Assembly: GCA_965250285.1 (NCBI GenBank)
Contig: OZ252299.1
Coordinates: 3,840,001-3,904,000, forward strand
DNA length: 64,000 nt
Source: Myxococcota bacterium
GTDB taxonomy: Bacteria > Myxococcota_A > UBA9160 > UBA4427
Direction of reading: 5' to 3'
Part shown: piece after piece, positions 1-64,000 of the stretch
How positions within the stretch are numbered: the stretch's first letter is position 1
Layout: each line of letters opens with the position of its first letter
The notes under the pieces: generated by a model
Databases searched by the model: none
What the model was told of the DNA's origin: nothing
Seen by the model: the letters and a program-made list of their open reading frames with translations, nothing else
Program-made: the position numbers and the translations under genes

Positions 1-1
1 C

Positions 2-439
2 GCACTCGTCCTGCTGGTCGGCTTCGCGATCGGGTTCGGGTTCCTCTTCTTCTTGATCGGCCGCATCGAGCTCTGGCCGATCCCAGGCCACATCGACTAC
101 CAGCTGCCGGGCAGCTACGACGCGTGGCGCATGGCTCATATGGAGGGGATCGTGAACGGCTTCGGTCTCTGGATCGTGGCGCTCGTCCTCCCGGTCGTGC
201 CGCTGTCCGAGACGCTGCGGGTTCGCGTGACGTGGGGGATGGTCGTCGTGGCCTGGACGATCGTCATCGCCTCGGCGATCGATCCGCTCTTTCCCGACGC
301 GCGCGGTCTGACCTTCGGCGAGAACGGCCCGAATACGGTCGCCTTCTTTCTCTTCTATGCTGGCATCCTGACGGTGATCTGGGTGGTGGCCATGATCGCG
401 ATCCGGTCGCTCTCGGCGGCCCGCACGGGTCGCGGCTGA
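2..439 (+). CDS. Styrene-oxide isomerase (StyC)-like membrane protein, 5' truncated by window edge
   Basis: Frame open from position 2; hydrophobic helices; motifs PGSYDAWRMAHMEGIVNG and ARGLTFG resemble StyC (PGSPEGWARAH..ALNG, NRGLTFG). Confidence 0.7.
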   Translation, partial: ALVLLVGFAIGFGFLFFLIGRIELWPIPGHIDYQLPGSYDAWRMAHMEGIVNGFGLWIVALVLPVVPLSETLRVRVTWGMVVVAWTIVIASAIDPLFPDARGLTFGENGPNTVAFFLFYAGILTVIWVVAMIAIRSLSAARTGRG

Positions 440-476
440 ACGCCGCCCACGCCCCACGACCGAACGAGGCGCGCGC

Positions 477-1685
477 ATGTTCGAGACGCTCAGCGATCGA
501 CTGCCGGCTCGCTGGCGTCCCACGCCGCGACCGGTCGCGCCCGCCGACTACCGCGCGGCCGCCGAGGCGCATCTGCCGCGCTTCATGTGGCGCTATCTCG
601 ATGGCGCCGCCGGCGAACGCCAGAGCCTCCACCGAAACGCCGAGGCGCTTCGGCGACTCACGATCCGGCCTCGGGTGCTGAGTGGCCTCGGCGAAGCCGA
701 CGCGAGCGTCGAACTGCTCGGTCGACGCTGGAGCTCGCCGATCGCGCTCGCACCCGTCGGCGCCGCCGGCATGTGTGCGCATCGCGGCGAAACCCTGGCG
801 GCGCGCGCGGCGCAGGCCGCCGGCGTTCCGTTCACGCTGTCGACGGTCGGTGTGTGCACCACCGCCGAGGTGTCGACGGCGGTGGGCGGGGCGCCCTTCT
901 GGTTTCAGCTCTATGTGATCCGCGATGGGCGCGCGCGCAGCGCGGTGCTCGAAGAGGCGAAACGCGCGGGCTGCGACACCCTCGTCTTCACGGTCGACAT
1001 GCCGGTGCCCGGCAAGCGCTACGACGACCTGGCCCCGGGCGGGCTGGCCGACGGCGGTGCGGCTGCGGGGCTGCGGCGCGTGCTCCAGGCCGCGGCCCGA
1101 CCGCACTGGGCGGTCAACGTCGGTCTGCGCGGGCGTCCGCACGTGCTCGGCAACGTCGCGCCCTTCCTGAAGCCCGGGGAAACCGGCCTGCAGGATTTCT
1201 TTCGCTGGATGCGCGAGAACTTCGACCCGACGATCGACTGGTCGGTGCTCGACGAGATTCGCGGCCAGTGGGATGGCCAGCTCGTGGTCAAGGGCATCAT
1301 GGATCCCGAAGATGCGAGACGGGCGGCCGCGGCCGGCGCGAATGGCATCATCGTGTCGAACCACGGCGGCCGGCAGCTCGAGGGCTCACCTGCGACCGCC
1401 GAGGTCCTTCCGCGCATCGTTTCGGCCGTCCGAACGACGTTCCCAAAGCTCGCCGTGCTGGTCGATGGCGGCGTGCGCTCGGGCACCGACGTCTTTCGCA
1501 TGCTCGCCCTCGGCGCCGACGCGGTGCTCGTCGGACGACCCTGGGTCTACGCGATGGCCGCCGCGGGGCAGGCCGGCGTCGAGCGCTGGCTCGAGCTCGC
1601 CCGCGAAGAGCTGATCACCGAGATGATCCTGGCCGGCGTCGACTCGATCGACGCCATCGACGCGAGCTGCCTCGCGTCTGGCTGA
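477..1685 (+). CDS. FMN-dependent alpha-hydroxy acid dehydrogenase (L-lactate dehydrogenase LldD-like)
   Basis: Motifs WFQLY, FTVD, VKGI, VSNHGGRQL, DGGVRSGTD, GRPW. Confidence 0.92.
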   Translation: MFETLSDRLPARWRPTPRPVAPADYRAAAEAHLPRFMWRYLDGAAGERQSLHRNAEALRRLTIRPRVLSGLGEADASVELLGRRWSSPIALAPVGAAGMCAHRGETLAARAAQAAGVPFTLSTVGVCTTAEVSTAVGGAPFWFQLYVIRDGRARSAVLEEAKRAGCDTLVFTVDMPVPGKRYDDLAPGGLADGGAAAGLRRVLQAAARPHWAVNVGLRGRPHVLGNVAPFLKPGETGLQDFFRWMRENFDPTIDWSVLDEIRGQWDGQLVVKGIMDPEDARRAAAAGANGIIVSNHGGRQLEGSPATAEVLPRIVSAVRTTFPKLAVLVDGGVRSGTDVFRMLALGADAVLVGRPWVYAMAAAGQAGVERWLELAREELITEMILAGVDSIDAIDASCLASG

Positions 1686-1705
1686 CGGCCGAAGCCGCGA
1701 CCGAA

Positions 1706-2242
1706 TCAGCGGACGCCGAACCGACGCGCCGCCCGGTTCGCAGCCGCGGGGCCGGCGAGCTGCCGAAGCAGCAGGAGCCCGTCGACCATCGCGATCGCCG
1801 CCTCGGCGTGGGCGCGCCGCTGCGCGGTCGTGCCCTTCAGGAACTGCGCCGACCACGTGATCCACGTCTCGACCAGTAGCGGCACGACGGTCTTGTAGGG
1901 CTCGCGGCCGGCCACGGCGAGGCCGTTGGCCTCGAAGAAGAGCGCGAACAGCGGATCGACATCGGGCTGCGCGAGCACGCCCCACGCGGCCCGGACCAAC
2001 TCGACGTGGTCGTCCGCCGGGCTCTTGAACGCGGCGGCGAGTGCCGTCTGCAGCTCGATGCCCATCGCCATGAGCACCTCGCGGATCAGGTCGTCCTTGG
2101 TCGGGAAGTAGTAGACCACCGTGCGGTCGCTGATGCCGAGTCGCTCGCCGACGCGGGCGAAGGTCAGCTCGCTCAGGCTCGCCGAGAGCGCCACCTCGAG
2201 CGCGCCCGCGAGGATCTCGGTCTTGTCGTGGCGGTGTCCCAT
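1706..2242 (-). CDS. TetR/AcrR family transcriptional regulator
   Basis: N-terminal HTH (LTFARVGERLGISDRTVVYYFPTKDDL); divergent from hydrolase. Confidence 0.92.
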   Translation of the reverse strand: MGHRHDKTEILAGALEVALSASLSELTFARVGERLGISDRTVVYYFPTKDDLIREVLMAMGIELQTALAAAFKSPADDHVELVRAAWGVLAQPDVDPLFALFFEANGLAVAGREPYKTVVPLLVETWITWSAQFLKGTTAQRRAHAEAAIAMVDGLLLLRQLAGPAAANRAARRFGVR

Positions 2243-2253
2243 CGCGCTTGATC

Positions 2254-2297
2254 GTAGCGCTGACTACGGTTACCGTTTTGTAGCGCTCACTACAAAA
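2254..2297. promoter_or_regulatory. Two imperfect palindromes GTAGCGCT(G/C)ACTAC, putative operator of the adjacent TetR
   Basis: GTAGCGCTGACTAC at 2254-2267 and TTTTGTAG-CGCTCA-CTACAAAA at 2276-2297 in the divergent intergenic gap. Confidence 0.7.
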
Positions 2298-2311
2298 CAC
2301 GGGAGACTCCG

Positions 2312-3178
2312 ATGACCCGAAACCGCGCCGACGCCCCTCAGTGGCCCGAGCCCGGGCTCGCCAAGACACACCTCGGTGAGATCGAGTACCGCGACATCGG
2401 CGACGGCCCGGTCGTCGTCTTTCTTCATCTCGTGCTCGCGGAGGGCTCGCACTGGGACAAGATGCCGCCGCTCCTCGCGGACCGATTTCGCTGCATCATC
2501 CCGACGCTGCCGATGGGCGCGCACCGCGTGCCGGCCCGCGCCGACGCCGACCTCTCCGTGGACGGGCTGGCGCGCGCCGTCGCCGAGCTGCTCGAGCAGC
2601 TCGGCGTCGACGACGTCACGCTGGTCGGCAACGACAGTGGCGGCGCAATCTCACAGGTCGTCGCCGCCGACTACCCCGAGCGGCTGGGCCGCGTCGTGCT
2701 GACCAACTGCGACATGTTCGACGACTTCCCCCCGAAGCTCTTCGCCTACTTCAACCTGCTGCCCCATCTGCCCGGGGGCCTGGCGATCGCCGGGCGCGCA
2801 CTCAAGGTGCGCGCGTTCTGGGGTCTGCCCTTCGTCTTCGGACGACTCGCCAACGAGATCGACGCGACGAAGATCGATCGCTGGGCCGACGCGCTGATCG
2901 CGAGCCCCGACGTGCAGCGCGACGCACGCAAGGTGCTGAAGGGCTTCGGGCCCGCCGTGACGAACCGGGCGGCGCGCATCCTGCGCGACAGCCGGCTGCC
3001 GATCCTCGTCGCATGGGGCGCAGACGACAAGGCCTTCCGCCCGCACCTGGCCGAGCGGTTCTGCGCCGAGGTGCCGACGGCCGAGCTCGTCTGGATCGAC
3101 GACTGCAAGACCCTCGTGTGCTGGGATCAGCCCGAGCGACTCGCCGAGCTGATCAGCGACTTCGCCGCCCGCGGATGA
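2312..3178 (+). CDS. Alpha/beta fold hydrolase (epoxide hydrolase/haloalkane dehalogenase-like, Asp nucleophile)
   Basis: GNDSGG nucleophile elbow, WGADD; GGGAG RBS. Confidence 0.88.
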   Translation: MTRNRADAPQWPEPGLAKTHLGEIEYRDIGDGPVVVFLHLVLAEGSHWDKMPPLLADRFRCIIPTLPMGAHRVPARADADLSVDGLARAVAELLEQLGVDDVTLVGNDSGGAISQVVAADYPERLGRVVLTNCDMFDDFPPKLFAYFNLLPHLPGGLAIAGRALKVRAFWGLPFVFGRLANEIDATKIDRWADALIASPDVQRDARKVLKGFGPAVTNRAARILRDSRLPILVAWGADDKAFRPHLAERFCAEVPTAELVWIDDCKTLVCWDQPERLAELISDFAARG

Positions 3179-3196
3179 GACGGCGACGCCCCCGAC

Positions 3197-3607
3197 TCAG
3201 ACCACGCCGGGTCGGGGGTCGAGCTGCACCAGCTCCTGTGACGCGAGGCCCGCATCGCGGTGCACCGCGATGCGCTGGTATGCGTCGCTCTGGGTCATCT
3301 CGAGGAACACGGTCTTCGAGGGATACTCGGCAATCGCGACCGCATCCCAAGGCAGATCGCCATCGCCGATGACCAGCACGTTGGCCGGGGCCGAGTAGAC
3401 GATCCGAGCGCCGATCTCGGCGAAGATCTTCACGACCTCCTGGCCGTAGAGACCGTACGCTTCGGCGCCCGTGAGCTCGGTTTCGCGCCCGTCGGGGTAC
3501 TCGGCTCGCTCCTTGAACTTGAGCAGGTTCAACATGTGGATCGGCCCGTCTTCGGGCGCGTTCTTCATGAGCTGCTCGATCTGCTCGGGGCGGGGGTGCG
3601 TGGGCAT
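3197..3607 (-). CDS. DUF1330 domain protein
   Basis: MLNLLKFK...AEAYGLYG...WDAVAIAEYPS...HRDAGL pattern. Confidence 0.8.
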   Translation of the reverse strand: MPTHPRPEQIEQLMKNAPEDGPIHMLNLLKFKERAEYPDGRETELTGAEAYGLYGQEVVKIFAEIGARIVYSAPANVLVIGDGDLPWDAVAIAEYPSKTVFLEMTQSDAYQRIAVHRDAGLASQELVQLDPRPGVV

Positions 3608-3663
3608 CGGTTTCTCCTGTGGATGACGTTCGTCGATGGGCGCTCAGATGTCGGGGCGGGCGC

Positions 3664-4278
3664 TCAGCGGGCCTGTGCCCGAAGGAGCACCGAGATGGCG
3701 CGGGCCCAGGCGCGGCGCGTTTGCATCGGGCTGCGCTCGTAGGTGAGCCGAAACTGCTCCCACGACTCGACGGAGGTCAGCGTCGCGATCAGCGCCAAGG
3801 CGTCGTCGCGCTGCGCGGCGGTGAGCGCCGCGAGCTCGGGGCCGAAGTGCGCCCGCGCTTCGTCGACGAGCGCGCGGCGGCCCCGGTCGATCATCTGCGC
3901 GGCACCGGGATCTCGAAGCCCAATGCTGCGCTGCAGCCGAGCCAGCAGGTGCACCTGCTCCCACAGATCGACGCGCGCAGCCGCGAAGCGCTCGGCGCGC
4001 TCATCGAGCGGCCCCGCGCCTGGCTCGGCGACGTCCAGCGGCGGGAAACGCTCCATGACGCGCGCCATCGCGTCGCGTCGCATGACGTCGAGGGTCTCGA
4101 AGTAGCGAAAGAACGTCGCCGTCGAGATGCCCGCGCGCTCGGCCACTTGTTCGGTGGTGGGCGGCAGGTTGCCCTCGAGCACCAGGTCGATGAAGGCGTC
4201 GATCACGCGGGCGCGACGTCGGGTCGATGCCGACGTGCGCTCCCCTTTCGGCGAAGCGTCGCTGGGGCTCGCGGACAT
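3664..4278 (-). CDS. TetR/AcrR family transcriptional regulator
   Basis: HTH PTTEQVAERAGISTATFFRYFETL; ATG at 4278 chosen downstream of palindromic operators. Confidence 0.9.
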   Translation of the reverse strand: MSASPSDASPKGERTSASTRRRARVIDAFIDLVLEGNLPPTTEQVAERAGISTATFFRYFETLDVMRRDAMARVMERFPPLDVAEPGAGPLDERAERFAAARVDLWEQVHLLARLQRSIGLRDPGAAQMIDRGRRALVDEARAHFGPELAALTAAQRDDALALIATLTSVESWEQFRLTYERSPMQTRRAWARAISVLLRAQAR

Positions 4279-4295
4279 GCTGCGATTCTCCGACG

Positions 4296-4351
4296 TGAGA
4301 GCGAAGCTCTCAGCATCGAATGAGAGTTCCACTCTCATCTGGGGTTGTCAA
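4296..4351 (-). promoter_or_regulatory. Tandem TGAGAG-N5-CTCTCA operators overlapping a sigma70-type promoter (TTGACA -35) of the TetR gene
   Basis: Palindromes at 4296-4312 and 4321-4337; TTGACA on minus strand at 4351-4346. Confidence 0.8.
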
Positions 4352-4437
4352 GCTGGCCGTGCGCGACCGAGCGACGACGCGGCGCGATGCCGTTGCGGAG
4401 GGCGACGGGCTCGATGCTCCATCGACGATCGCGACGC

Positions 4438-5238
4438 TCAGTCGTTCGTCGGAGAGGCGACCGAGTCGACCGTCACGACGACGGCGGTCGAGTTGTCCTT
4501 GCCGCCGTTCTGGTTTGCCGCATCGATGAGCCATGCGACCGCCGTGTGCGCGTCGGGCGCGCCGGCGAGCATCGCGCGGATCTCGTCGTCGGGCAGCATC
4601 TCGTACACACCGTCGGAGCAGAGCAAGAAGACGTCGCCCGCTTCGACGACGAACGAGTCGACGTCGGCTTCGATCCGCCCCTTCGCGCCGAGGGCGCGCG
4701 TGAGCACGCTGCGCCGCGGATGCTTGCGCGCCTCCTCGGGTGTGATTTCGCCATTGGCCAGCAGCTGCCCGGCGAGCGAATGGTCGGCGGTCATCGACTC
4801 GAGCGCGTCGTTGCGCAGCCGGTAGAGCCGACTGTCGCCGACGTGCGCAACGCACGCCGTGCCGACACCCGTGAGCAGCAGCGCGACCACCGTCGTCCCC
4901 ATGCCGTCGAGGCGGCGCGACGTCGCCGCCTTCTCGTGGATCTCGGCATTCGCGCGATCGACGGCGGCGCGCAGGCGCGAGGGCCCGTCGCCGTCACCCG
5001 CCCAGCCGAGGCTCCCCAACGTACCGACCGCCATCGCGCTCGCGACCTCGCCGCCGCGATGCCCGCCCATCCCGTCGGCGACGACGACCAGCAGCTCGTC
5101 GCCCGCCGGTGCATCGAAACGATCCCAGCTGTCCTGATTGTCCGAGCGGACGCGCCCGACGTGCGTCATCCCCGCGATGCTCAGCGCCCACCTTCCCCAG
5201 AGCTCGCGGCCTTCGTCGTCTGTCTGTCGAGTGGACAC
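4438..5238 (-). CDS. PP2C-family (Stp1/PrpC-like) Ser/Thr protein phosphatase
   Basis: GRVRSDNQD, VADGMGGH, HVGDSRLY, LCSDG, GGKDNST motifs. Confidence 0.93.
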   Translation of the reverse strand: MSTRQTDDEGRELWGRWALSIAGMTHVGRVRSDNQDSWDRFDAPAGDELLVVVADGMGGHRGGEVASAMAVGTLGSLGWAGDGDGPSRLRAAVDRANAEIHEKAATSRRLDGMGTTVVALLLTGVGTACVAHVGDSRLYRLRNDALESMTADHSLAGQLLANGEITPEEARKHPRRSVLTRALGAKGRIEADVDSFVVEAGDVFLLCSDGVYEMLPDDEIRAMLAGAPDAHTAVAWLIDAANQNGGKDNSTAVVVTVDSVASPTND

Positions 5239-5426
5239 GCCGTGTTCGTCTTCTCGGGCTCTCGTGAATGCACACTGATCGTGCCAGGCACGACACGCGC
5301 GCGGCGGCCGACGAACGCCGGCATCGCCGCTCGGCCAACCCCGGCGCCTCGGCGCCTCGGCGCCCGCATCAGTGACTCGCCTCTATCGTACCGCCCGCGG
5401 AGCAGCTGGCCGCTCGGCCATTTTAT

Positions 5427-5455
5427 TTGACACTTGCAAGTAATCTGCATAGGCT
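5427..5455 (+). promoter_or_regulatory. Sigma70-type promoter TTGACA-N17-TAGGCT containing palindrome ACTTGCAAGT (putative MarR operator)
   Basis: TTGACA 5427-5432, TAGGCT 5450-5455, palindrome 5432-5441, AT-rich upstream tract. Confidence 0.75.
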
Positions 5456-5461
5456 CGCCGG

Positions 5462-5923
5462 ATGGCGATGACGAAGAGCCTGCAGCGGATCGAAGCCGCG
5501 ATGGAGCGCCTCGCGCACATCGGTCAGAGCCGGCGTTCGAGCGCGCGCCGTGCCGCCGACGCCGGCGTCGAACTCTCGGGCGCCGCCCAGCGGGTGCTGC
5601 GTTCGGTGCTCGAGCTCGCACCCGTGCGCATCTCCGACCTGGCGCGGGCGACGCACATGAGCGACGCCGCGGTCAGCCGTCAGGTGACCCAGCTCGAGAC
5701 CGACGGTCTCGTGATGCGCGAGCCCTGCCCCGACGACGGTCGGGTCGCCCGCGTGCGCGCCACCGCGAGCGGACGACGCAGTGGCCAGCGGCTGCGAGAA
5801 GCCGCCGACGAGATCTTCCAGTCGCATCTGTCGGGCTGGCGCGCCCGCGACCTCGAGCAGCTCGCCGAGCTGATGGAGCGCCTCGGCGATGATCTGATCG
5901 GGAACGAGAAGCGGCGCGGCTGA
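5462..5923 (+). CDS. MarR family transcriptional regulator
   Basis: wHTH (ISDLARATHMSDAAVSRQVTQLETDGLV) and DDGRV wing motif. Confidence 0.92.
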   Translation: MAMTKSLQRIEAAMERLAHIGQSRRSSARRAADAGVELSGAAQRVLRSVLELAPVRISDLARATHMSDAAVSRQVTQLETDGLVMREPCPDDGRVARVRATASGRRSGQRLREAADEIFQSHLSGWRARDLEQLAELMERLGDDLIGNEKRRG

Positions 5924-5961
5924 GGCTGGGCCGCAGCGCAGCCGGGGCTACAGGAGAGCGG

Positions 5962-7134
5962 ATGTACTTCGACACGGAGATCTATCGCAAGGTGCTGACG
6001 GCGACGTGGGCCCGCAAGGATTGGCCGGGCCGAAACCGCATGCTCGTCCGGCTCCTGCTCATCGAGCCGGTGGTCGCGCTGTTGCAGAACCTGTTCATGG
6101 CGCTCGACTACGTCTTCTTTCCTTCGCTCTGGCGACAAGAAGTCACTCGACCCGTCTTCATCGTCGGGCATGCACGCAGCGGCACGACTTTGATGCATCG
6201 TCTGATGGCCGCCGACGGAGATCGCTTCAGCTACTTCCTCTACTGGGAGATGTTCTTCCCTTCGCTCACGCTCAAGAAGAGCGTTCGTCTGCTCGGCCTG
6301 CTCGACGAGAAACTGCTCGGCTCGGCCCTCGTAAGGCGCATCCAGGCGTGGGACGACCGCACCTTCGGCCCCTATCGCCACATGCACGACATGAGCCTGT
6401 GGAACCCCGAAGAAGACCAGTTCGTCATGAACGCGGCGTTCGTCACTCAGCAGTGGGCGCTCGAGATACCGCTCATGCACGAGATCGACATCTTTCACGT
6501 CGATCGCCTCGACCCGCGTCGTCGGCGTCGCTGGATGCGCTTCTACAAGGCGTGTGTCAAGCGGCAGCTCGTCCTCCACGGCGCCCACAAGACGCACCTG
6601 AGCAAGAACCCGATCATGAGCGGATGGGTCGCCGGCCTGCTCGAGGCGTTCCCCGATGCGCGCTTCGTGGTGATGATGCGCGACCCCGCGCGCTGCATCC
6701 CGAGCACCCTCAAGCTGGTCGAGGTCAGCTGGAAGGGCAAGCGTTGGCAGCGCGAAGACTACGAGCCCGCGCTCCGCGCGCTCACCGAGCTGTCGTTCGA
6801 CTCGTTCGACCTGCCCCGGGCGACCCTCGACGCCCGGCCCGACGTCCCCCACGTGTTCGTCGACTATCGGCAGCTCACGGCCTCGCCCCGCGAGACGGTC
6901 GAACAGGTCTACGCTGCGCTCGACATCGACCTGTCGCCGGCCTACTCGGCGTATCTGAAGGGGCAGGAAGAGAAAGAGAAGCAGCACGCCAGCCACTTCG
7001 AGTACAGCATCGACGACTACGAGATCAGCGCCGGCGAGATCGAGGCACGACTCGCAGCGCACTACGCACGCTACGACTGGCCCCGCTCGAGCGAGCGCGT
7101 GGCCAGCGCCGATACGACGGAGCCCCGAGTATGA
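5962..7134 (+). CDS. Sulfotransferase (PAPS-dependent, Stf-like)
   Basis: PVFIVGHARSGTT 5'-PSB loop, SKNP, MMRDP; AGGAG RBS. Confidence 0.9.
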   Translation: MYFDTEIYRKVLTATWARKDWPGRNRMLVRLLLIEPVVALLQNLFMALDYVFFPSLWRQEVTRPVFIVGHARSGTTLMHRLMAADGDRFSYFLYWEMFFPSLTLKKSVRLLGLLDEKLLGSALVRRIQAWDDRTFGPYRHMHDMSLWNPEEDQFVMNAAFVTQQWALEIPLMHEIDIFHVDRLDPRRRRRWMRFYKACVKRQLVLHGAHKTHLSKNPIMSGWVAGLLEAFPDARFVVMMRDPARCIPSTLKLVEVSWKGKRWQREDYEPALRALTELSFDSFDLPRATLDARPDVPHVFVDYRQLTASPRETVEQVYAALDIDLSPAYSAYLKGQEEKEKQHASHFEYSIDDYEISAGEIEARLAAHYARYDWPRSSERVASADTTEPRV

Positions 7135-8501
7135 AAGACACGATCGAAGTCACGAAGAACCTCCGCGCCGCGTTCGATCGCATGATCGAGCAGCTGCAGG
7201 CCGCCCGCGACGCCATCGACACCCCCGAGCTCGACCCGGTGCCGGCCGACGAGCGCAACCTGGCAGAGGGCTATCGCTATCTGATGGGCTACGTGCTCGG
7301 CGGCATCGAGCGCGCGCTCAATGACCCGCTTCACCCGAGCTTCATGCGCGCGATCCAGCCGATGAACCGGGCGACGATCGACAACTCGGACGCGGTCTAC
7401 CTGTATACCGAGATCGATGGCAATCATGCCTACCGCATCCGTGGCAAGGCCCTCGACAGTCGACACTGGCGTGGTGAAGAGCCGGCCACCGGTCGGAGGG
7501 CCCCGCAGTACGTGATCTTCGAGCTCGCGAGCGGTTACGCGGGCGATTCGGGATCGCTGGCCGAGTTGATCCCGGGCACCCGCATCAACACCGGGACGCT
7601 CGACTGCCACGCGCTGCAGGTCGAACCCGACGGCACGTTCGAGATTCTCGTCGCGCCCGAGAAGCCCGAGGGCTACACGGGCAACTTCCTGCTCAGTCGC
7701 CGCGAGAGCCAGGGCAAGGAGTACGTCGGGCGCTTCCTCACTTGCCGCGAGCTCTTCCACGACTGGGCGAACGAAGACGTGCTCGATCTCGAGATTCTGC
7801 GCGTCGACTGCGAGAAGACCCCTCGGCCACCGATCGACGAAGCCGGCGCGATCGAGATGATGCAGACGATCGGCGACTTCACGAACAACCAGATGCGCTT
7901 CTGGAACGTCTTCTATACCCAACTGCTCGAGACCTACGGCAAGACGCCGATGGGGCTCTCGGAAGAAGGCGCCCCCCAGTTCATGCCCGTGAACGACATG
8001 AACCCGCCGAACGCGCTGGGCATCGCGACCGGCGGCGGCCAGAGCACGAACATCTACTCGGGCGGCGTCTACCAGCTCGCGGAAGCCGAAGCGCTGATCA
8101 TCGAGTCGACGGTGCCGGTCGAGCCGAGCTTTCTCGGCTTTCACCTGTCGAATCTCTGGGGTGAGTCGCTCGACTTCGAGAGCTACCAATCGAATCTGAA
8201 CCCCGCCCTGATGGACTTCAGCGAAGACGGCGTCTACCGCTGGGTCGTCGCCCACGCAGATCCGGGCGTGCGCAACTGGGTCGACACGACCGGGCTCGGC
8301 CACGGCTTCCTCACGGTTCGGTACAGCTACGAGCGCCAGCCTCCCAGGGAGGACTGGCCGACGCTGCATGTCGAGAAGGTCGCGCTCGCCGACGTCCGCA
8401 ATCGCATGCCGGCCGATACGCGCGGCGTCACCCAGGCCGATCGCGAGGCCGCGATCCTCATGCGCCACCGACACGTGCAGCGGCGCTACCGTCAGTACTG
8501 A
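7131..8501 (+). CDS. DUF1214-like protein (commonly paired with sulfotransferases)
   Basis: ATG at 7131 overlaps the sulfotransferase stop (ATGA); motifs DNSDAVY, LSNLWGESLD, VAHADPGVRNWVDT. Confidence 0.75.
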   Translation: MKDTIEVTKNLRAAFDRMIEQLQAARDAIDTPELDPVPADERNLAEGYRYLMGYVLGGIERALNDPLHPSFMRAIQPMNRATIDNSDAVYLYTEIDGNHAYRIRGKALDSRHWRGEEPATGRRAPQYVIFELASGYAGDSGSLAELIPGTRINTGTLDCHALQVEPDGTFEILVAPEKPEGYTGNFLLSRRESQGKEYVGRFLTCRELFHDWANEDVLDLEILRVDCEKTPRPPIDEAGAIEMMQTIGDFTNNQMRFWNVFYTQLLETYGKTPMGLSEEGAPQFMPVNDMNPPNALGIATGGGQSTNIYSGGVYQLAEAEALIIESTVPVEPSFLGFHLSNLWGESLDFESYQSNLNPALMDFSEDGVYRWVVAHADPGVRNWVDTTGLGHGFLTVRYSYERQPPREDWPTLHVEKVALADVRNRMPADTRGVTQADREAAILMRHRHVQRRYRQY

Positions 8502-8588
8502 ACGCGCCACCGACATGTCCGGCGGTACCAGGGCCAGTATTGAACGTCCCACCGACATGTCCTGCGGCGCTCGCGGCCGTACCGAACG
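8463..8588 (+). repeat. Three degenerate 42-bp tandem repeats derived from the 3' end of the DUF1214-like gene
   Basis: Units 8463-8504, 8505-8546, 8547-8588 share CCACCGACAYGT..GCGG...GTAY(T/C)GAACG. Confidence 0.85.
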
Positions 8589-8614
8589 AGTCGCTGCCCA
8601 GAAGGAGACGCCGC

Positions 8615-9220
8615 GTGCCGGATGAACCGAGGCCTCGAGTGTGGCCCAAGCGCATCGCGATCCTCGTCGGGGTGCTCGCGATCTCGTACCTCGTCGTCAG
8701 CCAACTGCTGGCGCGCGCCGACGGACCGGTCTTCGTCTTCGCAGGGGGCCCATTCCAGACCGGTGAGATCATCGAGTTCGACGACTTCGACTGGACCGCA
8801 GCCGACGAGCTGCACGAGCTCGAGCTCGAGATCGTCGGAGCCGAGCGCTCGCGCATTCTCTGGTTCAGCGTCGACCGCGGCGTCCCCTATGTGGCGTGCG
8901 ATCTCGACTGCGTCGATGGTGTGCTGAAGCGCTGGCCCCAGGAGATCGCCGACGACGACCGGGTCGTCGTGCGCATCGAGGGACAGCGCATCGAGGGTCG
9001 GCTCATCCACGTGCCCCATGGCTCGACCGAGTACACCGAGGCGAAGGTGCGACGCAGCGAGAAGTACTCGGGCAACGACGGGGGACGCGCGGCCGCCGAG
9101 ACGGCCGCGCACAACACGGTGGTCGACGTCGGCGAATCGTTGACGGGCCGCGATCAGCGCGCCGAGCCCGGCGACCGACTGTTTCGCATTGCGCCGCGCC
9201 AAGCGGGCGAAGCGGGATGA
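8615..9220 (+). CDS. Hypothetical protein with N-terminal membrane anchor/signal
   Basis: GTG at 8615 preceded by AAGGAG; hydrophobic segment IAILVGVLAISYLVV; typical codon usage. Confidence 0.7.
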   Translation: MPDEPRPRVWPKRIAILVGVLAISYLVVSQLLARADGPVFVFAGGPFQTGEIIEFDDFDWTAADELHELELEIVGAERSRILWFSVDRGVPYVACDLDCVDGVLKRWPQEIADDDRVVVRIEGQRIEGRLIHVPHGSTEYTEAKVRRSEKYSGNDGGRAAAETAAHNTVVDVGESLTGRDQRAEPGDRLFRIAPRQAGEAG

Positions 9221-9248
9221 GGCCTTCGCGCCGACCGAGCCGGCGGCG

Positions 9249-10265
9249 TCAGGCCGTGCCGCGCAGCTTGGCCGCGACCTGCGCGAGCGACTGAATCGAG
9301 ATCGCGCCGACGTCTCGCGGCATGTCGCGTGAGCCCGGGACGATTCGCACGAATTCGACCCCAGCCGACCGGATCGCGTCGAAGCGCGCAACGGCCTCGT
9401 CGATCGGGCCGGCGATGCCGAAGCGGTGGATGAAGTCGGCATCGAGGGCCTGGGCATGCGCGCCCGCCGCGACGGCGTGGTTCGCCATGTCGTAGCCGGT
9501 GCGCAGGTGCGCCGCCGCCGGGCGCACGTGCTCGGGCAGCGAGTCGATGTCCATGCCAGAGAAGCCCGAGAAGTGCGCGAACACCGAGAGTCCGCCCCGG
9601 ATCGCTTCGCGGGCCACTTCGCGATCTTCGTTGACCACGCAGTTCACGTACGCGCCGAAGCGCAGCGCACCGGGATCGCGGCCCGCGGCTTCAGCGGTCT
9701 TGCGTGCACGGGCGATGCAATCGGCGAGGCGCTCGGTGTCGGCCCCGACTGCGAAGCAGATGCGATCGGCCCGGCGTGCGGCGATGTCGATGACCTTCGG
9801 CCCCGTCGCGGCGACTTCGATCGGCACGTGCGGCACGTCGCAGTCGTCGAGCCACTCGATGCGGCTCGAGCTGCCTGCGCGGTCGACGGCTTCGCCGTCC
9901 ATGTAAGCGCGTAGACGCTCGAGGTAGAGCTCGAACTCGGCCGGCGGTGCCGGTCGGCGGCCGATCTTCGCCATCGACGAGTCGCCGCGCCCGATCCCCA
10001 GGACGGCGCGCCCTGCGCTCGCCACCTGCAGCCCCAGGGCGGCCGATGCGGTGACGGCCGGGTCGCGACTCACGGGGTTCGTGACGCCGGTGCCGATCTG
10101 GATGCGTTCGGTCACGCCCGCCACGAGCATCAGCTGGCTCCAGACCTCGGGCGTGAGACACTGCGTGTCGGCGAACACGAAGCTGTCGAAGCCGAGCTGC
10201 TCGACCATGCGGCCCATGTCGGCGGATCCGCCCGGGCTCGGAAACATCAGCAGGCCCATCTCCAT
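9249..10265 (-). CDS. LLM-class flavin/F420-dependent oxidoreductase (Mer-like)
   Basis: GFDSFVFADTQ, IGTGVTNP, LGIGRGDS, AATGPK. Confidence 0.9.
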   Translation of the reverse strand: MEMGLLMFPSPGGSADMGRMVEQLGFDSFVFADTQCLTPEVWSQLMLVAGVTERIQIGTGVTNPVSRDPAVTASAALGLQVASAGRAVLGIGRGDSSMAKIGRRPAPPAEFELYLERLRAYMDGEAVDRAGSSSRIEWLDDCDVPHVPIEVAATGPKVIDIAARRADRICFAVGADTERLADCIARARKTAEAAGRDPGALRFGAYVNCVVNEDREVAREAIRGGLSVFAHFSGFSGMDIDSLPEHVRPAAAHLRTGYDMANHAVAAGAHAQALDADFIHRFGIAGPIDEAVARFDAIRSAGVEFVRIVPGSRDMPRDVGAISIQSLAQVAAKLRGTA

Positions 10266-10544
10266 GCGTTCTTCTCCTCTCGGCTCGATTGGCGGGCCGG
10301 GCTCGTTCGCCCCACGATCGTGTGTCGGCGCCCGACGTGAATCCGCGCGGCGACCAACTTAGCTCGGCGACCTGCGGCGGGATCGGTTCGGGGCATGCCG
10401 CTCGGTCCAAGTGTGCCCAGGAACCCGTGCGGTGTCGTCCCCCCAATCGACCCGCGCGGGTGAGGACGGCTTCAGAACGGCTCGGCGTCTGCCGATTCGT
10501 CTCGCGACGGGCGAATCGTCGTCCGCGTCCAACCGGGATTCGCC

Positions 10545-11342
10545 ATGGAAGCCATCGCCGGCGTCGTGATCCTCGCTCAGTTCGTGCTTGCCGCCGTCGT
10601 TGGCGTTCGGCTCCTGCGTCTGCCGACGACTGAATCGATGGCCCCCGAGCGGTTGCTCGGCCTCTTCTTCGTGGTCGGGCAGTTCGCCGGGGGCGCCCTC
10701 GTCACGGCTGCCTACGCGGGCTGGCAAGCGCACGGGAGCGGTACATCGCCAACGTGGGTCGTGCAGACACACGCGGTGGGTCAGCTGCTGATGGGCGTCG
10801 GCTACAGCTGCCTCATCGCGTTCACCTGGCGCACGTTCTCGCGCGACCAGGCCTGGGCGATGGGGCTCTGCGGGCTCGGCGTGGCGGCGATGTGTGCGAG
10901 CTATGCCGGGCGCGTCACAGTCGAGGGCTTCGCGATCAGCGTCGACCCGGGCTTCCACCACTGGCTCGCGTACGGCGTCCGGATGGCCGCGCTCGTCTGG
11001 ATGGGCACCGCGGCGGTGTTCTACTGGCTGCAGATGCGTCGGCGCATGAAGCTCGGCCTCGCCGATCCGCTGGTGACCAATCGACTCGCGCTCTGGGCGA
11101 TCTTCGCCTTCATGCAGGGAATGACCGCGCTCTCCGAGCCGATGGCCCGTCTCGCCTACGGGCTGATCGCGGGCGACACGGCCGGGTCGGCCGATGGCGT
11201 GCAGAACGTGGCGGGGAGCGTGATCCACCTGGCCCTGCTCTTCTCATCGTTCTGGGGCTCGGGCAGCGTCGCCGTGCTGTTCCTCACGTTCTTTCCGACC
11301 GAGTCCTACGCGCGTTGGGTGCGCCAGAGCGGTTCCGACTGA
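10545..11342 (+). CDS. Hypothetical polytopic (~7 TM) membrane protein
   Basis: About seven hydrophobic segments; no recognised family motif. Confidence 0.75.
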   Translation: MEAIAGVVILAQFVLAAVVGVRLLRLPTTESMAPERLLGLFFVVGQFAGGALVTAAYAGWQAHGSGTSPTWVVQTHAVGQLLMGVGYSCLIAFTWRTFSRDQAWAMGLCGLGVAAMCASYAGRVTVEGFAISVDPGFHHWLAYGVRMAALVWMGTAAVFYWLQMRRRMKLGLADPLVTNRLALWAIFAFMQGMTALSEPMARLAYGLIAGDTAGSADGVQNVAGSVIHLALLFSSFWGSGSVAVLFLTFFPTESYARWVRQSGSD

Positions 11343-11441
11343 TCCCATCGATTTCGAACCGAAGCGCGCGTCGCTTCGAGTAGCATGACGAGGCAACCGG
11401 GTGCCGGCCTTCTGGGCCGAGCCCGCAGGAGAGACCTCGCC

Positions 11442-12698
11442 ATGTCGATCACGGACGGCTCCGCCCTCGTTCTCTCGCATGCCTACGCCCGTGAGGGTGT
11501 CCCCCATGATCTATGGACGCGGCTGCGCGCCGAGTCGCCCGTGCACCTCTGCACGCCGCCGGGCTTCGAGCCCTTCTGGGCGATCACGAAGCACGCCGAT
11601 ATCTGCGAGATCTCGAAGCAACCCGACATCTTCTCGTCGGCGAGTGGCATTGCGATGATCGCCCAGGATCAAGAAGAGGTCGTGCGGCAGCAGAACCTGG
11701 GCGGATCGATGCGCGTCATCATCGAGATGGACCCGCCCGAGCACCGCGCGTATCGGAGCATCTCGAGCGCCGTGTTCACGCCGCGCGCCGTCAAGGCGCT
11801 CGACGACGCGATCGTCAAGAGCGCGCGCGAAGTCGTCGATCGGCTCGCCGGACCCACCGGCGAAGGGGAATGTGACTTCGCAAACGACGTCGCGGCGGCG
11901 CATCCGCTGCGCATCCTGTCGACGATGCTCGGCGTGCCGCGAGAGAGCGAACCCGACATCCTGCGCCTCACCAACCAGCTCTTCGCGAGCGATGATCCCG
12001 ACCTGCAGCGCGAAGGCGACGATCGACGCCAGGCGCTGATGGATCTCGGTCTCGACCTGTATCGACTCTTCGACGGGATCATCCAGGATCGCCGCGCGCA
12101 TCCGCGCGACGACCTCGCGAGCCTGCTCGCCAACGCGCAGATCGACGGCGCGCCGATGGGGCCAATGGAGACGCTCGGCTACTTCCTGATCACGTTCACC
12201 GCGGGCCACGACACGACGAAGAACGCTCTGGTCGGCGGCATGCGCGCGTTTCTCGAGCACCCCAACCAGCTCGATCGCCTGCGGCAACACCCCGAGCTGC
12301 TCGACACGGCCGTCGAGGAGGTCGTGCGCTGGACGTCGCCGGTCAACCACATGAAGCGCAAGCTGAACCGAGACTACGAGCTGCGGGGCCAGAAGCTGCG
12401 CGAGGGCGACTGGGTCGTGATGTTCTACGCGTCAGCCAACCGCGACGAAGAGGTGTTCGACGGGCCCTTCGAGTTTCGCATCGACCGCAAGCCGAACCCG
12501 CACCTCGCCTTCGGGATCGGCGAGCACTTCTGTCTCGGCGCGAATCTCGCGCGCCGATCCCAGCGCGCGCTCTGGGCCGAGCTCTCTCAGCGTCTCGAGT
12601 GGGCCGAGCTGGCGGGCGAGCCCGAGCAGATCCACTCCGCGTTCGTCGTCGGGTTGAAGAAGCTGCCGATGCGCTACCGCATTCGAGCGGCCGCCTGA
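11442..12698 (+). CDS. Cytochrome P450 (CYP108-like)
   Basis: MDPPEH, TAGHDTT I-helix, EEVVR, AFGIGEHFCLG heme motif; AGGAG RBS before ATG 11442. Confidence 0.95.
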   Translation: MSITDGSALVLSHAYAREGVPHDLWTRLRAESPVHLCTPPGFEPFWAITKHADICEISKQPDIFSSASGIAMIAQDQEEVVRQQNLGGSMRVIIEMDPPEHRAYRSISSAVFTPRAVKALDDAIVKSAREVVDRLAGPTGEGECDFANDVAAAHPLRILSTMLGVPRESEPDILRLTNQLFASDDPDLQREGDDRRQALMDLGLDLYRLFDGIIQDRRAHPRDDLASLLANAQIDGAPMGPMETLGYFLITFTAGHDTTKNALVGGMRAFLEHPNQLDRLRQHPELLDTAVEEVVRWTSPVNHMKRKLNRDYELRGQKLREGDWVVMFYASANRDEEVFDGPFEFRIDRKPNPHLAFGIGEHFCLGANLARRSQRALWAELSQRLEWAELAGEPEQIHSAFVVGLKKLPMRYRIRAAA

Positions 12699-12714
12699 TC
12701 TGTTCGCCGCGGGC

Positions 12715-13479
12715 TCAGTGCCCCTCGACGCGATGAACCCAGGACCAGACGAGGCCGGGCATCCAGCGGCGCATCACCTGCGCGATCTTCGTCTGCGTGT
12801 TCGGAAAGCAGAACGGCTTGCCCTTGTCGAGATCGCGCTCGACGGCGTCGAGCACGGCCGCCGGCGTGATCGGCTTGCCCATCTCGAGCACCTTCGGCTT
12901 CGACGTCGCCTGGGCGAGCAGAGGCGTATCGACCGGGGGCGGACATACGGCGATGATGCGCACACCCTTGCCGAGGTTCTCGTGGTAGAGCACTTCGCTG
13001 AAGGCCACGACCGCAAACTTCGCTGCGTTGTACGCGCCGAAGTGCATGGTCGGGCCCCAGCCCGCGATCGAAGCGAAGTTGATCAGGTCGCCCCGGCCGC
13101 GCTCGAGCATGCCAGGCAGGATCGCCTTTGCAACGTGGACGACGCCGTTGTAGTCGACCTCCATGATGCGCAGGATCGTCTCCGTATCCTGCTCCATCAG
13201 CAGGCCAGTCGGCATGATCGCCGCCGCGTTGTACACGCGGTCGATCGGCCCGAGCCGGTCCTCGACGGTCTTCACGGTATCGAGCACCGCCTGACCGTCG
13301 GTGACATCGAGACGCCACGTCTCGATCGACTCATGGCCGCGCGCCGTCTCGGCGAGCCCGGCCTCGTCGACGTCGACGGCGGCAACCCGCGCACCGGCCT
13401 CGGCCATGCGTTGCGCGGCGAGGCGCCCCATGCCGCTCCCGCCTCCCGTGACGAATACCACCTGACCCTGAAACGACAT
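12715..13479 (-). CDS. SDR family oxidoreductase
   Basis: TGGGSGMG, YNAAK catalytic motif. Confidence 0.93.
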   Translation of the reverse strand: MSFQGQVVFVTGGGSGMGRLAAQRMAEAGARVAAVDVDEAGLAETARGHESIETWRLDVTDGQAVLDTVKTVEDRLGPIDRVYNAAAIMPTGLLMEQDTETILRIMEVDYNGVVHVAKAILPGMLERGRGDLINFASIAGWGPTMHFGAYNAAKFAVVAFSEVLYHENLGKGVRIIAVCPPPVDTPLLAQATSKPKVLEMGKPITPAAVLDAVERDLDKGKPFCFPNTQTKIAQVMRRWMPGLVWSWVHRVEGH

Positions 13480-13517
13480 CGATCTTCCTCCTGCTGTCGC
13501 TCGCTCACGCGAACGCG

Positions 13518-14300
13518 CTAGCGGGCACCCTGGCCATCATCGACCGTGATGACGGTGCCCGTGACGCACTCCGACGATGGCGACACGAGATAGAGTAGCG
13601 TCCCATCGAGCTGCTCGGGCTGCCCGATGCGCTTGCGCGGAAAGCCGCGGGTGATGTCACCGACCCGCTCGATCATCCCGTCCATCATCTCCGAAGAGAA
13701 GGCGCCCGGGGCGATCCCGTTGACGTTGATGTGATTGCGGGCCCACTCGACGGCGAGTACCTCGGTCATGCGGGCAATGCCCGCTTTCGTAACCGAGTAC
13801 AGCGCGGCCCCGCCCCCGGCATAGTGGAAGGCGCCGACCGAGCTGATGTTCACGATGCGTCCGGGCTGCTCGAGCTCGATCAGTCGACGCGCCACTTCAC
13901 ACGCGAGGATGTAGGGGCCGCGCAGGTTCGTGTCGATGACCGCGTCGATCAGCTCGAGCGACATCTTGTGGGCGCGCTGGGCATCGGGGATGCCTGCGTT
14001 GTTGATCAAGATCGAGACCGGGGCGCCGAGCGCCGCCTCGGCCGCTGAAGGGGCGGCTTTCGCTGCCTCGGCGTCGCACATGTCGAGGGGCAACTCGTAG
14101 GCCTGGCCCCCCGACTGCTTGATCTCGGCAGCCACCTCGGCGAGGCGATCGAGACGGCGGCCCGCGAGCGCGACCTGCGCGCCGCACCCCGCGAGCACCT
14201 GCGCGAAGCGGCGACCGAGGCCCGAGGTGGCTCCGGTGACGAGGGCGACCTGTCCGGACAGATCGGTGGACGTGACGTTCGGGGGCGGAGGGGTCGTCAT
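13518..14300 (-). CDS. SDR family oxidoreductase
   Basis: TGATSGLG, NNAG, YSVTK. Confidence 0.93.
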   Translation of the reverse strand: MTTPPPPNVTSTDLSGQVALVTGATSGLGRRFAQVLAGCGAQVALAGRRLDRLAEVAAEIKQSGGQAYELPLDMCDAEAAKAAPSAAEAALGAPVSILINNAGIPDAQRAHKMSLELIDAVIDTNLRGPYILACEVARRLIELEQPGRIVNISSVGAFHYAGGGAALYSVTKAGIARMTEVLAVEWARNHINVNGIAPGAFSSEMMDGMIERVGDITRGFPRKRIGQPEQLDGTLLYLVSPSSECVTGTVITVDDGQGAR

Positions 14301-15487
14301 GCCGGGCGCAGCTCGTTCAGCTCGGCCGAGTTGCGGTAGAGGATCTTCTCCTGATCCGCGAGCGACAGCCCATCGAGCTCGTGCTCATCGAGGATGTCGC
14401 GGGGCCGCTCGAGTCCCTCCATGTGGGGCCAGTCGGAGCCGTAGATGACCCGGTCGACGCCCATGTGCTCGACGACGTCGGTGATCTTGTCTTCCCAGAA
14501 CGGATTGATCCAGACGTTGCGTCGAAACAGCTCACTCGGATCTTCACCGTAGTACCAGGGCATGCGCTCCTTCGAGTTTTCGAGCTTGACGAAGAGGTCG
14601 CGCAGGAACCCCGACCCGTTCTCGACCGAGCAGATGCGCAGATTCGGGAAGCGCTCGAACATCTTGTCGAACGCGAACGTCAGCAGGAAGTCGTAGATGG
14701 CGCGCTCGGGGATCAGCCCCGCGACGGTGGGCTTCTTGCCGCCGCCGAGCGCATCGAGCGCCGCGTTGCCGCCATAGCCGTTCGCCGTGTAGGCCGTGCT
14801 GCCCACATGCGCGACCACCGAGACCCCCGCTTCGTTGACGCGCGCCCAGAATGGATCGAAGCGCTCGTCGCAGTGCGAGAACCAGCCGTCTCGGGTGCAG
14901 ATCGGCGACGGACGCATCACGACCACGCGCGCGTCGTGCTCAAGGGCCCACTCGAGTTCGCTACACGCCCAGTCGACATCGGCCAGTGTGATGTAGGGTG
15001 CGGCGAAGAGCTTGCCCTTGTAGTTGAGGCCCCAGTCCTCTTCGAGCCAGCGGTTGAAGCCCTGGGTCAGCACACAGAGCGCCTTGATGTCGTGGCTCAT
15101 GGCCTGCTCGTAGAGCACGCCCGCCGTCGGGAAGAGCCAGGCGCCAGCGAGGCCCTGCTCTTCGACCTTCGCGACCCGTGCGTCGCGATCCATGTACTCG
15201 GGCGGCAGGGGCTCGAGCGCCGAACGAATGAGGTCGCTGAACGTCTTGCCCTCGGGGTTGCCCTTGTAGTACTCGCGCAGCACCCCGGGCTTCGAGATCG
15301 GGTTGAACGTCGGGTTGCCCACGGCGTGGTTGAGCTTGCCTGCGACCAGGTGCCGACGCTTGCCGTTCATGTCGACCCACTGCACGCAGCGACTCCACAT
15401 TCTGCGCGGCACGTGGCGCATGAATGCGTCCTCGGCCTCGTAGTAGTGGTTGTCGCAGTCGAAGATCGGACCGTCGTATCGTTCCAT
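14297..15487 (-). CDS. Amidohydrolase family protein (amidohydro_2)
   Basis: DCDNHYYE metal motif, GSDWPH. Confidence 0.9.
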   Translation of the reverse strand: MERYDGPIFDCDNHYYEAEDAFMRHVPRRMWSRCVQWVDMNGKRRHLVAGKLNHAVGNPTFNPISKPGVLREYYKGNPEGKTFSDLIRSALEPLPPEYMDRDARVAKVEEQGLAGAWLFPTAGVLYEQAMSHDIKALCVLTQGFNRWLEEDWGLNYKGKLFAAPYITLADVDWACSELEWALEHDARVVVMRPSPICTRDGWFSHCDERFDPFWARVNEAGVSVVAHVGSTAYTANGYGGNAALDALGGGKKPTVAGLIPERAIYDFLLTFAFDKMFERFPNLRICSVENGSGFLRDLFVKLENSKERMPWYYGEDPSELFRRNVWINPFWEDKITDVVEHMGVDRVIYGSDWPHMEGLERPRDILDEHELDGLSLADQEKILYRNSAELNELRPA

Positions 15488-15514
15488 GGGGTACTCCTAC
15501 GCACGAGACGCCGA

Positions 15515-16345
15515 CTAGCGCCCCTTGAACTCGGGCTTGCGCTTCTCGCGAAACGCGCGGATGCCCTCGCGGACGTCTTCCGACCGCCCGATGATCGTCT
15601 GATTTCGCGCCTCGAGATCGAGCAGACTCTCGAACGACAGGTGGTCGCTCTGGTACACCGCCTCCTTGGCCTTCCCGTACGCTCGGGTCGGGCCGTGGGC
15701 CAGGCGGTCGGCCCATTCAGCCGTCGCGCTCGCGAGCGCATCGGCGGCGACGACCTCGTTCACCAGCCCGAGGCGCAGGGCCTCGTCGGCCGCGATCAGC
15801 TGGCCGGTGAACAGCAGCTCGAGGGCCTTGGCGGGCCCGACCAGCTCGCGCAGCATCGCCGACGCACCGCCGTCCGGCCCGAGGCCGATCTTCGAGAAGA
15901 CGACACCCATCCGAGCCGCGTCGGACGCAACGCGCAAATCGGCTGCCAGCGCGAGGCTGCAGCCGATGCCGACCGCGTCCCCGTTGAGGCTCGCGATCAC
16001 CGGCTTCGGCAGCCGTCGCAGCGCGAGGATGCAGCGATTGCCGCGGTCGAGGATGTCGCCGCCCGCATCACCGGGGAAGGCGGCGCGCTCGGTGCGGCGG
16101 CGCTCCTCCTTCGAGACCGGCATCAGATCGGCCCCGGCCGAGAAGCCGCGCCCAGTGCCGGTCAACACGACCACGCGGACGGCATCGTCGGCCTCGATCT
16201 CGAGCAGCATGCGCTCCATGTCGAGGAAGAGGCCCGTCGTGAGCGCATTGCGTGCTTTCAGCCGATTAAGCGTCAGCGTCGCCACCCCACCCGTGAGGTC
16301 GAAGAGCAGCGGGGTCTCCTGATTCGCATCGGCGTTCTCGGTCAT
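15515..16345 (-). CDS. Enoyl-CoA hydratase/isomerase (PaaG-like)
   Basis: FSAGADL, KPVIASLNG, GLGPDGG, EGIRAFREKRKP. Confidence 0.92.
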   Translation of the reverse strand: MTENADANQETPLLFDLTGGVATLTLNRLKARNALTTGLFLDMERMLLEIEADDAVRVVVLTGTGRGFSAGADLMPVSKEERRRTERAAFPGDAGGDILDRGNRCILALRRLPKPVIASLNGDAVGIGCSLALAADLRVASDAARMGVVFSKIGLGPDGGASAMLRELVGPAKALELLFTGQLIAADEALRLGLVNEVVAADALASATAEWADRLAHGPTRAYGKAKEAVYQSDHLSFESLLDLEARNQTIIGRSEDVREGIRAFREKRKPEFKGR

Positions 16346-16361
16346 TCGATCTCTCCCCCGC

Positions 16362-17636
16362 TCAGGCCAGATTCACCGGCATGCGCTTGATCGCGCTGAT
16401 GAAGTTCGACTGGAGCCGCTCGGGGGGTCCAGCCAGGCTCACGTCAGGATACCGGCGAAAGAACTCTTCCAGGGTCACGCGCATCTCGAGGCGAGCGATG
16501 TGGCTGCCCATGCAGAAGTGCGTCCCGACCCCGAAGGCGAGATGGGGATTCGGCTTGCGCGTGATGTCGAACGACTCGGGTGCATCGAAGACCTCGGGGT
16601 CTCGATTCGCAGCGCCGTAGTACATCACGACCTTGTCGCCGCGCGCGATCGACTGCTCGCCGATGCGCGTGTCGCGTGTCGCCGTCCGCCGAAACTGCAT
16701 GACCGGCGAGACCCAGCGCAGCATCTCCTCGATCGCTCCGGGCAGCAGCGATGGGTCGCGACGCAGGCGGTCGAACTGCTCGGGATGCTCGCACAGCGCC
16801 TGCAATCCACCGGAGAGCGCGTTCCGGGTCGTTTCGTTGCCCGCAATGATGAGCAGAAAGAAATTGACCTGGGTCATCATGCGCGAGAGCGGCGCACCGT
16901 GATACGTGCCGTTCACCATGCTCGAAAAGACGTCTTCTGCCGGACGCCGACGGCGCTCGCGGGCGAGCAGCGCCGACTGAACGAAGATCTGCAGCAGCGC
17001 GAAGCGCGCCCGGAGCAGATTGAATCGGCCCGGCTCGCCGAACGACATGATCTGGTTCGTCCAGCGGTAGAAACGGGCGGTGTAGTCGTCGGGCACACCG
17101 AGAGAGTTCGTCAGGACACGCAACGAGATCGGCGCCGAGACGTCGTCGACGAAGTCGCACTCGCCGCGGTCGCCGATCCGGTCGAGGGTCTCGACGACGA
17201 CGCGACGCATATGCGCTTCGGTCAGAGCCACGGCCCGCGGCTTGAATGGCGCGTTCATCAGGTTGCGGAGCTCGGCGTGATCGGGCGGATCCATCTGGAT
17301 CAACTGTTCGCGTGCCAGCCTTCGTTCGCTGGGTCGCACCTCGTTGAGGGCCGACGTCCCGAGCGCCGACGAGAACAGATCGGGGTGCTTCGACACGAAA
17401 GCGACGTCTTCGTAGCGGGTGAGCGCCCAGTAGCCCGGCCCCGGCAGAAAGACCGGGATCTCGCACTCTCTCTGCCAGTGCACGGGCGCCTGCTCGCGCA
17501 GCACGCGGAAGTACGCGTGCGGCACCCCGTCGGCGAAGGTCTTCGGATCGGAGAGGTCGACGTCGCCGGGCCGAAGCGAGGCCTGTACAGGCATCGAGGC
17601 GCCAAAGTCGAGCCGGGTCGGTTGGGTTGCAGTCAT
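16362..17636 (-). CDS. Cytochrome P450 (CYP125/CYP124-like)
   Basis: MDPPDH, AGNETTRN, EEMLR, AFGVGTHFCMG; GGAGG RBS before ATG 17636. Confidence 0.93.
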   Translation of the reverse strand: MTATQPTRLDFGASMPVQASLRPGDVDLSDPKTFADGVPHAYFRVLREQAPVHWQRECEIPVFLPGPGYWALTRYEDVAFVSKHPDLFSSALGTSALNEVRPSERRLAREQLIQMDPPDHAELRNLMNAPFKPRAVALTEAHMRRVVVETLDRIGDRGECDFVDDVSAPISLRVLTNSLGVPDDYTARFYRWTNQIMSFGEPGRFNLLRARFALLQIFVQSALLARERRRRPAEDVFSSMVNGTYHGAPLSRMMTQVNFFLLIIAGNETTRNALSGGLQALCEHPEQFDRLRRDPSLLPGAIEEMLRWVSPVMQFRRTATRDTRIGEQSIARGDKVVMYYGAANRDPEVFDAPESFDITRKPNPHLAFGVGTHFCMGSHIARLEMRVTLEEFFRRYPDVSLAGPPERLQSNFISAIKRMPVNLA

Positions 17637-17665
17637 CGGGCACCTCCCGTCAGCGAGCCCACCGC

Positions 17666-18400
17666 TCAGCGATCCGACGCGATCCACGCGACGGGTCGCT
17701 TGAACTCGTCGGGCGCCATCCGCTCGGCGGCGCGGGCGGCCGCCTGCATCGAGTCGGTCATGAGCCGGCGCGCCGCCTCGGCGTCGCCCGCCTCGATCGC
17801 GGCGATGACGCGCTCGTAGCTGCGCAGCGCCGAGCGCCGCTGCCGCTCGTCCCAGTCGGCGCTCTTCTCGCCCGACATGCGATGCAGCGCCTCGACGAGG
17901 ATCGCCAGCACACGGTTGCCCGACGCCGTCGCCGTCAGGCTCATGAAGCGCCGCGCCTCCTCGCGAAACAGATCGGGGTCGTGCTCACCCTCATGCAGAC
18001 GCGCGACGCACTCGTGCAGCGCTGCTATGTCGGCCGGGCCGGCGTTCTGCGCCGCCTCGGCCGCGAGCACTGGATAGATCGAGCAGCGCGCCTCGACCAC
18101 CGACCGATACGAAGCATCGGCGAACTGCAGATGGAGGGAGAGCACGCTCGCGAGGTGATCGGCGCCGGGCGCGCTCACGACCGGGCCGCCTCCGGGCCCG
18201 GCCTTGATGCGCAGCGCGCCCTGCAGCTCGAGAAAACGCAGCGCCTCACGCACGGTCGCCCGCGACACGCCGAGCTCTTCGACCATCCGATGCTCGGCCT
18301 CGAGCTGTGTGCCCGGGCGCAGGCGCCGGCGACGAATCTCGCTCACGAGCCGGCGCGCGATGCGGACCGCTGCGCGCTCGGGGCGTCTCTTGCGGTTCAT
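17666..18400 (-). CDS. GntR/FadR family transcriptional regulator (FCD domain)
   Basis: LGVSRATVREALRFLE, GPGGG wing, ASGNRVL. Confidence 0.92.
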   Translation of the reverse strand: MNRKRRPERAAVRIARRLVSEIRRRRLRPGTQLEAEHRMVEELGVSRATVREALRFLELQGALRIKAGPGGGPVVSAPGADHLASVLSLHLQFADASYRSVVEARCSIYPVLAAEAAQNAGPADIAALHECVARLHEGEHDPDLFREEARRFMSLTATASGNRVLAILVEALHRMSGEKSADWDERQRRSALRSYERVIAAIEAGDAEAARRLMTDSMQAAARAAERMAPDEFKRPVAWIASDR

Positions 18401-18465
18401 GGGCGACGCGCCTCCGGATCGTCGATTGCGGACCTCCCGGGCCTCGCGACGTTGACGACGGAATA

Positions 18466-18479
18466 ACTAGTATCATAGT
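18466..18479. promoter_or_regulatory. Putative GntR/FadR operator ACTAGTATCATAGT
   Basis: AT-rich imperfect palindrome in the divergent gap; 12-mer TAGTATCATAGT recurs at 25894-25905; TTGACG at 18452. Confidence 0.7.
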
Positions 18480-18517
18480 ATTGATCGGGACGCGACAGCG
18501 AACCCCCTGGAGGCCCC

Positions 18518-20680
18518 ATGTCGATCGCGATCTCGGACGAGCACCAGGAGCTGGGACGCGTCGCGCGCTCTTTCCTCACCTCTCACGATGCCCGCAGCGC
18601 GTCGCGCGCCATGCTCGAGGCAGCGGACGATCGCGTGCCCGACTTCTGGAAGGCGATGGCCGAGCTCGGCTGGCTCGGGCTTCACATCGACGAGGCCCAC
18701 GGGGGGCAGGGCTTCGGGCTCTCCGAACTCTCGGTCGTCGTCGAGGCCCTCGGCTTCGCGATGGCGCCCGGCCCTTTTCTCCCCACCGTCGTCACGTCGG
18801 CGCTCATCAACGAGGTCGGCCATGAGTCGGCCCGCACCGCGTTGCTACCGGCGCTCGCAGGCGGTGCGTGCATCGGCGGCACAGGCATCAGCGGTGATCT
18901 CGCGTTCGGCCCGGAGGGCCGCGTCAGCGGATCGGCCGGCTGGGTGCTCGGCGCCGAGCTCGCCGGCGTGCTCGCACTCGGGGTGGGCGACGATGTCGTG
19001 CTGGTCGAGGCGGGTCAGCCCGGCGTCTCGATCGCAGCGCAGAAGAACCTCGACCCGAGCCGGCCCGCCGCGCGCGTCGAGCTCGACGGTGTCGAAGTCG
19101 ATCCGTCCCGCCGACTCTCTGCGGCTCGCCCACGGCTCGTCCGATTCGTCCGCACCCTCGCTGCCGCCGAAGCAGCGGGCGGCGCGCGCGCCGTGACCGA
19201 GATGGCGGCCGACTATGCCAAGGAGCGCGTGCAGTTCGGGCGGCCCATCGGCACGTTCGGCCCGGTCAAGCACCACTGTGCCGACATGCTGTCTGCAACC
19301 GAGCTGGCGACGGCCGGCGCGTGGGGCGCCGCCCGTGGAAACCTCGATCGCGACGAGGCCGAGCTCGCCGCGGCGATCGCGTGCGGCAACGCTCTGTCGG
19401 CGTTCTCTTTCTGCTCGAAGCTCAACATTCAGGTGCATGGCGGCATCGGCTACACGTGGGAGCACGACGCGCACCTCTACCTGAGGCGAGCCGTCGCCCT
19501 CGAGGCATTCGCGGGCCCGATCGACGCGGCGCGCGAGGACGTCGTGCGTTGCATGGCCCGGGGCGCTCGAACGCGCCGGAGCATCGAGCTCCCGCCCGAA
19601 GCCGACGCCTACCGAGACGAAGCGCGCCGCTTCGTCGACGAATATGAGGCCCTGCCGAAAGAGTCGAAGCGCAAAGCGCTCAGCGATAGCGGCTACCTCG
19701 TGCCGCACTGGCCCGAGCCGTGGGGGCGCGATGCCGGGCCGATCGAGCAGCTCGTCATCGAGGAAGCCTTCAAGGGCGTCCGCCGCCCCGACCTCAGCAT
19801 CAGCGGTTGGAACGCACTCACGATCTCGCAGCACGGCAACGCCGAGCAGGTTGCGCGCTTCGTACGACCGGCCCTCGAAGGCCAGATCGAATTCTGCCAG
19901 CTCTTCAGTGAGCCGGGCGCCGGTTCGGACGCCGCGGCGGTTCAGACCCGTGGGTTTCGGGTCGAAGGCGGCTGGCGGGTGACGGGCCAGAAGGTCTGGA
20001 CGAGCAATGCCCATCGCTGCACGCATGGCTTCGCGACCGTGCGCACCGACACCGACGCCGCCAAGCACGCGGGGATCACGATGATGGTGGTCGACCTGAA
20101 GGCCGAAGGCGTCGAGATTCGACCGCTGCGGCAGATCACCGGCCATGCCCACTTCAACGAGGTGTTCTTCGACGACGTCTTCGTCCCCGATGAAGACGTC
20201 GTGGGCCCGGTCGACCAGGGCTGGACCATCGCACGCAGCACACTCGGCAACGAACGCATCTCGCTGGGCGGCGGAACCGACGGCGGTATGGGCGGCGGCC
20301 CGGATCTGCTCGACCTGCTGCGACGCCATGCGCCGGACGACGTCGGCCTGGCCCGCGAGGTCGGCGAGGCTCTCGCCGAGACCGAAGCCATCGCCCTCAT
20401 GAACCTGCGCGGCGTGATTCGCGCCGTCGAAGGCGCCGAGCCCGGCGCCGAGGGCAACGTGAAGAAGCTGATCGGCGCCGAGCTCGCCCAGCGCAAGGGG
20501 GCGCTCGCTGCCCGCCTCGTCGGGCCGGCCGCCGCCGTGCGCGAAGGTGAAGACAAGCGCGCCGGCACGTGGCTCATGGCGACGATGGCCGCGACCATCG
20601 GGGGTGGCACGTCGGAGATCATTCGCAATCAGATCGCCGAACGGATCCTGGGCCTGCCCCGAGATCCCTTGATCTCGTAG
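18518..20680 (+). CDS. Two-domain (fused) acyl-CoA dehydrogenase, FadE34/ChsE3-like
   Basis: First ACAD unit ends QVHGGIGYTWEH; second has FSEPGAGSD, GQKVWTS, FNEVFFD, IGGGTSEI. Confidence 0.9.
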   Translation: MSIAISDEHQELGRVARSFLTSHDARSASRAMLEAADDRVPDFWKAMAELGWLGLHIDEAHGGQGFGLSELSVVVEALGFAMAPGPFLPTVVTSALINEVGHESARTALLPALAGGACIGGTGISGDLAFGPEGRVSGSAGWVLGAELAGVLALGVGDDVVLVEAGQPGVSIAAQKNLDPSRPAARVELDGVEVDPSRRLSAARPRLVRFVRTLAAAEAAGGARAVTEMAADYAKERVQFGRPIGTFGPVKHHCADMLSATELATAGAWGAARGNLDRDEAELAAAIACGNALSAFSFCSKLNIQVHGGIGYTWEHDAHLYLRRAVALEAFAGPIDAAREDVVRCMARGARTRRSIELPPEADAYRDEARRFVDEYEALPKESKRKALSDSGYLVPHWPEPWGRDAGPIEQLVIEEAFKGVRRPDLSISGWNALTISQHGNAEQVARFVRPALEGQIEFCQLFSEPGAGSDAAAVQTRGFRVEGGWRVTGQKVWTSNAHRCTHGFATVRTDTDAAKHAGITMMVVDLKAEGVEIRPLRQITGHAHFNEVFFDDVFVPDEDVVGPVDQGWTIARSTLGNERISLGGGTDGGMGGGPDLLDLLRRHAPDDVGLAREVGEALAETEAIALMNLRGVIRAVEGAEPGAEGNVKKLIGAELAQRKGALAARLVGPAAAVREGEDKRAGTWLMATMAATIGGGTSEIIRNQIAERILGLPRDPLIS

Positions 20681-20691
20681 GAGAGCACTTC

Positions 20692-21702
20692 ATGTCATCG
20701 GATGGCGGCAACGAGAAGCCGGGCGCACACCGCATCGTCAAGTGGTCGCCGCCCTACCGGCGCGAGAACGTCGAGGAGCCCGAGTTCGATCTCATCGAGA
20801 TCGAGCGCGACGGACCGATCGGTCGAATCATCCTCAATAGTCCCGAGAAGCGAAACCCGCTCGGCTACGAGCGACTCCTGCAGATCGAGATGGCGGCGAA
20901 GCTGCTCGAGCTCGACGAGGAAGTGCGGGTTCTCATCATCAAGGGTCAGGGCCCCGCCTTCTCGGCCGGGTACGACATCACGCCGGTCAAGAAGGGCGAA
21001 CGCCAGCGAAACATGCCGCCGGGCGGCTACATCCACCCCGAGCGCGACCGACTGTGGCAGTCGTACGACCTCGAGCACGCGCGCGTCTACATGACGCTCT
21101 TCGACCTGCAGAAACCGGTCATCGCGCAGATCCACGGCGCCTGCCTCGCCGGCGCCACCGAGCTCGCCGGGTTCTGCGATCTGCGCGTCGTGGCGGACGA
21201 CGCGAAGATCGGCTGGCCCGTGGGCCGCAACTGGTCGCCGGGCAACCTGCAGTACATCCCCTGGCTGGTCGGAATGACCCGGGCCAAGTACTACATGTTC
21301 ACGTGCGAACCCATGAGCGGCCGCGAGGCATTCGAAGGCAACTGGGCGTCGGAGTCGGTGCCGCCGGAGCGACTCGAAGAGCGCACCGAGGAGCTGGCGC
21401 GACAGATCGCGCTGACACCCACCGATCTGATCATGCTCACGAAGCGCAGCATCAACCGCCAGTTCGAGGTGATGGGGTTCAAGACCGGCATCTCGACGAG
21501 CGTCGACCTGCTCGCGCTCTCGAGCTTTCGCGAGGGGGGGCTGTACTCGAAGAAGTCGCGCGACGGCCAGGGCGGCGACGAGTTTCTCGAACGGTCGCAT
21601 CGAGACGGCCTGAAGTCGGCGCTCGAGTGGCGCGAGGAGAAGTTCGGGAACCGCTACCGACCGGGCGGCGACGATGTGGAGCCGGGCGCCGAAGACAGCT
21701 GA
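20692..21702 (+). CDS. Enoyl-CoA hydratase/isomerase family protein
   Basis: FSAGYDI, KPVIAQIHGACLAG; AGGAG RBS before ATG 20692. Confidence 0.9.
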   Translation: MSSDGGNEKPGAHRIVKWSPPYRRENVEEPEFDLIEIERDGPIGRIILNSPEKRNPLGYERLLQIEMAAKLLELDEEVRVLIIKGQGPAFSAGYDITPVKKGERQRNMPPGGYIHPERDRLWQSYDLEHARVYMTLFDLQKPVIAQIHGACLAGATELAGFCDLRVVADDAKIGWPVGRNWSPGNLQYIPWLVGMTRAKYYMFTCEPMSGREAFEGNWASESVPPERLEERTEELARQIALTPTDLIMLTKRSINRQFEVMGFKTGISTSVDLLALSSFREGGLYSKKSRDGQGGDEFLERSHRDGLKSALEWREEKFGNRYRPGGDDVEPGAEDS

Positions 21703-21757
21703 GGCGAGTGAGAACCCACCCGGAGGCGCGCGCCTTCGACGATGGAAGGAAGACTGC

Positions 21758-22636
21758 ATGAGTGCCCCTGCCCTCGATGCCAACGAGCTCGAGTTCTATT
21801 GGGAGAATGGGTATGTGGTCAAGCCCGGGCTGATCCCTCGAGCCGATCTCGATCGCTGGCTCGAGCGGCTGGACGACATCGTGCAGCAGCGCGTCCCGAA
21901 GGCCGACGGCATGCTCGTCATGAAGGACGTCATGGTCGCGAAGGGAAAGGTCGAGCCCGGCAACCAACTCGAGGCGATTGCGAAGATTCAGGACTATGAG
22001 AAGGATCCGGTCCTCGACACATACACGACGCACACGAGCGTGCTCGATGTGATCGAGTGCATCGTGGGCCACGACGTGCAGACGATCCACACGATGCTGA
22101 TCAACAAGCCGCCGAATGTCGACGGCCGACACCCGATTCATCAAGATCTGCTGTACTTCCCGTTCCGTCCGGCTGACCGCATCGTCGCATCGTGGACGGC
22201 ACTCGAACGCGTCACGAAAGAGAACGGCTGCCTCGTCGTCGTGCCGGGGAGCCATCGCGGCGAGCTCCTCACGCACGAGAATCCGCCCGACATCGAAGAT
22301 CTCAACATGGGCTACTTCGGAGCGGCCGACATCGGCGACCAGATCGATGGCCGTATCCATCTCGAGATGGAGCCGGGCGACACCGTGTTCTTCCACCCGG
22401 TGCTGCTACACGGGTCGGGTCGCAATCGAACCGACGGCTTCCGACGCGCGATCTCGGCGCACTATACGGCGCTCGACGTCGAGTGGGTGTGGAAGCAGGA
22501 TGACTTCTCGGCCCGCAAGTACCGCATCGTGCGGGGCCCGCGCGCAGGCGAGCGCTGGGCCGGCGCTCGGACGAACGACGCCGACACCGTCATCGACCCC
22601 CGCGACAAGATCAGGGGCTTCGGCTCGGGCCGGTGA
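21758..22636 (+). CDS. Phytanoyl-CoA dioxygenase (PhyH) family 2OG-Fe(II) oxygenase
   Basis: HTMLINKPP, HQD, NGCLVVVPGSH, FHPVLLHGSG, RRAISAHY. Confidence 0.92.
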   Translation: MSAPALDANELEFYWENGYVVKPGLIPRADLDRWLERLDDIVQQRVPKADGMLVMKDVMVAKGKVEPGNQLEAIAKIQDYEKDPVLDTYTTHTSVLDVIECIVGHDVQTIHTMLINKPPNVDGRHPIHQDLLYFPFRPADRIVASWTALERVTKENGCLVVVPGSHRGELLTHENPPDIEDLNMGYFGAADIGDQIDGRIHLEMEPGDTVFFHPVLLHGSGRNRTDGFRRAISAHYTALDVEWVWKQDDFSARKYRIVRGPRAGERWAGARTNDADTVIDPRDKIRGFGSGR

Positions 22637-22645
22637 CAGGCCGCG

Positions 22646-23455
22646 CTAGCGACCCGTGAAACGGGGTGCGCGCTTCTCGAAGATGGCGCGGACTGCCTCG
22701 CGCCCGTCTTCGCTCGTGAGCGCGCGAGCGGCGAGTCGAATCTCGTCGCGCAGGTGTTGCTCGAGATCCGCGAGCATTCCCGCACGCGTGACGAGCCGCT
22801 TCGTCTGACGTGCCGCCATTGGAGCGATCTCGGCGATCTCATTGCAACGTTCGTGGAACGCCCGATCGAACGACGCTTGCGGCACCACCTCGCCCACGAG
22901 CCCGAGAGCGAATGCTGCTTCTGCTTCAGTCATACGCGGACGAAGCAGGAAGCGCATCGCCTGCTCGTGCCCGATCAGCTGCGGCAAGGTCCAGGACAAG
23001 CCACAATCGGGTGAGCTTCCGGCGCGCGCGTAGCCGGGGTGAAAACGTGCGCGAGGACTCGCGACCCGGATGTCGGCGCACATGGCCAGGGCGAGACCTG
23101 CCCCGATCGCGATCCCGTCGATGCCTGCGATGACCGGCTTCTCGCAGTCGACTCGAATGCCCGAGACCAGACGAACGACTTGATCCTCTGTACTCGGGCG
23201 TCCCTCAGCGATCGCACCGCGAGGTCGTCGCTCCTTCAGATCCGCACCGGCGCAGAACGAATCCCCTGCCCCCAGCAAGCCCACGACGCGAATTTCACCG
23301 TCGGCCGCAGCGGCCGCGATGCCAGCGATCAACGCCTCGACGAGATCGCTCGAGAGCGCGTTCTTCTGCTCGGGGCGATTCAGAGTCAAGATTCGGACAC
23401 GGTTGACTGTCTCTTCGAGCAGTACCTCGGCGTCTTGCGCATCGATCGTCGCCAT
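22646..23455 (-). CDS. Enoyl-CoA hydratase/isomerase family protein
   Basis: FCAGADL, KPVIAGIDG, AIFEKRAPRF. Confidence 0.9.
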   Translation of the reverse strand: MATIDAQDAEVLLEETVNRVRILTLNRPEQKNALSSDLVEALIAGIAAAAADGEIRVVGLLGAGDSFCAGADLKERRPRGAIAEGRPSTEDQVVRLVSGIRVDCEKPVIAGIDGIAIGAGLALAMCADIRVASPRARFHPGYARAGSSPDCGLSWTLPQLIGHEQAMRFLLRPRMTEAEAAFALGLVGEVVPQASFDRAFHERCNEIAEIAPMAARQTKRLVTRAGMLADLEQHLRDEIRLAARALTSEDGREAVRAIFEKRAPRFTGR

Positions 23456-23476
23456 GCTGCCCTCCGCCCGTTGCGA

Positions 23477-24526
23477 TTATGCCAGCCGGTCGCGGCTGCC
23501 CGAAAGCTCCGCCAGCAGCTCGAGCCCCTCGACCTGCTTGCACGACAGCGTCAGGCCGGTCGCGCCGCTGCCCTCCCACTCGCGGAAGCGCTCGCGAATG
23601 CGCTGCGGCGGCCCGATCAACGCCTGCTCGTCGCAGAACTCGTTCGGCACGGCGTCGATCGCCTCGCGCTTGCGACCCGCGAGGTAGAGCTCCTGGATCT
23701 TCTGGGCCGCCTCGGGGAAGCCGCGGCGCACCATCATGTCGTTGTGGAAGTTCTTGTTGCGATGGCCCATGCCACCGACATAGAGGGCGATGCCGGGCTT
23801 CATGCGGTCGAAGGCCTGCTCGATCTCGTCCGTGACCAGCACGGTGACGCCGGGCTGGATCTCGAAGTCGTCGAGGCTCTTGCTGCCGCCCGCTCGACGG
23901 AACCCCTCCTCGAGCCACGGCCGGTAGAGATCCATCATGCCCGGGACGAAGGCGAGCGGGAACCAGCCGTCGGCGATCTCGGCCGTGAGCTTGACGTTGC
24001 TCTCGGTGCCCGTGCCGAGCCAGATCGGGATCTTCGGATTCATGTGCAGGATCGACTTGAGCGGCTTGCCGATCCCCATCGCTCCGTCGCCGGTGAACGG
24101 CAGCGAGATCTCTTCACCGTCGTGCTCGACCGGATCCTCGCGTTCGAAGATCTTGCGCATGATCGAGACGTAGTCGCGAATGCGGTAGTAGGGTCGGCCC
24201 CAGGGCTGGCCATACCAGCCCTCGACGATCTGGGGCCCGCTGACGCCCAGCCCGGCTACGAAGCGGTCGCCACCCGCGAGCGCATCGATCGTCGCCGCCT
24301 GCATCGCCGCCATGGCCGGCGTGCGCCCGGCGAGCTGCATGATCGACGTCCCGAGTCGGATCCGCTTCGTGACGGCGGCGAGAAAGGCGAGCGGCGACGT
24401 CGCGTCGGAGCCGTAGGCCTCGGCCGTCCACACCGAGTCGAAGCCCAGGGCCTCGGCCTTCTGGACGAGTTCGACGGGCAGCTTCATCTCGGCGCCCGAG
24501 TAGCCGAGCATCAGACCGAGCTTCAT
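23477..24526 (-). CDS. LLM-class (probably F420-dependent) oxidoreductase
   Basis: WTAEAYGSD, GLGVSGPQIVEGWYG, EIADGW. Confidence 0.92.
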   Translation of the reverse strand: MKLGLMLGYSGAEMKLPVELVQKAEALGFDSVWTAEAYGSDATSPLAFLAAVTKRIRLGTSIMQLAGRTPAMAAMQAATIDALAGGDRFVAGLGVSGPQIVEGWYGQPWGRPYYRIRDYVSIMRKIFEREDPVEHDGEEISLPFTGDGAMGIGKPLKSILHMNPKIPIWLGTGTESNVKLTAEIADGWFPLAFVPGMMDLYRPWLEEGFRRAGGSKSLDDFEIQPGVTVLVTDEIEQAFDRMKPGIALYVGGMGHRNKNFHNDMMVRRGFPEAAQKIQELYLAGRKREAIDAVPNEFCDEQALIGPPQRIRERFREWEGSGATGLTLSCKQVEGLELLAELSGSRDRLA

Positions 24527-24581
24527 GGGACGTCACCTCGTCGGCATCGCCTTCGCCCGACTCGCACGCGCGAGCCGGCGG

Positions 24582-25856
24582 CTAAGCGGCCTCACTCAAC
24601 CGATAGCGAATCGGCAGCTCCTTCAGACCGACCACGAAGCTCGACACGATCTGCGCCGGATCGCCGGCGAGCTCGAGCGACTCGACGCGCGCGATCAGTT
24701 CGCGCAGCAACGCGCGCTGGGACATGCGCGCGAGGTGGGCGCCGAGACAGAAGTGCTCCCCGATCCCGAACGCGAGGTGGCGGTTCGGGCTTCGGTCGAC
24801 GCGAAAGCTGTAGGGGTCGTCGAAGACCGACTCGTCGCGGTTCGCCGACGCGTAGAAGAGCACGAGGTTGTCGTCCTTCTTCAGCTTCTGACCGCGAAAC
24901 TCGGTGTCCTCGGCGACGACGCGCTTCATGTAGTTGACCGGTGTCGTCCACCGAAGGATCTCTTCGACGGCCGAATCGACGAGTTCGGGGTTGCGGCGCA
25001 GCTTCTCGAACTCGGCCGGGTTCTCGGCGAGGGCGAGTATGCCGCTCGCCAGCGCGTTCTTCGTGGTGTCGTGACCTGCCGTGAACGTGATGAGGTAGTA
25101 GCCGAGCGTGTCCATCAGGTTCATCGGCTCGCCGTTCACCCGAGCGTTCGCGAGCACGCTGGCGAGATCCTCGGTCGGATGGGCCCGTCGATCTTCGATG
25201 ATCGCGTTGAAGAGCTGAACGAACTCCATGATCATCGCCTGCACCGCCTCGCTGCGATCGTCGCCCTTGCGCTGCAGGTCGGGGTCGTCCGAGGCGAAGA
25301 GCTCGTTCGTCAGACGGAGCAGCTGCGGCTCCTTCTCGCGCGGCACGCCAATGATCGTCGACAGGATGCGCAGCGGATGCGCCGCCGCGATCTCGTTCGC
25401 GAACTCGCACAGCCCCTCTCGACCGCTCGCTCGCTCGACGAGCCCGGCGACCAGGTCGCGCGCGCTCTCCTGCACGATCGCATCGACCCGGTCGATGGCG
25501 CGCGGCGTGAACCACGGCGAGGCGACCTTGCGAAAGTCGCGATGCTCGGGTGGATCCATCACGATGATTGCGCGCATCTGGCCCGCGGCCTGGTTCGCCT
25601 CGGCGAACTTCTTCTGGGCGGCGCTCTCGAGCACGATGCCGAAGCGACTGAGGAAGAGGTCGGGTCGCTTCGACACCTCGCAGATGTGATCGTGCCGCAC
25701 GACGGCATGGAAGGGATCGAAGCCGTCCGGTGCGCAGGCGTGCAGATGATCGAGGGCGCGCAGGGCCCGGAACCGTTCGTGGGGGACGCCCTGCTCGCCG
25801 TAGGCGATGGGCGAGATGAGATCGAAGCCATCGGTGTCGGCAGGATCGGCGGTCAC
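24582..25856 (-). CDS. Cytochrome P450 (CYP108-like), paralog of 11442-12698
   Basis: TAGHDTT, EEILR, AFGIGEHFCLG; GTG 25856 with AGGAGG RBS. Confidence 0.95.
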   Translation of the reverse strand: MTADPADTDGFDLISPIAYGEQGVPHERFRALRALDHLHACAPDGFDPFHAVVRHDHICEVSKRPDLFLSRFGIVLESAAQKKFAEANQAAGQMRAIIVMDPPEHRDFRKVASPWFTPRAIDRVDAIVQESARDLVAGLVERASGREGLCEFANEIAAAHPLRILSTIIGVPREKEPQLLRLTNELFASDDPDLQRKGDDRSEAVQAMIMEFVQLFNAIIEDRRAHPTEDLASVLANARVNGEPMNLMDTLGYYLITFTAGHDTTKNALASGILALAENPAEFEKLRRNPELVDSAVEEILRWTTPVNYMKRVVAEDTEFRGQKLKKDDNLVLFYASANRDESVFDDPYSFRVDRSPNRHLAFGIGEHFCLGAHLARMSQRALLRELIARVESLELAGDPAQIVSSFVVGLKELPIRYRLSEAA

Positions 25857-25893
25857 GAAACCTCCTCGATCGCGGGCGCTGGATCGCCTCAAT

Positions 25894-25905
25894 TAGTATC
25901 ATAGT
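25894..25905. promoter_or_regulatory. Second copy of putative GntR operator TAGTATCATAGT
   Basis: Identical 12-mer to 18468-18479, in the divergent P450/acyl-CoA ligase gap. Confidence 0.7.
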
Positions 25906-25944
25906 TTCGAGTGATCGCATAGATCGAAACAGAGGGAGACGCGC

Positions 25945-27507
25945 GTGTATCCGGGACACCACGCAGCGACCACACCCGACAAGCCGGCGGCGATCCTCGC
26001 TCGCACCGGCGAGGTGCTGACCTACGCGGAGCTCGATGCGCGGTCGAATCGCCTCGCCCAGCTGCTCCATGCGCAGGGACTGCGTCGCGGCGATCATGTC
26101 GCCGTCTTCCTCGAGAACCAGCTGCGCTACTTCGAGGTCGCGTGGGCCGCGTTTCGCTCGGGCCTCTATCTCACGACGGTCAATCGCTACCTGACGGGCC
26201 CCGAGGCGGGCTACATCGTCGACGATTGCGGCGCTCGGGTGCTCGTGTCGTCTCGCGCCGTCCACGCCGCAACGGCAGAGATCCCCGCACTCGCGCCGGG
26301 CTGCGAACGCTTCCTCGTGATCGACGGCGTCCCTGACATGGCCTCGGATCGATTCGAGTCGTACGAGGCCGCGCTCGAGCGACACCCCGCCGAGCCGCTC
26401 GACGAGGAGCCTCTGGGCGAGCTGATGCTCTACAGCTCGGGCACGACGGGTCGACCAAAAGGCATCACGCGAAAGCTCGCGAACAAGTCGGTCACCCGGG
26501 GCCTCGCCATGGGGATCACCCTGAAGAGCCTCTTCGAGGTCGACGGCCAGAGCATCTACCTCTCTCCCGCGCCGATGTACCACTCGGCACCCATCGGTTT
26601 CACGACCGGCGTCCAGTCACTCGGGGGCACGGTCGTCTTGATGGAGCGCTTCGATGCCGCCGCCGCACTCGAGGCGATCGAGCGATACCGGGTCACCCAC
26701 AGCCAGTGGGTGCCCACCATGTTCTCGCGCATGCTGAAGCTGCCCGAAGCCGAGCGCACGCGTTTCGATCTGTCGTCGCATCGCGTCGCCGTTCACGCGG
26801 CCGCGCCCTGCCCCCGCAAGGTGAAAGAGGAGATGTTCGGCTGGTGGGGCCCGATCCTCTACGAGTACTACGGCGGCACGGAGCTGAACGGCTTGACCTT
26901 CGTGGGCCCACAGGCCTGGCTCGAACACCCGGGGACCGTCGGCAAGGCCGTGATGGGAAAGCTGCACATCTGCGACGAGGCAGGCCAGGAGCTGCCGAAG
27001 GGCGAGCCGGGCCTGGTCTACTTCGAGCGCGAGCGCGTGACGTTCTCGTACCACAACGACGAGAAGAAGACGCGCAGCGCGCAGCACCCGGTGCACCCGA
27101 CCTGGACGGCGCTCGGCGACGTCGGGTACCTCGACGATGACGACTATCTGTACCTGACCGACCGCGCATCTTTCATGATCATCTCGGGGGGCGTCAACAT
27201 CTACCCGCAAGAGATCGAGAACGAGCTGATCATGCACCCGAAGGTCGAGGACGTCGCCGTGATCGGTGTACCGAATGCCGAGTTCGGTGAAGAGGTGAAG
27301 GCGGTCGTGCAGCCCGTCGCCGGAGCCGAGCCGGGCCAAGCCCTCGCCGACGAGCTGCTCGAGTTTGCTCGCGAGCGCCTGGCGGCGTACAAATGTCCGC
27401 GATCGATCGACTTCGAGGTCGAGCTGCCGCGGCTGCAGACCGGCAAGCTCTACAAGCGGCTCCTCAAGGATCGCTACTGGGGCGAGAAGCACAGCCGCAT
27501 CGTCTGA
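25945..27507 (+). CDS. Acyl-CoA synthetase (AMP-binding)
   Basis: YSSGTTGRPKG, EYYGGTE, LGDVGY, IISGGVNIYP, TGKL. Confidence 0.95.
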   Translation: MYPGHHAATTPDKPAAILARTGEVLTYAELDARSNRLAQLLHAQGLRRGDHVAVFLENQLRYFEVAWAAFRSGLYLTTVNRYLTGPEAGYIVDDCGARVLVSSRAVHAATAEIPALAPGCERFLVIDGVPDMASDRFESYEAALERHPAEPLDEEPLGELMLYSSGTTGRPKGITRKLANKSVTRGLAMGITLKSLFEVDGQSIYLSPAPMYHSAPIGFTTGVQSLGGTVVLMERFDAAAALEAIERYRVTHSQWVPTMFSRMLKLPEAERTRFDLSSHRVAVHAAAPCPRKVKEEMFGWWGPILYEYYGGTELNGLTFVGPQAWLEHPGTVGKAVMGKLHICDEAGQELPKGEPGLVYFERERVTFSYHNDEKKTRSAQHPVHPTWTALGDVGYLDDDDYLYLTDRASFMIISGGVNIYPQEIENELIMHPKVEDVAVIGVPNAEFGEEVKAVVQPVAGAEPGQALADELLEFARERLAAYKCPRSIDFEVELPRLQTGKLYKRLLKDRYWGEKHSRIV

Positions 27508-27547
27508 GACCGCGACGCGCTCGTCGCGGCGCACGAGGGAGCCACCG

Positions 27548-28372
27548 ATGCCGCCCAGCGATCTGCACGTCGAACCGGTCGAAGGGCCCCTCGGTGTCGT
27601 CGTCGAGGGCATCGATCTGAGCGAGCCGATCGAGTCGTCGCGCATCGACGAGCTCCGCCGGCTGCTCTTCGAGCATCAGGTGCTCTTCTTTCGCGATCAG
27701 CCGCTCGATGACGAGGCGCACCTGCGCTTCGCTTCGTGTTTCGGCAAGCCGAACGTCTACCCGGTCAACGAAATGATCGGCCGCCACGAGCCCCTCGAGA
27801 TCGTGCGGGATGGCCCCGACCGCAGGCCGACGGCCGCGGGGTGGCACACCGACGTCACGTGGCTCCCCGATCCCCCGAAGATCGGCATGCTCAACGCGCA
27901 GGTCATCCCAGAGAGCGGGGGCGATACGCTCTGGTGCAGCCTCTACTCGCTCTACGATGCCCTGCCCGAGGCCGAGCGAGACGCGCTGCGTGACCGGATC
28001 GTCCACAACGAGCCCGGCCCGGTCTTCGTCGAGCTCGTGATCAAGACGATCGATGAGCGCCTCGTCGAGCCCTTCCTCGAGCGCTACGGCGCGGGCGCGC
28101 AACACCCGCTGATCCGCGAGCACGACGTGACGGGGCGTCCACTGCTCTACCTGTGCGGCGGCTTCATGGATCACATCATCGGGATGGAGCGCGACGCCGG
28201 GCGCGACCTGCTGCGCCGCTTGACCGAGCAGGCGGACGACCCCTCTCACCACATTCGCTGGCACTGGCGGGTCGGCGACGTCGCGCTCTGGGACGAGCGC
28301 TCGACCATGCACCGCGTCGACGCTTCGCACTGGCCCGAACCCAGGCGCATGCGGCGCTGCACCGTCAGCTGA
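27548..28372 (+). CDS. TauD/TfdA family 2OG-dependent dioxygenase
   Basis: WHTD, GGDTLW, WDERSTMH; GAGGGAG RBS. Confidence 0.92.
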   Translation: MPPSDLHVEPVEGPLGVVVEGIDLSEPIESSRIDELRRLLFEHQVLFFRDQPLDDEAHLRFASCFGKPNVYPVNEMIGRHEPLEIVRDGPDRRPTAAGWHTDVTWLPDPPKIGMLNAQVIPESGGDTLWCSLYSLYDALPEAERDALRDRIVHNEPGPVFVELVIKTIDERLVEPFLERYGAGAQHPLIREHDVTGRPLLYLCGGFMDHIIGMERDAGRDLLRRLTEQADDPSHHIRWHWRVGDVALWDERSTMHRVDASHWPEPRRMRRCTVS

Positions 28373-28432
28373 GTCGACTCTCGGGCGCTCGGCGCGAAGG
28401 CCGATCGCCCGTCGCGGTCGACGGTCCGGCGC

Positions 28433-29104
28433 TCAGCGCGGCGGCAAGTCGCCCTCCATGATCGCGATCGACTCCTTGCGCGTGACGAGCTTGTTGATCG
28501 CGTATGCCTTTCCGGGGAGCTTCGAAAGATCTCCGGCGATCGCGCATGCCCGATCGATCGCCTTTCCCTCCGCAACGACCTCATCGAGAAAGCCGGCTTC
28601 GACCGCGCCCTCGGCCTCGTAGACCCGCGACTGCACGATGGACGGGATCCAGAGCTGCCGTGACAGGCGCGCCTTGAGCGGCTCGAGCGACCACGGGCCG
28701 AGCCCCATGCCCATCTTGGTCTCGGTCATGCCGATCTTGAACTTGCCCTCTTCGCCGATGCGGGTATCGCAGGAGCAGAGCCAGATTGCGCCGATCGTGA
28801 ACGCGTGGCCGGTGCACGCCGCGACCAGCGGCTTGCCCATCGACCAGAGGCGCAGCGCGAGCTGCCCACCCGCCTGCCCGAGCGCCATGGCCGCCTTCAT
28901 GTCGCCGCCCGTCATCGTGGCCAGGTCGAACCCGGCGCAGAACGAGCCGGGCCGGCCGGCGAAGACGATGGCCTTGGCGTCGGCCTCGGCCTTGTCGAAG
29001 GCGACGTGCAGGTCGGCCAGAGCTTCGTGGGTGATGGCGTTCTTCTTGCCGTCGTCCATGGTGATCAGGGCGACGTCGTCCTGGAGGTCGATCGAGACGT
29101 CCAT
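28433..29104 (-). CDS. Crotonase/enoyl-CoA hydratase family protein
   Basis: MDDGKKNA, FCAGFDL, ACTGHA, IGMTE. Confidence 0.9.
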   Translation of the reverse strand: MDVSIDLQDDVALITMDDGKKNAITHEALADLHVAFDKAEADAKAIVFAGRPGSFCAGFDLATMTGGDMKAAMALGQAGGQLALRLWSMGKPLVAACTGHAFTIGAIWLCSCDTRIGEEGKFKIGMTETKMGMGLGPWSLEPLKARLSRQLWIPSIVQSRVYEAEGAVEAGFLDEVVAEGKAIDRACAIAGDLSKLPGKAYAINKLVTRKESIAIMEGDLPPR

Positions 29105-29143
29105 GGTTCTTCTCCTTGCGGGCCACGGATGGGCCCGGGCGAG

Positions 29144-30121
29144 TCAGCCGCGCAGAAAGCCGCCCAGGCGCTCGTCGATGATCTGCTGGGCCTCGGTCAT
29201 GATGCGGTCGATGAGCTCCTGGCACGTCGGAATGTCGTGGATGAGACCGGCGACCATGCCGCACGACCACGCACCGGCCTCCATCTCACCATCGGTCATG
29301 ATGCGCGGGTACACGCCGGCCACCTCGGGCAGGATGTCCTTGAACTCGAGCTCGGCGCCGAGCTCGCGCTCCTTGGTGAGCAGGCGCTCGACGGCTTCGT
29401 TCGTCAACACGCGCTCGGTGTTGCGAAGCGGTCGCATGATGAGACGCGTATCGAGCTCGGAGGCGGCCACGATCGCCGCCTTGACGTTGTCATGCACGGG
29501 CGCCTCCTTCGTGGCGATGAAGCGCGTGCCCATGTTCATGCCCTGCGCCCCCATTGCGAGCGACGCAACGAGCGAACGACCGTCGGCCATGCCGCCCGAG
29601 GCCACGAAGGGGATCTCGAGCTCGTCCGCCGCACGGGGCAGCAGGATCATGTTGGGGATGTCGTCTTCGCCGGGGTGTCCGCCGCACTCGAAGCCATCGA
29701 CCGACGCGGCGTCGCAGCCCAGGCGCTGTGCTTTCAGCGCGTGACGCACCGACGTGCACTTGTGGATGATCTTGATCCCGGCGTCCTTGAGAATCGGCAG
29801 CACCTGCTCGGGGTTTCGGCCTGCCGTCTCGACGACGGGCACGCCCCCCTCGACGATTGCCTTTGCGTAGGCCGGATAGTCGGGAGCCTGCAGCGCCGGC
29901 AGGAACGTCAGGTTCACACCGAAGGGCTTGTCGGTCATGTCCTTGCAGCGCGCGATCTCGTTCGCGAGGTCGTCGGCCGATCGCTGGGTGAGCCCCGTGA
30001 TGATGCCGAGGCCACCGGCGTTCGACACCGCCGCGGCCATCTCGGCAAAGCCGACGTAGTGCATACCGCCCTGGATGATCGGATGCTCGATGCCGAACAT
30101 CTCCGTGATCGCCGTCTTCAT
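29144..30121 (-). CDS. Nitronate monooxygenase / FabK-like flavin oxidoreductase
   Basis: PIIQGGM, VSNAGGLG, DGFECGGH, ASGG, NMGTRF. Confidence 0.92.
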   Translation of the reverse strand: MKTAITEMFGIEHPIIQGGMHYVGFAEMAAAVSNAGGLGIITGLTQRSADDLANEIARCKDMTDKPFGVNLTFLPALQAPDYPAYAKAIVEGGVPVVETAGRNPEQVLPILKDAGIKIIHKCTSVRHALKAQRLGCDAASVDGFECGGHPGEDDIPNMILLPRAADELEIPFVASGGMADGRSLVASLAMGAQGMNMGTRFIATKEAPVHDNVKAAIVAASELDTRLIMRPLRNTERVLTNEAVERLLTKERELGAELEFKDILPEVAGVYPRIMTDGEMEAGAWSCGMVAGLIHDIPTCQELIDRIMTEAQQIIDERLGGFLRG

Positions 30122-30202
30122 CTCAATCTTCTCCTCGTCTTCGTGGTCACGTGAGGGCGCAAGAGTGGGGGTGATCGGAGAGCGCGTCGCGCTCGCGATG
30201 GG

Positions 30203-30829
30203 TCAACGCGGCTCGGACTCGTTCGGGCGCGCCTTCGCGTCAGGCGCTCGGGTCGCGCGATGCCTGCGGCCGGCCAGCCTGGGGCTGACCCAGGGCGCCT
30301 CTCCCGGCGTGCGCGCGCGCTTGGGCCAGCCGGGACCGGCCACGATCTCGAGGTCGGTGGCGTCGATCGGCTGGCCATCGGCATCGACCGCCACGAGCCC
30401 CGCGACTTCGCGACCGGTGCTGCGCTCGCGAAACTTCGCGGGTACCGCCGATTCGCCGAAGATCCACTTGTCGCCCCAGAGGCGCAGCGCCGTGATCGGG
30501 ATCCACAGATCGCGCCCCTTCCGCGTCAGGCGGTAGGCGTAGCGCTGACCGGGCTCGTCGAGCCGCTCCTTTTCCATGATGCCGTCGCGCACGAGGCGAC
30601 CGAGCCGATCGGAGAGCACGTTCTTCGCAATGCCGAGGTTCGACTCGAACTGCTGGAATCGCGTCGCGCCGAGCAGCGCATCGCGCACGATGAGCATCGT
30701 CCACCAGTCGCCGAGCTGCTCGAGCGCCTGGGCGACGCCGCAGTTCATCCGGTCGAAGCGGGTGCGCGACATGAGCAGGGGGCCTCCGCGCCGGGGCAGG
30801 CCCTCTCGGGCGCGCTCGGCGCTGGACAT
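30203..30829 (-). CDS. HxlR-family winged-helix regulator (alternative start 30772)
   Basis: CGVAQALEQLGDWWTMLIVRD, YRLTRKGRDL, LRLWGDKW. Confidence 0.9.
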   Translation of the reverse strand: MSSAERAREGLPRRGGPLLMSRTRFDRMNCGVAQALEQLGDWWTMLIVRDALLGATRFQQFESNLGIAKNVLSDRLGRLVRDGIMEKERLDEPGQRYAYRLTRKGRDLWIPITALRLWGDKWIFGESAVPAKFRERSTGREVAGLVAVDADGQPIDATDLEIVAGPGWPKRARTPGEAPWVSPRLAGRRHRATRAPDAKARPNESEPR

Positions 30830-30832
30830 TAC

Positions 30833-30851
30833 AGGTTGCTTGAAGCAACCT
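30833..30851. promoter_or_regulatory. Perfect palindrome AGGTTGCTT-G-AAGCAACCT, putative HxlR operator
   Basis: 9-bp arms in the divergent gap between hxlR-like gene and dsbD. Confidence 0.7.
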
Positions 30852-31000
30852 ACGAGACGACGCGCGCCCCGTCAACCACCAGCCACAGGCGACCCTCGCA
30901 GGTCGTCTGCTGGCGACGCGCGCCCCTTGCCTGATAGCGTCGAGCTGCGCCGGCCCATCTGGAGCGACACACGACCGTGCCCTCTCTCCCGACTCGATCC

Positions 31001-33319
31001 ATGACCGCCCGAGCCCTCCTCTGGCTCGTCTCGGTGTGTGGACTCGGCGCGCTGCTGCCCTTCGCAGCCGCCGCCGAGGGCCCGCGCGGCGAGGGCGGCT
31101 ACGACCGCGACGAGCCGCGGGTCGCGGCCGCGCTGCTGGTCGATGCCGAAACGGTCGCGCCGGGCGAGAAGGTGCGCGTCGGCGTCCACTTCACGCTCGA
31201 CCCCGACTGGCACATCTACTGGCGCAATGCCGGCGATGCCGGTGCGGCGACGCGGCTCACCTGGGACGTGCCCGGCGCCGAGGTCGGGCCGACGCAGTGG
31301 CCGGCGCCGACGGTCTTCCGCGAGACCGAAGTGCTCCTCGTGACGTACGGCTACACCGGCGACGTGCTGCTCGCGAGCGACGCCGTCTTCGCGCCCGACG
31401 CGTTTGGCCCCACCCGCATCGACGTCGATGCCGAATTCGTCGTGTGCAAGATCGACTGCATCCCCGGCCGAATCGCGCTCTCCCGCGAGATCATCGTCGC
31501 GGCCCCCGGCCAGCCGCCTAGCGAAGAGGTGCGCCGCCCCTTCGATGAAGCGGCGCTGCGAGTGCCCAACCGCCCCGACGCGCTCGGCCTCTTCGTCGCG
31601 GCTCGGCTCGGCCCGAGCGCCGTTCGGCCGGGCGACAACTTCGAGCTCGCCCTCGACGTCGTGTCCTGCGTCGACGCCGACACCGATGACTGCGTGCCGT
31701 GGCGACTCGACGCGACGCTCAACGACGAAGCGTTCGTGCCCGAGGCGCTGCCGACCGTCCGGCTCGCGGCCCGGGGGCTCGGCCGACCGCCGACCGCCGA
31801 CCCGGGCTTCTCGCTCATCGTCGAAGGGCACGCGTTCGATGATCCCGGCGTCGAGACCCAACCGCTGCGCGGCGTCATCCCGATCGTCCGCGGCACCGAT
31901 CGCACCTTCGTCGAGATCGACGTGGCGCTGCCGCGGGCGCCCGCCGAGGCCGCAATCACGCCGGCCGCCCTCGGTGGCTTCGAGGTCGTTGCCGCGCTCG
32001 AAGAGCCCCGGGCCGCATCCCACGACGCGCGCGACGCGGCCGGCGCAACCGACCCGGCCACCCCTTCCCTCGCGCTCGCCCTGCTCTTCGCGCTGATCGG
32101 CGGACTCGTGCTGAACCTCATGCCGTGCGTTCTGCCCGTGCTCGCGATCAAGGTCTTCGGTGTCGCCGAGATCGCCCACGCCGATCGCGCCACGTTGGTC
32201 CGGCACGGTGTCGCCTACCTCGCCGGCGTCCTCGCTTCGATGGCCGCGCTGGCCGGCGTCGTCGTCGCGCTGCGCGCCGCCGGCACCTCGGTCGGGTGGG
32301 GCTTCCAGTTCCAGGAGCCGGTCTTTCTCGCGGCGATCTGCACCCTGCTCGTCGTCTTCGCGATGAACCTCTTCGGCGTGTTCGAGGTGACCTGGCAGCC
32401 TTCGGGGCCGGCCAGCGCGCCAGCGGTCGGGCCACCGACGACGCAGCGAAGCTTCTTCGAGGGCACCCTCGCCGTGGTCCTCGCCACGCCGTGTACGGCC
32501 CCGTTTCTCGGTACGGCCGTCGGCTTCGCCTTCGCCGGCTCGACGACGGTGATCTTCGCGATCTTCCTCGCGATCGGCTTCGGTCTGGCTGCGCCGTATG
32601 TGCTCATCACCTTCGTCCCGGGGCTCGCGCGATTCGTGCCGCGACCGGGCGCCTGGATGCTGCGCGTGCGCAGCGTGCTCGGCTTCACGCTCCTCGCCGC
32701 GGCCGCATGGCTGCTCTGGGTCATGGGCCGGGCCGTCGGTGTCGATGGTCAGGGGCTGCTGCTCGCCTACCTCGTCGGGGTGGCCTTCCTCGTCTGGGTC
32801 TTCGGCACGCTCCAGGCGGGACCACGCACCACCGCAGCCCGCGTCGCCGCTGCCTCGATCGCCGCCTTCGTCGTCGCGGCCCTCGCGTTGTTGCCGCTCG
32901 ACCCCGCTCCGGTCGAAGCGGTCGAGGTCGCCGACGCGAGCGCAGGCGGCCCAGCAGGCACCTGGTCGCGCTGGGCGCCGACGGCCATCGATCGCGAGCG
33001 CGCGGCGGGGCGCCCGGTCTTCGTCGAGTTCACGGCCGACTGGTGCATCACGTGCAAGGTCAACGAGTCGGTGGTCCTGTCGACCGACGCCGTGCGTCAA
33101 GAGCTGACGCGACTCGACTTTGCCACGTTCAAGGCCGACTGGACGCTCCGCGACGAAGAGATCGGCCGAGCGCTCGCCGAATGGGGTCGTGCGGGTGTTC
33201 CGATGTACCTCGTCTATCCGGCCGACACCGCGCAGCGTCCGATGCTGCTGCCCGAGCTGCTCACCGTCGAGACCACCGTCGAGGCCCTGCGCGCCGCCGG
33301 ACAGGGCGAAGGGGTCTGA
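31001..33319 (+). CDS. dsbD: Thiol:disulfide interchange protein DsbD (ScsB-like, alpha-beta-gamma domains)
   Basis: Signal peptide; WHIYWRNAGD and CKIDC (alpha); LMPCVLP and ATPCTAP (TM beta); FTADWCITC thioredoxin (gamma). Confidence 0.92.
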   Translation: MTARALLWLVSVCGLGALLPFAAAAEGPRGEGGYDRDEPRVAAALLVDAETVAPGEKVRVGVHFTLDPDWHIYWRNAGDAGAATRLTWDVPGAEVGPTQWPAPTVFRETEVLLVTYGYTGDVLLASDAVFAPDAFGPTRIDVDAEFVVCKIDCIPGRIALSREIIVAAPGQPPSEEVRRPFDEAALRVPNRPDALGLFVAARLGPSAVRPGDNFELALDVVSCVDADTDDCVPWRLDATLNDEAFVPEALPTVRLAARGLGRPPTADPGFSLIVEGHAFDDPGVETQPLRGVIPIVRGTDRTFVEIDVALPRAPAEAAITPAALGGFEVVAALEEPRAASHDARDAAGATDPATPSLALALLFALIGGLVLNLMPCVLPVLAIKVFGVAEIAHADRATLVRHGVAYLAGVLASMAALAGVVVALRAAGTSVGWGFQFQEPVFLAAICTLLVVFAMNLFGVFEVTWQPSGPASAPAVGPPTTQRSFFEGTLAVVLATPCTAPFLGTAVGFAFAGSTTVIFAIFLAIGFGLAAPYVLITFVPGLARFVPRPGAWMLRVRSVLGFTLLAAAAWLLWVMGRAVGVDGQGLLLAYLVGVAFLVWVFGTLQAGPRTTAARVAAASIAAFVVAALALLPLDPAPVEAVEVADASAGGPAGTWSRWAPTAIDRERAAGRPVFVEFTADWCITCKVNESVVLSTDAVRQELTRLDFATFKADWTLRDEEIGRALAEWGRAGVPMYLVYPADTAQRPMLLPELLTVETTVEALRAAGQGEGV

Positions 33320-33321
33320 GC

Positions 33322-33374
33322 TTGCCCCGAACAGTGAGAGCTGTACTCTCACCTACTTGAGAGTCCAACTCTCA
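33322..33374 (+). promoter_or_regulatory. Tandem TGAGAG-N5-CTCTCA operators with candidate promoter (TTGCCC...TACTCT)
   Basis: Palindromes 33335-33351 and 33358-33374 upstream of ATG 33429. Confidence 0.8.
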
Positions 33375-33428
33375 ATCATGGTCGGCACGCTGCGCAGCGG
33401 GTCGCCGGCCGACCGAGGAGGAATCGCG

Positions 33429-34190
33429 ATGAAATCGATGACGCTGGGGACGAAGCTCGGCTTCGGTGCGTTGGCCCTGGCCCTGATCTCGCTCGTCGCG
33501 TGGCAGTACCACATTCGCACGGTGGACATCCCCGAGAACCGGACGCTCTTCGTGATCGCGTTCGTGACCGCCGTCGCGCTCGGCATCGCCGCTTTCGTGA
33601 AGGGCGCGGGCTGGGCGGGGCGAATCGCGGCGGTGTTCGCGATCTTCATCGGGACGCTCTTGCCGTTCACGATCTCGGTCAGTCGACAGGATCTCGCGCC
33701 CGGCGCGATCTCGGTGGGCGACACCCTGCCGGCCTTCGCATCGGTCGACGACCGAGGCGAGCCCTTCGACTCGGAGCGCTTGAGAGGCCACCCCGTCCTC
33801 ATCAAGTTCTTTCGAGCCCACTGGTGACCCTACTGTGTCGCCGAGTTACGGCGATGGGAAGAGTTGAGGCCCGAGTTCGATCGGCGCGACGTGCAGGTTC
33901 TGACCGTCAGCACCGACCACCCGGAAGAGATTCGTGAAGGCCGAACGCGTCATGGCTTGCAGGCCATCATGCTCTCCGACCCCGAACTCGTGGTGACCGA
34001 TGCATTCGGGCTGCGCAATACGGGCTTCCACTCGGCGCCGCCGAGCGACGACACCGAGGCGTTGCCCGTACCGGCTTCGATTCTCGTCGATGCCGACGGC
34101 ACCGTACTGTGGATGGACATCGCCGAGAACTACCAACGGCGATCGCCCCCCTCGGTCGTCCTCGCGGCACTGCAGCGGTACCTCGACTGA
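33429..34190 (+). CDS. Membrane-anchored peroxiredoxin-like (AhpC/TSA, thioredoxin-fold) selenoprotein; UGA 33825-33827 read as Sec (UxxC)
   Basis: GAGGAG RBS; ORFs 33120-33827 and 33864-34190 are in one frame separated only by TGA; read-through gives VLIKFFRAHW-U-PYCVAEL...VLTVSTD...LSDP...PASILVDADG; SECIS-like hairpin follows. Confidence 0.88.
33828..33858 (+). promoter_or_regulatory. Putative bacterial SECIS element
   Basis: Stem GUCGCCG/CGGCGAU (33837-33843/33849-33855), loop AGUUA starting after a 16-nt spacer from UGA with G at loop position 2. Confidence 0.75.
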
Positions 34191-34250
34191 AGACAGGCGC
34201 GGACGAACACTGACACCGGCGTCTTCCATAGAGCCCCCAGGAGCCCCCCC

Positions 34251-35108
34251 ATGAAGATCGGACTGATCCCCATCAACGTCACCGTCGCCAGCGTCGACGC
34301 CATGGTCGCGCTCGCGCAGAAGGCCGAATCGATCGGCCTCGAGTCGGTCTGGACGTTCGAGCACGCCATCGTGCCCACCGACTACAGCTCGAAGTACCCC
34401 TACAGCGCGGACGGCAAGATGGGGGTCACGCCCGAGACGAACTTCGTCGATCCACTCATCGCGCTGTCGGTCGTCGCCCAGGCCACCGAGACGCTCCGCC
34501 TCGGTACCGGGGTCAACATCCTCCCGCAGACGAACCCGCTGATGCTCGCCAAGCAGGCGGCCAGCCTCGACTTCGTGTCGAAGGGTCGCTTCATGCTCGG
34601 CGTCGGCATCGGTTGGTTGAAAGAAGAGTTCGAAGCCATGGGGACGCCCTTCGAGAAGCGCGGCGCCCGCTTCGACGAGTACATCGAGGCGATGCGCAAG
34701 ATCTGGTCGGGCGACACGGTCGAGCACCAGAGCGAGCACCTCAACTGGACCGGCTTCAAGAGCCATCCGCTGCCGATCCAGAGCCCCTTCCCGGTCGTGA
34801 TCGGCGGTTCGAAGGGCAAGGTCTTCGAGCGCACGGCGCGCTTCGGCAACGGCTGGTTCGCACCGACGGTCAGCGCCGACCAGCTGAAGCCGATGCTCGC
34901 GCCGCTGAGCGAAGCGTGCGCGGCTGTGGGACGCGACCCGAGCGAGATCGAGATCTCGGCGATGTGGGTGCCGGCCATGGGGCTCGACAGCCTGCGCCAA
35001 TACGAAGACCTCGGCGTCTCGCGCCTGATCGTGCCGGGCCAGACGCTCGGCGGCGATCCCATGGCCGGGCTCGACGGCCTCGCCGACGACGTGCTCGCCA
35101 AGCTCTGA
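34251..35108 (+). CDS. LLM-class (probably F420-dependent) oxidoreductase, Rv2161c-like
   Basis: SVWTFEH, DPLIALS, LGTGV, LGVGIGWLKEEF. Confidence 0.92.
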   Translation: MKIGLIPINVTVASVDAMVALAQKAESIGLESVWTFEHAIVPTDYSSKYPYSADGKMGVTPETNFVDPLIALSVVAQATETLRLGTGVNILPQTNPLMLAKQAASLDFVSKGRFMLGVGIGWLKEEFEAMGTPFEKRGARFDEYIEAMRKIWSGDTVEHQSEHLNWTGFKSHPLPIQSPFPVVIGGSKGKVFERTARFGNGWFAPTVSADQLKPMLAPLSEACAAVGRDPSEIEISAMWVPAMGLDSLRQYEDLGVSRLIVPGQTLGGDPMAGLDGLADDVLAKL

Positions 35109-35208
35109 AACACGAGCACGCGCGCCGAGGAGCACCGTCAGAATCGCGGCGGCCGGCGCGGCGACACTCGCTGCGACTCGCCGCGGCTGAACGCAGTCGA
35201 GGGAAGCC

Positions 35209-37440
35209 ATGATCAAGAAGGCTCTGCTGGTCGTCGCCGTTCTGCTGCTGGCGTTCGCAGCGTGGCTCTACGCCGGCGCGAACGGATGGCTCGGTGAGAT
35301 CGAAGCGCCCGGTGAGATCCACGCCGGCGCCCGCCCCGCTGACACGGTGGCCGCGTACGCCGATGCGCAGACCGAGACGGCGCGCCTGCTCGGTGCGCCG
35401 CCCGACAAGCAGATCCTCTTCGGCGACTTCCACGTCCACACGACGTTCAGCTTCGACGCGTTCTTGATGAATCTGCCGCTGGTGGGTGGGGCGGGCACCC
35501 ATCCTCCGGCCGATGCGTGCGACTTCGCGCGGTTCTGCTCGGCGCTCGACTTCTGGTCGATCAACGACCACGCCGAGAATCTGACCGCTGAGCTCTGGGA
35601 TCGCACGGTCGATTCGGTCCGCGAGTGCAACGCGGTCGCGGGTGATCCGGCGAACCCCGACCTGGTCACGTACCTCGGCTGGGAGTGGAGCCACATCGGC
35701 GACCGGCCCGAGAACCACTACGGACACAAGAACGTCGTGCTGCGCGGCCTGGCGGACGACGAGATCCCGACGCGGCCGATCGCTTCGCGCGGCCCCGCAA
35801 CGCGTTCGGGGCTGAACGTGCCTTTCGCGGCCCGCGCTGCGCTCGCCACGGCGGGTGGTCAGCGTGGCCGCGACTTCGTGAAGCTGATCGGCGAGGTCAG
35901 CGACGCCGACCGGTGTCCCGAGGGCGTGCCGGTGCGCGAGCTGCCCGACGACTGCCTCGAGTCGACGGCGACCCCCGAGGCGCTCTTCGCGAAGCTCGAT
36001 GACTGGGGCTTCGACTCGATCGTGATCCCGCACGGCACGTCGTGGGGCCTCTACACGCCCGCGGGCTCCGATTGGCGCAAGCAGCTGAAGGGACACGACC
36101 CGGCGCGGCAGACCCTCGTCGAGCTCTACTCGGGCCACGGCAACTCGGAGCAGCTGCCGAGCTGGCGACCCGTCGACATGGCGGCGGACGGCTCGCTCAC
36201 GTGCCCGGCGCCGAGCGACGGCTACCTGCCGAGCTGCTGGCGCGCCGGTGAGCTGATCGAAGCGCGCTGCAAAGAGCTGGGTGAGAGCGACGCCGAGTGC
36301 GCCCGCCGCGCCGCCGACGCCCGCGCCAACTACGTCGCCGCGTTCCAGGCCGGCTGGAAGACCCTGCCCGGCTACGAGCCGAATGACTGGGTCGACGCGG
36401 GCCAGGCGCCGCAGAGCATGTTCCAACCCGCCTTCAACTATCGGCCCCGGGGCTCGGCGCAGTACATGCTGGCGATCCGCGACTTCAGCGACCCGGCCAA
36501 GCCCAAGGGCTTCGACTTCGGGTTCATCGGCTCGAGCGACACCCACACGGCACGCGGCGGCACTGGCTACAAGGAGCAGTACCGCGGCGAGATGACCGAC
36601 GGGCGGGGCAGGCAGGGCGACGCACAGACCGACGGCGGCGGCCTGTTCGGTTCGAGCAACGACGCCGACGCCCCGGTCGACGCGTCGGTGCCGTTCGTCA
36701 GCAGCGGCGAGAGCCCGCTGCAGCTCTTCGAGATCGAGCGCGGCTCGGCCTACTTCGTGACCGGCGGCCTGGTGGCCGTCCATTCCCCTGGCCGCGATCG
36801 CGACTCGATCTGGAACGCGCTGCAGAAGAAGGAGGTGTACGCGACGAGCGGTCGGCGCACGCTCCTCTGGTTCGACCTGATCGACGGCGGCGCAGCGATG
36901 CCCATGGGCTCGACGACGAGCCGCAGCGACAACCCGCGCTTTCGCGTGCGCGCGATGGGCTCGTTCGAGCAAGCACCGGGCTGCCCCGATCACGTCGTCG
37001 ATGCCCTCGGCGCGGATCGGGTCGATCACGTCTGCATGGGCGAGTGCTACAACCCGAGCACCGAGCGACGCCCAATCACCCGCATCGAGGTCGTGCGCAT
37101 CCGACCCCAGATCGCCGAAGACGAACCGGTCGACGGGCTCGTCGAAGATCCGTGGCGGGTGCTGCCCTGCCCGGCCGACGGATCGGGCTGCGTGGTCGAG
37201 TTCGCCGACGCCGAGTTCGCGGGCTCGAGCCGCGACGCCGTGTACTACGCGCGCGCGATCGAGGCGCCGGACGAGCTGATCCACGGCCGCGACCAGCTCG
37301 GCTGCGAGTACGATGCCGAGGGACGATGCATCGCGATCACCCCGTGCGGCGCGAACACGCCCGTCGCAGACGATTGCCTGGGCGTCGCCGAGCCCCGCGC
37401 GTGGTCGTCGCCGATCTTCGTCCACCACGCGGGTTCGTAA
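35209..37440 (+). CDS. DUF3604 domain protein (PHP-like metallohydrolase), exported
   Basis: Signal/TM N-terminus; FGDFHVHT, NDHAE, SSDTH, EVYATSG, YYARAIE, RAWSSPI. Confidence 0.88.
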   Translation: MIKKALLVVAVLLLAFAAWLYAGANGWLGEIEAPGEIHAGARPADTVAAYADAQTETARLLGAPPDKQILFGDFHVHTTFSFDAFLMNLPLVGGAGTHPPADACDFARFCSALDFWSINDHAENLTAELWDRTVDSVRECNAVAGDPANPDLVTYLGWEWSHIGDRPENHYGHKNVVLRGLADDEIPTRPIASRGPATRSGLNVPFAARAALATAGGQRGRDFVKLIGEVSDADRCPEGVPVRELPDDCLESTATPEALFAKLDDWGFDSIVIPHGTSWGLYTPAGSDWRKQLKGHDPARQTLVELYSGHGNSEQLPSWRPVDMAADGSLTCPAPSDGYLPSCWRAGELIEARCKELGESDAECARRAADARANYVAAFQAGWKTLPGYEPNDWVDAGQAPQSMFQPAFNYRPRGSAQYMLAIRDFSDPAKPKGFDFGFIGSSDTHTARGGTGYKEQYRGEMTDGRGRQGDAQTDGGGLFGSSNDADAPVDASVPFVSSGESPLQLFEIERGSAYFVTGGLVAVHSPGRDRDSIWNALQKKEVYATSGRRTLLWFDLIDGGAAMPMGSTTSRSDNPRFRVRAMGSFEQAPGCPDHVVDALGADRVDHVCMGECYNPSTERRPITRIEVVRIRPQIAEDEPVDGLVEDPWRVLPCPADGSGCVVEFADAEFAGSSRDAVYYARAIEAPDELIHGRDQLGCEYDAEGRCIAITPCGANTPVADDCLGVAEPRAWSSPIFVHHAGS

Positions 37441-37491
37441 AGCGCCGATCCACGTGAAGGCGTGCCGCCGGGATGGCGGACCACCAGCCGC

Positions 37492-39153
37492 TCAGTTCGA
37501 CCAGTAGATGTACTCGTCGTCGGGCGCGTCGGGCTGCGTCAGATCCTTGTCGATGTTGACCGGGAAAGACGCCTGACTCGCCCACGCCGGCTCGACCTGT
37601 TCGGCGTTGTGCGCCGCCAGCGCGGCGTGCAGCTCGGCCAGCTTGTCGGGTCGCTCCGCCGAGAGATCTCGCTGCTCGGTCGGGTCGTTCGTCAGATCGA
37701 AGAGCCAGCTTCGACCGGGCGGATCGCTGACGTTGAGCTTCCAGCCGCCGACGAGCGCCGACTGAGAGGCGCCGCTGCGCCAGAAGAGCGCCTCATGCGG
37801 CACGCCCTCGACCTCTCCCGTCGCGAAGGGCACCAGGTCGACGCCATCCATCGTGCGGTCGTTGGGCATCGATGCGCCGGCCGCAGCCGCCGCGGTCGCA
37901 TACATGTCGAAGTGGTGCACCGGTGCCTCGACGACCGTGCCGGGCTCGATGCGCGCCGGCCACTTCGCGAAGTACGGCACGTGAATGCCGCCCTCGAAGA
38001 GCGTGATCTTCCAGCCCCGGTAGGGGTCGTTCACGTCGGGGAGCCCGAGATACCCCGCACCGCCGTTGTCGGACGTGAACAGGACCAGCGTGTTGTCTTC
38101 GAGACCGTTTCGCCGGAGCGCCTCGAGCACCTGCCCCACGCCGCGGTCGAGACTGCGAATCATGGCCGCGTACACACGTTCGCGGTGGAGCTCGATGTGC
38201 GACAGAGCTTCGTAGTCTTCGCGGGTCGCCTGCAGCGGCGTGTGCGGCGCCCAGTGCGCCAGATAGAGAAAGAAGGGGCGATCCTTGTTCGCGTCGATCA
38301 CCTCGACCGCCTGCTGGGTGTAGTAGTCGGTCAGATACCCGTCGGGCTCGAAGGCCTCGCCGCCGTTGAACGATGCCGCGAACCCCATCGAGGCCCAAAG
38401 GAACCGGTCGATCGGGTCGAAATCCTGCTTCGAGTTCACGACGTCGGGATGGTCCTCGGGCAGATAGAGCCCGTTCGCCATGAGCAGGCTCTCTTCGAAG
38501 CCCTGATCTTCGGCGGCCATCCCGCCGCTGCGCCCGAGATGCCACTTGCCGATGTGCACCGTGTGATAGCCCTGATCCGCCAGCAGCTCGGCGATGGTGA
38601 CCTCAGAGGGCGGCATCCCCATCTGGGCGTACTCGACCGACTCGGCGCCGTCGTTCGGAATGGCCGGGCGCAGGCGGTTCGCGCGTTGGGGCATCAGGCC
38701 GACCAGCTGCATCATCCCGGGCGGTGTCGGCGTGAACTCGAAGCCGAAGCGGGTGCCATAGCGGCCCGACATCAGCGCGGCGCGCGACGGTGCGCATGTG
38801 CCATTCGCGGCGTAGCCGTTGGTGAACGTGGCGCCGTCGCTGGCAATCGAGTCGATGTGCGGCGTGGGAACGGTGCCTCCGGCAACCCCACCGCCGCCGA
38901 ACGTCAGATCGTTCCACCCCAGATCATCGGCGAGGATCAGCACGACGTTCGGCGGACGTTCGGCGGGCGCACGCCCCATCGGATCGGCACCGGTGGCCCA
39001 GACGATGTCCTGGTTCGGACCGATGGACTGACGCTGCTTCGCCATGAAGCCGATGAGGCCAAGGGCGATGTCGTCTGCGTTCATTGCCACCACCACGAGC
39101 AGCGCGAGGAGCCCCACGCTGACACCGCTGATCCACTTGGCTCGTCGACTCAT
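37492..39153 (-). CDS. Sulfatase (Cys-type, FGly-dependent)
   Basis: PNVVLILADDLG, CAPSRAALMSG, GKWHLG, SDNGG, EGGIHVP. Confidence 0.93.
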   Translation of the reverse strand: MSRRAKWISGVSVGLLALLVVVAMNADDIALGLIGFMAKQRQSIGPNQDIVWATGADPMGRAPAERPPNVVLILADDLGWNDLTFGGGGVAGGTVPTPHIDSIASDGATFTNGYAANGTCAPSRAALMSGRYGTRFGFEFTPTPPGMMQLVGLMPQRANRLRPAIPNDGAESVEYAQMGMPPSEVTIAELLADQGYHTVHIGKWHLGRSGGMAAEDQGFEESLLMANGLYLPEDHPDVVNSKQDFDPIDRFLWASMGFAASFNGGEAFEPDGYLTDYYTQQAVEVIDANKDRPFFLYLAHWAPHTPLQATREDYEALSHIELHRERVYAAMIRSLDRGVGQVLEALRRNGLEDNTLVLFTSDNGGAGYLGLPDVNDPYRGWKITLFEGGIHVPYFAKWPARIEPGTVVEAPVHHFDMYATAAAAAGASMPNDRTMDGVDLVPFATGEVEGVPHEALFWRSGASQSALVGGWKLNVSDPPGRSWLFDLTNDPTEQRDLSAERPDKLAELHAALAAHNAEQVEPAWASQASFPVNIDKDLTQPDAPDDEYIYWSN

Positions 39154-39208
39154 CGTCTCTCCTTGCACGACCGGGCTCGCTCGCCCCATCGCCATCCGAC
39201 CCACAGAA

Positions 39209-40240
39209 TCAGTGGGCGGCGAACAGGGTCTCGCAGCCCGTGCCGTCGAGGGTGCGATCGACGACCGAACGGGCATCGTCGTCGAGGGCGGCGTAGCGTT
39301 CGCGCAGCCAGCGCAGGCACTTCGCCTGGTACACGAACGGATCCTGCACCCACGGCTGGCCATCGATCTCGCACTCGACGCGGAGCGCCCCCGACGAGAC
39401 CGCGGCGGCATTGCCGAGGAGGAAGGGGGCGTAGACGCGACCGATCTCACCGAGCAGCGCGCGAAGGGTCTCGGGCGGCTGGGTGAGGTCGACCCAGTCG
39501 TCCTCGCTCACGTCGAGGCCACTCACGTCTTCGAGGCGCTCGGTCCAGGCGTAGGCGCGGGGCGATACGTCGAGCGCGACGGCGGCAGGCGTCGGATCGG
39601 TGATCACCAGCATCGTCATCTGGCCGTAGCACGCGAAGTCGCCCGCACCGGGCCGCTCGCCGAGCAGATACGGGGTGCTCTGCATGTGAGCGTCGAAGAG
39701 CTCGAGAAAGCGGCGCCAGCTGGCCTCGATGATCGGCGCGGTCACGTCGTTCGACCCGACGACGCCGATGCGCGAGATCTGGCGCTCGGCGATCATCTTC
39801 TCGAACTGATCGCCCTGCTCGCGCGTCATCTGAATCGCCTGGCCGTAGGGCATGTACGCGCTGGCCTTCTTCGTATCGGGTGCGTAGGCCCAGCGGTAGT
39901 GGAACATGCACTTGCTGAGCCACTCGTCGGCGTAGTCTTCGATCAACGCGTCGATGAACGCGAGCGCCGGGTTCGTCGGGCGCAGCCGGCGAGCGCTCGA
40001 GAGCTCATCGAGCCGGTCGAAGATCGGCGTGGTGTCCGACATCGCTTCACCCGGCTCGCCATCCGCCCCGGGCAGCACCAGCCAAGGCAGCAGCGGCAGC
40101 GGACGGTCGGGCAGCGCCGCAGCCTCCTTGCTGCCGACCACGACGAAGCGAAACGGGAGCCGTCGAAAGCGCAACGCCGCGCGCAGCTTGCGCGTGTACG
40201 GCGAGGCGCCGACGCCGACCAGCCGCAGGTCGCCGTTCAC
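39209..40240 (-). CDS. Glutathione S-transferase family protein (extended C-terminus)
   Basis: SPYTRKLRAALRF, DTTPI, EDYADEW, YLLGERPGAGDF. Confidence 0.85.
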   Translation of the reverse strand: MNGDLRLVGVGASPYTRKLRAALRFRRLPFRFVVVGSKEAAALPDRPLPLLPWLVLPGADGEPGEAMSDTTPIFDRLDELSSARRLRPTNPALAFIDALIEDYADEWLSKCMFHYRWAYAPDTKKASAYMPYGQAIQMTREQGDQFEKMIAERQISRIGVVGSNDVTAPIIEASWRRFLELFDAHMQSTPYLLGERPGAGDFACYGQMTMLVITDPTPAAVALDVSPRAYAWTERLEDVSGLDVSEDDWVDLTQPPETLRALLGEIGRVYAPFLLGNAAAVSSGALRVECEIDGQPWVQDPFVYQAKCLRWLRERYAALDDDARSVVDRTLDGTGCETLFAAH

Positions 40241-40352
40241 GCGTCGACCTCGCCGCCGTCCGGCTCGGGCGCGCGACCTTCGAGCAGGCGATGAGGCTCA
40301 ATGCCGACTCGTGCGGCAGGAAGGTGATCGTGCATGGCGGGACGCTCCGAGG

Positions 40353-40408
40353 TGAGAGTTCGACTCTCAATCCCGGATGAGAGTCCCACTCTCACCGAGC
40401 GCCGTCAA
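40353..40408 (-). promoter_or_regulatory. Tandem TGAGAG-N5-CTCTCA operators with TTGACG -35 on minus strand
   Basis: Palindromes 40353-40369 and 40378-40394; TTGACG at 40408-40403. Confidence 0.8.
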
Positions 40409-40425
40409 GGGGGTCCCGGGCGACC

Positions 40426-41220
40426 TCAGAGCGCCGGCTTGGGCATCGTCACCGGGGTCGACACGACACCCCCGTGCACGCCGTAGAGCTCGCCCGTGAC
40501 GTACGAGGCGGCCGGCGAGGCCAGGTACAGCGCGCAGGCCGCGACGTCCTCGGGCGCGCCGAGGCGCCCCATGGGTGTGCGTTCCAGCATCATTCGCTCG
40601 AGATCTTCGTTCATGAAGCCGCGCAGCGCGTCGGTCAGGATCGTGCCGACGTTGATCGCATTCACGCGAATCTTCGGGGCGAAATCCTGCGCGAGCTCAC
40701 GGGTCATGAATGCGAGCGCGGCTTTCGCGGTGCCGTAGGCGACGAAGCCCGGCTGGGCGTGCACGCCCGCCATCGACGAGATGTTCACGATCGCGCCGCT
40801 GCCGCCTTCGGCGACCATCGCCGGCGCGGCCGCCTGCGAGAGCGCGAGGGCCTGGGTCACGTTGAAACGGAAGCACGCGTCGAAGTCGTCGGCCGTGAGC
40901 GTGAGCGAATCGGTGGGGCCCCAACCCCCCGCGTTGTTCACCAGCACATCGAGGCGCCCGAACGTCTCGGCCGTGCGCGCGAGTAGCTCGTCGCGTGATT
41001 CGGCCTCGAGGACATCGCACGGAACCGCGAGGGCCCGCACCCCGCGTTCGCGCACCTGGTCGGCGATCGCTTCGATCGCGTCGACGCTGCGCGCCGACAC
41101 GACGACGTCGGCGCCCGCATCGGCCATCGCGAGCGCCGTCGCCGCGCCGATGCCGCGGCCCGAGCCGGTGACGACTGCGACCGCCCCATCGAGCCTGAAT
41201 CGATCGAGGATGCTGGTCAT
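40426..41220 (-). CDS. SDR family oxidoreductase (7-alpha-HSDH-like)
   Basis: TGSGRGIG, NNAGG, YGTAK. Confidence 0.92.
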   Translation of the reverse strand: MTSILDRFRLDGAVAVVTGSGRGIGAATALAMADAGADVVVSARSVDAIEAIADQVRERGVRALAVPCDVLEAESRDELLARTAETFGRLDVLVNNAGGWGPTDSLTLTADDFDACFRFNVTQALALSQAAAPAMVAEGGSGAIVNISSMAGVHAQPGFVAYGTAKAALAFMTRELAQDFAPKIRVNAINVGTILTDALRGFMNEDLERMMLERTPMGRLGAPEDVAACALYLASPAASYVTGELYGVHGGVVSTPVTMPKPAL

Positions 41221-41255
41221 GGATCCCTCTCGTTCGTCGACGCTCGGCGCGCCGC

Positions 41256-42098
41256 TCAGTCGATGTCGCTGGCGTTGTGCCGCTCGGGCACTCGAAGCTC
41301 TTCGGCGCCCCACACCTTGTTGACGCGCTGACCGCGGCGCACCGCCGGACGTTCCTTGATCTCTTCAGCCCACCGCAGCACGTGCTCGTACGACTTCACG
41401 TCGAGAAACTCGGCCGAGTCGTAGAGCTTGCCGAGCACGAGGCCACCGTACCAGGGCCACGTGCTCATGTCGGCGATCGTGTAGTCGTCGCCGGCGAGGA
41501 ATCGGCGGTCAGCGAGATTTCGATCGAGTACGTCGAGCTGGCGCTTGACCTCCATCGCATAGCGGTCGATCGGGTACTCCCACTTCTCGGGGGCGTACGC
41601 ATAGAAGTGGCCGAAACCGCCACCGAGGAAGGGGGTCGCCGCCATCTGCCAGAAGAGCCAGGACATGCACTCGGCGCGGTCGGCGCCGTCTGCGGGCACG
41701 AAGTGGCCGAACTTCTCGGCGAGGTAGAGCAGGATCGCGCCCGATTCGAAGACGCGCGTGGGCAGCGAGGTCGAGTGGTCGACGAGCGCCGGGATCTTCG
41801 AGTTCGGGTTCGCGCCGACGAAGCCGCTGCTGAACTGGTCGCCTGCGTTGATGTTCACGAGCCAGGCATCGTACTCGGCGCCCTTCTCGCCGACAGCGAG
41901 CAGCTCTTCGAGCATGACCGTGACCTTGACGCCATTCGGCGTACCGAGCGAGTAGAGCTGGATCGGGTGCTCACCGATCTGTAGATCTTTCTCGTGGGTC
42001 GCGCCGGCGATGGGTCGATTGATGTTGGCGAAGCGGCCGCCGCTCTCCTTGTTCCAGGTCCAGACGCGCGGCGGGGTGTAATCCGATGAGTCGCTCAT
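41256..42098 (-). CDS. yghU: Glutathione-dependent disulfide-bond oxidoreductase YghU (Nu-class GST)
   Basis: YTPPRVW, FANINRPIAGATH, YSLGTPNGVKV, GGGFGHFYAYAP, ERHNASD. Confidence 0.93.
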   Translation of the reverse strand: MSDSSDYTPPRVWTWNKESGGRFANINRPIAGATHEKDLQIGEHPIQLYSLGTPNGVKVTVMLEELLAVGEKGAEYDAWLVNINAGDQFSSGFVGANPNSKIPALVDHSTSLPTRVFESGAILLYLAEKFGHFVPADGADRAECMSWLFWQMAATPFLGGGFGHFYAYAPEKWEYPIDRYAMEVKRQLDVLDRNLADRRFLAGDDYTIADMSTWPWYGGLVLGKLYDSAEFLDVKSYEHVLRWAEEIKERPAVRRGQRVNKVWGAEELRVPERHNASDID

Positions 42099-42225
42099 GA
42101 TGGTCTCCTCCAGTGGGCCTCTTCGATGACCCGACGGGCCGGGGCGTCACAGGCCGCGCTGGCGCGACCCGGGTGAGTAGTGAGTTCAGCGCGTCTCGTT
42201 CATCGCGTCGGCGGCCGCGACGCGC

Positions 42226-43080
42226 TCATTCACCGAGCCCGTCGATGAAGCCGTCGATTGCCTCGAGGCACACGGCCTCGGTGAGCAGCGGGGCGTGCCC
42301 CACACGGGACACCGTCAGCGTGGCGAGGTCGGGCTTCTCTTGCTGCATGCGGTCGAGGGTGGCTGCCGCGAGGATGTCGGACGTCTCTCCGCGCACGGCG
42401 AGACCCGGCACCTGGGCGAGCGCTGGCCAGAGCCCCCACAGGTCAGCGGGGGCCGCGCCGCCCGACTCGCGGAACGGCTCGGAGATGCGCGGATCGTAGT
42501 CGGGGCGCAGGCGCCCATCGTCGCCGAGCGCGTAGGTGCGTTCGGCCATCTTGCGCCAGTCGGCCTCGTCGAAGTCGGGAAAGACGACGTCGTTCGTCTC
42601 GCGAACCGCCTTCGTCGCCTCCTCCCACGTCGATGCTTCGCCGCCCTGACCGACGTAGCTCTGAATCCGCGCGAGGCCGCGGGCGTCGATCTCGGGGCCG
42701 ATGTCGTTCAGCACGACGCCCGCGACGACGTCGGGCCTCGCCGACGCGAGCATCATGGCGAGCAAGCCGCCGAGCGAGGTGCCGATCACGACGACCCGGG
42801 GAGCGGCTGCGGCATCGAGCAGCGCCAGCACATCGCCCAGATAGGTCGTCGGCATGTAGTTCGCCGGCGTGGGATCCCAGGCCGACCGGCCGCGTCCGCG
42901 CAGGTCGGGCGACAGCACGCGACGCCGACCGTCGAGGTGCGCCGAGAGATCGTCGAAGTCACGGCTGTTGCGGGTGAGACCCGGCAGGCAGAGCACCGGG
43001 ACCCGACCTGCGGGGCCCGCGCGGTCGCGATAGAAGAGCTCGAGCCCGTCGTTCGAGGCGTAGGTTCGTTCGTTCACCAT
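42226..43080 (-). CDS. Alpha/beta hydrolase
   Basis: PGLTRNSRDF, DLRGRG, GTSLGG, GHAP. Confidence 0.9.
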   Translation of the reverse strand: MVNERTYASNDGLELFYRDRAGPAGRVPVLCLPGLTRNSRDFDDLSAHLDGRRRVLSPDLRGRGRSAWDPTPANYMPTTYLGDVLALLDAAAAPRVVVIGTSLGGLLAMMLASARPDVVAGVVLNDIGPEIDARGLARIQSYVGQGGEASTWEEATKAVRETNDVVFPDFDEADWRKMAERTYALGDDGRLRPDYDPRISEPFRESGGAAPADLWGLWPALAQVPGLAVRGETSDILAAATLDRMQQEKPDLATLTVSRVGHAPLLTEAVCLEAIDGFIDGLGE

Positions 43081-43115
43081 GGGAGGAGCATACGCCAGGG
43101 CCGCTTGCGGCGCGC

Positions 43116-44006
43116 TCAGGCCTTGGGGCGCTCGGTGCCGAGGATCGAGACCCGACCTCCGACACGTCGATGCGGAAAGTAGTCCCAGAGCGCGTGGTGC
43201 TGCGTGCAGCGGTTGTCCCAGAACGTCAGCGTGTTCGGCGTCCACCGTACCCGGCATGTGATCTTCGGGTTGCTCTCGATGTGACGGAACAGCATGTCGA
43301 GCATCGAGCGGCTCTCGGCGCTCGAGAGTCCGACGATCTTCGTCGTGAAGCCGCTGTTCACGTACAGCAGCTTTCGACCGGTCTCCGGGTGGCGCACGAC
43401 GATCGGATGCTCGGCCTTCGGGTCGCCTTCGGGGTCTTCGACGCCGAGCCCGAGCTCGCGCTGCTCCTTGTACGGACCCGCGCCATCGTGGATCGCCGTC
43501 AGGTCGTCGAGGAAGGACTTCATCTTCTGCGACAGCAGCTCGTAGGCCATGTACATGTCGGCGTAGAGCGTGTCTCCGCCACCGACGGCCGGACACTCAC
43601 GGATGTAGAGCATCGAGCCGAGGGGCGGCATGTCGTCGCACGTCACGTCCGAGTGCCAACCGTCGCCCGGCGTGAAGGGAGAGTGCTCGTTGGTCACCAC
43701 GGGCAGGATCTCGGGGTACTCGAGGTCGGCCCCGCGCAGCTGCGGGTGCACGTGCAGCTCACCGAAGTACGCGCCGAGTCGCTTGTGTTCGGCGGGTGAG
43801 AGATCCTGGTCGGGAAAGACCAGCACCATCCAATCGAGCCAGGCCCGGCGGAGCTCCTTCAGCTGCACGTCGGACAGCGGCTGCGAGAGATCGAGCCCAC
43901 GCACCTCGGCGCCGATGTGCGGGGTGAGCGTGGTCAGCTCGAAGCCGTCGTAGTCGAGGTCGCGCTCGGGGGCGGGGACGTGGTCGGGCTTGTGTTCGAG
44001 GGCCAT
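43116..44006 (-). CDS. TauD/TfdA family dioxygenase (taurine/alkylsulfate-type)
   Basis: WHSDVT, GGDTLY, HPETGRK, WDNRCTQH. Confidence 0.93.
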   Translation of the reverse strand: MALEHKPDHVPAPERDLDYDGFELTTLTPHIGAEVRGLDLSQPLSDVQLKELRRAWLDWMVLVFPDQDLSPAEHKRLGAYFGELHVHPQLRGADLEYPEILPVVTNEHSPFTPGDGWHSDVTCDDMPPLGSMLYIRECPAVGGGDTLYADMYMAYELLSQKMKSFLDDLTAIHDGAGPYKEQRELGLGVEDPEGDPKAEHPIVVRHPETGRKLLYVNSGFTTKIVGLSSAESRSMLDMLFRHIESNPKITCRVRWTPNTLTFWDNRCTQHHALWDYFPHRRVGGRVSILGTERPKA

Positions 44007-44090
44007 GGGGCATCTCCTGGCATCGTCCGCGAGTCTAGCCCGTCGGCAAAGGCGGCGACGCGATTGCATGCGCCCCCCGCGCGCGCCCCT

Positions 44091-44411
44091 TCAACCCTCG
44101 ACCGCGACGAGGACATCATCGCCCTCGATCCGCACCGGGTAGCTCTCGATCGGCTGGGTCGCGGGCGGGCGCAGCACACGGCCGTCGCGCACGTCGAACG
44201 CGGCGCCGTGCAGCGGGCACAGGATGCGATGGCCGCGAAGTCGTCCCTCGCTCATCTTGGCATCGGCGTGCGAGCAGGTGTTGTCGACGGCGAAGAAGCC
44301 TTCATCGAGGTGGCAGATGACCAGCATCCGTCCCTCGACTTCGACACAGCGCATCTCGCCCACACCGATCTCGGCCTTTGACGCAACGCGCCGATACGTG
44401 GGTTGGGCCAA
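44091..44411 (-). CDS. Rieske-type [2Fe-2S] ferredoxin
   Basis: CSH...CPLH motif; TTG start with GAGG RBS. Confidence 0.92.
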   Translation of the reverse strand: MAQPTYRRVASKAEIGVGEMRCVEVEGRMLVICHLDEGFFAVDNTCSHADAKMSEGRLRGHRILCPLHGAAFDVRDGRVLRPPATQPIESYPVRIEGDDVLVAVEG

Positions 44412-44437
44412 CGGGGCCTCCTCTCGCGCCGGCGGGC

Positions 44438-45769
44438 TCAGCGCTCGAGAAACTCGTCGAGGGTCAGGTTGAGCCGGCGCAGGCGCGACTCCTGGTAGTT
44501 GCCGAGCGTGCCGCTACCCCGGCGGTTGATCTTGAACCCCTTCTGCTGTGCATCGAGATTGCTCGTATCCTGATCGTAGACCGGCGCGAGCCAGCCGAGC
44601 CCTTCGGCCTCGGTGTACGACTGATCCATGTCGAGGCGAATCGGGTCGGGCGGGAGCGGGGCCTCGGCGCCCTCGGGCAGCGGTTCGAGCAGCAGCACGT
44701 CGAAGATGCACTTGTCGACGGCGTCTTCGTACGGCCGGAAGCGGTACACCATCGGGATCAGCACGCCGGCGAACAGGAACATGTTCGGAAAGAGGTGATA
44801 CTCGATCGAGTCCTGCATCACCGGGTCGCTGACGTCGGAAAGATCGACTCCGATCCGCTCGCCCAGCTGCTCACGAAGCCCCTCGGCGCTCGCGGCGCGC
44901 GATGCGGCGCTGTCTTCGAGCGGGGGCTGATCGCGAAACCGATCGGTCTGGTAGTCGTCGAGCGCCGCGGCGCTGTGATACCAGAACGTGTGGATGAAGC
45001 GCGACACGTACTTGCCGAAGATGTCGTACTGGGCGTTCGCACCGTTCGGCGCGTTGTGCGTCTCGACGTTGTGGTACGCCTCCATGAACGCCTCCTGCGC
45101 CGCCTTCCAGTTGGCGGGCAGGATCTTCTCGACGTGCACCGTGATGTGCCGCCGCTCGAGCGGAAAGTGCGCGAAGTGATCGGGCAGTACATCGAGCACG
45201 TCGCGCAGGGGCCCCGCATCGGGGTCCATGTTGATGAAGACGAAGCCACCCCACTGCTCGCAGCGCACCTCCTGCAGGCGGTGGGTGTCGTCGCTGACGT
45301 GCGGGAAGTCCCAGCGGGCGGGAATGTTGCGGATCGAGCCATCGAGATTCCACGACCAGCCGTGAAATGGACACGTGAACTGAGCGCAGTAGCCCGCCCC
45401 CTCCCCGCCGAGCAGCTTCGTCCCGCGATGCATACAGCTGTTGAGGAAGGCCTGGATCCGATCCTCTGCCGTTCGCACGACGATCACCGAGTAGGGACCG
45501 ACCTCGTAGACGTAGTGATCGCCCGGTTCGGGGATGTGCTCTTCGCGACAGGCCCACTGCCAGGCACGGGGCCACAGCCGCTCGATCTCGCGGTCGAAGA
45601 ATGCGCGCGAGGTGTAGCGGCTGAAGTCGATGTCTTCGTCGCCGAGGTACTCAGGTCGCTCTTCGAGCAGCGGAGCCGGTCCCGGCTTGCGGTCGGCGCG
45701 CAGAATGTCGGCGACGGACGGCCCCTTCGCGCGGGCATCGCCGGGTGCAGCTCGCTCGGTTCGCTTCAT
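44438..45769 (-). CDS. Aromatic ring-hydroxylating (Rieske) oxygenase alpha subunit
   Basis: CMHRG...CPFHGW Rieske site; NWK...EAYHNVETH mononuclear iron site. Confidence 0.92.
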   Translation of the reverse strand: MKRTERAAPGDARAKGPSVADILRADRKPGPAPLLEERPEYLGDEDIDFSRYTSRAFFDREIERLWPRAWQWACREEHIPEPGDHYVYEVGPYSVIVVRTAEDRIQAFLNSCMHRGTKLLGGEGAGYCAQFTCPFHGWSWNLDGSIRNIPARWDFPHVSDDTHRLQEVRCEQWGGFVFINMDPDAGPLRDVLDVLPDHFAHFPLERRHITVHVEKILPANWKAAQEAFMEAYHNVETHNAPNGANAQYDIFGKYVSRFIHTFWYHSAAALDDYQTDRFRDQPPLEDSAASRAASAEGLREQLGERIGVDLSDVSDPVMQDSIEYHLFPNMFLFAGVLIPMVYRFRPYEDAVDKCIFDVLLLEPLPEGAEAPLPPDPIRLDMDQSYTEAEGLGWLAPVYDQDTSNLDAQQKGFKINRRGSGTLGNYQESRLRRLNLTLDEFLER

Positions 45770-45925
45770 GTCGCCTGACCTGTCTGCCGACTCGCCGGCG
45801 GGCACCGGCAGCGGCGTGCGAGACGCCAGATTATCGCATGGATTTCGCACACGAGACCATGCCTGCCACGCGCGGGGCGTGTCATCCTGCAACCCAACGA
45901 GACCCTCGACGACGGGTGAGGACAC

Positions 45926-46453
45926 ATGAATCGAGAGATCGGAAAGACGCCCAGCCTCGAAGCCATCGCGGATCGCATGGCGATCGAAGAAGTGATCCAC
46001 ACGCATAGCCGGGGAATCGACCGTTGCGATCGTGCCTGTATCGAATCCGCCTACTGGCCCGAGGCCGAGGTGGCCTACGGCGCGTTCGACGGGCGAGCCC
46101 ACGACTTCGCGGCCATGGTCGTGCAGGCGCTGCAGGGCGGCTACGAGCTCACGCAGCACTGCGTCGGAAACGTGCTGATCGAGCTCGACGGCCACCAGGC
46201 GAGAAGCGAGACCTACGTGTCGGCGTACCACCTGCAGAACGGCGCCACCGAAGAGATGTACTTCTCGGGCCGCTATCTGGATCGTCACGAGAAGCGGGAC
46301 GATGCCTGGAAGATCATCCATCGCACGGTCGTGATGGACTGGAGCCGTCAGTGGCCGGTCGTCGACGAGCGTGACAACCCGCTCTTTGCTGGATTCGCGA
46401 AGGGCGCGCGTCTCGACGACGACCCGCTTCACGCTTTCTTGAACCGAGACTGA
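45926..46453 (+). CDS. SnoaL-like / NTF2 family protein
   Basis: RGIDRCD, TQHCVGN, GRYLDR pattern. Confidence 0.85.
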   Translation: MNREIGKTPSLEAIADRMAIEEVIHTHSRGIDRCDRACIESAYWPEAEVAYGAFDGRAHDFAAMVVQALQGGYELTQHCVGNVLIELDGHQARSETYVSAYHLQNGATEEMYFSGRYLDRHEKRDDAWKIIHRTVVMDWSRQWPVVDERDNPLFAGFAKGARLDDDPLHAFLNRD

Positions 46454-46460
46454 GCCTCAG

Positions 46461-47000
46461 GTGACCCGCATGCCGAACGACCCGATCGACACGCTGCTTG
46501 CGAAGCAGGACATCTACGAGCTCTCTTGCCGATACATGCGTGGACTGGACCGCCTCGACGCCGACCTGATCAAGTCGGTGTTCACCGAAGACGCCTGGTG
46601 CGAGTACGGCATGTTCGACGGCCACGCCGCCGAGTTCGCCGACTTCGCCATGATGGCCCTCGGTGCACACGTCGCCAATCATCACATGATCGGCAACACC
46701 CTGATCGATGTCGAAGGCGAAGAGGCGTTCGGCGAGGTCTACTTCAACGCCTACCACAAGGTGCCCGCGCCCTCGGGCGATGGCTTCGAAGACCTCGTGA
46801 TCGCCGGGCGCTATATCGACCGGTACGAGCGCCGAGACGAGGTGTGGAAGATCGCCTATCGCAGCGAGCGCAACGACTGGTCGCGGACATCGCCCACCCA
46901 CGAGCCGTTCTTCGAGATGATGCCGAACACGCTGCGCGGCGGACGCCGCGACGATGCCGTCTACGAGCGAGCGAACCGGCGCCGCCCGGGCGAGCGCTGA
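46461..47000 (+). CDS. SnoaL-like / NTF2 family protein
   Basis: RGLDRLD, HHMIGN, GRYIDRYERR..WKI. Confidence 0.85.
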   Translation: MTRMPNDPIDTLLAKQDIYELSCRYMRGLDRLDADLIKSVFTEDAWCEYGMFDGHAAEFADFAMMALGAHVANHHMIGNTLIDVEGEEAFGEVYFNAYHKVPAPSGDGFEDLVIAGRYIDRYERRDEVWKIAYRSERNDWSRTSPTHEPFFEMMPNTLRGGRRDDAVYERANRRRPGER

Positions 47001-47008
47001 CTCGCCGG

Positions 47009-47842
47009 TCAGCTCGCGCGTTCGCGCTGACCGCCGTGCAGGATCACCTCGGGCGCGCTGCCGTGGAACGCCTGTGAAGCACCGCCGGTCGTCTGCCCTG
47101 CGTCGGCGACGAGGGTCTGGCCGGTGATGTAGCGGGCGTCGTCGCTGAGGAGGAAGAGGATCGACTGCGCGATGTCGCCGGGGTGCCCCGCAATGCCCAG
47201 CGGCGACATGCTCGCGATCGCACGGTCGGCCTTGTCGTGCGCGTCGGGATCGCCTGCGATCAACGCGCTCGTCATGTCGGTCACGGTGTTGCCCGGCGCC
47301 ACGGCGTTGACGCGGATACCGAGCGGCGCCATCTCGCACGCAGCCGACTTCGTGAGACCGACCACGCCGTGCTTGGCCATCGTATAGACGTGCGGGCCAA
47401 GGCCACCCGTGATGCCCGCCGTGCTCGCCACCGAGACGATGGCGCCCTGCCCCGCTTCACGCATCGCCCGGCCCGCGTGCTTGATGCCGAGAAACACCGC
47501 GCGCGACAGGATCGCCATCGTGCGGTCATACGCCTCGGCGCTCGTCTCCATGATCGAACCGACTGCGCCGATGATGCCGGCATTGTTGACCATGCCCTGC
47601 AGCCCACCGAAGCTGCGCTGGGCCGTCGCAACGGCCTCGGCAATGTCGTCTTCGATGCACACGTCGGCACGGCAGAAGACGGCGGCCGAGCCCAGCTCGC
47701 TCGCCAGCGCCTCGCCCTTTTCGTGCTGGAGGTCGGCGATCACCACTCGGCCGCCCTCCGCGACGACTGCGCGCGCCGTTGCCTCACCGATGCCGCTCGC
47801 CGCGCCCGTGACGACGACGCTTCGCCCTTCGAATCGACCCAT
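47009..47842 (-). CDS. SDR family oxidoreductase
   Basis: TGAASGIG, NNAG, YTMAK; GGAG RBS. Confidence 0.92.
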   Translation of the reverse strand: MGRFEGRSVVVTGAASGIGEATARAVVAEGGRVVIADLQHEKGEALASELGSAAVFCRADVCIEDDIAEAVATAQRSFGGLQGMVNNAGIIGAVGSIMETSAEAYDRTMAILSRAVFLGIKHAGRAMREAGQGAIVSVASTAGITGGLGPHVYTMAKHGVVGLTKSAACEMAPLGIRVNAVAPGNTVTDMTSALIAGDPDAHDKADRAIASMSPLGIAGHPGDIAQSILFLLSDDARYITGQTLVADAGQTTGGASQAFHGSAPEVILHGGQRERAS

Positions 47843-47975
47843 CGAATTTCTCCAGTCTGGGGACCGAGACGAGTCGAGACGCCGCTCGCACCCGGGTGGC
47901 GATGGACGGTAGCAGCCCGCCCGGGCCCGAACGCCACAGTCGCCCCGCGGCCAGTGGTATCGTCGTGGTGAAGCG

Positions 47976-49457
47976 ATGAGCCCTCCTGCGCCCGACTCGC
48001 CGCCCGACGCGAACCCCCCGACGCCCGCCCCGCTGTCTCGAAGCCTGGTGGTCGCGTACGGCAGTGGCCAGGCATCCGAAGGCATCGCGAACTACCTGCT
48101 GTCGACGTTGCTCCTCTTCTACTACACGTCGATCCTCGGCCTCGACGGGCGTCTGGCCGGCCTCGCCTTGCTTCTCGGCCTCGTGTTCGACGCGATCACC
48201 GACCCGCTGGTCGCCGTTGCGAGCGATCGGACGCAGTCGCGCTGGGGCCGTCGTCATCCCTACATGTTCGCTGCAGCGCTGCCACTCGCCGCGGGGCTGA
48301 TCCTCGCCTTTCGCCCGCCAGCCGAGGTGGGCGAGCAGGCCGGCCTCTTCGTCTGGCTGCTCGTGATGGTCGTCGGGATCAGGTCGGCGACGACACTCTT
48401 CCACGTGCCGCACATGGCGCTCGGCGCCGAGCTCAGCACCGACTACGACGAGCGTACGCGGGTCGTCACCGCGCGCGCCATGGCGAGCATGTTCGGCATG
48501 GCCGCCATCATCACGCTCTACTTCGGGTTGCTCGCGCTGTACGAGTCGCCCGAGTACGCCGACGTGCGTCTCAACCCCCTGCCCTACGAGCTGCACAGCC
48601 TCATCGCCGGGCTCGCCGCCGCCGGCTTCGTGCTGATCTCGACGTTCGGGTCGGCGCGCGCGATTCCCTGGCTCACGCATCCGGACGACGACGATGGTTC
48701 GAAGTCGCTCTTCGGTCGCGCACTGCGCGACATGTCCGACACGCTTCGCATCCCGGCCTTTCGCACGCTCGTCGTCGGATTCACTCTGTGCTCGCTCAGC
48801 TGGGGCTTCTCGAGTGCGATCTCGACGCATCTCGCGCTGTACTTCTGGCACGTGAGCATGGAGGTCCAGGGCATCGCCGGCGCAAGCCTGATGATCGGGA
48901 TCGTCGTGGGGATGGCGTTCTGGCGGCGCGTCGCCGAGCGGACCGACAAGAAGCCGGCGTTCGTTCTCGGCATGCTCTGGTACACGGTGTTCGCCGCGTT
49001 CGCGCCGATCGCCAAGGCGATGGGCCTCTTCCCGCCCGAGCACACGACTGCACACACGGTCGCCTACACGACCATCTCGGTCCTCGCCGCGTTCGGCGTC
49101 GCCTCGATGCTCGCGCTCTCGGGATCGATGATGGCCGACGTGACCGATGAGGACGAGCTCGCATCGGGCCGCCGACGCGAGGGCATCTTCTTCGGCGCGC
49201 ACTCGTTCGCGACCAAGCTCGCCTACGGCCTCGGGGCCGCACTCGGCGGCTTCCTCTACGAGCTCGTCGGCCTCACCCAGGGCGTGGCACCGGCCGACGC
49301 GCCCGAAGGCTCGGGCCTGCGACTCGGGCTCGCGGGGGGCTGCCTCATCGCGCTGATGATCGGCGCGGGCACCCTCACCTTCTTTCGCTACGACCTCGAC
49401 CGGAGCCGCCACGCTGCGGTCCGTGCCGAGCTCGACGCGCGCATCTCCGAGACGTGA
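47976..49457 (+). CDS. MFS transporter, glycoside-pentoside-hexuronide (GPH) family
   Basis: DAITDPLV..SDRTQSRWGRRHPY, GAELSTDYDERT, MMADVTD..RREG. Confidence 0.9.
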   Translation: MSPPAPDSPPDANPPTPAPLSRSLVVAYGSGQASEGIANYLLSTLLLFYYTSILGLDGRLAGLALLLGLVFDAITDPLVAVASDRTQSRWGRRHPYMFAAALPLAAGLILAFRPPAEVGEQAGLFVWLLVMVVGIRSATTLFHVPHMALGAELSTDYDERTRVVTARAMASMFGMAAIITLYFGLLALYESPEYADVRLNPLPYELHSLIAGLAAAGFVLISTFGSARAIPWLTHPDDDDGSKSLFGRALRDMSDTLRIPAFRTLVVGFTLCSLSWGFSSAISTHLALYFWHVSMEVQGIAGASLMIGIVVGMAFWRRVAERTDKKPAFVLGMLWYTVFAAFAPIAKAMGLFPPEHTTAHTVAYTTISVLAAFGVASMLALSGSMMADVTDEDELASGRRREGIFFGAHSFATKLAYGLGAALGGFLYELVGLTQGVAPADAPEGSGLRLGLAGGCLIALMIGAGTLTFFRYDLDRSRHAAVRAELDARISET

Positions 49458-49552
49458 AGCCGCGCCTTCGATGTCGCTCACACCGAGTGAAGCGGTACCA
49501 TCGCGGGTCCGTCGCGTCGCCTGGTGCCCGCGCGCTGTGCCCGAACAGAGAG

Positions 49553-51070
49553 ATGCTGGAGCCGATGCCGAAGTCGTGGATGCACTTGCTGCTCGCCGCT
49601 GCAATCGCCCTGCTGACGGCGGCGTGCACCGGCGACGAGCCAGGCGAAGCTGAAACCGACGGGGACACTGCGGACCCGCGGCCGTCGATCGTGCTCGTCG
49701 TGATCGACACGCTGCGCGCCGACGCGGTCTCGGCCTATGGCCGCGTCGATGGCACCACGCCGCACATCGACGCGCTCGTTCGCGAAGGCGTGCTCTACCG
49801 GCACGCCTGGGCGACCTCGCCGTGGACGTTGCCGTCGCACGCGAGCCTCTTTACCGGCACCGACGTCGAGACCCACCGCGTCGGCATGCCCGGACGCGTC
49901 GACCTCGACGATTCGGCCGTCACGCTGGCAGAGCTGCTCGGTGAGGCGGGCTACGACACGGCGGCCATCTCAGAGAACCTGATCGTGAGCGATACGTTCG
50001 CGCTGCTGCAGGGCTTCGACTGGAAGCGCACCTCGTACAACGACAAGTCGGTGCAGCCCAGCCGCATGCGCTGGATCGACGCCTCCGATGCCATCGAAGA
50101 GTGGGTCGCCGATCGCGACGACGACCGCCCTTTCTTCCTCTTCATCAACCTCTTCGATCCGCACAACCCGTACGAGATTCGCGACGAGAACCCGTGGGTG
50201 CCCGAAGACGCCACGAACGAGGACATCCAGACGCGTCCGCCCCGACTCGAAGGCTTGATCTGCACGGCCGTGCCGCCGCCGCCCCAGCGCGAGGTGCTGC
50301 GGGGCCTGTATCACGGTGACGTCCATGCGGGCGATGCGAAGCTGAACACGATCCTCGAGCGCATCCGCGCCGTTCACGACGGTCCGATCCACACCGTGAT
50401 CACCTCGGATCACGGCGAGGCGTTCGGCGAGCGCGATCTGATGGGGCACGGCTTCGGGCTGCAGGAGTCGGTGCTCTGGGTACCCCTCATCGTGCACGGC
50501 GTCGATGGGGTCGAGCCCGCTCTCATCGATGGCAGCGTGGGCCTGATCGACATCCTGCCGACGATCCTCGGCTGGGCGGGGCTCGACGCCGACCCCGAGC
50601 TGCCCGGGCGGCCGCTGCCCACCACCAACGCCGCCGCCGAGCAGCTGCCGGCTCGATCCCTGCGCGCCGCCTACAGCGATCGATTCCAGGAGGCCGAGCG
50701 CGACTGGACCAATCAGTTGACCGATCTCGATAAGCTGCGCCAGTTCTGCGGCACCGAAGATCGCGTGTTCGGTGGGATGTACTCGCTGCTTCGATACCCC
50801 TACAAGTTCACGTGGTACGAGCAATATCCGCCCGAGCTCTTCGATCTGAGCTGGGACGCGACCGAGCGTTCGGATCAATCGGCGCTGCAGAAAGACGTGC
50901 TGCGCGGCTTCCTCGAGGAGGTCGGCCCCGCGGTCGAGAGCGCGGGGCTCAAAGGCGGCCCGGTGCTGGGGGAAGGACTCTCGCCCGAGCGCCGCCGCGC
51001 CCTCGAGGAGCTGGGCTACATCGCGACCGAAGAAGAGAACGCCGCGCCCGACGAACCCACCCGAGAATGA
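49553..51070 (+). CDS. Sulfatase-like hydrolase/transferase (alkaline phosphatase superfamily), lipoprotein
   Basis: Lipobox LTAAC; IDTLRAD, SPWTLPSHASLFTG, TSDHGEAF, LEELGY. Confidence 0.85.
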   Translation: MLEPMPKSWMHLLLAAAIALLTAACTGDEPGEAETDGDTADPRPSIVLVVIDTLRADAVSAYGRVDGTTPHIDALVREGVLYRHAWATSPWTLPSHASLFTGTDVETHRVGMPGRVDLDDSAVTLAELLGEAGYDTAAISENLIVSDTFALLQGFDWKRTSYNDKSVQPSRMRWIDASDAIEEWVADRDDDRPFFLFINLFDPHNPYEIRDENPWVPEDATNEDIQTRPPRLEGLICTAVPPPPQREVLRGLYHGDVHAGDAKLNTILERIRAVHDGPIHTVITSDHGEAFGERDLMGHGFGLQESVLWVPLIVHGVDGVEPALIDGSVGLIDILPTILGWAGLDADPELPGRPLPTTNAAAEQLPARSLRAAYSDRFQEAERDWTNQLTDLDKLRQFCGTEDRVFGGMYSLLRYPYKFTWYEQYPPELFDLSWDATERSDQSALQKDVLRGFLEEVGPAVESAGLKGGPVLGEGLSPERRRALEELGYIATEEENAAPDEPTRE

Positions 51071-51079
51071 ACAGGGGCA

Positions 51080-52879
51080 TCAGCCAGATGGCGCTTCGAG
51101 CGCGGCCTCGTCGGCGCGCGGTGCCCCGAACGCGAGCAGCGCGAGCACGCACAGGCTCGCGATCACGGTGATCACCGAGGCCCCGAAGTATTCCTCGTAC
51201 GTGCGATAGAACAGCCAGCCGTTCGCGTTCCAGGCGAGACAGGCCAACACGAGCACGCCGACGACGGCCGGCCGGCGCGCAGCCCACACGAAGCCGAGTG
51301 GTACGAACTCGTAGTAGTAGTTCGTCGGGTCCGTGAGAAACGGGATGAGCGCCAACCCCGCGAGCGGCGCCTCCCAGACTTCGATGCGCGGCAGCGCCCA
51401 TCCGAAGAGCGCGAGCCCGGCGAGTGCGGTGACCCCACGCGCAATCGTCGAGAGGGTCGAGTCACCGAAGGTCCAGGCGACGACGGTGCCGAGCCCGACG
51501 CGGTTCGTCACGTCGAGCTGAGAGAACGTGCCGATCTTCTCAGCAAAGCCCGCGAGGCCTCCGAGACCGCCGGCATCGACGATGGCGATGCCCCCGAGCA
51601 AGATCGTGGTGAGGCCTGCGATGACGACGAATCGCAGACTCGACGCATCGATTCGCCGCTGCCTGAACGATTCGACCAGCCCGTGAAGCACGACCGCGCC
51701 CGCCGGCACCGCGGGAAAGACCCGCAGCGTCGTCGAGAACGCGAGCATCGCGCCCGAAGCCGCCGGGCGTCCGAGGCGCAGCAGGCACACACCGGCGAAG
51801 AGCGCCGACCACCAGAGATGCCGCAGGTACCCGTCCCCCGAAAAACCGTATCGCCACAGGTAGCCCGTGCCCCATGCGATGATGACGAGACACGCCACCT
51901 CCCAGCCGAACGCCCACGCGACGCAGGCGAAGCCAGCCCCGATCAGAACACGGTCGAGATTCTGCAGCACGAACCGAGCGGCTGGGTGATCGATCGGCAG
52001 CGCGTTCGCGACGGCACCGCCGACGGCGTTCCAGACCGGTGAGGCGTTGTACCCGAAGTCCTTCCACACGTCTCGCGGAATCGAAGGGCCCCAGTGCGGG
52101 ATGAACGACACGACGTCGTCACCGAACTCGGTCCATCGCTGGGCCGAGAACCGATCGGGGCAATCGGCGCCCTCGGCGAGGACCCGCTTCACGCCGACCA
52201 CTTTCATCGTGCGCAGGTCGCGCGCTCCGAACTTCTGGCCGGCCGGGGCGACACCGCGCTCTTCGATCGCGACCAGCGAGCACTCGTAGAGCCCGAAGTA
52301 CCCGAGCTCGTCGGCGTACTTCGAGCCGACGTAGTAGTGAAAGACGTCGGTCGATCCGAAGTCGCTCTTGTAGTTGCCGAGAAAGAGGTGGTAGTACGTG
52401 GCCACCGAGGCGAACGTCAGCGCGATGAGCAGCACGTCGCGCACGCGCTTCTGCATGGGCCGTGTTTCGAGGCGCCGACCCGCGGCAAACGCGAAGACGC
52501 CGAGCACGAGAAGCGCGGCCCGGACGAAGACGAGTTCACGGTCGTGCAGTGGCCCTCGATCGGCGCGGCGCCGCTCGGCATCTTGCGCGCGCTGATGCGC
52601 GCGCTCGGCCCGGCTCGCGCCGCTCGCTGGCTTCGCACCCTGCGCCGGGGCGACGGATCTGTCGCGCGATCGGCGATTCGCTTCGATCGGAAGGAAGCTC
52701 TTGGGTGGCTCGAGCGGAGCGAGCTCGACCTCTGCCGCGCCCCGTCGCGAATCACCGGCACCGGGGAGCACGCCGATCGTGGCCGAGAAGAGCAGCGTCG
52801 CCGCAAGAGCGACGATGAGGCGAAGCGCACTGTAGGGGACGACCACTCTCGTCATCTTCGCTCGCTCGCGCGCTCCCAT
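51080..52879 (-). CDS. Polytopic membrane protein, probable GT-C (GT87-like) glycosyltransferase
   Basis: Many TM segments; DVFHYYVGSKY, GYNASPVW, LRVFPA; start uncertain. Confidence 0.55.
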   Translation of the reverse strand: MGARERAKMTRVVVPYSALRLIVALAATLLFSATIGVLPGAGDSRRGAAEVELAPLEPPKSFLPIEANRRSRDRSVAPAQGAKPASGASRAERAHQRAQDAERRRADRGPLHDRELVFVRAALLVLGVFAFAAGRRLETRPMQKRVRDVLLIALTFASVATYYHLFLGNYKSDFGSTDVFHYYVGSKYADELGYFGLYECSLVAIEERGVAPAGQKFGARDLRTMKVVGVKRVLAEGADCPDRFSAQRWTEFGDDVVSFIPHWGPSIPRDVWKDFGYNASPVWNAVGGAVANALPIDHPAARFVLQNLDRVLIGAGFACVAWAFGWEVACLVIIAWGTGYLWRYGFSGDGYLRHLWWSALFAGVCLLRLGRPAASGAMLAFSTTLRVFPAVPAGAVVLHGLVESFRQRRIDASSLRFVVIAGLTTILLGGIAIVDAGGLGGLAGFAEKIGTFSQLDVTNRVGLGTVVAWTFGDSTLSTIARGVTALAGLALFGWALPRIEVWEAPLAGLALIPFLTDPTNYYYEFVPLGFVWAARRPAVVGVLVLACLAWNANGWLFYRTYEEYFGASVITVIASLCVLALLAFGAPRADEAALEAPSG

Positions 52880-52962
52880 TCGGTGCGAGGCACGCCCCTG
52901 CAGGCATTCCCCGTCAACGGCCGCGCCGCGAGCATAGGGGACAGCGGCTACCCTACGCCGCC

Positions 52963-54990
52963 ATGCCCCGCACCCTGCGCCGGACCCTCATCGTCGCCGC
53001 TGCATTGGTCGCGCTGATCGCGATGGTGGGCCTGTTCGTCGTTCGATCGTGGACGCCTGCACCGCCCCCCGAAAGACCGGCGGTCGCCCTCAGCGAGAGC
53101 CCGGCGGCCGCGGCGTGCCGCGTGAACGAGCCCCTGCGCCAGGCACTCTTCGGTGATCTGCACGTACACACGTCGCTCTCGAGCGACGCCTGGATGTTCG
53201 ACGTTCGGGTGCGACCGACCGACGCGTATCGATACGCAACCGGGGGTGAGGTGCTGCTCTCACCGATCGGCCCCGATGGTCGTGGCACGCGCCCCGTCCG
53301 CATCGATCGACCGCTCGACTTCGCGGCCGTGACCGATCACAGCGAGTTCCTCGGCGAGGGACGCATCTGCCTCGACCCGGCGGCGCCCGGCTACGCGAGC
53401 TCGTTCTGCGACATGTTTCGCCAGGGCGACGGCCGCAGCCCGCGCCTCGTGCTGAAGATCATGAGCCCGTGGAGCGCACGCGACGTCGAGACCTGCGGCC
53501 CCGACGGCGAAGCCTGCCTTCGCGCCTCGAGTCGCGCATGGCAAGAGGTGGTCGACGCTGCCGAAGCCTGGAACGACACGAGCGACGCCTGTTCGTTCAC
53601 GACGTTCGTCGGCTACGAGTACAGCTCGCACCGGCTCGGATCGAATCTGCACCGCAACGTGATCTTCCGAAACGCGATCGTGCCGCCGGTGCCGATCAGC
53701 TATCTGGAGGCCCACCGCGAGTGGGAGCTCTGGGAGGCCCTGCGCCGCGACTGCATCGACTCGGGCACGGGCTGCGACGTGCTCGCAATCCCGCACAACT
53801 CGAACATCAGCAACGGTCGAATGTTTGCCGTCGACTACCCCGGCGCCGATACGCTCGAGGGCCAGCGCGACCGAGCCCGGCTGCGCATGCGGGTCGAACC
53901 GGTCGTCGAAATCATGCAACACAAGGGCGACTCCGAGTGCCGGAAGGATCTCACGAACGTTCTCGGCACGATCGACGAGCTGTGTGACTTCGAGAAGTTC
54001 GAAGACTTCGCGTTCGATCGGCAGCCAGGCCCCGGCGACGTACGGGCGTGCAGCGAAGGCCGGCTGGCCGACGCCATGCCGCATCTCGGCCCCGACTGCG
54101 TTTCGCCGCTCAGCTACGTGCGGGGCGCCCTGATCGAAGGCCTCGCCGAAGAGAAGCGCATCGGCGTGAACCCGTTCAAGTTCGGCATCACCGCGAGCAC
54201 CGATACCCACAACGGTCTCGCCGGAGGCGTCGAGGAACGTACGTTCCCCGGACACCTCGGACGCGGCGACGACACAGTCGACAAGCGCGTGCGGTGGGAT
54301 TCTTCCATTCCCGGCAACGCGTCGAACAACCCGGGCGGGCTGATCGGTGTGTGGGCCGAAGAGAATTCGCGTGAGTCGATCTTCGAGGCGATTCGTCGCC
54401 GCGAGGTCTTCGGCACGAGCGGGCCGCGCATCCAGCCAAGGTTCTTTGGCGCGTGGGACGAGCCACAGGCGGCATGCGGAGATGCCGATCTCATCGCGGC
54501 GGCCGACGCGGCGGGCGTCCCGATGGGCGCGGATCTGCCGCCCCGGCCGCCCAACGCCCCTTCGCCCGTATTCGTCGCGACCGCCCTCGCCGATCCGGGT
54601 GCCGACGACAGCGGTGCACGCCTGCAGCGGCTGCAGATCGTGAAGGGATGGGTCGACGAAGACGGGCGGCACAACCAGCGCATCTTCGACGTGGCGGGTG
54701 CGGCCGACCGCGGCGCCGACGTCGATCTCGAAACGTGCACGCCCCGTGGGCCGGGCGATGACTATCTCTGCGCGGTCTTTCGGGATCCCGAGTTCGACCC
54801 GGACACAGCTGCGGTCTACTACGCGCGGGCCGTCGAGAACCCGACCTGTCGCTATTCGACCTGGCAGTGCCTCGAGCTCGACCCGAGCGAGCGGCCCCCC
54901 GAATGCGGCGAGGCGAACCCCGCGGCCACGATTCAGGAGCGGGCCTGGACGTCGCCCATCTGGTACACGCCGCCCGAGAGCGGCGCGTAG
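52963..54990 (+). CDS. DUF3604 domain protein (PHP-like metallohydrolase), exported
   Basis: FGDLHVHT, PLDFAAVTDHSE, LHRNVIF, IPHNSN, STDTH, YYARAVENP, ERAWTSPIWY. Confidence 0.9.
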   Translation: MPRTLRRTLIVAAALVALIAMVGLFVVRSWTPAPPPERPAVALSESPAAAACRVNEPLRQALFGDLHVHTSLSSDAWMFDVRVRPTDAYRYATGGEVLLSPIGPDGRGTRPVRIDRPLDFAAVTDHSEFLGEGRICLDPAAPGYASSFCDMFRQGDGRSPRLVLKIMSPWSARDVETCGPDGEACLRASSRAWQEVVDAAEAWNDTSDACSFTTFVGYEYSSHRLGSNLHRNVIFRNAIVPPVPISYLEAHREWELWEALRRDCIDSGTGCDVLAIPHNSNISNGRMFAVDYPGADTLEGQRDRARLRMRVEPVVEIMQHKGDSECRKDLTNVLGTIDELCDFEKFEDFAFDRQPGPGDVRACSEGRLADAMPHLGPDCVSPLSYVRGALIEGLAEEKRIGVNPFKFGITASTDTHNGLAGGVEERTFPGHLGRGDDTVDKRVRWDSSIPGNASNNPGGLIGVWAEENSRESIFEAIRRREVFGTSGPRIQPRFFGAWDEPQAACGDADLIAAADAAGVPMGADLPPRPPNAPSPVFVATALADPGADDSGARLQRLQIVKGWVDEDGRHNQRIFDVAGAADRGADVDLETCTPRGPGDDYLCAVFRDPEFDPDTAAVYYARAVENPTCRYSTWQCLELDPSERPPECGEANPAATIQERAWTSPIWYTPPESGA

Positions 54991-55006
54991 TCGCGCCGAA
55001 CGAGCC

Positions 55007-56713
55007 TCAATCGCCGTCGGCTGCGAGCTCCTGAAATCGCCGTCGCTGCTCGGCGCTGCCAATCATCACCAGCTCACTGCCCGCCGTGAGCTCGGTGGAC
55101 GGCGCCGGGTTCGCCGTGTACCGGCCCGAATCGCGCAGCGCAACGACGGTGAGGCCCGTTCGCGCCCCGATCCCGCTCTCCGACAGCGGTTTGCCCACGA
55201 GCTGCTTCGGCGTGTCCTCCGAGAAGAGCTCGGTGCCTTCGCCCAGCACGATCAGCTCGCGCCCGCGGACCATGGCCATGATCGTCTGAATGGCAAGCGA
55301 GCCATGCGACAGCGCGAAGTCGGCCCCGGCCCGGTGGATCGCCTGCAGGTTTCGATCGTGGCTGATGCGGCTGATGATGTGCGCCTGGCCGCCGAGCTTG
55401 CGGCAGTAGATCGCCAGGAAGAGATTGGTCGCATCGTCATTGGTCGTCAGCACGATGCTGCGCACTTCGTCGATGCCCGCTTCCTTCACGGTCTCGAGGT
55501 TCGACGCATCGCCGATGATGACGCGATCGGCCACACGCATCAGATACGGACGTAAGCGCTCGTCGGCATCGAGGATCGTGACGGGCACCTCGCGCTCGCG
55601 CAGAGCCCGGGCGACGGCCTGCCCGACCATGCCGCCGCCGATCACGAGGACCGGCGATTCGGTCGCCTGGTAGATGACGAAGAGCGCGTCGAGCTCGGTG
55701 AGCTGCTCTTCGGTGCCGACGACCACCGGCACGCTGTGCTCGGACAGGACGGTCTCGGGGCCGGCGGGCAGGAGATGCCCCTTCTCCCAGACGGCGACGA
55801 TGCTGAGCCCAGTGAGCTCACGCAGCCGGCTATCGCGCACCGTACGTCCCGGCAGAGAGGTGCCATGGATCGGGAACTCAGCGATGACGAGCTCGCCGAA
55901 CGACCCAATGCGCTGGGCCGATTGGATCACGTCGGTCACGCGAACGGCCAGCTGCTCACCGAGGCGCTGCTTGAGCGGCAGCACCTCGGTCGCACCGGCA
56001 AAGTGGAGCACGTCGATCGAATCGACGTTCTCGGCGAGGGCGACGATCGGCACGTCCTGAGCGATCTCACGTACGGTGAGCGTCACGTTGGTGTTCTGCG
56101 TGTCGCTGAGGTTCGCAAACACCAGTCGGGCCTGATCGACCTGCACCCGCTCGAACGTTCGCGCGTCGTCCCGCGGGCCGGCCACGACCTCGAGGCCGTC
56201 CCCGTTGAGGTGCGCGGCCCGGGCGACATCGGGCTCGATCACCACATAGGGCACTTCGAAGCGATCGAGTCGCTGCACGAGCCCACGCGTCAGCTCGTCG
56301 TAGGCGCAGATGACGACGTGGCCCGTGGTGCCTTTCGGGACGCGCGTCGGCGCCTGTGCACGCACCTGCGCCTCGAGCCACGGAGCGTAGAAGAAGCGAA
56401 TGAAGGTGAAGGGCGCGACGATGAGCAGCATCACGATGCCGTAGACGAGCACGAAGATCGTGAAGGCGCGGCCCATGTCGCTCTGGAAGGTGATGTCGCC
56501 GAAGCCCAGCGTGCTCATCACCGTGAGCGTCCAGTAGAGCCCGGTCAGCCAGGAGTGATCCTGCCCCTCATAGACCATGATGAGGTGGAAGAGGACCGTA
56601 AAGACGGCGATCGAGCCGGCGAGCGCGAGCGCAAAGCGCGCGAGGGCCCGAAGGTTCTGCTTCGAGTCCGGATCCTCGAGCAGGAATGAGAGCTGCGAGG
56701 GCATGAACTTCAC
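55007..56713 (-). CDS. Potassium channel with TrkA-N/TrkA-C (RCK) domains
   Basis: Pore motif TMSTLGFGD between two TM helices; two RCK repeats (GGGMVG). Confidence 0.9.
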   Translation of the reverse strand: MKFMPSQLSFLLEDPDSKQNLRALARFALALAGSIAVFTVLFHLIMVYEGQDHSWLTGLYWTLTVMSTLGFGDITFQSDMGRAFTIFVLVYGIVMLLIVAPFTFIRFFYAPWLEAQVRAQAPTRVPKGTTGHVVICAYDELTRGLVQRLDRFEVPYVVIEPDVARAAHLNGDGLEVVAGPRDDARTFERVQVDQARLVFANLSDTQNTNVTLTVREIAQDVPIVALAENVDSIDVLHFAGATEVLPLKQRLGEQLAVRVTDVIQSAQRIGSFGELVIAEFPIHGTSLPGRTVRDSRLRELTGLSIVAVWEKGHLLPAGPETVLSEHSVPVVVGTEEQLTELDALFVIYQATESPVLVIGGGMVGQAVARALREREVPVTILDADERLRPYLMRVADRVIIGDASNLETVKEAGIDEVRSIVLTTNDDATNLFLAIYCRKLGGQAHIISRISHDRNLQAIHRAGADFALSHGSLAIQTIMAMVRGRELIVLGEGTELFSEDTPKQLVGKPLSESGIGARTGLTVVALRDSGRYTANPAPSTELTAGSELVMIGSAEQRRRFQELAADGD

Positions 56714-56802
56714 GCCCGGGAGGGTACCTCCAGCGTCGTTGCACGCGCCATGTCGACGAGTCGCCAGCGATGGGACTCGAATGCGTGCGAGTGAGTTCTC
56801 CG

Positions 56803-58089
56803 TCAGCTCTGGTCGAGGCGCTCGACGCAGCGCAGCACCTCGGCCTGATAGGCCTTGCCACGCTCATTCACCAGGTCGATCACGTTGAGCGAGGTCGGGA
56901 CGTAGCCGAAGCCGATCTCGCGACGCGGGTTCCACTGGAAGATCGAACCGCCGAGCCCCATCCAGCCGAAGAAACCCTCACGGCCGTTGTTGAACGCACG
57001 GTCGCGTCGCGAGCTTCCGGGGGGCAGCGTCTGAAACTCGTTCACCCCGCCCTGGGTGAAATCGGTCGCGATGAAGCCCATGTCGGCGTGCACCGCATCA
57101 TCGTGCATCGCCTTCCACGCTGCCTCGCCGATCAAGCGGGTGCCCTCCCACACGCCCCCCGCGGCCATCATCGACGCAACGCGAGCAAGACCCCGGGCCG
57201 ACGCGTTGGCGTTTGCCGATGGCGTCTCACCGCGGACGACGACGGGGTCGTTGAAGTAGGCGATTCGATCCATCTTCTTGAACGGCGGCGGTGCACCGCG
57301 CACCGATGCCTTGCGAATCATCGGCAGCAGTCGCAGGAATCGGCCGATGATCTGGAAGATGTTGAGCTCGATGCGCCGGCCGAGAAACTTGGGCTTCAGG
57401 CTCTGCAGCAGCTGGAACACGAAGCCGAGTGGCGCGACCCGCGAGATGCGACCGATGTCGGGCTCTTGAACGCCGATCTGCACATCGGCGTCGATGGGGC
57501 CGCTGACCTCTTCACGCAAGAACTCGCCGATCGTGCGACCCGCCGGATCGACCCGGCGGAAGAGCTCGTTGACGATCCAGCCGCGCGTCACCGCGTGGTA
57601 CTCGCGACGCCCCTCTCGCGGAAAGCGCTGGGGATGCGGCTCGATGACGCGCCCGACCCGATTCTGCTTGATGTGCTCGACGAGTAGATCCTCGGCGTCG
57701 AGCGACGTATTGAAGGCCGCGAGCCCCGCTTCGTGCCGCATCAGGTCGGCGACCTTCAGGTCGCCCTTCCCGGCGTCAGCGAACTCGGGCCAGTAGTCAG
57801 CGACGCGCGCGCCGTAGTCGAGCAGCCCCTTGCCCGCCAACCAGGCGAGCGCAATCGATTCGAGGCTCTTGCCGCTGCTGAACACGTTGGCGAGCGAGTC
57901 GGCGCCGAACGCATCGTCTCCGACGGCCGATGCCCATAGATCGACCACCTTCTCGCCGCGGTGGTACACGCAGAGCTGCGTGTTGCGCTCCTCGAGCGTT
58001 CGCATGTTGTGTTCGTACAAGGCCCTCACCGACTCGAAGCCGGGCGCCACGGTGCCTTCGATCCGCAGTCGATCTCGCGTGCGACTCAT
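56803..58089 (-). CDS. Serine hydrolase (beta-lactamase/class C esterase family)
   Basis: FSSGK SxxK, LMRHEAG, YHAVTRG, GWMGLGGS. Confidence 0.9.
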   Translation of the reverse strand: MSRTRDRLRIEGTVAPGFESVRALYEHNMRTLEERNTQLCVYHRGEKVVDLWASAVGDDAFGADSLANVFSSGKSLESIALAWLAGKGLLDYGARVADYWPEFADAGKGDLKVADLMRHEAGLAAFNTSLDAEDLLVEHIKQNRVGRVIEPHPQRFPREGRREYHAVTRGWIVNELFRRVDPAGRTIGEFLREEVSGPIDADVQIGVQEPDIGRISRVAPLGFVFQLLQSLKPKFLGRRIELNIFQIIGRFLRLLPMIRKASVRGAPPPFKKMDRIAYFNDPVVVRGETPSANANASARGLARVASMMAAGGVWEGTRLIGEAAWKAMHDDAVHADMGFIATDFTQGGVNEFQTLPPGSSRRDRAFNNGREGFFGWMGLGGSIFQWNPRREIGFGYVPTSLNVIDLVNERGKAYQAEVLRCVERLDQS

Positions 58090-58387
58090 CTGCTCTCCTG
58101 TGCGCGATCCCGATCGCCGGGCGCCCGGCCGAGCCCGAGCGGGCCGGACGAGCCGCGCCGGACGGGCCCAGTCGAAATCGACACGCTGCGAGCGGGCGAT
58201 CTCGGGGGAACGACCCGAGACGCTTAGCACGCCGTCTTACCGCGCGACGCGAGGCTCGTCCGGCGACGTGTGCGAGGGCGATCGCGTGCCGAGCGAGGCG
58301 GACGGTGGCTCAGTGTCCCTGCGTTTCGGCCGCAAGAGCGACCTCGCCCGATGCTAGAGTGACGAGACATCGTCTGGAGGGACATGC

Positions 58388-58957
58388 ATGTCGGATGCGC
58401 GCGTCGAGATGCTGACGGAGAGCGCTGCCGTCGAGGCGGCCGGCATGATCGGCGTCAACGAGTCGATCGCCAAGCTGAACGTGTTTCGTACACTGCTGAG
58501 ACGCCCGAAGACCGCCAAAGCGGTCAGTGATCTGCTCTTCTCGCTGCTCTTCGGGGCCGAGCTCTCCGACCGACGTCGCGAGCTGGTGATCATGCGCATC
58601 GGCTGGATCACGGGCTGCGACTACGAGTGGACGCAGCACTGGCCGATCGCCCAGGACGTGTACGGCTGCACGCCCGAAGAGCTGCTCGCCGTGCGGGAGC
58701 CCGCGGCGAGCGACCTGTTCGACGAGGGCGATCGCGCGATCCTCCAGGCAACCGACGAGCTCGTGCAGACCGGCGAGGTCACGGAGCCGACCTGGCGGCG
58801 CTGCCACGACGCGCTCGGCGACGAGGCCGCGATCGACCTCATCGCGTCGATCGGCTGTTGGGGCATGATCTCGAAGCTCGCGCGCGGCCTCCACATTCCG
58901 CTCGAGGACGGTGTCGCGTCGTGGCCGCCCGACGGGCTGGCTTCGCTGGAGGAATGA
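58388..58957 (+). CDS. Carboxymuconolactone decarboxylase (CMD/AhpD-like) family protein
   Basis: RRRELVIMRIG..GCDYEWTQH. Confidence 0.88.
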   Translation: MSDARVEMLTESAAVEAAGMIGVNESIAKLNVFRTLLRRPKTAKAVSDLLFSLLFGAELSDRRRELVIMRIGWITGCDYEWTQHWPIAQDVYGCTPEELLAVREPAASDLFDEGDRAILQATDELVQTGEVTEPTWRRCHDALGDEAAIDLIASIGCWGMISKLARGLHIPLEDGVASWPPDGLASLEE

Positions 58958-58958
58958 C

Positions 58959-59903
58959 ATGAGTGGCCCCCTCTCACTCCCCGATCGCGTGTCGGCTGGC
59001 GCGGTGATCTCGGGGCGCGATCGCGAATCGGTGCTGAGCCACGTTCGTCGGATCGAAGACGCGGGCTTCGACTCGGCCTGGGTCGGCGATCACGTCTCGT
59101 TCTTCATCCCGATCGTCGAGTCGCTCACGTTGCTCAGCTTCGCGGCGGCCGTGAGCGAGCGCATTCGACTCTGCACGGGGATCTACCTGCTGCCACTCAG
59201 GCCGCCCGCCGTGACGGCCAAGGTCACATCGACCCTCGATGTGTTGTCGGGCGGGCGACTGACGCTCGGCGTCGGGGTCGGGGGCGAGTTTCCGCCCGAG
59301 TTCGAGGCGGTCGGTGTCCCGGTCGGCGAGCGTGGGCCCCGAACCGACGAGACGATCGAGATCCTGCGTCGGCTCTGGAGCGAAGACGGCGTCGAGCACC
59401 ATGGGCCTCATTTCGACTTCGGCCCCGTCAGCCTCGACCCGAAGCCCCTGCAGCCCGGCGGCCCGCCGATCATCGTCGGCGGACGTCGGGGGCCGACTTT
59501 TCGCCGCGCGGGACAGCTCGGCGATGGGTACATCTCGCACATGTGCGCGCCCGATCAGTATGCGGCCAACATGAAGCTGATCGGCGATCACGCGCTGGCG
59601 GCCGGACGCGAAGGAGCGGCTTTCGAGTCGTGCGCCTTCCTCTTCACCGTGCTCGACGACGACTACGACAAAGCACATGCGAAGGCCGCGTCGATGCTGA
59701 ACACGATCTATCAGCGCGACTTCACAGAGGCGGCGAAGAAGTACTGCCTGCTCGGGCGTCCCGAAGATTGCCTCGAGCAGATGCAGGCCTTCGCGCGCAG
59801 CGGGGCGCGCCACTTCGTCTTCTCGCTGCTCTCCGACCAGGACGCGTTCTTCGAGTCGTATGAATCGGTGATCGGGCCGGGCCTCTCGCAGATCGACGTC
59901 TGA
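58959..59903 (+). CDS. LLM-class flavin/F420-dependent oxidoreductase
   Basis: GFDSAWVGDH, LGVGVGGEFPPEF, PPIIVGG. Confidence 0.9.
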   Translation: MSGPLSLPDRVSAGAVISGRDRESVLSHVRRIEDAGFDSAWVGDHVSFFIPIVESLTLLSFAAAVSERIRLCTGIYLLPLRPPAVTAKVTSTLDVLSGGRLTLGVGVGGEFPPEFEAVGVPVGERGPRTDETIEILRRLWSEDGVEHHGPHFDFGPVSLDPKPLQPGGPPIIVGGRRGPTFRRAGQLGDGYISHMCAPDQYAANMKLIGDHALAAGREGAAFESCAFLFTVLDDDYDKAHAKAASMLNTIYQRDFTEAAKKYCLLGRPEDCLEQMQAFARSGARHFVFSLLSDQDAFFESYESVIGPGLSQIDV

Positions 59904-59964
59904 TGCCGCCCGAACCGGAGCAGCGAGCTCCGCACACCCACCCGCCCTCTGCAGGAGCCCCACC

Positions 59965-60612
59965 ATGTCTGCCGCCCCCTTCGATCTGACCGAAACCGAC
60001 CGGCTGCTCTCGACCACCCGCGCCGTGCGCAAGCGGCTCGACGTCGACCGGCCCGTCGAACGCGAGGTGATCCTCGACTGCATTCGCCTGTCACAGCAGG
60101 CCCCGACGGCGTCGAACACCCAGACATGGCGGTGGATGGTGGTGATGGACGCCGAGCTGCGCGGCGCGATCGCTGAAATCTATGGCCGAGGCAAGGCCTT
60201 CCTCGAGCAGGCACGCGCCGACATCCCCTCCGAAGACGCGCAGACCCATCGCGTGTACGACTCGGCCGAGTGGCTCGTCGATCATCTGCACGAGGTGCCG
60301 TGCTTCGTGATTCCGTGCGTCGAGGGCCGCCTGCCCCAGGGATCGCCGAACGGCATGGCCGCCGCGGTGTACGGGTCGATCTACCCGGCGATGTGGAGCT
60401 TCCAGCTCGCGCTTCGAAGCCGGGGCCTCGGCTCGGCGCTGACCACGATTCATCTCTTCTTCGAGCAGGAGGTCGCGGCGCTGCTCGGGATCCCCGAGGA
60501 CGTGATGCAGGTGGCGCTGCTGCCGGTGGCGTACACGCGCGGGCTCGACTTCAAGATCGCAGAGCGTCCCGGGCCCGATACGATCACGTCGTTCGATCGC
60601 TGGGGCCACTGA
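59965..60612 (+). CDS. Nitroreductase family protein
   Basis: TTRAVRKRL, QAPTASNTQ, LALRSRGLGS. Confidence 0.9.
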   Translation: MSAAPFDLTETDRLLSTTRAVRKRLDVDRPVEREVILDCIRLSQQAPTASNTQTWRWMVVMDAELRGAIAEIYGRGKAFLEQARADIPSEDAQTHRVYDSAEWLVDHLHEVPCFVIPCVEGRLPQGSPNGMAAAVYGSIYPAMWSFQLALRSRGLGSALTTIHLFFEQEVAALLGIPEDVMQVALLPVAYTRGLDFKIAERPGPDTITSFDRWGH

Positions 60613-60711
60613 GGGCGCACCGATGCAATTCGAGCGGGGCCAGGCCGCCCCGGTCGCCCATCGGCGCGGCGGATGCTGGCCGCTCCAGGTGCGAGCTTCT
60701 ACGCTGGCACC

Positions 60712-62373
60712 ATGACCCCTCGACTCCTCGCTTCCATCGGCTGTCTCGCCTTGCTGAGCGCGTGCTTCTCGCCGGCAGACGACCGTCCCAACGTCATCGT
60801 GATCGTGGCGGACGATCTCGGCTGGAACGACGTCGGCTATCACGGCGGCGACATCGACACACCATCACTCGATCGGCTCGCCGCCGAGGGCACGCAGCTC
60901 GATCGCTTCTACACCACGCCGATCTGCTCGCCCACCCGCGCCGCTTTGATGACGGGACGCGACCCGATTCGACTGGGTCTCGCGTACAGCGTGATCCTGC
61001 CCTGGGACAACAACGGCGTGCACCCCGACGAGCACTTCCTGCCCGAGAGCTTCCAGGCCGCGGGCTACCAGACGGCCATGGTCGGCAAGTGGCATCTCGG
61101 TCATGCACAGCAGACCTACCATCCGAACGAACGGGGCTTCGAGCACTTCTACGGTCATCTGCACACCGAGGTCGGCTTCTATCCGCCTTTCTCGAATCAG
61201 GGCGGGAAGGACTTCCAGCGCAACGGCGAATCGATCGACGACGAGGGCTACGAGACGTTCCTGCTCGCCGACGAGGTCTCGCGGTTCATTCGCGAGCGCG
61301 ACGACGACAAACCGTTCTTCCTCTACATGCCCTTCATCGCGCCGCATACGCCCCTCGATGCACCCGAAGAGCTTCAGGACAAGTACGCCGACATCGATAC
61401 CGATCTCGCGCCGGCGCGCTCGGACCACACCGATCGCACCCGGCAGATCGCGAAGATGCGCGGCGAACCGAGCGCGCGGCCGATGTATGCGGCCGTCGTC
61501 GACGCCATGGATCAGGCGGTCGGCCAGGTGCTCGACACGGTCGACGACGAAGGGCTCACCGACGATACGATCGTGCTCTTCTTCAGCGACAACGGCGGCG
61601 CAGCCTACGCGGTGGGTGGGGCCGACAACGCGCCGCTGCGGGGCGGCAAGGGCGAGACCTTCGAGGGGGGCATTCGCGTCGTCGCGCTGATGCGTTGGCC
61701 GGGTCAGATCCCGGCGGGCGGTCAGATGGACCAGATCATGTCGGTGATGGACGTCTTCCCGACCCTGGCCGACGCCGCCCGCGTCGCGCCGCGCAACGTG
61801 CGTCCAATGGATGGCCACTCGATGTGGCCCGCGATCCACGCAGGCGAGGCCCAGCCGCGCGACGGCTACCTCTTCTTCACGTCGGAGATCCCGATCTACG
61901 GGCACTTCAACGTCACCGCCTTCGACGACCAGTGGAAGCTGGTGCAGGAGATCGACCAGGATCAGCTCGAGACCCGCGTGAAGAGCTCGCTGTTCGCGAT
62001 CGACGAGGATCCCTACGAATACACCGACGTCGCGGCGCAGCACCCCGAGCGCGTCGCGGCGATGACCGAAGCCATTCGCGAGTGGCGCGCGCTCCATCCG
62101 GTGAGCGGCGTGCGATCAGTGATCGCGCCGCCCCCGGGCTGGCGCGCGCCGAAGGATTGGGCGAGCTACCCGCGACCGCTCGACGAGCTGCAAGACGAAA
62201 CGACGGTCGGCGTCGCACCGACCGAGGGCTCACTGCGTTCGCTCGACTGGATGCACGGCGAGCGTGGACGACTGATCTATGACTGCCCGATGCCGACCGG
62301 CACGCTGCGCGAGACGCTGGCGGACGAGCCGAAGTGTCCGATCACCGGCGGGTTCCCGGAGTACCACGACTAG
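60712..62373 (+). CDS. Arylsulfatase (Cys-type), lipoprotein
   Basis: Lipobox LLSAC; PNVIVIVADDLG, CSPTRAALMTG, GKWHLG, SDNGG. Confidence 0.93.
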   Translation: MTPRLLASIGCLALLSACFSPADDRPNVIVIVADDLGWNDVGYHGGDIDTPSLDRLAAEGTQLDRFYTTPICSPTRAALMTGRDPIRLGLAYSVILPWDNNGVHPDEHFLPESFQAAGYQTAMVGKWHLGHAQQTYHPNERGFEHFYGHLHTEVGFYPPFSNQGGKDFQRNGESIDDEGYETFLLADEVSRFIRERDDDKPFFLYMPFIAPHTPLDAPEELQDKYADIDTDLAPARSDHTDRTRQIAKMRGEPSARPMYAAVVDAMDQAVGQVLDTVDDEGLTDDTIVLFFSDNGGAAYAVGGADNAPLRGGKGETFEGGIRVVALMRWPGQIPAGGQMDQIMSVMDVFPTLADAARVAPRNVRPMDGHSMWPAIHAGEAQPRDGYLFFTSEIPIYGHFNVTAFDDQWKLVQEIDQDQLETRVKSSLFAIDEDPYEYTDVAAQHPERVAAMTEAIREWRALHPVSGVRSVIAPPPGWRAPKDWASYPRPLDELQDETTVGVAPTEGSLRSLDWMHGERGRLIYDCPMPTGTLRETLADEPKCPITGGFPEYHD

Positions 62374-62391
62374 CTTCGACCCAGCGGCGTC

Positions 62392-63156
62392 TCAGCGCTT
62401 GCGCTTCTCGAGGTAGGCGCGACGCGCCTCTGCACACTCTTCATCCTGGAAGGCCGTGACGAGGCCATCGGCGTCGCCCCAGCTGCGCATCGTCCCGACC
62501 ATCTGATCGGTCACGGCGTTCACGTGGCGCTTCGTCGAGACGAGGGCGTGCGTCGCCTTCTCGGTCAGCGAGACCGCCAGGTCTACGACGTGCGCATCGA
62601 GTTCGCCCTCGGGCACCACGCGATTGAGGAACCCGAGCGACTTCGCCTCGGGCGCGTCGAAGGGGCGGCAGGTGAGGACCAGCTCTTTGGTGAGCGCCGG
62701 ACCGATCTCGCGCACCAGCCGCGGGATCCCGCCCCAGGCGAGCGGAATGCCGAGATCGACCTCCGGGATCGAGAAGCGGGCGTCCTCGGCGGCGACGCGC
62801 AGATCGCATGCCGACGCGAGCACCAACCCGCCACCGACGCACCAGCCACGGATCTTCGCGATGGTGAGCGCGCGCATGGCTTCGAGCGCGTCGGCCATCT
62901 CACGGCCGCACTCGGCACCGTCTCGCGTCGACATCTTGGTCGGTCCCGAGAAGCTGTTCAGATCGGAGCCCGCCGAGAAGGCTCGCCCGGCCCCCGAGAC
63001 GATCACGACCTTCACTTCGCGGCGTTCATCGAACCACCGCGCCGCGTGGGCGAGCTCGACCAGGGTCTCGGTGGAGAGCGGGTTCAGCTTGTCGCCGCGA
63101 TCGAGGGTGAGTCGCCCGAGGGCCCCCTCGGCTTCGACACGCAGGGTCTCGAACAT
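62392..63156 (-). CDS. Enoyl-CoA hydratase/isomerase family protein
   Basis: FSAGSDL, GWCVGGG, PEVDLGI; GGGAGG RBS. Confidence 0.9.
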   Translation of the reverse strand: MFETLRVEAEGALGRLTLDRGDKLNPLSTETLVELAHAARWFDERREVKVVIVSGAGRAFSAGSDLNSFSGPTKMSTRDGAECGREMADALEAMRALTIAKIRGWCVGGGLVLASACDLRVAAEDARFSIPEVDLGIPLAWGGIPRLVREIGPALTKELVLTCRPFDAPEAKSLGFLNRVVPEGELDAHVVDLAVSLTEKATHALVSTKRHVNAVTDQMVGTMRSWGDADGLVTAFQDEECAEARRAYLEKRKR

Positions 63157-63196
63157 GGTGGTGCCTCCCGGGTCGCCCGACCCGTCGTCTCCGAAG

Positions 63197-64000
63197 CTAG
63201 ATCTCGAGCACGGTTCGCACGCCCCGGCTCGCGCGCACGTCATCGAAGCCTTCGTTGATCTCGGCGAGCGGCCGGCGCGTCGTGATCATCGTCTCGAGGT
63301 CGAGCCGACCGTTGCGCCACAGGCCGATCAGGCGCGGGACGTCGCGCACCGAGTTGCAGCCGCCGAGCAGCGTCCCCATCAGCTTCTTGCCGCTCACCGT
63401 GAAGAGCGACGCCGGCGCGATCGTAATCGCCTGATCGATCGGCGGAGCGCCGACGCACACGACGCTGCCGCCGTTTCGCGTGGCGTGGAAGCACTGCGTC
63501 ACCAGGTCGGCAACGCCTGCGGTCTCGAACGCGTAGTCGACGCCGATGCCATCGGTCAGATCACGCGCGGCCATGATGATCTCGTCACTCGCAGGATCGA
63601 GCACGTGCGTCGCACCGAGCGTCTTCGCCATCTCACGACGCTGGGCGACGGGGTCGGAGACGATGATCTTCGATGCGTTCGCCAGCGACGCGCCCTGGAC
63701 CGCCGACAGGCCGATCCCGCCGAGACCGAGCACGAGCACCGTCGCGCCTTCTTCGACCTCGGCCGTATTGAGCACGGCCCCGACGCCCGTCTGCACCGCG
63801 CACCCGATCACACACGCCACGTCGACGGGCACGTCCTCGGGGATCTTGATCGCGCCCGAGGCCTGCGTCACGACGTACTCGGCGAAGCCCGCCACGTTGA
63901 GGCCGCGGTAGACGACTTCGCCGTTGCGCGAGAGACCCGTCGTTCCGTCCGGGAACGAGTTGGTCATGATGCCGGTCGAGTTGATGCAGACGCTGAACTC
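63197..64000 (-). CDS. Zn-dependent alcohol dehydrogenase (class III-like), 5' truncated by window edge
   Basis: GCAVQTGVGA, GLGGIG, GVDYAFE; frame open to window end. Confidence 0.92.
   Translation of the reverse strand, partial: EFSVCINSTGIMTNSFPDGTTGLSRNGEVVYRGLNVAGFAEYVVTQASGAIKIPEDVPVDVACVIGCAVQTGVGAVLNTAEVEEGATVLVLGLGGIGLSAVQGASLANASKIIVSDPVAQRREMAKTLGATHVLDPASDEIIMAARDLTDGIGVDYAFETAGVADLVTQCFHATRNGGSVVCVGAPPIDQAITIAPASLFTVSGKKLMGTLLGGCNSVRDVPRLIGLWRNGRLDLETMITTRRPLAEINEGFDDVRASRGVRTVLEI

Follow-up and report, generated by a model that had tools for sequence, protein, structure and literature searches.

The 64,000-nucleotide stretch of DNA analysed here (the window) contains a reading frame that is interrupted by a TGA codon in the middle of a redox motif. 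Is this TGA a stop or a codon for selenocysteine (Sec), and, if the latter, what does the enzyme do and on which side of the membrane? The frame has 253 codons, from ATG 33429 to the terminal TGA at 34188-34190, and one internal TGA at 33825-33827. Translation through this codon gave the motif KFFRAHW-U-PYCVAELRR around codon 133, and reading 33429-34190 bore out the claim of an earlier note on this DNA that a single frame carries one TGA at codon 133 in HW-U-PYC. The features of the gene are as follows.

33429 to 34190, plus strand: predicted gene for a three-helix-anchored Prx-like UxxC selenoprotein of 253 amino acids (from the frame, PF00578 at 83.1 bits against a cut-off of 26, and AlphaFold)
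33825 to 33827, plus strand: predicted Sec codon, in-frame TGA at codon 133, the U of UxxC with Cys136 after it (from the frame and the homologue column)
33415 to 33421, plus strand: ribosome-binding site GAGGAGG, 7 nt 5′ of ATG 33429
33837 to 33855, plus strand: bSECIS hairpin with a 7-bp stem (33837-33843/33849-33855) and the loop AGUUA (33844-33848)

A scan of 33200-34300 for a sigma-70 promoter and a terminator found neither.

A rival reading takes the TGA as a real stop, with a pseudogene, an error of sequencing or two distinct genes behind it. Standard gene calling breaks the gene into two ORFs, which speaks for this reading, as does a generic SECIS rule that is often satisfied by chance (see below). 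The same splitting had been predicted for annotation pipelines, and it does occur: some homologues in GenBank end before the motif, at FRAHW, and are entered as hypothetical proteins. However, the assembled contigs that cover codon 133 (three runs of one study, one of which is possibly the source of this assembly) show no letter other than TGA, and the downstream half of the gene, which might have decayed, is conserved in homologues and folds in the AlphaFold model.

The Sec machinery was searched for in the source genome (6.25 Mb, one contig, 68.6% GC), and all of selA, selB, selC and selD are present. selA was found with E 7.8e-130, selB with 317 bits (cut-off 242), selD with 281 bits (cut-off 125), and tRNA-Sec (selC) with 62.6 bits (cut-off 47) and a TCA anticodon. 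The selD gene (L010, contig C1 of this genome, G000, 5312234-5313154, minus strand) has Cys at its site (CGGCAAK) and lies in a 781-codon open frame, which is consistent with an Ndh-SelD fusion as in PMC2398784.

The homologue column agrees with this machinery. When genome and metagenome loci were pooled and duplicates removed, 87 distinct loci remained, with TGA in 82 and a Cys codon (TGT or TGC) in five; the TGA persists across these 82 even where identity falls to about 30%. In 61 genomes (this one and 60 relatives), there were 41 matches at E ≤ 1e-35, distributed over 34 genomes, and all 41 contain one TGA. selB was found in 33 of these 34 genomes, and the 34th has selA. Furthermore, neither selA nor selB was matched in two Cys-form genomes (86% and 96% complete), while each of three TGA-form genomes tested alongside them had both genes. 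Among 97 database proteins, the column holds Cys in 86 and Trp in one, while eight proteins end at FRAHW and two begin after the motif; a few of these protein entries may be recoded forms. In the tree, the protein with Trp (P0062) falls together with a TGA locus, and its Trp is probably a TGA read as Trp by a gene caller. At another locus, L158 (G023 C8:201332-204048), the family gene adjoins selB in convergent orientation.

The hairpin behind the TGA (GUCGCCG/AGUUA/CGGCGAU) has the sequence, the 16-nt distance from UGA to loop and the G at loop position 2 that had been claimed for it. A published bSECIS rule asks for a spacer of 16-37, a loop of 3-9, G in the first two places, a stem of 4-16 bp and MFE ≤ -7.5 (PMC13188914). 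With our own version of the rule, the TGA at 33825 passed with a spacer of 16, a loop of 5, 8 pairs and -9.9 kcal/mol, and so did, among the long ORFs of this genome, 410 of the 2,350 that end in TGA and 214 of the 1,030 that end in TAG or TAA. The stability of the 60-nt fold gave z = -0.79, and we rejected hairpin stability as stand-alone evidence. Taken singly, the hairpin does not exceed chance, and the weight rests on conservation and covariation across homologues.

In 35 distinct 36-mers starting with TGA, the 7-bp stem was paired in 98.4% of 245 cells, compared with 24-71% at slid control positions, and three of the seven stem pairs showed double-sided changes. Shuffles reached the value of the real stem in 0 of 500 cases on four of five measures and in 24 of 500 on the fifth; since the 36-mers are related sequences, these fractions are not probabilities. 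The substitutions that keep the stem alter the protein (Gly for Ala together with a matching change in an Arg codon, Gln or Leu for Arg, and Ser for Val), while Val and Ala codons within the stem do not vary between close rows. The earlier note had also pointed to the TTA Leu codon in the loop. Its rarity is real (3,380 long GC3-biased ORFs of this genome have 138,891 Leu codons, of which 82 are TTA), but TTA itself was rejected as a special signal, as homologues alternate between TTA (37/82) and TTG (45/82) and the constraint is UUR. The loop Leu codon is TTR in all 82 homologues, whereas only 269 of the 2,097 Leu codons outside the loop in these genes are. In the five Cys loci, 6, 4, 4, 2 and 1 of the seven stem pairs survive; the stem mostly decays in Cys forms, although one of them (L094) still retains 6/7. 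A conserved lower SECIS stem or a second hairpin was considered and dropped, as the folds differ among homologues.

Because the genome has the sel genes, the homologue column holds TGA or Cys, the hairpin covaries and it mostly decays in Cys forms, UGA codon 133 is almost certainly decoded as Sec. The selenoprotein reading of the earlier note is supported as a whole by the machinery, the column, the invariant TGA in the contigs and the intact downstream half. A real stop is extremely improbable against the TGA kept at so many loci, the covarying hairpin and the Cys found in genomes without sel genes.

In addition, the genome looks rich in selenoproteins. Six more Prx-like candidates with an in-frame TGA lie on contig C1 of G000, at 2490359, 4424435 and 4544202 on the plus strand and at 2346508, 1311786 and 3754820 on the minus strand. 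Three of them have the motif FYRGFW-U-PPC, with a common AGUUG loop at 16 nt, two have RSAVW-U-PPC and one has FLRHFG-U-LFC. Other candidates with an in-frame TGA and a hairpin are at 121328, 3706377, 3939510 and 1068662 (plus) and at 2261940 and 3020228 (minus) of the same contig; their motifs are PV/PL-U-PxC, which we take to be PrdB-like, CxxU in a short SelW-like ORF, and D-U-GSC (UGSC-like). In the metagenome loci L070, L071 and L073, a second Prx-like selenoprotein gene (FYRSAVW-U-PPC) lies downstream on the opposite strand and converges on the family gene.

The selenoprotein had been called hidden, and this word does not hold. Full-length members of the same subfamily were placed in the 'Prx-like 1' block of GOS Dataset S1 in 2008; for example, JCVI_READ_1929089 has a three-helix N-terminus and FFRAHWUPYCV, and WUPYCV has 11 occurrences in the part of the dataset covered (PMC2398784). 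A 2026 review lists 'Prx-like thiol:disulfide oxidoreductase' UxxC proteins in its Table 1 (PMC13188914). Prx-like 1 shares the PF00578 domain and UxxC with the protein encoded here. Because full-length relatives already stand under that name, this selenoprotein is of a known kind and not a new family. However, Prx-like 1 is a broad mix, and we did not find the anchor, orientation, scsB link or operator discussed below described there. The words 'membrane', 'transmembrane' and 'periplasm' have zero occurrences in the GOS main text (PMC2398784), and Prx-like, Myxococc, membrane and peroxiredoxin have zero occurrences in the main text of the BSepDB paper. In the literature searched, of which coverage was incomplete, no description of the anchor, the orientation flip, the scsB link or the operator was found.

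What kind of enzyme is it? The following feature covers the catalytic part.

33702 to 34187, plus strand: thioredoxin/peroxiredoxin-fold catalytic domain with Pro215 at the cis-Pro/Arg position (from Pfam, the ResA alignment, Foldseek and a 157-row alignment)

AlphaFold (58 rows, pLDDT 93.6, pTM 0.87) gave three N-terminal helices and a thioredoxin-type domain. The Pfam domains are AhpC-TSA (PF00578) and Redoxin. The NCBIfam profile search with the selenoprotein returned 14 weak matches (ResA 37.5 of 170 and TlpA 23.5 of 230 bits), and no model came near its cut-off. In Foldseek, BCP/PrxQ, Tpx and AhpE ranked above ResA, with TM-scores (by target) of 0.8-0.86; the match to BCP/PrxQ had E 1e-11, and ResA was close behind. 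The best sequence match among solved structures (PDB) is ResA (E 1.4e-12), and Pro215 aligns with the proline of ResA. In a protein atlas, the Cys form P0011 led to generic AhpC/TSA-Redoxin clusters only. The family motif is R129-A/G-H-W-U/C133-P-Y-C136, and the site W-U/C-P-Y/F-C together with Pro215 occurs in 156 of 157 family rows.

Peroxiredoxins have a catalytic Arg at the position that holds Pro215 here. A peroxiredoxin proper has the motif PxxxT/SxxC(U) (PMC13188914). The label peroxiredoxin-like was right for the fold but not for the catalysis: a true peroxiredoxin was rejected, with PxxxT/SxxC absent and Pro at the Arg position in the 156 rows. We infer a CxxC-type thiol-disulfide oxidoreductase on a Prx-like fold, because the peroxiredoxin motif is absent and Pro occupies the Arg position. 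Compared with BCP/PrxQ and the TxxU Sec-peroxiredoxins, the fold is common, but Sec stands at the T position and not at the peroxidatic one, and both PxxxT/SxxC(U) and the catalytic Arg are absent. TlpA, ResA and CcmG share with the selenoprotein a WCxxC-type site, a proline at the cis-Pro position and an N-terminal anchor. They differ in having Cys at the first position, and the NCBIfam cut-offs of ResA and TlpA are far from reached. Their anchor is one helix, compared with three here. The GHWCPYC type corresponds, we presume, to cd02970 (PRX_like2). Caulobacter PrxL (cd02969) resembles the selenoprotein in its Prx-like fold without the catalytic residues and in a gene near scsB, and its function is undefined (PMC3322552). 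PrxL carries a signal sequence and contains only Cys, whereas the three helices here argue against a simple signal peptide.

A true selenoprotein that mainly reduces peroxides or lipid hydroperoxides directly at the membrane, with the selenol offsetting the missing residues and ScsB perhaps recycling it, is a possibility that we consider unlikely. It has in its favour the AhpC-TSA domain, the top Foldseek matches and the finding that Caulobacter ScsB feeds an envelope peroxide pathway (PMC3322552). Against it stand the missing motif with Pro in place of Arg, the many Cys forms with the same site (the 86 database proteins above), and PrxL, which also lacks the conserved residues and, in the experiments covered there, showed no peroxidase activity (PMC3322552).

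On which side of the membrane would this domain lie? Two more features are needed here.

33444 to 33677, plus strand: three predicted TM helices, residues 6-30, 39-57 and 62-83 (from AlphaFold and hydropathy; predicted N-in, C-out from the Lys/Arg at the N-terminus and in loop 2)
Contig C1 of G000, 2320388 to 2321116, minus strand: paralogue of the selenoprotein

The three N-terminal hydrophobic helices described earlier are supported by AlphaFold at these residues and by a mean hydropathy of about 2 in each of the three across the family. A clade of 31 rows that includes the selenoprotein was recovered from the catalytic domain alone; a quick 106-row tree gave it SH-aLRT 99, and a second tree of 78 rows gave SH-aLRT 98.7/UFBoot 100. 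The second tree left out the long-branch rows L173, L100 and L164, used a shortened search and was read as an unrooted split; a label of 40.9/60 seen on this clade had been shifted by re-rooting and was discarded for the split value of 98.7/100.

To describe charge, we took as bias the Lys and Arg of the N-terminus and loop 2 minus those of loop 1, with region limits chosen after the alignment was seen. In the clade, the bias was positive in 28 rows, zero in two and negative in one. In the 126 non-clade rows, it was positive in none, zero in one and negative in 125. The sole negative clade row (L063) has an uncertain start, with an upstream frame that carries more Arg/Lys, and was counted as a miss. 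The selenoprotein itself has a modest +2, which is also the clade mode, and positive values range up to +4. N-terminal Lys and Arg averaged 1.87 in the clade versus 0.01-0.11 in the others, and those of loop 2 averaged 1.97 versus 0.12-0.27. The net charge of loop 1 was 0.0 versus about +3 (Lys/Arg 3.7-3.9 in the others), and the net charge after helix 3 was -0.9 versus +1.1. All four junctions thus shift their charge together in exactly this clade. With the positive-inside rule as guide (PMC3962082), the clade is predicted to be N-in/C-out with a periplasmic catalytic domain, and the other 126 rows N-out/C-in with a cytoplasmic one. The paralogue in this genome, 47% identical over the whole protein, also has a TGA and is of the cytoplasm-facing charge type. 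L041 (G006 C10:669-2534) has two tandem family genes, each with TGA, whose predicted orientations are opposite. The catalytic domain of TlpA/ResA lies outside the cytoplasm, and the charge bias predicts the same for the selenoprotein.

A true selenoprotein could still face the cytoplasm like the rest of the family, being recycled by thioredoxin or by glutathione with the GST-family protein described below, or serving as donor to the ScsB membrane domain in place of a soluble thioredoxin. The bias of the non-clade rows, the catalytic domains that stay alike between paralogues, and GST-family genes that neighbour both groups and carry the palindrome here agree with this reading, and the direction of electron flow is not readable from gene order. 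We regard it as rather unlikely, as the four junctions changed charge together in this clade and nowhere else. Insertion in both orientations (dual topology), serving both membrane sides, would accord with the small clade bias of 0 to +4, and dual-topology proteins have bias values near it (PMC3962082). However, the net charge difference is positive in 31/31 clade rows, the examples treated there are small proteins of 3-4 helices (PMC3962082), and a soluble domain of 160 residues would make dual topology less likely; we give it very little probability. For a reversed bias between homologues, there are the precedents YdgE/YdgF and YdgQ/YdgL, pairs that form antiparallel transporter heterodimers (PMC3962082). 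Here a soluble catalytic domain would be relocated, and one side shows a smaller bias.

The preferred periplasm-facing reading leads to the gene upstream.

30977 to 33319, plus strand: DsbD/ScsB-type membrane electron transporter with a putative start (DsbD_N, DsbD_TM and Thioredoxin_7), the likely reductant

This transporter has all three Cys pairs, one for each domain (alpha, beta, gamma), and its DsbD_N at 58-164 is separated by some 200 residues from the membrane domain at 367. The ScsB class has a long alpha domain of two subdomains (COG4233); the three pairs and an apparently long alpha region make the transporter look like ScsB, which in Caulobacter reduces neighbouring thioredoxin-fold envelope proteins, TlpA and PrxL (PMC3322552). 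An scsB-like gene adjoins 11 of 29 clade loci versus none of 44 others (300 nt or more of upstream sequence was present in 41 of the 44), but the flip may have arisen a single time, and likewise the scsB link, so that these are not independent observations. The other 18 of the 29 clade loci have no adjacent scsB, and 30 of 36 family genomes contain ScsB homologues in any case. A second DsbD/ScsB-like gene of this genome (L025, G000 C1:5221896-5224638, minus strand), 48% identical, is directly followed by a TlpA-like WCPPC gene, in the same order of transporter and thioredoxin. By analogy with Caulobacter, the adjacent transporter likely recharges the selenoenzyme. The luciferase-like and DUF3604 genes downstream do not form a fixed operon with the selenoprotein gene; this idea was rejected, as the adjacency is not conserved. 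G000 has large paralogue sets of luciferase-like monooxygenases, of DUF3604 (8 matches) and of the GST type described next (9 matches).

Between the scsB-like gene and the selenoprotein gene lies a pair of palindromes, which recurs at two other places in the window.

33335 to 33351, no strand: palindrome TGAGAG-N5-CTCTCA, copy 1, putative operator
33358 to 33374, no strand: palindrome TGAGAG-N5-CTCTCA, copy 2, putative operator
3664 to 4278, minus strand: TetR-like regulator (PF00440 at 22.8 bits, just under the cut-off of 24), which likely binds the operator
4296 to 4312 and 4321 to 4337: palindrome pair 5′ of the TetR-like gene
39209 to 40240, minus strand: GST-family gene, likely of the same regulon
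40353 to 40369 and 40378 to 40394: palindrome pair 5′ of the GST-family gene

The 6.25-Mb genome has six exact copies, all within the window, as these three tandem pairs; a weaker site lies at window position 58960, and no palindrome was found before the scsB-like gene in this genome. The exact palindrome occurs in 13 of 61 genomes, mostly before a tetR homologue, an scsB-like gene or a selenoprotein gene, and before 5 of 29 clade genes versus 0 of 44 others, although the relatives are kin, so that these palindrome and neighbour counts are not independent. A few exact sites have none of these three genes beside them, and in G025 the palindrome stands before the tetR, scsB-like and selenoprotein genes on three separate contigs. 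A GST-family gene, the product of which is presumably cytoplasmic, is a neighbour at 2 of the 29 clade loci and at 5 of the 44 others. As judged from the sequences, the TetR-like protein likely binds TGAGAG-N5-CTCTCA and governs a putative regulon that includes the GST-family gene.

The proposed mechanism is as follows. By established bacterial biology, SelB would insert Sec133 at the UGA. The topology would be N-in, C-out by the positive-inside rule, the reverse of most of the family. Sec133 would attack an oxidised thiol substrate as nucleophile and Cys136 would resolve the intermediate, giving a selenenyl-sulfide, with Pro215 as the probable thioredoxin-type proline. Electrons from the cytoplasm may pass through ScsB to the selenoenzyme on the periplasmic face, as gene order and the shared palindrome suggest. 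TlpA is likewise reduced by ScsB (PMC3322552). Our best guess for the substrate is oxidised envelope thiols. The shared palindrome also suggests that a TetR-like repressor would couple the selenoenzyme with the GST-family gene. For the whole chain, a recoded Sec in a periplasm-facing three-helix thiol-disulfide reductase that is recharged by its ScsB-type neighbour, the chances are about even. The evolutionary claim, that one clade inverted its three-helix anchor, moved the Sec site from cytoplasm to periplasm and gained a dedicated ScsB supply under a TetR operator, is more tentative, with a chance a little short of even.

The Sec call mends a common annotation error, in which entries end before the active site, and adds no family; the orientation switch matters more. 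If it is true, a whole redox domain changes compartment, unlike the small helical transporter subunits treated in PMC3962082. Furthermore, the two paralogues of this genome, one per orientation, would be a natural pair for the study of topology inversion and redox-partner rewiring. Most predicted Prx-like selenoproteins are without a functional lead, and this one would be a candidate for an envelope selenoenzyme whose electron source and regulator can be named.
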